From Eledone cirrhosa (Eukaryota), in NCBI GenBank assembly GCA_964016885.1, contig OZ024741.1, positions 342,240,001 to 342,304,000 on the forward strand: a stretch of DNA of 64,000 nucleotides. The letters are read 5' to 3'. Positions 1 to 64,000 of the stretch are shown here, one piece after another. Position 1 is the stretch's first letter, and the number at the start of each line of letters is the position of its first letter. The position numbers were made by a program, and so were the translations under genes. The notes under the pieces are model-generated. The model made no database searches and had not been told where the DNA came from. It saw only the letters and a program-made list of their open reading frames with translations.

Positions 1-11752: not shown

Positions 11753-14700
11753 CTTGTCTTTCTTACGTCCTATACTTTTATCATTTTCTCATTATATAAT
11801 TTACTATAATTATGTTTCCTCTCTCATTCCCTCACTGCTTTTGTTGTACCCCCCCCCCCCATCTTGCATATTTTAAACGAAGAAGCAATGAAAATCATTG
11901 CTTCTTCGTTTCACTTATTTCTTATTAACTAGGAGAAATTGTTTGAAAACAGTTTCTCTTTTCTGACTCCTTCATATCGGTGCTTAAATCATTCGAAATT
12001 ATACCTTTTGTCTAACTTTCTTTATTCCGCCACTCTCACATACTTTTACTATTATATCTAAATTACACTGAATTTCTTTCTATTGTTGACCGTACAACCG
12101 TTTCATTGTTCGTCTTTTAAAACGCAACTAAATAACTTTTATAAACTTTTGACGTCCATCCCGGCAAGTTTATTTCATAGTATCCTCGGATTGTCTTAAG
12201 AATTGTATAATATTAAAACTTTATTTTCCAACTATTACATTCTCATCGATGCAAGCACTAACTCTTTAATTCCCTCCATACTAGATTGGCAAGGTGTTTT
12301 GATAATAATAACTTTATTGTTTTACCTAATTAATTGTATATTTTATGAATACCCTAAAAATTAAATAATCTTAAGACGAGCCAACGAGGGGAACCTACCT
12401 TTATGCTATTTATCGCTCGACCTTTTAGAAACAGCAGCCGAACCTCCCACAGATCACAAACAGCATATCGTCATAAACGAAAAAGGATTTTTTAGACGAT
12501 ATAATGTCTGATGTTAGAAACAGACGGATGTTGAAGACTGGAATATCTTTGATTAACAATAAAATCAATAACAAATCAGCATATAATTTAATGCAATAAT
12601 TACAATTGGCATTTACGATGTTTAAAACTGTTATACTGTACGAATCATTATTGATACCCCCCCCCCCCCCCCATCCACACATACACAAACAAGCAAACTT
12701 AATATCTATTAAAGCATTAAAAATAAATAAATAAATTGATTGCACGTCTCGGTCGTTTGAAAAACTCAGCAGAGATGAGTGATGAGTGAACAGGTCATGG
12801 GAGCATGTCGAAAAATAATTCAAAACGAAATTATAAAAGAATTTGAAATTGAATAATCAGTTCTTTGGTTTTACTCACAAACAAAAATGATTCTACCAAA
12901 AATACACAAACAAGTATGTTGTTGTTGATTATTATTACAAGACACCCCCTCCAAAGATGTCCGTTCCGAAAATGGCCCATCTGTCCGAGAAAAATTAATT
13001 TCCCTCAAAATTATATCTAGCTTTACAGTTTCATTTGTTAGTATCAATAACTATGGAAGCCGAAACTTGCAAAAAGCTTTGGTTTACTTTCGATACATCT
13101 GACGTATCGCCTCGCATAGTTGTAGGGATAGAAGAGGTTAGATTCCTCATTGCGAACGCTGGGTACTTTTTTTTCTTCCCATCTATAGGGATATTTTACC
13201 CGATTTTCCAAGCTTTTATTTATACCAGGCAAATGTGTTTGGTTATTTATTGCGCCTGAGTTTCCAACATTTTCTATGAAAATAAACTTTATTTCGTTAT
13301 ATTATTATAGCTGGACACTTGTATATTTTCAACGTAAAATAAGAAGAAAAAAAGAATATAAACAACAAAAATTCAAATGTAGATTTATTTTTTAAAGGAG
13401 CAAACATTTGCTTGTTTTTTTTTTGTTTACATTAGATTGGAATACTATCTCTACATTAAAGATTAAGGAATTTACCAATTTCTAACTTGTGTGTGTATGG
13501 AATGTTTTTTTTCTTTCGTATGTGGGTGTGTATCTAGAAAAAACATTTTACACATACCACTTATTGATGAAGCGATGCAAAGAAAATTAACTCTTGTTGG
13601 AAAATTTAAAATAAATTAGAAATACCGTGTGTATGCATGTGTATGAGAGCTAATATAAATAAACGAGAACGAATGAAACTGACAGTCATTTGACTTGCTA
13701 GAAATAGCAGCCAAATATTTCCCACATTGTACTATACATCCGAAAAAGGACTCATTGGAAAATGTCCATTACCCCCAAATAAAAAAACCATCAATAACTG
13801 GATGGTCACTACTGTAATGCCTTTGATTATGTTTGCTCGATATGGGTTATATATATTATAAATTGTATTTGTTTATTAATTGGCCTTAACGAACTCTCTC
13901 GTTGTCTGTCTAGCTCTCTTAAGTTTTACTATCTGTATCTTACGCTTTCTCTTCACTGCCACTCTTATTTCTCTTTCTCACAGCTACTCAGTCTTTCTCT
14001 CACTCACTGCTACTCAAAGTCTTTCTCTTACTTACTGCTACCTTTGTCCTTTCTTTTGAAGGTAGGTGGGAGAAATTTACCGGGAAATTTCATTGGTTAA
14101 TAAACACGAACTCCTGCTTTATGCAATTAATATCGATCTCTTTCATAGGCACAAAGCTAGTAAGGCTTTTAATAATAGCCGATTTAATCAACCTTACTAC
14201 TTAAACTGATACTTTCGTTTTCCATCCCGAAATATGAAAGGCGAAATTGAATTTTGCGAAATTTTAACGCAGAACGCATAAAGAAATTTAACTAAATAAA
14301 TATTGATACCTAATATAAGGCACGAGGCCAGCAAATTTGGGCGAAGGGCAAAGTTAATTAACTCAACTCTAATATTTGATTAGCTCATAATTAATTTTGT
14401 TTTGCTACTATAAATGATAAAGAACTCTTTTAATGATTACTCCAAAGTGTAATGACAGCAATGAACATAATTATACATATGTATAAACTTTACAGACACA
14501 GTAATGTTATTAATTTAATAGCAAGGACCCCGATTAAAATTTAAGCCTATGGCCTCATTGCAAGCTTATTCCACCCCTCTGTATGTCCTTGAAATATGTA
14601 ATTTATAACAATATATCTGCGAGTGTATAATGTGTGTGTTTGTGCACTTGTTTATATCTTTCTATCTCCACCCTATCATTCTCTATTTTCACTCACCCCC

Positions 14701-16516
14701 CCCCCCCCTCTATCCACACTCGCACACTTCCTTGACATTCTTATTTTTACGACGAAGAAACGACTTGTTGAAGATAAAAACTGTTACCCAATTTTCAAAG
14801 CCATAGTTCATCGTAATTTATTTTATAAGAAAATGCAGCTTTTAAAAAAAAATTTTTTTCGACGTTCTTATAATAAAAACTAAAGGAAATGTTTTAATTT
14901 TTAGTTATAAGTGGATTAGGTTGTGTCGTTCTTGGCACCTTAAAGAAAGAAAGAAAAAAATTAGTTTGTATTGACAATCAAAATTTATATATTAGTATAA
15001 AAACACAATTTATATTTTTAAAATTATATAAAAAATGAGAAAAAAAAAAGGTGGGAGAAGATTCGATTCAATTACACGTCACAAGGGGCGTTGGGGTTTC
15101 CTTCTAATAACTTAAGTAGCATCATTATCGTGCGTGATAGTGAGGCTAAGGCGCTGGAATAACCAAGCACCCTCGCGGGAATCACCTGATTACGTCGGCA
15201 ATAAAAAAGAACACTAAAGAATATCGGTCTCACGCGTTGGCCTCAGATTTATTAAAGGAAATGAAAAAATGGGATTCTATGACGTTCTAATAATATTTAT
15301 AGAATTCTTCAGCAAGTTGCAATTTCGAGGTAAATAAGATTAAATACTTTTGGATGATTTGAAATTTGAAAATGTTGATATCCAAACAATGAGAAAACGC
15401 TAGAAAATCGTGTAAAACATTTTCTGTCCCTCAGGGTAGTTAAACCCGATTTTCTAACGCTTTTATCATTATAGCTTAAGGACATTTTTTTATCGCTAAT
15501 TTACTTTACCTATGGGAAACTTATTTTGTTTTGTTTTGAGATATTTATACCCCACCCACCCCAAAAGCTTAAATAGAACGGCGTGAGGGAAGCGAAATCG
15601 TATTAGGAATCGAAACAAGAACAATTTGTCCAACGAGAGGATAATTAAATTGATATCGGAGCGTGTTATTTGTTCTCGTAGAAGTGTGTGTGTGTGTGTT
15701 GAACAATGAAAACAAATTAGACAAGGTTTAATAGTTAATTAATCCATTGTTTTACGATCGCTTCAAAGGCCAAAAATAAGAAGAAAAAAAGAATTGATGT
15801 ATTGACTAATCGATAGCAGATATACAGCTCCATAGTTGTTAACCTTCATAAAATACAAATATTGAATTCTAAAAATTAAGTCCTACTTTGAGAATATGTA
15901 TATGTGTTTGTGTATGTATGTATGTGTGCGTATGTATATGTGTGGCAAATGAAATGCAAATATATCAAAACCGTAGTCAGTCTCGATTCTATTTGATCAC
16001 ACTCATTACATATATGTTCATTCAGAACATTACACAATACATTAAAATATATTTAAAAAAAAAGCGGAATGACTAAATGAAAACAAACAGCCCCCCCCCT
16101 CCCTCTATAACCACGAATATATTTAATTGTATGGAATACATAAGATTGATAATGTTAGTGTCGTGAGAAAAGATGATACTAACGTCACTGGAGCGTTTCT
16201 TGGTCTGAACACAGCTGATTTCTAAGAGAGAGAGAGAACCAACCCTAGTATTGGACTGGTACTTTATCGACCTCGAAAGTCATGAAAGACAAAGTTGACC
16301 TCTGTTCGATTTGAATGCTAAAGTGCAGAGAATCGGAAAGAATACTGCAAAGCATTTTATTCGACGGTCTAATGACTTTGTCAGTTCACCGCCTTCGCTC
16401 TAAATAATGGCCTGTCTAAAAAAAAGTTAAAAATCTTCTTTCGTGACTAACATTATTCATTACAAACAGGATTTTGGTATTATAATAGAACGATTTCCCC
16501 TTTTTTTTTCGTATAC

Positions 16517-17089
16517 TATCAACTAATCTAACCTCAAATGCTGGCAATAATTAATTTTTTTCCCGGAGGACGGAGGACGGAGGGGTGGTTCTCCTTGCTT
16601 CGCATAACTCCCACTCCTCGAAATTTTCCCTACGATTGTTTTTTTTTAGTGTTATCAACGAATAGGACTACGAAACTAGTCGGAACCGGCTAGATCATCG
16701 GAGTTTAGCAGATCAACACACTCTCGATAATTTCTGGGCTTTTTTTCCCAGATTAGGGTTAGGGTTTTCGTTTTCGATTGCAAGCATCTAAGAAGTCTAG
16801 GAAAAAAACAAAGCAAGATAATTATTTCCCACAAAACGCAAGAGGTGTGTAGATCTGCAATGGTCTTTCCTCCCCCTTTCACCCTACTTTTTCAACAAAT
16901 CTAGTTGTTTCCGACTGGTTTGGAGGTCATATTTGTTGATAACACGCAAAAAAAAAAAAAAAAAAATGGAGAGAAAACTCCGAGGAGTGGGGAGTTATTC
17001 GGGCGGGTGGAGGGACCCACCTCACCTCCTCCATTCTCTGTGAAAAAAAAAGTTGATTGCCAACATCTTGGAGGTTAGATTAGTTGATA
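16517..17089. mobile_element. Foldback element or long-TIR MITE
   Basis: Diverged arms of ~200 bp (TATCAACTAATCTAACCTC...CCCACTCCTCG...GTCGGAA vs TTCCGAC...CGAGGAGTGGG...GAGGTTAGATTAGTTGATA). Confidence 0.65.
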
Positions 17090-17557
17090 ACGCGAAAATA
17101 AAAAAACTTATTTTCCCACTGACATAGACCGTAACTACTATCGTTGAATTCTAGTAATTAACCTTTTTTATTTATTTTATTTTTTTTAAACCAAAATATT
17201 TGTTCTATTGATACTGTTGGGATGGAAAGCAAAATCTACCCTGACAGGATTCAAACTGGGAATATAGAAGTAATTTCTGCCATTCATTAATCTAAGTAAT
17301 AGCATTTTTTCCTTCAGCTTTGTCCATCTGTAGTTTTTCTTGGTGCGAAAAATGCAAAGAAAGCCGAGTTAAAGATTGATTTCCCCCAAGATATATTTCT
17401 ATGTGAAGACAGATTCTGATGGGCATTCGCCAGCAATCTTCGATATGATTTTATGTACATTATTTTAAAAAACCCTATCCATTTGTTTATTAAAAAAAAC
17501 GAAGCACAGAAGAGGGAAACTTTATTTGAAGAAAATATTGAGATTTTTACTCGAAAA

Positions 17558-17692
17558 GGCGGTAGTTTTAAAAGTTGGGAAAAAGCACGCGTGGTTTTTT
17601 TTTTTTTCTGTTTTGTTTTCACGAGAAGGATGAAGAGAGCCGAGTGCGGTGTATGAGGGAAATCTATATGTTATACAGAGTAAACCGTAAGT
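17558..17692 (+). promoter_or_regulatory. Candidate promoter and non-coding first exon of the l(3)mbt-like gene (CDE/CHR-like site, donor GTAAGT at 17687)
   Basis: GGCGG-TAGT-TTTAAA at 17558-17572, CACGCGTG, CpG-rich context, consensus donor; no transcript evidence. Confidence 0.3.
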
Positions 17693-19165
17693 CGCGCATC
17701 AAAGCATTAAAAACAATTTAGTATAGATGTTCATCGTATTTGTATTAACAAAAATATATTGAAATAACAAAGGTATCATTTTCATCATCGTATTATCTAT
17801 GATTTTAAGGTATTGAGTCTACGACAGCTCACGCTTTATCATTCCTCTACCTCCGTTTTGTTTAGAGAAATAGAGGCGATCCATAACACAAAAATAATTG
17901 AAATCAGTTAAACACACTAGAGTGCTGTTTAAGGAAATCGTTTCATTTGAGAGCAGATGCTTATCTCAATAGCAGTAAAGAAAACCTGTTTAGGAAAATA
18001 CGCTTTTCTTGAATTTATTTTTAAATCCCGATTTTGTATTTAGCTGGGACGGTTCCTTTATCTATATTTCTAATGGTTTATAGAATGTGTGTGTGAGTGC
18101 GCTATTATAGTATTCTCTTATTTATTTAATGTCGCAATTTGTAAACGATAGCACCGTTGGTTATTCCCAATAGACTAATCATTGGTTTACTGCATTTGTG
18201 ACAGCGAGAATGGCAAGGAAGTTTTGTTCGTAAAATACTGTTTGTTATTTTGATTTTGTTTTCGGTTTTTTCGCCGATGTTTTCAGTGATCGTAATAGAA
18301 GACGCTTGCCCAAGTCGTCTGGGATCGAATTGGAAACTATTTGGTTGCGAAGTGAACTCGTTCACCACAGCCACCCCCGCATAAAATTTTCCCAGACATA
18401 GACTCTTTAAACCTCCACCAATTACATACTTTGTATGTAATTGAATCATATATTGTGAATCTAAATTATATACATCACAATACGTGCATACTTGTGTTAC
18501 ATTATACGCATGTAATGTGTGTATTTACGTAGAAAGATAATCTGTGCGTGGTGATTTCATTTTGATATAGAGAAATCAATAAAAATGTCCAGTTACAAAT
18601 AGGTTGGAGCTATTGTCAGGAGCGGAGTCATAGTTTAAGGAGACACAAACAGTATCATCGACTATAGATGCATGGATAATTCAAACCAGCAGATGTCGAA
18701 ACTTTTTTTTTTGCTTGTTTTGTTAACTTTATTTTGGCTTTCGTTTTTGATTCCTGTGATTCCTTCTTTCTGTCTTTTTCCACTCCACTCTTCTCAACAA
18801 GGCCACAGACCTCCCTCCCTCAATCAGTTTTGGAATCGCTGCATTAGGGTTCGAGTTGAGGGAAATTTGGCTGCTATTTCTTGCAGGTCGAGAGATCACT
18901 TTGAGGCTCACTTGTATGTATGAGATGGGGTAGATAAAATAAAGTACCAGTAATGCACTGGGTAATTGCTGGCCTTGTGCCTAAAGTAGAAACAATTATT
19001 AATATTTTGAATAATATTAATAACTCCAGAAAACTTTTTGTTGAGTGTTTTTAATCTATTATAAAACCATATTCATTGAATAATCAATGAACCTTGTTTA
19101 ACATTTGGTTATATATATATTAGAATATAAATATTAATAAAATAGATGTTCTTTTGATCAATTAA

Positions 19166-19218
19166 ATTTTATTATACATATTTCGGATGTACAACAGTAC
19201 GTCCTCATCAGACAAAAT
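19166..19218 (-). ncRNA. Type I minimal hammerhead ribozyme motif
   Basis: Minus strand reads ATTTTGT-CTGATGA-GGACGTAC-TGTT-GTACATCC-GAA-ATATGTAT-A-ATAAAAT: intact core, 7-bp stem I, 7/8-bp stem II, near-palindromic stem III. Confidence 0.7.
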
Positions 19219-19410
19219 ACAATGATACATGACATACCCTGAGATGTTAAATGGTTAAGATTTAATCAAGGTAGTATATATATATATATATATAGGAAAA
19301 TAGTCAGAACCCCGACGGCAGAGCTCAAGCCGATTACCCACTCTACTACCCGAAGTATCGAGTACTCTGGTCTGTTATGGTCCACCTGGTTCCTTACCAC
19401 ACTTCCTTCG

Positions 19411-19449
<39 letters not shown>

Positions 19450-19560
19450 GGACCTACCCTTATTGAGTGCTTTGCTACTCATTCCTTATTGTAGGTCGAC
19501 TTTGCTTGGCCACAGCCAAAGCTTCGATTTTACTAAGCTTCCACTTGTGTATATATATAT

Positions 19561-19947
19561 GAAGAATAAAAAAGAGTTGGGTGGTGCATAGAAAAAGAAA
19601 TAAAAAATATATACTTAGCTGAAAACCTTTCGATATTTTACACGGTTTGAAAATTTATATATATATATATTAATTCAAAATATTAACAAAATAGATATTC
19701 TTGTGATCAAGTATATTTTATAATACATATTTCAATGGTACTGAGTTAACTTCAACAGTACGTCCTCATCAGATAAAATTATGTATTATAAAATATACTT
19801 GATCACAAGAATATCTATTTTGTTAATATTTTGAATTAATATATATATATAAATTTTCAAACCGTGTAAAATATCGAAAGGTTTTCAGCTCAGTATATAT
19901 TTTTTATTTCTTTTTCTATGCACCACCCAACTCTTTTTTCTTCTTCT
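19561..19947. repeat. ~170-bp near-perfect inverted repeat
   Basis: 19561-19729 is the reverse complement of 19780-19947. Confidence 0.92.
19715..19779 (-). ncRNA. Second hammerhead ribozyme motif (weaker base of stem II)
   Basis: ATTTTAT-CTGATGA-GGACGTACTG...CAGTACCATT-GAA-ATATGTAT-T-ATAAAAT. Confidence 0.55.
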
Positions 19948-21476
19948 TTTACTTATTACGCAGTTTAGAGAGAGAAAAAAATTGGCATACTTTTTTTGCA
20001 TAAATAAAAAAAAAATTCTTTAAAAATCAAATGTATTTATGTATATTAGTTAATATAAATGACGTAATTATAGAAAATTATGTACTTTATTTAATAAATG
20101 AAGTATAGCTAATGCATTACTTAGCTATTTAGAATTTCAGTTTTTATTCTCCACATTTTAAATGAAATATTTCCGTGGCGCACCTAGCTACATTCCACGG
20201 CAAAGAATTTTGGAACACTTCTTTCCCATGCTACATTTCTCGTCTCTATTACTGAATAGTTTCAATTGTCTCCTATCTACTGTAGCAAATAAATTACACT
20301 TTTAAAGGTCAGTGTTTTATTTTCTTGCGCAAATTCCTTGAGACACGACGGCTGGCGCATGCACACTGATCTCCCCGCTCTCTCTCATATATATATACAC
20401 ACAAACACGCACACATCCTCACTCACTTACACGTTGACACTCGCACGTGTGCGCGTTCACTCATACGTACCAGATTGTAATTAACATGTGTATGTATATA
20501 TATATATACATATATATATAGTAAGGTTGCTTGGATGCGTCCATAGGCGGTATGCCGGTTGAGCATTCTATGCTCCTTCGGAGCATATATATATCCGTGT
20601 GATATTGACGGACATGTGAATGAGTACTCAAAACGGCAGTAGCGTTTAAATGTCCTTTATTATGTTTAAATGATGAGTCTTGTTACTCCGGAGAAGATTT
20701 TCTGCCGATCCTGTGAGTACACGGATAAAACTTTAGAGTAACAAGATTCACTACAAGAAAAATATATTTATATTACATGTGTGTGTGTGTACATATTTAA
20801 AATTTTTACTTTTTGATTTTCATTCAACGGATGTCGGGGTCAACTTAATTTATTCATGATAATTCTTAGAATATTTACGCATCTCTAAACTGATTATTCA
20901 CGTCGCTAAAACATTGCACATTAATTTGTAAAAATTAAGAAACAAAAAAAAATCTCTATTTCTTTGTTTACAAATATTGTGAGTTTCGATTGTTCAGCCA
21001 ATCAACAACACCGTATGATGACCCAATAAAGCAATTGACTAATCACAATTGTTGTATTATTATGTGGTTGGTGATCAATGTTTTGGCGTCTGCAATACGA
21101 TGTCATTCATCACTGGTGATTTTCAAATGCTCATAGAATTTTTCTATAATGATTTCTTTATCGATTTCATTATTTTTCTATAAGGCATGTTCCTTCAACC
21201 CTCGCCCCACAAAAATAAAAAACGAAACAAAGCAATTATTTTATTACATTTCATTGACAAGTGGAAATTATTTTTTATTTTATTTCGCAGCAGTGAGACC
21301 CATATTTCGTGATGTGAGGGACAACATAATATAGACTGGTTGGGTAGGCGCACACACACGATCGAAAATTTGAATATCTTTGAATATCAACTACTCAGTC
21401 ATTACAATGTGCAGTTAATTGGGATGTATATTAACTAATGACACAATAACTATACATTACGGTAATGTTGACTTTT

Positions 21477-21511
<35 letters not shown>

Positions 21512-22004
21512 CGAGGAAGTTTCGTTTACATGTATAAGATATTTATGTATCGACCTGTTACGCGCGTTTCGCTGAGGATTGGCTCAAGGTCACCCATAGT
21601 AGTTATGGATCCGACTCTACTATCGATCTGCTTTTTAGACTGGTGATGTGACAAAAAAAAAATATAGCTTTGTTGTGGTCTGTGATAAGCACAGTGGTAT
21701 TTTGATTAGTTTGAAACTTTAGCCCCCTTTTCAACTCTGTGAGTGTGTCATGTACGAGGTGACAAAAAGGGTTGGCGTCAATTAAGGTATCCAGCTGTAA
21801 AACTTGGGCTTCTTGCTAATCGAGTGACCACGTCGAGATTCACTTGTATATATCTAAAAGGTGTAGTGGTAAATTTTCAAACATGAAATATTTAAAAGTT
21901 CTAAGCTTAATATATCTTTATTAGCTCTATTTCAGTCATTGTCTTAAAACATATAATCCCATCCATACCCATGTCAGAATGGAAAAGAAGACTAAAAAAA
22001 AAAG

Positions 22005-22059
<55 letters not shown>

Positions 22060-22158
22060 CATCATCATCATCATCTTCGTTTAACGTCCATCTTCCACGC
22101 TAGCATGGGTTAGAAATATATATATCATCATCATCATCATCAAATTACACATACACAC

Positions 22159-22207
<49 letters not shown>

Positions 22208-23325
22208 AGCAGAGAGACGGTTTTAAATGTACATCCTCTGTTTATTATATAATCATGTTTTTACATATACCTATTTCAAAGACATCAAGATGATTGTATA
22301 ATAACCTTAATACATATAACATGATTATATAATAGAGGACGCACACTGGGGTTGATTCTTCCTCTTCCATCCTCTCTGGCACAAATTTGGTGTTCAGATC
22401 TGGAAAGGAGATGGGTTCTGACAGGTATTTAAAAAAATGTTCAAGAAATATTCTATTTTACTAGAAAACCCCTACAACTCCATGCATACATATAATGCTT
22501 GTATTGTTTAATTTGAAAATATTGAAGAATTTGGAGGGATATATTAAAATGAGCATTTGGAACATTGTTTTAAAAGGTTCTTGCATAAAATTACAATGGA
22601 AGATTTGAATTATATAAGAACATTTAATAAATTGGAAAATATATCTAAATGTCTAAATTGTTAAAATCATAATATTTTTTTTACTGTTAACCCTTTTAAT
22701 ACCAAACTGCTTCTAGTTCTATAAAGAGAAAACATTTGTTTTAAAATGTTCATGTTTAAATTTATACCTTTAAGTTTTGTTCCAAACACTGACTTAATAA
22801 TGAGAAAGTTATTTATTTTACTAAATGGATTTTTTAATTATTAAAAAAAAAATTAATTGAAGAACCATAGGCAGTATATTTCATTAGAAATATGGTAACA
22901 AAAGAGTTAAATCTCATCTTTTGAGATGAAAGCTTTAGTTTTTTTTTTTAATCTTTTTAATTTCTTAGTGATAGGAAGATGAGCAGCAGCCATGGTTCTT
23001 TTGAGGGCCTCAGAGACAGGTGTTGGGAAAGTTATCAGAATGGAGACTTGGCCTGAATTCCTGCAACAGAGTAAACTCTGCTAAAGGTATTTATGGGGCC
23101 AGTTGGTGCAATTAAACTGTGTAATGGATAAAAGCTAATACCAAAAACCAGAACAATCTCATAGTTTCCATTTTTCAAATTTCACTCAGAAGCTTTGGTT
23201 GACTATGGTAGAAGACACTAGAATTAAACCCACGACCTTATGATCATGAGTCTAATACCTACTAGGCCACACATTTTCACACACATACACACAGGACCAG
23301 TTTAAGTCTCTTTAAAGCTCTAAGC

Positions 23326-23488
23326 CAGTCATGAGCAAACTGCAACATGCGGGTTGCGTGCAGCCTTTTGGCCATTCTGAATGGCATGCTTAATTTCAAA
23401 ACTGTCTTGAATTTTTTAATAGTGCAGCCTGCCATATGATGAAACACATCCTATGTACCCACTGTTAAAAAAAGGTTGTCCATGCCTG
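23326..23488. mobile_element. hAT-like MITE
   Basis: TIRs CAGTCATGAGCAAACT / AGGTTGTCCATGCCTG; 8-bp TSD ctctaagc / ctcttagc (1 mismatch). Confidence 0.7.
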
Positions 23489-37600: not shown

Positions 37601-38578
37601 CCTACACGATCTCATTTGTTTCGGCCTGGATGTTGTGGGACCAACATAACTTTACATTGAAAGGGGCGGTGTGGATGGGGTGGAGGTGGTGGGACGGGGT
37701 GGGGGGGTATTTTGATAGAGATGCCTACTGACTGTAGTAGGTTTTTACTTTGTATTTAGGTAAGGCGGGTCTTCTCTATTACTGAGTACCGCCAAAGGTC
37801 TCGGTCCAGTGACATCGTCTTGGAGAGGTGTAAGCGTGTGAGGTCGGAATTTCTCAGCTCGTCCCATATTTTTCTGGGTCTGCCTACTCCGTGGCTACCG
37901 TCTATCTTTATTGCCCTGCACTTTGTTATACAGCTGTCGTCTTTCATGCGCATCACGTGACCGTACCAACGTAGCCTTCTCTCGAGTAAACAACATCGGA
38001 TCCCTCTTATTTCTAATTTTTCCTTAGTTCGTTTATGCTTTGCCGTTCACGTATATTACTATTGCACATCCAGCGGAGCATGCAAGCTTCGTTCCTCTCT
38101 AGTCTGCGTATATCCTCTGCACACAATGCCCAGGTCTCACTGCCATGCAGCATTGCTGTTCGTATGCAGGCATCGTATAACCTGCCTTTCATTTTTAGGG
38201 AGAACCCTCTAGCGGCTAATAGTGGTATAAGCTCTCTGAACTTTTTCCATCCAGTTCTGACTCTAGCTACTGTACTTTCAGAGCACCCTCCCCCACTGCT
38301 GATTTTGTCACCCAGGTAACGGAAGCTGTCCACTATTTCTATAGAACCCTCTGCGCAGTTGAAGGAGCTAGTATTTGTGGGCACTTGCTGCTACTTATTG
38401 CACCAGAGCACCGGCCACATGTAAAATCTATGTTCTTAGTTAGCTTACCTGTGATCCCACTACATCTTTTATGCACCCATACTTTGCATTTGGGACATAA
38501 AATGGAGTTTCTACCTACGCCTTTCCTACACACTGAGCATGGCCATTTCCCAGATGGGACTGCCGCCTTATTTTCTTT

Positions 38579-38616
<38 letters not shown>

Positions 38617-38679
38617 TATATATATATTATATATATTATATATATATTATATATATTATATATATATATATATATATTA

Positions 38680-38764
<85 letters not shown>

Positions 38765-38864
38765 ATATATTATATATATATTATATATATTATATATATA
38801 TTATATATATTATATATATTATATATATATTATATATATTATATTATATATATATTATATATAT

Positions 38865-38895
<31 letters not shown>

Positions 38896-38905
38896 ATATA
38901 TATAT

Positions 38906-38937
<32 letters not shown>

Positions 38938-38948
38938 ATATTATATAT

Positions 38949-38980
<32 letters not shown>

Positions 38981-41900
38981 ATATTATATATGTATTATAT
39001 ATATATTATATATATATTATATATATATATCTATTTAAAAGGTAAACAAATAACAACACAATTGGTACAGTATATGGAAAGTATATATTAGGTTAACGCT
39101 TGATATAGCAGGAAGACGGTATATATAATATATATATATGATAATGATGATATATATATATATATACTTTCTAAATGGCCTCTTTTGTATTCAACAGTTT
39201 CAATTGAATGAATTCGGCATAATGGAAATAGTAAAAGACAATGATTTAGAGTGTGTTGAGACGATGGAGACTAGCAGTGATCCAGGCAGTGCTGAGAGTA
39301 CTTATACAGACACTAGCAGCAAACCAGATTCCAGTACAACGAATCTTGAGTGTAATGGTAGGTTATTCTGTAAGATTTTTATTATTGTTAATAATGCTGC
39401 TGTCTTTGATTGTGGTACAAGAGTCGCACAGTTCACTCTCTGGTGGTCATGCTGGCAACATGGCAAAAAAAAACTCCCACACTACTTTGTAAGGTGGTTA
39501 TGCTGGTGACATGACAAAAAAACACCCGGTCCACCTTGTGAAGTGGTTGTGTTGGCGACATGAAAAAAGGCATCCAGTCCATCCTGTAAGGTGGTCGTGC
39601 TGATGACTCAACAAAAAGAACTGGGTTCACCCTGTAAGGTGGTTATTCAGGTGAAATTACAAAAAGCACCCAGCTCACTATGTAAGGTGGTCATGCAGGT
39701 GACATGACAAAAAGTATCCAGTCCACTGTGTAAGGAGGTCGTGCTGGTGACATGCAAAAAGTGCCCAGTCTACTGTGTAAGGTAGTTTGTACTGGTGATA
39801 TGACAAAAAGTACCCAGTCACTGTGTAAGGTGGTCGTGCTGGTGACATGACAAAAAGTGCCCAGTCCACTATGTAAGGTGGTCATACTGGCTCCATGACA
39901 AAAAGTGCCCAGTCCATTATGTAAGGTGGTTGTGTTGGTGACATGACAAAAAAGCACCCAGTCCACCCTGTATAGAGGTTGTGCTCACTTTCTCTCTATC
40001 TCTCCTTCTTTGGAAGAAATTAGCTGTGTTTTGAACTTGTAGAGGTATGAGCTCCATCAGGTTTAAATTGTCCAAGACACTCCATATTAGGACAGTGCCC
40101 TTCTGACTCCATTAAGAGTTAAGAGCCTTTTTTGTTTTTTATGCAGTATAGACTAGTTGAGTAGTGTTATGACTAAACAAATTGCAACATCTTGAAGCTC
40201 ACAATATGTCTATTTTTGTTATATTGTGTATCTTCATCATCATCATCATCATCATCAGGTTTAGCGTCTGTGTTCCACGCTTGCATGGGTTTGGACGGGG
40301 GTTTTCCCACTTGAGGCAAGAGTGGTTGTCTTGCTCGCATAGGACTGTCTGGCGGGTTTTCTACAGTTGGATGCCCTTCCTAACACCAACCACATTTACA
40401 GTGTGGGGCTGGGAGGTTTTTACCGTGTTGCCTACACGGCCACATTACAGCGTGGACTGTCTGGCGGGTTTTCTACAGCTGGATGCCCTTCCTAACACCA
40501 ACCACATTTACAGTGTGGGGCTGGGAGGTTTTTACCGTGTTGCCTACACGGCCACATTTACAGCGTGGACTGTGTGTTTTTTGTCGTGACACCTACACGA
40601 TCTCATTTGTTTCGGCCTGGATGTTGTGGGACCAACATAACTTTACATTGAAAGGGGCGGTGTGGATGGGGTGGAGGTGGTGGGATGGGGGTGTGTTTTG
40701 ATAGAGATGCCTACTGACTGTAGTAGGTTTTTACTTTGTATTTAGGTAAGGCGGGTCTTCTCTATTACTGAGTACCGCCAAAGGTCTCGGTCCAGTGACA
40801 TTGTCTTGGAGAGGTGTAAGCGTGTGAGGTCGGAATTTATCAGCTCGTCCCATGTTTTTCTGGGTCTGCCTACTCCGTGGCTACCGTCTATCTTTATTGC
40901 CCTGCACTTTGTTATACAGCTGTCGTCTTTCATGCGCATCACGTGACCATACCAACGTAGCCTTCTCTCGAGTAAACAACATCGGATCCCTCTTATTTCT
41001 AATTTTTTCCTTAGTTCGTTTATGCTTTGCCGTTCACGTATATTACTATTGCACATCCAGCGGAGCATGCAAGCTTCGTTCCTCTCTAGTCTGCGTATAT
41101 CCTCTGCACACAATGCCCAGGTCTCACTGCCATGCAGCATTGCTGTTCGTATGCAGGCATCGTATAACCTGCCTTTCATTTTTAGGGAGAACCCTCTAGC
41201 GGCTAATAGTGGTATAAGCTCTCTGAACTTTTTCCATCCAGTTCTGACTCTAGCTACTGTACTTTCAGAGCACCCTCCCCCACTGCTGATTTTGTCACCC
41301 AGGTAACGGAAGCTGTCCACTATTTCTATAGAACCCTCTGCGCAGTTGAAGGAGCTAGTATTTGTGGGCACTTGCTGCTACTTATTGCACCAGAGCACCG
41401 GCCACATGTAAAATCTATGTTCTGTTGTGGTTGTTCTTATTGTGAAGTTGTAGTCGACAGTGTTTCAGCAAACCCCTATACAATATGGCTTAGTGGTTAG
41501 AGTGCTTGACTAACTATTGTAAGGTCATGAGTTCGATTCTTTCCCTATGGTGTGTTGTATCTTTGAGCAAGCCATTTTGTTTCATGTTGCTCCAGTTCAC
41601 TCAATTGGCAAAAATGAGTCTCATCATCATCATCATCATTTTACGTCCACTTTTCCCTGCTTGCAAGGGTGGGACGGGAACTGATTCTGGCTTGATTTCT
41701 ACAGCTGGATGCCCTACCTAACACCAACCTCATTTACAGTGTGGGCTGGGTGCTTTTTTTCCGTGGCACCTCCACAACCACTTTGCAGTGGAATGATATG
41801 GACCCCAGTCCTATCATCTCATTTCTACAGCTGAGTAAATTGGAGCAATGTGAAATAAAGTGTCTTGCTCAAGGAAACAACACATCACCCAGTCTGAGAA

Positions 41901-44900
41901 TTGAACTCACAACCTTTCGATTGCAAGGCCAATGCTCTAACCACTAAGCTATGTGCCTCCAGTTTGTACTTGTAATTCAAAAGATCAGCCTTATCACATG
42001 CTGTGTCATGCTCAGTCTCCCTGAGAACTACTTTAAGGATACACTTGTCTGTGAAATGCTCAGCCACTTGCATGTTAATTTCATAAGCAAGCAGTTCTGT
42101 TGGTCAAACAACTGGGCACTTGTCAGAAACGACTGAGGTCCAACACATACACATATATAGCAAGAAATATATACGTCTCCAGTCTGTTAAATAACATTTT
42201 ATTGTTGTTAGTCTTAGTTAACTATTTAGCATTTACATTTCTCTATATTTACTATTGTATTTCATGGTAAAGGCTTTATCTCACATAATATAAAATCTAT
42301 GAGATTTTGATATTATTTATTCTGAGAATAATAACTTAACATCAATATTAACAGCCAGTTATGGCTGGTTTGAACAGAAAAATGTGAGAGAATTCTCGCT
42401 GGATAAGGCTGGTTTAAATGTTAAAGGGTTTAATCTCTTAATATAAGGAATACAACTTAGTAATGGAGCATGAATATGTTCATCATCATCATCATTTAAT
42501 GTCTTTTCTGTTCTTGCATGGGTTAGATGGGTTGTCACATTATGGGGCCCGACAAGTCACGTAAACATGTCTAGTTTATAAGGTCTGATTTTGGCTTGGT
42601 TTTCTACAGTTGAATGCCCTTCCTAACACCAACCACATTACAGGGTTGATTATGAACTTTTTGATATGACACCAGTGCATCCACCTTACTAGGTGGACTG
42701 TGCGCTTAGTTGTTGTAGCACCAGCACAACTGCCTTACAGGATGGGCTGGGTGATTTTTGTCATAACACCAGTATGACCATCTTACAGGGTGGACTGGGT
42801 GCTTTTCATCATGGCACCAGTATGATCATCTTACAGGGTGGGCTGGGTGTTTTTACTTATGGCAATATATTTGTGATAATTTCCAGTCTTGTACAGCTGG
42901 TATCTGATTTTTATACATTTGTATTATTGGTTATAAAATGTATTCGATTTTAAGACTATTTTATTTTTATTCTCTCTAGATTTGAGTAAATGCTCAAGGA
43001 AAGATGGCAGTGAGAATTGCCAGTGTTCAAACTGTAAATAGTAAGTATTTCATAACAGACTCTGAGAAGAGTTTGTACTTCCTAAGTAAATGAAACTTTG
43101 CAAAATGTTATGGAAAAGAAAAGTATATTTTCCTTTAGAAGCAGAAGCAAAAGTACACAAAAGTCTGGATTTGTATAAAGGCAAGCATAATCCAGTTGGA
43201 GTTTTCTTCTTTTTTTTTAAAATTGTGATTGACCAATAAATGTATGGTTAGAACAGTGATAATACAGTGATACCTCGCAGCACGAGTTTAATTCGTTCCA
43301 TGACTGAGTTTGTTTTACGATTTATTCGTTTTAGAAATCAATTTTCCCTATTGAAATTAATTAAAATATAAATAATCTGTTCCAGCCCCACCAAAAAAAT
43401 CAATTTTTATGGGTTTTAAAACAGAAAAGGTGGAGTTACAAGGAAAATTACAATTATAAAAACATAATAAAAGAGAATGCAAAGAAATATGTAAACTGGT
43501 TTTATTAATTGTATGAAACTCGCTTGTACTGCAAATTTCCACTCATACTACAATACAAAAATATGCATGATCCTTGGCTCGTACAGCAAATTACTCATAC
43601 AATTACTCAGACCGGGTGATGTGTTGTTTCCTTGAGCAAGACACTTTATTTCACGTTGCTCCAGTTTACTCAGCTGTAGAAATGAGATGATAGGGACTGC
43701 GGTCCCTATCATTCCACTGTAAAGTGGTCGTGGAGGTGCCACGACAAAAAAAGCACCCAGCACTCACTGTAAATGAGGTTGGTGTTAGGAAGGGCATCCA
43801 GCTGTAGAAATCAAGCCAGAATCAGTTCCCGTCCCACCCTTGCAAGCAGGGAAAAAGCGGACGTAAAATGAAATGATGATGAATGGGGCACTTGTACTGT
43901 GAGGTTCGACTGTATAAGAATTTCTAAGAAGTTGAAAACTTTAAAGCTGGAAAAATGGTAACCCTCCCCCCCAAAAAAAACCTATCCAAATAAAACACTT
44001 TTTATATATTATAGAAATGTCTTTTTTTAAAATTGCTTTATTTAATTTCTTAACAGCAAAATACTCAAACGCTCCATATCAGATAAGGATGAATGTTTAG
44101 AGAGGAAGAAGAAAAGAAAGCTGGTTCTGAATCAGGGCAGCGTATGCGATAACACTAAGCAAGCTGTCACCAAGTGTGACAACAATTGCAAACAGCCGGT
44201 TGTTGTGAAGCAAGAGAAAATTGAGGAAGATATCAAGAAGCCTATCACTGCCGTAACTGGTATGTCTTACCCTTTTTGATACCAACCTACCCAAAACTCC
44301 CTCTGGTTTTATGAAACAAAGCTCTCCATTATAACCCTTTCAGTACCAACCTACCCAAAACTGCTTCTAGTATTATAATAATAATGAAAATTATTGTGTA
44401 CAGTGCTCAGGTGCACTACAACTCATCAAACGTGCATGTATAGTACATAGAATAATGTACAAATGTCAGGAAAGTAAAGTGTTTGAGTCATGATATACAC
44501 ACAGATACACGCGTGCGTGTGTATGGAGGGGGAATATCAGGTGTAGTATTGGTGAATTTCAGGAAGCATGGAAGTTTTAAAGGATGTAGTGTCTGAATGA
44601 CTAACAACCAATTCTGTTAGTTTGTTCCATGTTTCAGCAACTCTGAGCGTGAAAAAATGTTTCCGAAAGTCATGGGAGCTGTGCTGTTTTCTGACTTTGT
44701 AGGCATGCCCATGGGTGTTAGACACATGGAATTCAAAAAGTGCTCAGGGCTGGTGTTGGCAAGAAGGTTAATAATTGTTTTATGAAACAAAGCTCTCCAT
44801 TATAATAGCCATTTCAGTATCAACCTACCCAAAACTACCTCTAGTTTTATGAAACAAAGCTCTCCATTATAATAACCTTTTCATTACCAACCCTCATGAG

Positions 44901-47900
44901 ACTTATGATTCTATGATATAAATCTTTCATTTTACATAGTCTATATTTAAATTAAAACTTTCCATCATAATTTTATGTAAGAACCTTTTGCTATTATTAA
45001 ACTTATCGTTGGAACATAATTAAGTTATTTTATTAAATCCTTCTAATATTTTGATTATTTTCAAAATTCATTGAAACACTTATAGAGCATAGAGTTCAAT
45101 TGACAAGATTCCAGACCTCATTTGTTTACCAAGTGAGGGTGAAACTCGTTTTCACCAAAGAATCAATGTTTTCATTGGTCTTTCCATTGCTGATACTATC
45201 TACCAGTCACAACTTCTGGCAGAATTGAAGCATTTAGGTTGTGTATTTTATTAGAAATATGATAATAAAAAGGCTAAAGTGTTCCTATTCAAATGAACTT
45301 CTCCTAACATTTGTTATGTTACATATACTACCTTAATAATGAAATAATTCATAATTTTAGCAAATCCTTCCAAATTTTTCTTTCAGTATATTTCATTATA
45401 AATATGGGGATTAAAAGGGTGAAAAGGATCCTATTTAAATTAAAACCTCCTAACATAATTTGATATGATGGTCTTGTAACTCCTGATGGAGTTGCTAGGG
45501 TGTCATAGTGGCATATAGCATTTCTTGGGCATGTTAAGCCTGGCAGAGCCAGGTCTGAACACAGCCAATTTCTTTCAGAGAAGGATAGAAAATTAGAAAG
45601 AGATACAGAGGAAGAATTGACCCCAATATTAGTCTGGTACTTTTTTTAATTGATCTTGAAAGGATGAAAGGCAAAGTTGACCTTGGTAGGATTTGAATTC
45701 AGAGAGTAGAGAGTCGAAACGAATATCACAAAGTACTCTGACATTCTAATAACTGCCAATTCGTCGTTTATAATTTGATATAAAAACCTTTAAAGTTATA
45801 TTACAAACACTATCTTGATAATGAAATAATGAATAATTTTAGTAAATCCTTCTAAATTCTTCATTAATTAATTCCAATACAGAATATCTCATGAGTAATA
45901 GGTTACCATATCTATGGAGGTCAGATATCAATTCAAGATTCAACTTGATTGTAATAATTCAGATGTCCAGTTATTCACCTCGCTGTGAACACCATTCCAA
46001 AATGGGTTGGGATGTAATTGCATCAGAGATAAATTCACCTCATGGTGGACAGTGTGTGTGACTAAACCAATGGAGGTACCTTCTGAATGGAAGCTATTGT
46101 AAGGAATTGATCCGGAATTTAAGGATGAATTACGAAGTTTGACACAAAATCTAAAGTCATCGTCTGGTTTAGCATCTTCTTTATTTGTCACAAGCATTGG
46201 ATGTAAAATCTAAAGCATGACCATATAGGATTTGGTGAATGCAACTCCAGTATATCGTTAAAATATGAGAATGAGCTAGACATGGTTACTTGACCTGATT
46301 TGTCTCATAATGTGACAACCTGTCTAACGCATTGCAGGCATGGAAAATAGACATTAAACACTGATGAAGATGACACAATGCTGGAGTAGGTGAAAATGAA
46401 TATATTGAAGTTTAACTCTTATCCTGTGCTCTATGAAACAGCATTAGCAAGACATTCTTGAAAAGTACAATACAGTATTATGATTGTATCACACAGAAAC
46501 TGAAAGCGCTTACTCTAATACTGTAAATTTTTATAATGACCTCGCTCTCAGTAAAGACATTATAAACTTTTCAATTGATGGACTTTGTTTTTTTAATACA
46601 TTTTCTACTAAATCATTATAGGATGTTAAGAGATAAACTGCTAAGTTTAAGTTCACATCATTAGAAAGAGAAATGTGTGGGTAAGAGAACACAAAATCTT
46701 TGGCTAAACTACTGAACATTTTCTGTTCCTTTTATCTTGCCAGAAAGTTGATACAAATCCATTTTGGGTGAGGGACAATACAGTTGTATAGTTTTGAACT
46801 AATTATCAATTGATATATATGTTCTGTGGTGGTGTTACAGTGCTGAGAGCTTATCCTCTCACCTGAGAATAACTGGTACTTTTTTATGATAAATATATGA
46901 ATATGATCTTTATCATTTCATGTATGTTTTATTTTTATTATTTCAGCTGGAAAAAAATCTAAAGTCTTTACCTGGGCTCAGTATTTGGATCAAGAGAATG
47001 CCGTTGGGGCACCAACCAAACTTTTTAAAGAGGTAACCTTTTGAAGTGATTTAACAACATTCATATTTATGGAATCTTTCTACCACTGATAACAACTGTT
47101 TTAGGGCCACCCTCCTAACTAAAGTAAGGGTTAGCTTTGCACAGGGTGGTACATGACAAGTTTCTCCGTTTTCCATTATCATCAGCATTCCCCTCCACCA
47201 ACTCACTGGCTTCATTTCTTCCTTCATCATTTTTAGCTTCTCTAGTGTTAGTGCTGCAAAAAATGCACCCAGTACCCTCTGTAAGGTGGTTGGTGATAGG
47301 AAAGGCACCTCACTGTAGAAACCATGCCAAAAGGGTTGAGAGGATCCTTCAGTTGTACAAGGACATGACAGCCTTCCTAGTGTTGGTGGTCTACATGATA
47401 AATACATTTAGTACATGCTGTAAAGTGGTTGGTGATAGGGAGGACATCCAGATTTAGAAAGCTTGCCAAACAAAGGGTTAGGAGGACCCTTCAGTTTTGT
47501 CAAGAACATGACATCTTCATTAGTGCTGGTGCCACAATAAAATGTAGTCGGTAGAGTGTAAAACTATATGTAAACAAGATGCAGATGCTCTGGCCTGTCT
47601 AAGAATTCAGTAGACTTGCTTCAGTACTGATTTGGTCTGTGAAGACGACTAGCAAGGAATGTGAATGTTGAATGATGATGATTATGATGATTGCATTCTT
47701 TTTTTCTGTTTATTTAGAATATATTCAGTGTTTTCTTTTTTTCCATCCTTCCTAGCCCTTTCCTGTATTAAAGAATGGTTTCAAGATTGGTATGAAGCTG
47801 GAAGGCATCGATCCAAAGCATCAGTCTCTTTACTGCGTCCTTAGTGTTGCTGAGGTGAGAGGGTTCCGTATTCGGTTACACTTCGATGGTTATTCAGAAT

Positions 47901-49103
47901 GTTACGACTTCTGGGTCAATGCTGATTCTTCGTTCATCTTCCCTGTTGGTTGGTGTGAAAAGAATGGTCGAATTTTGCAACCTCCGAAAGGTTTGCCTTA
48001 CTTTTTACTTAGAATAACTTCATTTTTTCTTTTTTTTTAAAAACAATCTTGCATTCACATTTGTTCACTCTATCTTTTACTGGTTACATATTGACCCCTT
48101 TTTTTACATCTTAGTCTCATGTCTTGGGTCAGTGAGAGTCACTACATGGTCACTCTATCTGCTAGAAGTAGCAGTCGCAGTCAAATCTCTTTCAAATTAC
48201 AGCTGAGTGATTAAAAAAAAAACAATGTCATTATTATTTACATATTTGCACTCATAAGTAATTTTTAAAAATGAATAACTTTGATGCCAATATATATTTA
48301 AACAATGAGTATGAAAAAAACCCATCACCACCACCACTATAATAATTGTTTCTACTTTTGGCACAAGGCCAGCAATTACCCAGTACATTAGTGGTACTTT
48401 ATTTTATCGACCTCGTAAGGTCCTTGGCGGGATTTGAACTCAGATCGTAAAGGGACGTAACTATGCTGGAAAGCATGTCTGACCCTCTACCGATACTGCC
48501 AATTCACCGCCCTTCCACTATAATAATACCTTGAAATATTGACCACATATCTAGAGAAAGCCCTCCTTGTTTTTATTTATAAACATTTTTGGTTAATATT
48601 GGCTCAAATATATTTCTCTGTAAAGTTATGTTGGTACCACAGAACATCCAATCCACACAGTAAAGTGGTTGTGTAGGTGACATGACAAAAACCACCCAGT
48701 CCACACTGTAAAGTGGTCATGTAGGAGACACGGTAAAAAGGTTCCCAGTCCACATTGTAAATGTGGTTGGCGTTAGGAAGGGCATCCAGCTGTAGAAAAC
48801 CTGCCGGAAACATTTCTGTACGAGTGAGACATGGTCACCCGACCAATCTTGCCTCAAGTGGGACAAACCTGTCCAACCCATGCTAGCATGGAAGATGGAC
48901 GTTAAACAATGATGATGATGATGATGTGTAACAGAACTGAAATTCTGTAGATGAAGATATAGAATGTAGCTCTACATATAATTCTGTGTATTATTGTATA
49001 TATTTCAGGTTTCAATTCTGATTCATTTGTTTGGTCCAGTTATCTGAAACATGCTAAAGCCTTTGCCGCACCAAAACACTTGTTTGTAAACCTTCATACA
49101 CAG
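26993..49103 (+). CDS. l(3)mbt: Lethal(3)malignant brain tumor-like (L3MBTL1/3/4-type) MBT-repeat protein, 5' partial. Exons: 26993-27191, 29631-29762, 33619-35081, 39198-39357, 42980-43040, 44057-44259, 46947-47032, 47756-47990, 49009-49103
   Basis: Hand-spliced GT-AG exons join in frame (phases 1,1,0,1,2,1,0,1,0; 2634 nt = 878 codons). The family motif LDWENGIATLPGSNIK|FQLNEFGIMEIV spans exons 3/4. MBT repeat FTWAQYL...GFKIGMKLEGIDPKHQSLYCVLSVAEVRGFRIRLHFDGYSECYDFWVNADSSFIFPVGWCEKNGRILQPPKG is present. In-frame TAG at 26984 precedes the ATG. Gene continues beyond the window. Confidence 0.92.
27560..27900 (+). mobile_element. Degenerate RTE-like C-terminal fragment
   Basis: LLFRIERSQLQY*GHV...KPTGRRTRGRP resembles the RTE C-terminus. 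Confidence 0.5.
28485..28750 (-). mobile_element. 3' UTR fragment of a sister RTE family
   Basis: Reverse complement of 48620-48925; shares GGAAGGGCATCCAGCTGTAGAAAACC and the (GAT)n tail. Confidence 0.75.
29234..29420 (+). mobile_element. Second SINE family (GAGTTCAAAT...GAGGT..ACTTTGCCTTTCATCC...GTCGATAAAATAAAGTACCAG)
   Basis: Related copies at ~388-563(-), 16245-16395(-), 23695-23840(-), 24338-24475(+), 28750-28868(-), 45612-45765(-), 48342-48514(-); tail-only pieces at 10977-11040 and 18932-19000. Confidence 0.8.
29631..29762 (+). CDS. l(3)mbt: L3MBTL-like coding exon 2 (VINVKTAG...poly-Ala...TMVK)
   Basis: ctttttTcAG acceptor; G|GTAACT donor; phase 1/1. Confidence 0.8.
29845..30530. repeat. 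25-bp pyrimidine-rich minisatellite (CCCTCCCACTCTTACTATTTTGCYA), ~27 copies
   Basis: Direct reading; 25-aa periodicity in overlapping ORFs. Confidence 0.95.
30634..30979 (+). mobile_element. tRNA-derived SINE with CORE-like middle and RTE-derived tail
   Basis: A box TGGCTTAGTGG, B box GAGTTCAATTC, CCTTGAGCAAGACACTT core, tail shared with the LINE 3' UTR; interrupts a MITE. Confidence 0.85.
31231..31490. repeat. Diverged ~63-bp tandem repeat, 4 copies
   Basis: Recurring ACCTACATRGARCTCT..TTGAGTCTATTTCAGCTGAG...GATGATTAG. Confidence 0.75.
33120..33322. mobile_element. piggyBac-like MITE; other copies at ~30580-31107 (split by a SINE), 42222-42429, 49126-49338
   Basis: TTAA-CCCTTTAGCATTTA ... 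TAAAT(A/G)CTA.TGGG-TTAA termini; shared internal GAATCTATGAGATTTTGATATT. Confidence 0.7.
33619..35081 (+). CDS. l(3)mbt: L3MBTL-like coding exon 3: long S/T/P/Q-rich region with polyQ and polyP, ending in LDWENGIATLPGSNIK
   Basis: 1463-nt open exon inside ORF 33600-35174; acceptor ttggcAG; donor AAG|GTAAGT. Confidence 0.9.
35252..35768 (-). mobile_element. Older, diverged RTE LINE 3' fragment
   Basis: MLHSSETWVVTAEEMYRLERNKAAIFCWMCNVSVRERQ is homologous to the young LINE; tail hairpin and (ATC)n present. Confidence 0.8.
35771..36501 (+). mobile_element. 5'-truncated copy of the same RTE LINE
   Basis: [14 protein letters not shown]...EKTRLT*, 3' UTR with internal duplication, (GAT)n tail. 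Confidence 0.93.
36544..36872 (-). mobile_element. Same SINE family
   Basis: Reverse complement of 30634-30950. Confidence 0.85.
36873..37240. repeat. Interrupted (TA)n tract with a short SINE-tail insert (~37061-37096)
   Basis: Direct reading. Confidence 0.92.
37241..38581 (-). mobile_element. 5'-truncated RTE LINE copy (includes PHD finger; frameshifted)
   Basis: Minus ORFs 37756-37956, 38013-38384 and 38339-38533 match the LINE C-terminus; (ATC)n tail; TA tracts on both sides. Confidence 0.93.
38582..39030. repeat. Interrupted (TA)n tract
   Basis: Direct reading. Confidence 0.95.
39198..39357 (+). CDS. l(3)mbt: L3MBTL-like coding exon 4 (FQLNEFGIMEIV...LECN)
   Basis: Completes the conserved W..G..TLPGS.LKF..NEFG motif of L(3)mbt proteins; caacAG acceptor, G|GTAGGT donor. 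Confidence 0.88.
39430..39985. repeat. ~45-bp minisatellite (CAGTCCACTGTGTAAGGTGGTCGTGCTGGTGACATGACAAAAAGTGCC), ~12 copies
   Basis: Direct reading; unit resembles the RTE 3' UTR subrepeat. Confidence 0.88.
40234..41423 (-). mobile_element. 5'-truncated RTE LINE copy
   Basis: Minus ORF 40742-41371 matches the LINE C-terminus; near-identical to 37241-38435. Confidence 0.93.
41485..42143 (+). mobile_element. Older tRNA/CORE-like SINE split by the 41621-41961 insertion
   Basis: Head TGGCTTAGTGGTTAG...GAGTTCGATTC; 3' half GTTAATTTCAT...GAGGTCCAAC matches 10710-10963. Confidence 0.7.
41621..41961 (-). mobile_element. Same SINE family, nested in an older SINE
   Basis: Reverse complement of 30634-30950, with (ATC)n tail. 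Confidence 0.85.
42481..42855 (-). mobile_element. Diverged RTE 3' UTR fragment with several ~45-bp subrepeats
   Basis: (ATC)n tail, TTTCTACAGTTGAATGCCCTTCCTAACACC motif, repeated GGTGGACTGGGTGC units. Confidence 0.65.
42980..43040 (+). CDS. l(3)mbt: L3MBTL-like coding exon 5 (DLSKCSRKDGSENCQCSNCK)
   Basis: tctctctAG acceptor, GTAAGT donor; phase 1/2 bridges exons 4 and 6 in frame. Confidence 0.72.
43265..43912. mobile_element. Tigger/pogo-like MITE carrying a nested SINE
   Basis: TIRs CAGTGATACCTCGCAGCACGAG / CTTGTACTGTGAGGTTCGACTG, flanked by TA. Confidence 0.7.
43606..43882 (+). mobile_element. Same SINE family, 5'-truncated, nested in a MITE
   Basis: Matches 30697-30950; (GAT)n tail. 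Confidence 0.85.
44057..44259 (+). CDS. l(3)mbt: L3MBTL-like coding exon 6 (KILKRS...RKKKRK...VKQEKIEED)
   Basis: ttcttaacAG acceptor, G|GTATGT donor; open frame with a basic NLS-like stretch. Confidence 0.78.
44375..44775 (-). mobile_element. CR1/L2-type LINE 3' fragment
   Basis: NTHGHAYKVRK...FRKHFFTLRVAETWNKL...VVS...SFK is a typical CR1/L2 ORF2 C-terminus. Confidence 0.75.
46947..47032 (+). CDS. l(3)mbt: L3MBTL-like coding exon 7, start of MBT repeat 1 (GKKSKVFTWAQYLDQENAVGAPTKLFKE)
   Basis: tttcAG acceptor, GAG|GTAACC donor; F.W..YL....A..AP..LF MBT arm motif. Confidence 0.9.
47756..47990 (+). CDS. l(3)mbt: L3MBTL-like coding exon 8, core of MBT repeat 1
   Basis: GMKLEGIDP...HFDGY...DFW...PVGWC...PPKG canonical MBT; cctAG acceptor, G|GTTTGC donor. 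Confidence 0.95.
48342..48514 (-). mobile_element. Second SINE family copy with internal deletion
   Basis: Reverse complement of 29234-29420. Confidence 0.78.
48618..48926 (+). mobile_element. 3' UTR fragment of a sister RTE family
   Basis: Colinear with LINE 3' UTR 9005-9300; ends CCATGCTAGCATGG...GACGTTAAAC(GAT)n. Confidence 0.8.
49009..49103 (+). CDS. l(3)mbt: L3MBTL-like coding exon 9, start of MBT repeat 2 (GFNSDSFVWSSYLKHAKAFAAPKHLFVNLHTQ)
   Basis: tttcAG acceptor, CAG|GTGAGT donor; F.W..YL....A.AAP..LF motif. Confidence 0.9.
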
Positions 49104-49125
49104 GTGAGTGGGGTAGCTTTTTCAA

Positions 49126-49338
49126 CCCTTTAGCATTTACATTATTCTATATTTACTATTATACGTAGAGGCTTTATCTTACATAATTATCTTACATAAT
49201 GTTGAATCTATGAGATTTGATGTTATTTACTTTGAGAACAATACCTTAATGTAAATATGAGCAGCCAGTTACAGCCAGTTTGAACAGAAAGAAGTGAGAG
49301 AGTTCTGGCTGGATACAGCCGGTTCAAATGCTAATGGG
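49126..49338. mobile_element. piggyBac-like MITE copy
   Basis: CCCTTTAGCATTT ... AAATGCTAATGGG-TTAA. Confidence 0.68.
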
Positions 49339-50259
49339 TTAAACCTCTTTAACGAAAATGTCTTGAATTGATTGATTATTATGTTCACTAGCAGAACAAC
49401 CACCCTTCGGATGGTTTCTGTTAGCATGTGTAGTGTGCATATTGATATTATATGCAAGTATATATACATGTAGATATGATACATCAAATAAAATCGTAAT
49501 TGACAATATCTACAGAAATTGAACGAAGACTGTCTTATGTAATCAGTAACATAATCCATGATACATTAAAAAAACACGATATTATATATAAACTGTATTA
49601 GGAAAAAATTAGTGACGGAAATATATGATTGTTTATTTAAGCGATCGCTAACCGAAAGTGTTGACATTTGAAAATTTTAAAGAAGTGAATCTTTAAACGA
49701 ACAATAAAATATATTTAATCAACGGCTATGAAATTTAGTAGATAAATTATGTAATATTCATTCATTATTTATTCAAAGTAATCCAACTTATTTTACTAAT
49801 GGGATAAAAAATTATAAACCGTATGCAGTCCCACACTCCTTACTTTATTACAGTTTAGATGATACCAGTGGTAGTGGTGGGGCATCTTGATTTTTTTTTT
49901 TAGTTAAATTACTATAGCATACTGTCTTTATGTTGAAAGAACTGATTTAGTAATATGTGGTTGTTTTAATAAATGTTATTTTTATATCAAAATAGCTGAT
50001 CATTAATTAAAGCTGACAGGACAAAACTGATGCTATTTTTAGAATTACTCCCAAATATGCCCCTAAAATATATCTAACTTCTGAGGCATCAAAATATAAT
50101 GGCAAACTAGGGACTGTAATTTCAGTGGACAGGTGGATACAACAACATATAGAAAGGTATGTTGCATCTCCAAAACTAGAAGAGATAGCTAAAAATTGAT
50201 GTTATTTCTAGAATCCGTGCCTCAAATATACTATAAAATATGTAAATAGATTTAACTTT

Positions 50260-53200
50260 CAAGACATACGTACAGGTACACATATAGACATACAGGTACA
50301 CATACAGACGTATGGGTACACATACAGACATATAGGCACACATACAGATGTACAGGCACTAACTGACAGACGTACAGGCACAGACAGATACATACACATG
50401 TGCATGCATGCACGCACACAGACAGAAGTAGACAGACATACATACAAAGACAGACAGACAGACATACATATAGACAACAGACATAGGCAGACAGACAGAC
50501 ACAAGCAGACAGACACACAGACACAAGCAGACAGACACACAGACACAAGCAGACAGACACACAGGCATAAGCAGACACACACACAGGCATAAGCAGACAC
50601 ACACACAGGCATAAGCAGACACACACACAGACATAAGCAGACAGACACACAGACATAAGCAGTCACACACAGAGACATAAGCAGTCACAAACACAGAGAT
50701 AAGCAGACAGACACGCAGACATAAGCAGTCACACACAGACATAAGCAGTCACACACAGACATAAGCAGACAGGCACAGACGTAAGCAGACAGACACATAC
50801 ACATAAGCAGACAGACACACTGACATAAGCAGACAGACACACTGACATAAGCAGACAGACACACTGACATAAGCAGACAGACACACACTGACATAAGCAG
50901 TCACACACTGACATAAGCAGTCACACACACAGACATAAGCAGACAGACACACAGACATAAGCAGACAGGCACAGACATAAGCAGACAGACACACAGACAT
51001 AAGCAGACAGGCACACAGACATAAGCAGACAGGCACACAGACATAAGCAGACAGACACACAGACATAAGCAGTCACACACAGACATAAGCAGTCTCACAC
51101 AGACATAAGCAGTCTCACACAGACATAAGCAGACAGGCACACAGACATAAGCAGACACACAGACATAAGCAGACAGACACACAGACATAAGCAGACAGAC
51201 ACACAGACATAAGCAGACAGACAAACAGACATAAGCAGACAGGCACACAGACATAAGCAGACAGACATAAGCAGACAGACACACAGACATAAGCAGACAG
51301 ACACACAGACATAAGCAGACAGACACACAGACATAAGCAGACACACACAGACATAAGCAGACAGGCACACAAACATAAGCAAACAGACACACAGATATAA
51401 GCAGACAGACACACAGACATAAGCAGACACACACAGATATAAGCAGACAGACATAAGCAGACAGACATAAGCAGACAGACACACAGACATAAGCAGACAG
51501 GCACACAAACATAAGCAAACAGACACACAGACATAAGCAGACAGACACACAGACATAAGCAGACAGACACACAGACATAAGCAGACAGACACACAGACAT
51601 AAGCAGACAGGCACACAGACATAAGCAGACAGACACACAGACATAAGCAGACAGACACACAGACATAAGCAGACAGACACACAGACATAAGCAGACAGAC
51701 ACACAGACATAAGCAGACCGACACTCTGACATAAGCAGACAGACACACAGCCATAAGCAGACAGGCACACAGAGAGGCACGCAGACATAAGCAGACAGAC
51801 ACACAGACATAAGCAGACAGACACACAGACATAAGCAGACAGACACACAGACATAAGCAGACAGGCACACAGACATAAGCAGACAGGCACACAGACATAA
51901 GCAGACAGGCACACAGACATAAGCAGACAGGCACACAGACATAAGCAGACAGGAACATAGACATAAGCAGACAGACACACAGACATAAGCAGACAGACAT
52001 ACAGACATAAGCAGACAGGCACACAGACATAAGCAGACAGACACACAGACATAAGCAGACAGGCACACAGACATAAGCAGACAGGCACACAGACATAAGC
52101 AGTCACACACACAGACATAAGCAGACACACACACACAGACATAAGCAGACAGGCACACAGACATAAGCAGACAGGCACATAGACATAAGCAGACAGACAC
52201 ACAGACATAAGCAGACAGGCACACAGACATAAGCAGACAGACACACAGACATAAGCAGACAGACACACAGACATAAGCAGACAGACACACAGACATAAGC
52301 AGTCACACACACAGACATAAGCAGACACACACACAGACATAAGCAGACAGGCACACAGACATAAGCAGACAGGCACATAGACATAAGCAGACAGACACAC
52401 AGACATAAGCAGACAGGCACACAGACATAAGCAGACAGGCACACAGACATAAGCAGACAGGCACACAGACATAAGCAGACAGGAACATAGACATAAGCAG
52501 ACAGACACACAGACATAAGCAGACAGACACACAGCCATAAGCAGACAGGCACACAGACATAAGCAGACAGGCACACAGACATAAGCAGACAGGCACACAG
52601 ACATAAGCAGACAGGCACACAGACATAAGCAGACAGGCACACAGACATAAGCAGTCACACACATAGACATAAGCAGACAGACACACAGACATAAGCAGAC
52701 AGACACACAGACATAAGCAGACAGGCACACAGACATAAGCAGACAGGCACACAGACATAAGCAGACAGACACACAGACATAAGCAGACAGACACACAGAC
52801 ATAAGCAGACAGACACACAGACATAAGCAGACAGATACACAGACATAAGCAGACAGACATACAGACATAAGCAGACAGGCACACAGCCATAAGCAGACAG
52901 GCACACAGACATAAGCAGACAGACACACAGACATAAGCAGACAGACACACAGACATAAGCAGACAGACACACAGACATAAGCAGACAGGCACACAGAGAG
53001 GCACGCAGACATAAGCAGACAGACATAAGCAGACAGGCACACAGCCATAAGCAGACAGACACACAGACATAAGCAGACAGACACACAGACATAAGCAGAC
53101 AGACACACAGACATAAGCAGACAGGCACATAGACATAAGCAGACAGACACACAGACATAAGCAGACAGACATACAGACATAAGCAGACACACACACAGAC

Positions 53201-56200
53201 ATAAGCAGAGAGGCACACAGACATAAGCAGACAGGCACACAGACATAAGCAGTCATACACACAGACATAAGCAGACACACACACAGACATAAGCAGACAG
53301 GCACATAGACATAAGCAGACTGACACACAGACATAAGCAGACAGGCACACAGACATAAGCAGACAGACACACAGACATAAGCAGACAGGCACATAGACAT
53401 AAGCAGACAGACACACAGACATAAGCAGACAGACACACAGACATAAGCAGACAGGCACACAGACATAAGCAGACACGCACATAGACATAAGCAGACAGGC
53501 ACATAGACATAAGCAGACAGGCACACAGAGACATAAGCAGACTGGCACACAGACATAAGCAGACAGGCACACAGACATAAGCAGACAGACACACAGACAT
53601 AAGCAGACAGACACACAGACATAAGCAGACAGACACACAGACATAAGCAGACACACACAGACATAAGCAGACAGACACACAGACAGGCACACAGACATAA
53701 GCAGACAGACACACAGACATAAGCAGACAGACACACACATAAGCAGACACACACAGACATAAGCAGACACACACAGACATAAGCAAACACACACAGACAT
53801 AAGCAGACAGACATAAGCAGACACACACACAGACATAAGCAGACACACACACAGACATAAGCAGACACACACACAGACATAAGCAGACACACACACAGAC
53901 ATAAGCAGACACACACACACAGACATACACACAGACATAAGCAGACACACACACAGACATAAGCAGACACACACACAGACATAAGCAGACAGACACACAG
54001 ACATAAGCAGACAGACACACAGACATAAGCAGACAGACACACAGACATAAGCAGACAGACACACAGACATAAGCAGACAGACACATAGACATAAGCAGAC
54101 AGACACATAGACATAAGCAGACAGACACATAGACATAAGCAGACAGACACACAGACATAAGCAGACAGACACACAGACATAAGCAGACAGACACACAGAC
54201 ATAAGCAGACAGACACATAGACATAAGCAGACAGACACACAGACATAAGCAGACAGACACACAGACATAAGCAGACAGACACACAGACATAAGCAGACAG
54301 ACACATAGACATAAGCAGACAGACACATAGACATAAGCAGACAGACACATAGACATAAGCAGACAGGCACACAGCCATAAGCAGACAGGCACACAGACAG
54401 GCACACAGACATAAGCAGACAGACACACAGACATAAGCAGACAGGCACACAGACATAAGCAGACAGACACACAGACATAAGCAGACAGACACACAGACAT
54501 AAGCAGACAGACACACAGACATTAGCAGACAGACACACAGACATAAGCAGACAGACACACAGACATAAGCAGACAGACACACAGACATAAGCAGACAGGC
54601 ACACAGACATAAGCAGACAGGCACACAGACATAAGCAGACAGACACACAGACATAAGCAGACAGACACACAGACATAAGCAGACAGGCACATAGACATAA
54701 GCAGACAGGCACATAGACATAAGCAGACAGACACACAGACATAAGCAGACAGACACACAGACATAAGCAGACAGACACACAGACATAAGCAGACAGACAT
54801 ACAGACATAAGCAGACAGGCACATAGACATAAGCAGACAGGCACATAGACATAAGCAGACAGACACACATACATAAGCAGACAGACACACAGACATAAGC
54901 AGACAGACACACAGACATAAGCAGACAGACACACAGACATAAGCAGACAGGCACACAGACATAAGCAGTCACACACACAGACATAAGCAGACACACACAC
55001 AGACATAAGCAGACAGGCACACAGACATAAGCAGACAGGCACATAGACATAAGCAGACAGACACACAGACATAAGCAGACAGACACATAGACATAAGCAG
55101 ACAGGCACACAGACATACAGACATAAGCAGACAGACACACAGACATAAGCAGACAGGCACATAGACATAAGCAGACAGACACACAGACATACAGACATAA
55201 GCAGACAGACACACAGACATAAGCAGACAGGCACATAGACATAAGCAGACAGACACACAGACATAAGCAGACAGACACACAGACATAAGCAGACACACAC
55301 ACAGACATAATCAGACAGGCACACAGACATAAGCAGACAGGCACACAGACATAAGCAGTCACACACACAGACATAAGCAGACACACACACAGACATAAGC
55401 AGACAGGCACACAGACATAAGCAGACACACACACAGACATAAGCAGACAGGCACACAGACATAAGCAGACAGGCACACAGACATAAGCAGACAGGCACAC
55501 AGACATAAGCAGACAGGCACACAGACATAAGCAGACAGGCACATAGACATAAGCAGACAGGCACATAGACATAAGCAGACAGGCACATAGACATAAGCAG
55601 ACAGACACACAGACATAAGCAGACAGGCACACAGACATAAGCAGACAGGCACATAGACATAAGCAGACAGACACACAGACATAAGCAGACAGACACACAG
55701 ACATAAGCAGACACACACACAGACATAAGCAGACACACACACAGACATAAGCAGACACACACACAGACATAAGCAGACAGGCACACAGACATAAGCAGAC
55801 AGGCACACAGATATAAGCAGACAGGCACACAGACATAAGCAGTCACACACACAGACATAAGCAGACACACACAGACATAAGCAGACAGGCACACAGACAT
55901 AAGAAGACAGACACACAGACATAAGTAGACAGGCACACAGACATAAGCAGACACACACACAGACATGAGCAGACAGACACACAGACATAAGCAGACAGGC
56001 ACACAGCCATAAGCAGACAGGAACATAGACATAAGCAGACAGACACACAGACATAAGCAGACAGACACACAGACATAAGCAGACAGACATAAGCAGACAG
56101 ACACACAGACATAAGCAGACAGACACACAAACATAAGCAGACAGACACACAGACATAAGCAGACACACACACAGACATAAGTAGACAGACACACACAGAC

Positions 56201-59200
56201 ATACACACAGACATAAGCAGACACACACACAGACATAAGCAGACACACACACAGACATAAGCAGACACACACACAGACATAAGCAGACAGACACACAGAC
56301 ATAAGCAGACAGACACACAGACATAAGCAGACACACACACAGACATAAGCAGACACACACACAGACATAAGCAGACAGACACATAGACATAAGCAGACAG
56401 TCACATAGACATAAGCAGACAGGCACACAGACATAAGCAGACAGACACACAGACATAAGCAGACAGACACACAGACATAAGCAGACAGACACACAGACAT
56501 AAGCAGACAGACACACAGACATAAGCAGACAGACATAAGCAGACAGACACACAGACATAAGCAGACAGACACACAAACATAAGCAGACAGACACACAGAC
56601 ATAAGCAGACAGACACACAGACATAAGCAGACAGACACACAGACATAAGCAGACAGACACACAGACATAAGCAGACAGACACACAGACATAAGCAGACAG
56701 ACACACAGACATAAGCAGACAGACACACAGACATAAGCAGTCACACACACAGACATAAGCAGTCACACACACAGACATAAGCAGTCACACACACAGACAT
56801 AAGCAGACAGACACACAGACATAAGCAGACAGGCACACAGACATAAGCAGACGGGCACACAGACATAAGCAGACAGACACACAGACATAAGCAGACAGGC
56901 ACACAGGCATAAGCAGACAGGCACACAGACATAAGCAGACACACACACAGACATAAGCAGACAGACACATAGACATAAGCAGACAGACACATAGACATAA
57001 GCAGACAGGCACACAGCCATAAGCAGACAGGAACATAGACATAAGCAGACAGACACACAGACATAAGCAGACAGGCACACAGACATAAGCAGACAGGCAC
57101 ACAGACATAAGCAGACAGGCACACAGACATAAGCAGACAGGCACACAGATATAAGCAGACAGGCACACAGACATAAGCAGACAGACACACAGACATAAGC
57201 AGACAGACACATAGACATAAGCAGACAGACACACAGACATAAGCAGACAGGCACACAGCCATAAGCAGACAGGCACACAGACAGGCACACAGACATTAGC
57301 AGACAGACACACAGACATAAGCAGACACACACACAGACATAAGCAGACACACACACAGACATAAGCAGACAGGCACACAGACATAAGCAGACAGACACAC
57401 AGACATAAGCAGACAGACACATAGACATAAGCAGACAGACACACAGACATAAGCAGACAGGCACACAGCCATAAGCAGACAGGCACACAGACATTAGCAG
57501 ACAGACACACAGACATAAGCAGACACACACACAGACATAAGCAGACACACACACAGACATAAGCAGACACACACACAGACATAAGCAGACAGGCACACAG
57601 ACATAAGCAGACAGACACACAGACATAAGCAGACAGACACACAGACATAAGCAGACAGGCACATAGACATAAGCAGACAGGCACATAGACATAAGCAGAC
57701 AGACACACAGACATAAGCAGACAGACATACAGACATAAGCAGACAGACACACAGACATAAGCAGACAGGGACATAGACATAAGCAGACAGACACACAGAC
57801 ATAAGCAGACAGACACACAGACATAAGCAGACACACACACAGACATAATCAGACAGGCACACAGACATAAGCAGACAGGCACACAGACATAAGCAGTCAG
57901 ACACACAGGCATAAGCAGACACACACACAGACATAAGCAGACAGGCACACAGACATAAGCAGACAGGCACATAGACATAAGCAGACAGGCACATAGACAT
58001 AAGCAGACAGACACACAGACATAAGAAGACAGGCACACAGACATAAGCATACAGGCACATAGACATAAGCAGACAGACACACAGACATAAGCAGACACAC
58101 ACACAGACATAAGCAGACACACACACAGACATAAGCAGACACACACACAGACATAAGCAGACAGGCACACAGACATAAGCAGACAGGCACACAGATATAA
58201 GCAGACAGGCACACAGACATAAGCAGTCACACACACAGACATAAGCAGACACACACAGACATAAGCAGACACACACAGACATAAGCAGACAGACACACAG
58301 ACATAAGAAGACAGACACACAGACATAAGCAGACAGGCACACAGACATGAGCAGACAGACACACAGACATAAGCAGACAGGCACACAGCCATAAGCAGAC
58401 AGACACACAGACATAAGCAGACAGACACACAGACATAAGAAGACAGACACACAGATATAAGAAGACAGGCACACAGACATAAGCAGACAGGCACACAGAC
58501 ATAAGCAGACAGGCACACAGACATAAGCAGACACACACTCAGACATGAGCAGACAGACACACAGACATAAGCAGACAGGAACATAGACATAAGCAGACAG
58601 ACACACAGACATAAGCAGACAGGCACACAGACATAAGCAGACAGGCACACAGACATAAGCAGACAGGCACACAGCCATAAGCAGACAGGCACATAGACAT
58701 AAGCAGACAGACACACAGACATAAGCAGACAGACACACGGACATAAGCAGACAGACACACGGACATAAGCAGACAGACACATAGACATAAGCAGACAGGC
58801 ACATAGACATAAGCAGACAGGCACATAGACATAAGCAGACAGACACACAGACATAAGCAGACAGACACACAGACATAAGCAGACAGGCACATAGACATAA
58901 GCAGACAGACACACAGACATAAGCAGACAGACACACAGACATAAGCAGACAGACACACAGACATAATCAGACAGGCACACAGACATAAGCAGACAGGCAC
59001 ACAGACATAAGCAGACAGGCACACAGACATAAGCAGACAGGCACACAGACATAAGCAGTCACACACACAGACATAAGCAGACACACACACAGACATAAGC
59101 AGACACGCACACAGACATAAGCAGACAGACACACAGATATAAGCAGACAGACACACAGACATAAGCAGACAGACACACAGACATAAGCAGACAGACACAC

Positions 59201-62200
59201 AGACATAAGCAGACAGGCACATAGACATAAGCAGACAGACACACAGACATAAGCAGACAGACACACAGACATAAGCAGACACACACACAGACATAAGCAG
59301 ACAGGCACACAGATATAAGCAGACAGGCACACAGACATAAGCAGTCACACACACAGACATAAGCAGACACACACAGACATAAGCAGACAGGCACACAGAC
59401 ATAAGCAGACAGGCACACAGACATAAGCAGACAGGCACACAGACATAAGCAGACAGGCACACAGACATAAGCAGACACACACACAGACATAAGCAGACAG
59501 ACATACAGACATAAGCAGACAGGCACACAGACATAAGAAGACAGACACACAGACATAAGCAGACAGGCACACAGACATAAGCAGACACACACACAGACAT
59601 GAGCAGACAGACACACAGATATAAGCAGACAGGCACACAGCCATAAGCAGACAGGAACATAGACATAAGCAGACAGACACACAGACATAAGCAGACAGGC
59701 ACACAGACATAAGCAGACAGGCACACAGCCATAAGCAGACAGGCACATAGACATAAGCAGACAGACACACAGACATAAGCAGACAGACACACGGACATAA
59801 GCAGACAGACACATAGACATAAGCAGACAGGCACATAGACATAAGCAGACAGGCACATAGACATAAGCAGACAGACACACAGACATAAGCAGACAGACAC
59901 ACAGACATAAGCAGACACACACACAGACATAAGCAGACAGGCACACAGACATAAGCAGACACACACACAGATATAAGCAGACAGGCACACAGACATAAGC
60001 AGACAGGCACACAGACATAAGCAGACAGACACACAGACATAAGCAGACAGACACACAGACATAAGCAGACAAACACACAGACATAAGCAGACAGACACAC
60101 AGACATAAGCAGACAGACACACAGACATAAGCAGACACACACACAGACATAAGCAGACAGACACACACAGACATAAGCAGACAGACACACAGACATAAGC
60201 AGACAGACACACAGACATAAGCAGACAGACACATAGACATAAGCAGACAGTCACATAGACATAAGCAGACAGACACATAGACATAAGCAGACAGGCACAC
60301 AGACATAAGCAGACAGACACACAGACATAAGCAGACAGACACACAGACATAAGCAGACAGACACACAGACATAAGCAGACAGACACACAGACATAAGCAG
60401 ACAGACATAAGCAGACAGACACACAGACATAAGCAGACAGACACACAGACATAAGCAGACAGACATAAGCAGACAGACACACAGACATAAGCAGACAGAC
60501 ACACAGACATAAGCAGACAGGCACACAGACATAAGCAGACAGGCACACAGACATAAGCAGACAGGCACACAGACATAAGCAGACAGACACATAGACATAA
60601 GCAGACAGGCACATAGACATAAGCAGACAGGCACACAGACATAAGCAGACAGACACACAGACATAAGCAGACAGGCACACAGACATAAGCAGATAGACAC
60701 ACAGACATAAGCAGACAGGCACATAGACATAAGCAGACAGACACACAGACATAAGCAGACAGACACACAGACATAAGCAGACACACACACAGACATAAGT
60801 AGACAGGCACACAGACATAAGCAGACAGGCACACAGATATAAGCAGACAGGCACACAGACATAAGCAGTCACACACACAGACATAAGCAGATACACACAG
60901 ACATAAGCAGACACACACAGACATAAGCAGACAGGCACACAGACATAAGCAGACAGGCACACAGACATAAGCAGACAGGCACACAGACATAAGCAGACAG
61001 ACACACAGACATAAGAAGACAGACACACAGACATAAGCAGACAGGCACACAGTCATAAGCAGACACACACACAGACATGAGCAGACAGACACACAGACAT
61101 AAGCAGACACACACACAGACATAAGCAGACAGACACACAGACATAAGCAGACAGGCACACAGACATAAGCAGACAGACACATAGACATAAGCAGACAGGC
61201 ACACAGCCATAAGCAGACAGGCACACAGACATAAGCAGACAGACACACAGACATAAGCAGACAGACACACAGACATAAGCAGACAGACACACAGACATAA
61301 GCAGACAGGCACACAGACATAAGCAGACAGGCACGCAGACATAAGCAGACAGACACACAGACATAAGCAGACAGCCACACAGACATAAGCAGACAGACAC
61401 ACAGACATAAGCAGACAGACACACAGACATAAGCAGACAGGCACACAGACATAAGCAGACAGGCACACAGACATAAGCAGACAGACACACAGACATAAGC
61501 AGACAGACACACAGACATAAGCAGACAGGCACACAGACATAAGCAGACAGGCACACAGACATAAGCAGACAGACACACAGACATAAGCAGACAGACACAC
61601 AGACATAAGCAGACAGGCACACAGACATAAGCAGACAGACACACAGACATAAGCAGACAGACACACAGCCATAAGCAGACAGGCACACAGACATAAGCAG
61701 ACAGACACACAGACATAAGCAGACAGACACACAGAGATAAGCAGACAGACACACAGACATAAGCAGACAGACACACAGACATAAGCAGACAGACACATAG
61801 ACATAAGCAGACAGACACATAGACATAAGCAGACAGACACATAGACATAAGCAGACAGACACACAGACATAAGCAGACAGGCACACAGACATAAGCAGAC
61901 AGACACACAGACATAAGCAGACAGGCACACAGAGAGGCACGCAGACATAAGCAGACAGACATACAGACATAAGCAGACAGACACACAGACATAAGCAGAC
62001 AGGCACATAGACATAAGCAGACAGGCACACAGACATAAGCAGACAGACACACAGACATAAGCAGACAGACACACAGACATAAGCAGACAGGCACACAGAC
62101 ATAAGCAGACAGACATACAGACATAAGCAGACAGGCACACAGCCATAAGCAGACAGGCACATAGACATAAGCAGACAGACATACAGACATAAGCAGACAG

Positions 62201-64000
62201 ACACACAGACATAAGCAGACAGGCACACAGACATAAGCAGACAGGCACACAGACATAAGCAGTCCCACACACAGACATAAGCAGACAGACACACAGACAT
62301 AAGCAGACAGGCACACAGACATAAGCAGACAGGCACATAGACATAAGCAGACAGACACACAGACATAAGCAGACAGACATACAGACATAAGCAGACAGGC
62401 ACACAGCCATAAGCAGACAGGCACATAGACATAAGCAGACAGACATACAGACATAAGCAGACAGACACACAGACATAAGCAGACAGGCACACAGACATAA
62501 GCAGACAGGCACACAGACATAAGCAGTCACACACACAGACATAAGCAGACAGACACACAGACATAAGCAGACAGGCACACAGACATAAGCAGACAGGCAC
62601 ATAGACATAAGCAGACAGACACACAGACATAAGCAGACAGACATACAGACATAAGCAGACAGGCACACAGCCATAAGCAGACAGGCACATAGACATAAGC
62701 AGACAGACATACAGACATAAGCAGACAGACACACAGACATAAGCAGACAGGCACACAGACATAAGCAGACAGGCACACAGACATAAGCAGTCACACACAC
62801 AGACATAAGCAGACACACACACAGACATAAGCAGACACGCACACAGACATAAGCAGACAGACACACAGACATAAGCAGACAGACACACAGACATAAGCAG
62901 ACAGGCACACAGACATAAGCAGACACACACACAGACATGAGCAGACAGACACACAGATATAAGCAGACAGGCACACAGCCATAAGCAGACAGGAACATAG
63001 ACATAAGCAGACAGACACACAGACATAAGCAGACAGGCACACAGACATAAGCAGACAGGCACACAGCCATAAGCAGACAGGCACATAGACATAAGCAGAC
63101 AGACACACAGACATAAGCAGACAGACACACGGACATAAGCAGACAGACACATAGACATAAGCAGACAGGCACATAGACATAAGCAGACAGGCACATAGAC
63201 ATAAGCAGACAGACACACAGACATAAGCAGACAGACACACAGACATAAGCAGACACACACAGAGACATAAGCAGACAGGCACACAGACATAAGCAGACAC
63301 ACACACAGATATAAGCAGACAGGCACACAGACATAAGCAGACAGGCACACAGACATAAGCAGACAGACACACAGACATAAGCAGACAGACACACAGACAT
63401 AAGCAGACAAACACACAGACATAAGCAGACAGACACACAGACATAAGCAGACAGACACACAGACATAAGCAGACACACACACAGACATAAGCAGACAGAC
63501 ACACACAGACATAAGCAGACAGACACACAGACATAAGCAGACAGACACACAGACATAAGCAGACAGACACACAGACATAAGCAGACAGTCACATAGACAT
63601 AAGCAGACAGACACATAGACATAAGCAGACAGGCACACAGACATAAGCAGACAGACACACAGACATAAGCAGACAGACACACAGACATAAGCAGACAGAC
63701 ACACAGACATAAGCAGACAGACATAAGCAGACAGACACACAGACATAAGCAGACAGACACACAGACATAAGCAGACAGACACACAGACATAAGCAGACAG
63801 ACATAAGCAGACAGACACACAGACATAAGCAGACAGACACACAGACATAAGCAGACAGGCACACAGACATAAGCAGACAGGCACACAGACATAAGCAGAC
63901 AGGCACACAGACATAAGCAGACAGACACATAGACATAAGCAGACAGGCACATAGACATAAGCAGACAGGCACACAGACATAAGCAGACAGACACACAGAC
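50260..64000. repeat. 22-bp satellite (ACAGACATAAGCAGACAGRCAC), roughly 600 copies, intronic, runs off the window
   Basis: Direct reading; 22-aa periodicity of the minus-strand pseudo-ORFs. Confidence 0.98.

What the first reader, a model, noticed from the sequence alone, without database searches (positions are those of the whole stretch)
19110..19947. Two tandem hammerhead ribozyme motifs plus an inverted arm: Penelope/retrozyme-like relic
Seen: two homologous ~110-bp segments (~19110-19218 and ~19655-19779) each carry a minus-strand CTGATGA...GAAA core, stem I ATTTT(G/A)T/ATAAAAT and near-palindromic stem III ATATGTAT. Predicted cleavage sites (~19173, ~19722) are ~549 nt apart. The second motif occupies the loop of a 170-bp near-perfect palindrome. 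Established: Penelope-like elements carry minimal type I hammerheads that act as dimers in tandem or inverted pseudo-LTRs, and retrozymes release circular RNAs from tandem hammerheads. Inference: a non-autonomous ribozyme-bearing element near the l(3)mbt promoter region that could self-cleave antisense transcripts, with the palindrome competing against the ribozyme fold.
Basis: partly seen in the sequence, partly recalled or inferred. Interest (0 to 1): 0.7.

Follow-up and report, generated by a model that had tools for sequence, protein, structure and literature searches.

The report
Two stacked Penelope retroelement ribozyme ends
The two hammerhead-shaped motifs are in the sequence and match the ends of two different subfamilies of a common Penelope-like jumping gene, so they are likely ordinary leftovers of separate insertions into one TA-repeat hotspot, not a unit that would make a 550-base circular RNA.

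Summary
Both type I hammerhead motifs and the ~175-bp palindrome are real. They are not a tandem retrozyme. Motif 1 is the 3' end of subfamily A (98.6% identical to 27 dispersed copies; 1,290 exact 46-nt cores in the genome). Motif 2 is the 3' end of subfamily B (96.5% to 25 copies; 426 exact 36-nt cores). The two are only 77% alike. Full-length copies of both (4.0 and 4.5 kb) read hammerhead, tail, RT plus GIY-YIG-type ORF, long 3' UTR, hammerhead, and the ORF carries the published Hydra-clade motifs. The 549-nt spacing is filled by two other repeats, (TA)n tracts and single-copy host DNA. Motif 2 is decayed (AUU site, broken stem II base) and predicted to be buried in the hairpin. One oddity: the palindrome also duplicates ~92 bp of single-copy host DNA, which none of 53 plus 38 other element ends showed. 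The site lies ~7 kb upstream of the first L3MBTL coding exon found; the promoter was not mapped. Cleavage is untested. This scan noted the same kind of element before, in this genome and others. Verdict: new member of a known kind, low interest.

The parts
18927..19000 (+). 3' piece of a very abundant unrelated repeat (X), left edge of the pile
   Evidence: 56 BLAST hits among the loci held, the window's own locus copies included; many loci
18996..19110 (+). 3' end plus ~110-nt tail of an older related subfamily, facing element A across a shared (TA)n
   Evidence: 71-84% identical to tails of A and B copies
19110..19275 (-). 5'-truncated 3' end (pLTR) of Penelope-like subfamily A, ending in (TA)n
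   Evidence: 97-99% to dispersed copies with the same 3' end and varied 5' ends; linked to ORF in L077, L108, L116
19166..19218 (-). Hammerhead motif 1, core identical to the family type; predicted AUA site after 19173
   Evidence: 1,290 exact copies of the 46-nt core
19290..19411 (.). Repeat E between (TA)n tracts: short inverted end plus tail of another family; holds only a stem III/GUC/stem I half on the minus strand
19447..19560 (+). Repeat D: 5'-truncated 3' end of another (TA)n-tailed family, unclassified
   Evidence: 97-100% to dispersed copies
19561..19652 (.). Single-copy host DNA, left outer arm of the palindrome
   Evidence: the only other place found in the genome is 19855-19946
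19655..19779 (-). 5'-truncated 3' end (pLTR) of Penelope-like subfamily B
   Evidence: 96.5% mean identity to 25 B copies; full-length B in L133
19715..19779 (-). Hammerhead motif 2, decayed: N17=U and stem II base CCATT, seen in 0 of 67 other B motifs
19780..19854 (+). Inverted copy of the last 75 nt of element B, without the catalytic core; carries the same private N17 change
19855..19946 (.). Single-copy host DNA, right outer arm of the palindrome, running on into unique sequence
26969..27191 (+). First coding exon found of the neighbouring L3MBTL gene (ATG 26993; splice acceptor upstream, so an earlier non-coding exon is likely)
   Evidence: weak tblastn matches (E 0.45-1.7) to N-termini of three homologues and in-phase splice sites; MBT exons at 47792 and beyond

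Best explanation
The two motifs match the hammerhead-bearing 3' ends of two subfamilies (A, B) of a protein-coding Penelope-like retrotransposon, likely of the Hydra clade, and were likely left by separate, early-aborted insertions into the same (TA)n hotspot. Shown: family membership, full-length anatomy (hammerhead, ~110-nt tail/5' UTR, RT plus GIY-YIG-type ORF, long 3' UTR, hammerhead; 4,047 nt for A, 4,540 nt for B), fixed 3' ends at (TA)n with variable 5' ends, and a spacer of unrelated pieces. Inferred: the element's endonuclease cuts (TA)n, reverse transcription starts at one of two internal AUAU points (short end or tail end) and often stops after 100-200 nt; in the parent element the hammerhead would cut precursor RNA as a dimer through its self-complementary 8-nt stem III, perhaps with protein help. 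For B at this site the new cDNA likely folded back on a 4-nt microhomology and was copied through the (TA)n into ~92 bp of host DNA, giving the palindrome. At this locus the motifs are likely inert: copy 1 has no partner, copy 2 is mutated and buried.
For: Identity of motif 1 region to A 98.6% (n=27) and to B 78.7% (n=25); motif 2 to B 96.5% and to A 76.5%; A/B split 100/100. 1,290 and 426 exact cores, reversed-pattern controls 0. Full-length direct units L116 and L133, 78% identical over 2.7 kb. ORF motifs RWR, DKT, YRDD, CxCx5C, VY..YIG without inner CxxC, CxxC-E..N-CxH fit the Hydra definition (PMC8557442 section 11); best protein hit 40% identical, from Argonauta. All 53 copies examined end in a (TA)n run, 44 at the short end and 9 at the tail end; 13 of 53 have an inverted partner within 700 nt. 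Stem III self-complementary in 46 of 51 distinct 8-nt stem III motifs; 5 of 10 distinct words against 1.7 expected, P=0.007. Spacer pieces D, E are separate high-copy repeats. Both palindrome arms share a change absent from 66 family copies.
Against: No Rfam hammerhead match and no Pfam match for the ORF pieces (0 of 4; 0 for L096), so RT and GIY-YIG are read from motifs and the published description. No tree with published Hydra proteins was built. No intact ORF was seen in the copies fetched. The hammerhead fold is not the predicted minimum even for copy 1 (6.7 kcal/mol above it; stem I pair probability 0.01). The stem III counts come from related families, so they are not independent. The order of events and which host arm is the original cannot be read without an empty allele.
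Confidence: 0.92

Rival explanations
1. One non-autonomous retrozyme-like unit: two tandem hammerheads cut a minus-strand transcript and release a ~549-nt RNA that circularises.
For: Same strand, 549 nt apart, identical stem III and compatible stem I arms, so a mixed dimer is possible on paper. Animal retrozymes are proposed to derive from PLE ends (10.64898/2026.07.22.740005).
Against: Different subfamilies. The spacer holds single-copy DNA and two unrelated repeats; no other locus among the 40 candidates scored matched more than one piece of it. Among the first 100 listed A cores, 12 of 12 pairs within 1 kb are head-to-head; among the first 100 B cores, 6 head-to-head, 1 tail-to-tail, 0 same-strand (counted by eye). 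Copy 2 has AUU and a broken stem II base and costs 29 kcal/mol to fold out of the hairpin.
Confidence: 0.03
2. The pile has been co-opted to regulate L3MBTL: copy 1 cuts antisense RNA, or the 175-bp hairpin in a 5' transcript serves as double-stranded RNA for editing or small-RNA production.
For: Lies ~7 kb upstream of the first coding exon found, in CpG-undepleted DNA; copy 1 core equals the family type; the hairpin is very stable (-242 kcal/mol).
Against: Over a thousand identical cores are spread through the genome, so one near a gene is expected; copy 1 is as diverged from its family as other copies; copy 2 has decayed.
Confidence: 0.04
3. For the palindrome alone: it arose after insertion by a DNA-level event (replication template switch or break repair), or the duplicated host arm is an assembly artefact.
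For: Host-flank duplication is absent from the other copies tested (0 of 53; 0 non-simple hits of 38 ends in 22 inverted loci), so it is not a routine product of this element; a shared private allele fits any copying of one arm from the other.
Against: The pivot is exactly the 5' truncation point of the element, and the core lies in the loop in the orientation a cDNA fold-back would give. Arms differ at 2 positions, and contigs of three runs of one sample lie on both outer arms at single-copy-like depth (12-19 and 10-19), though no contig spans the structure.
Confidence: 0.4

Closest known systems
Hydra clade of C-terminal EN+ Penelope-like elements (Craig et al. 2021, PMC8557442), including Hydra-1_Obim of Octopus bimaculoides
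   Same: RWK-like motif, DKT, CxCx5C linker, no CCHH, CxxC and CxH around E and N, (TA)n targets, canonical type I hammerhead near the 3' end with a short self-complementary stem III, 5' truncation, inverted 5' copies.
   Different: Units of 4.0-4.5 kb with a 3' UTR of about 1.5-2 kb (published: generally under 3 kb; Hydra-1_Obim 2,507 bp); tail ~110 nt (30-40 bp quoted for PLEs); hammerhead sequence unlike that listed for Hydra-1_Obim, so another family; over a thousand near-identical copies.
PLE hammerheads (Cervera and de la Pena 2014, PMC4209133)
   Same: Type I motif in pLTRs, long stem II, palindromic stem III suited to dimers, mostly single or opposite-strand pairs from truncated elements.
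   Different: [quoted passage not shown]
PAc, Poseidon element of Anolis (Frangieh et al. 2024, PMC11167929)
   Same: Two internal start points of reverse transcription define a tail; AT-rich target.
   Different: Here both ends lie at ATAT words that match the (TA)n target, whereas PAc starts at sites not homologous to the cut DNA; the hammerhead lies ~250 nt upstream of the ATG and not over it.
Non-LTR retrozymes (10.64898/2026.07.22.740005)
   Same: Type I hammerhead related to pLTRs.
   Different: Defined there as tandem repeats with a complete hammerhead in at least two consecutive units; this locus has no repeated unit.

Membership tests
EN+ Penelope-like element | Single ORF with RT followed by GIY-YIG endonuclease | tested here: met
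   Continuous tblastn cover of homologue P0004 over about 2.2 kb in L108-L113, L133; YRDD and VY..YIG motifs. All copies seen are broken; Pfam silent.
EN+ Penelope-like element | Hammerhead-bearing pLTRs in direct and inverted arrangement, with optional tail | tested here: met
   Direct pairs 4,047 and 4,540 nt apart; 13 of 53 copies with inverted partner, 9 of 53 with tail.
EN+ Penelope-like element | Fixed 3' end, variable 5' truncation | tested here: met
Hydra clade | RWK and DKT motifs, CxCx5C linker, no CCHH, CxxC/CxH around E and N | tested here: met
   RLRWR (RWR, K in some homologues), SDKTNN, CNCRNKTDC, one C between VY and YIG, CALCTME..LINKK..CLH.
Hydra clade | Insertion into (TA)n | tested here: met
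   53 of 53 copies end in a TA run.
Hydra clade | RT phylogeny with published Hydra families | not tested
   No published Hydra protein was held as a usable sequence.
Hydra clade | Generally under 3 kb | tested here: not met
   4.0 and 4.5 kb; given as a tendency in PMC8557442, not as a strict criterion.
Type I hammerhead ribozyme | CUGANGA and GAAA core, stems I-III, NUH site | tested here: met
   Copy 1 complete; copy 2 has core and AUU site but a weak stem II base. No Rfam match.
Type I hammerhead ribozyme | Self-cleavage | not testable with these tools
   Needs an assay.
Non-LTR retrozyme | Tandem repeat of one short unit with a hammerhead in each | tested here: not met
   No tandem array at the site; copies of different subfamilies, patchwork spacer.
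Non-LTR retrozyme | Circular RNA | not testable with these tools
   Needs RNA data.

The most novel reading that the evidence does not exclude
The palindrome is a fossil of Penelope cDNA self-priming that ran back through its own insertion junction and copied ~92 bp of single-copy host DNA, so that these elements can now and then write inverted duplications of host sequence, here a 175-bp hairpin upstream of L3MBTL.
Probability: 0.4. Interest if true: 0.3.

Novelty: new member of a known kind. Interest (0 to 1): 0.1.

Why it matters
Little for this locus: it is one of many such stubs. The two subfamilies add longer, high-copy members to the Hydra clade and offer a clean test set for dimer-type hammerheads. 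If the host-DNA fold-back came from the insertion itself, it would favour self-priming as one source of the head-to-head PLE structure and show a small route to host palindromes.

Tried and rejected
Rfam scan: no hammerhead family. Pfam on the element's ORF pieces and five homologues: nothing over cut-off. A discrete 166-bp non-autonomous element was my first reading; rejected when many copies ran on for over 1.6 kb into an ORF. Search for homologues of the large low-complexity exon 33591-35099: none. Sequencing runs: no RNA holder listed, which says nothing on expression; contig depth is no copy number and no contig spans the palindrome. The transcription start of L3MBTL was not mapped. Host-flank duplication as a routine feature: rejected (positive control on the window copy passed). 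A scrambled hammerhead in spacer repeats D or E, a lead from earlier notes: not seen by eye; E carries only a GAAA-stem III-GUC-stem I half in most copies. Literature searches listed no paper on host-flank inverted duplication by PLEs or on these families; four searches of an incomplete library do not show absence.

Full report
Observation. A descriptor for type I hammerheads found exactly two hits in the window, both on the minus strand, with predicted sites after 19173 (AUA) and 19722 (AUU), 549 nt apart. In 11,000-50,000 there were 2 hits with stem I of 7 bp or more and 0 in each of 100 shuffles. The palindrome has arms of about 175 bp with 2 substitutions and one TA indel. Rfam listed no hammerhead among 16 matches at E up to 10.

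Two subfamilies. The genome is 3.0 Gb; the best hit of the element's protein is from Argonauta, which points to an octopod-like cephalopod (inference). Motif 1 with flanks retrieved dispersed copies at 97-99%, motif 2 a second set. On 54 rows, window copy 1 is 98.6% like 27 A copies and 78.7% like 25 B copies; copy 2 is 96.5% like B and 76.5% like A; the two window copies are 76.7% alike and the tree splits them 100/100, though its bootstrap had not settled (the rows were the query-matching copy of each non-redundant locus, and loci where the pattern did not match were left out). Exact cores number 1,290 for A (46 nt) and 426 for B (36 nt), controls 0.

What the families are. Copies share a 3' end at (TA)n and differ at the 5' end; five run on for over 1.6 kb. 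Longer stretches showed an ORF on the hammerhead strand. L116 (A) and L133 (B) hold whole units: hammerhead, ~110-nt tail and 5' UTR, ORF of about 2.2 kb, long 3' UTR, hammerhead, with the two cores 4,047 and 4,540 nt apart; A and B are 78% identical over 2.7 kb. Every ORF seen is broken by stops or frameshifts. Its motifs (RLRWR, SDKTNN, YRDD, CNCRNKTDC, VY..YIG with no inner CxxC, CxxC-E..N-CxH) match the description of the Hydra clade in PMC8557442 (section 11 and passages), whose supplement lists an octopus member with a different hammerhead (part 2 of 59 read). Pfam found nothing, and I built no tree with published proteins, so the clade rests on motifs.

Why the pair is not a retrozyme. 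The spacer is (TA)n, repeat E (19290-19411), (TA)n, repeat D (19447-19560) and 92 bp of single-copy DNA. Left of copy 1 lies the tail of an older subfamily on the opposite strand. At least five insertions are thus stacked at TA tracts (inference). Close pairs elsewhere are head-to-head: 12 of 12 within 1 kb among the first 100 listed A cores; 6 of 7 for B, the other tail-to-tail (by eye). Some complex loci do hold partial same-strand repeats (L059, L108, L124). The retrozyme definition in 10.64898/2026.07.22.740005 (part 1 of 5 read) asks for tandem units, which are absent.

The ribozyme. Across the loci held, 46 of 51 distinct motifs with an 8-nt stem III are self-complementary there (ATATGTAT, ATATATAT, ATGCGCAT, ATGTGCAT, ATGTGTAT), 5 of 10 distinct words against 1.7 in shuffles (P=0.007; related families, so not independent), and stem II changes in length and sequence while mostly staying paired. 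This fits a dimer-type hammerhead kept by selection in the parent elements, as argued in PMC4209133 (parts 1-2 of 4 read), where such motifs cut poorly in vitro; the PAc hammerhead needed protein and was not needed for insertion (PMC11167929, parts 1-2 of 4). Here copy 1 has the family core but its hammerhead fold is 6.7 kcal/mol above the predicted minimum. Copy 2 has N17=U and stem II base CCATT, seen in 0 of 67 other B motifs, and is 12 kcal/mol above the minimum alone and 29 with the arm. Its stem III lies in the hairpin arm, so a mixed dimer with copy 1 is predicted to be blocked.

The palindrome. The inner 75 bp are the usual inverted PLE end (13 of 53 copies have one; described in PMC8557442 and PMC3846280, passages). 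The outer 92 bp are host DNA found only at 19561-19652 and 19855-19946. Both arms carry the private N17 change (0 of 66 family copies), so one was copied from the other. No such flank duplication appeared in 53 copies (window copy 1 included) or in 38 testable ends of 22 inverted loci (two hits were plain TA repeats; 6 ends had no flank to test); the test found the window case. One B locus, L034, has an inverted duplication of unique flank that does not enclose the element. The pivot is the element's truncation point with a 4-nt AAAT/ATTT microhomology, and the orientation fits a cDNA fold-back primed from the left; but the left arm ends exactly at a TA tract and the right arm runs on into unique DNA, which also fits a later DNA-level event. 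Contigs of three runs of one sample lie on both outer arms at low depth but none spans the structure, so an assembly artefact is unlikely but not excluded.

Gene context. MBT exons lie on the + strand at 47792 and beyond the window; homologues are L3MBTL proteins. The first coding exon found is 26969-27191, from weak matches and in-phase splice sites. CpG observed/expected is 0.55-1.4 from 11 to 22.5 kb and mostly below 0.45 after that, which suggests that the methylated gene body begins near 22.5 kb (inference from recalled invertebrate gene-body methylation). The pile is therefore 5' of the coding region, in the promoter zone or a 5' intron; undecided.

Earlier notes of this scan (none by sequence) reach the same kind of reading for other loci; my reading was fixed before I saw them. 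PMC13282606 (passages) reports Penelope-like families in an octopus genome without mention of ribozymes. Unread parts of the PMC8557442 supplement may hold closer families.

Verdict. Observation confirmed; interpretation partly supported; new member of a known kind; interest 0.1.

Noticed in passing
window 4360-8907 (+): RTE-type LINE ORF of about 1,040 aa open through endonuclease, RT and a PHD-like finger, between long (TA/TG)n arrays; fragments recur near 35.5-41.4 kb.
   Followed up: partly
window 50415-64000: 13.6-kb array of a 22-nt unit inside the L3MBTL gene, between MBT exons.
   Followed up: no
window 19290-19411; L090, L122: Repeat family E has the inverted end plus tail anatomy and a GAAA-stem III-GUC-stem I half; two longer copies show an upstream TGAGAAG in place of CTGANGA and a long stem II. 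A third, possibly variant, hammerhead family.
   Followed up: partly
loci L002-L139: Many more hammerhead families (65 distinct motif rows in 482 kb of partly overlapping loci), several with stem II of 35-55 nt.
   Followed up: partly
L116, L133, L108: Both 3' ends used by A and B lie at ATAT words about 110 nt apart in the element's own sequence, matching the (TA)n target.
   Followed up: partly
L034 1714-1894 / 2395-2575: Inverted duplication of about 180 bp of unique DNA just downstream of a B insertion.
   Followed up: no
window 21466-21520: A (TA)16 tract flanked by words resembling both ends of repeat E.
   Followed up: no
window 17600-17693: CpG-rich stretch ending in a GTAAGT donor-like word; a candidate non-coding first exon, by eye only.
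   Followed up: no
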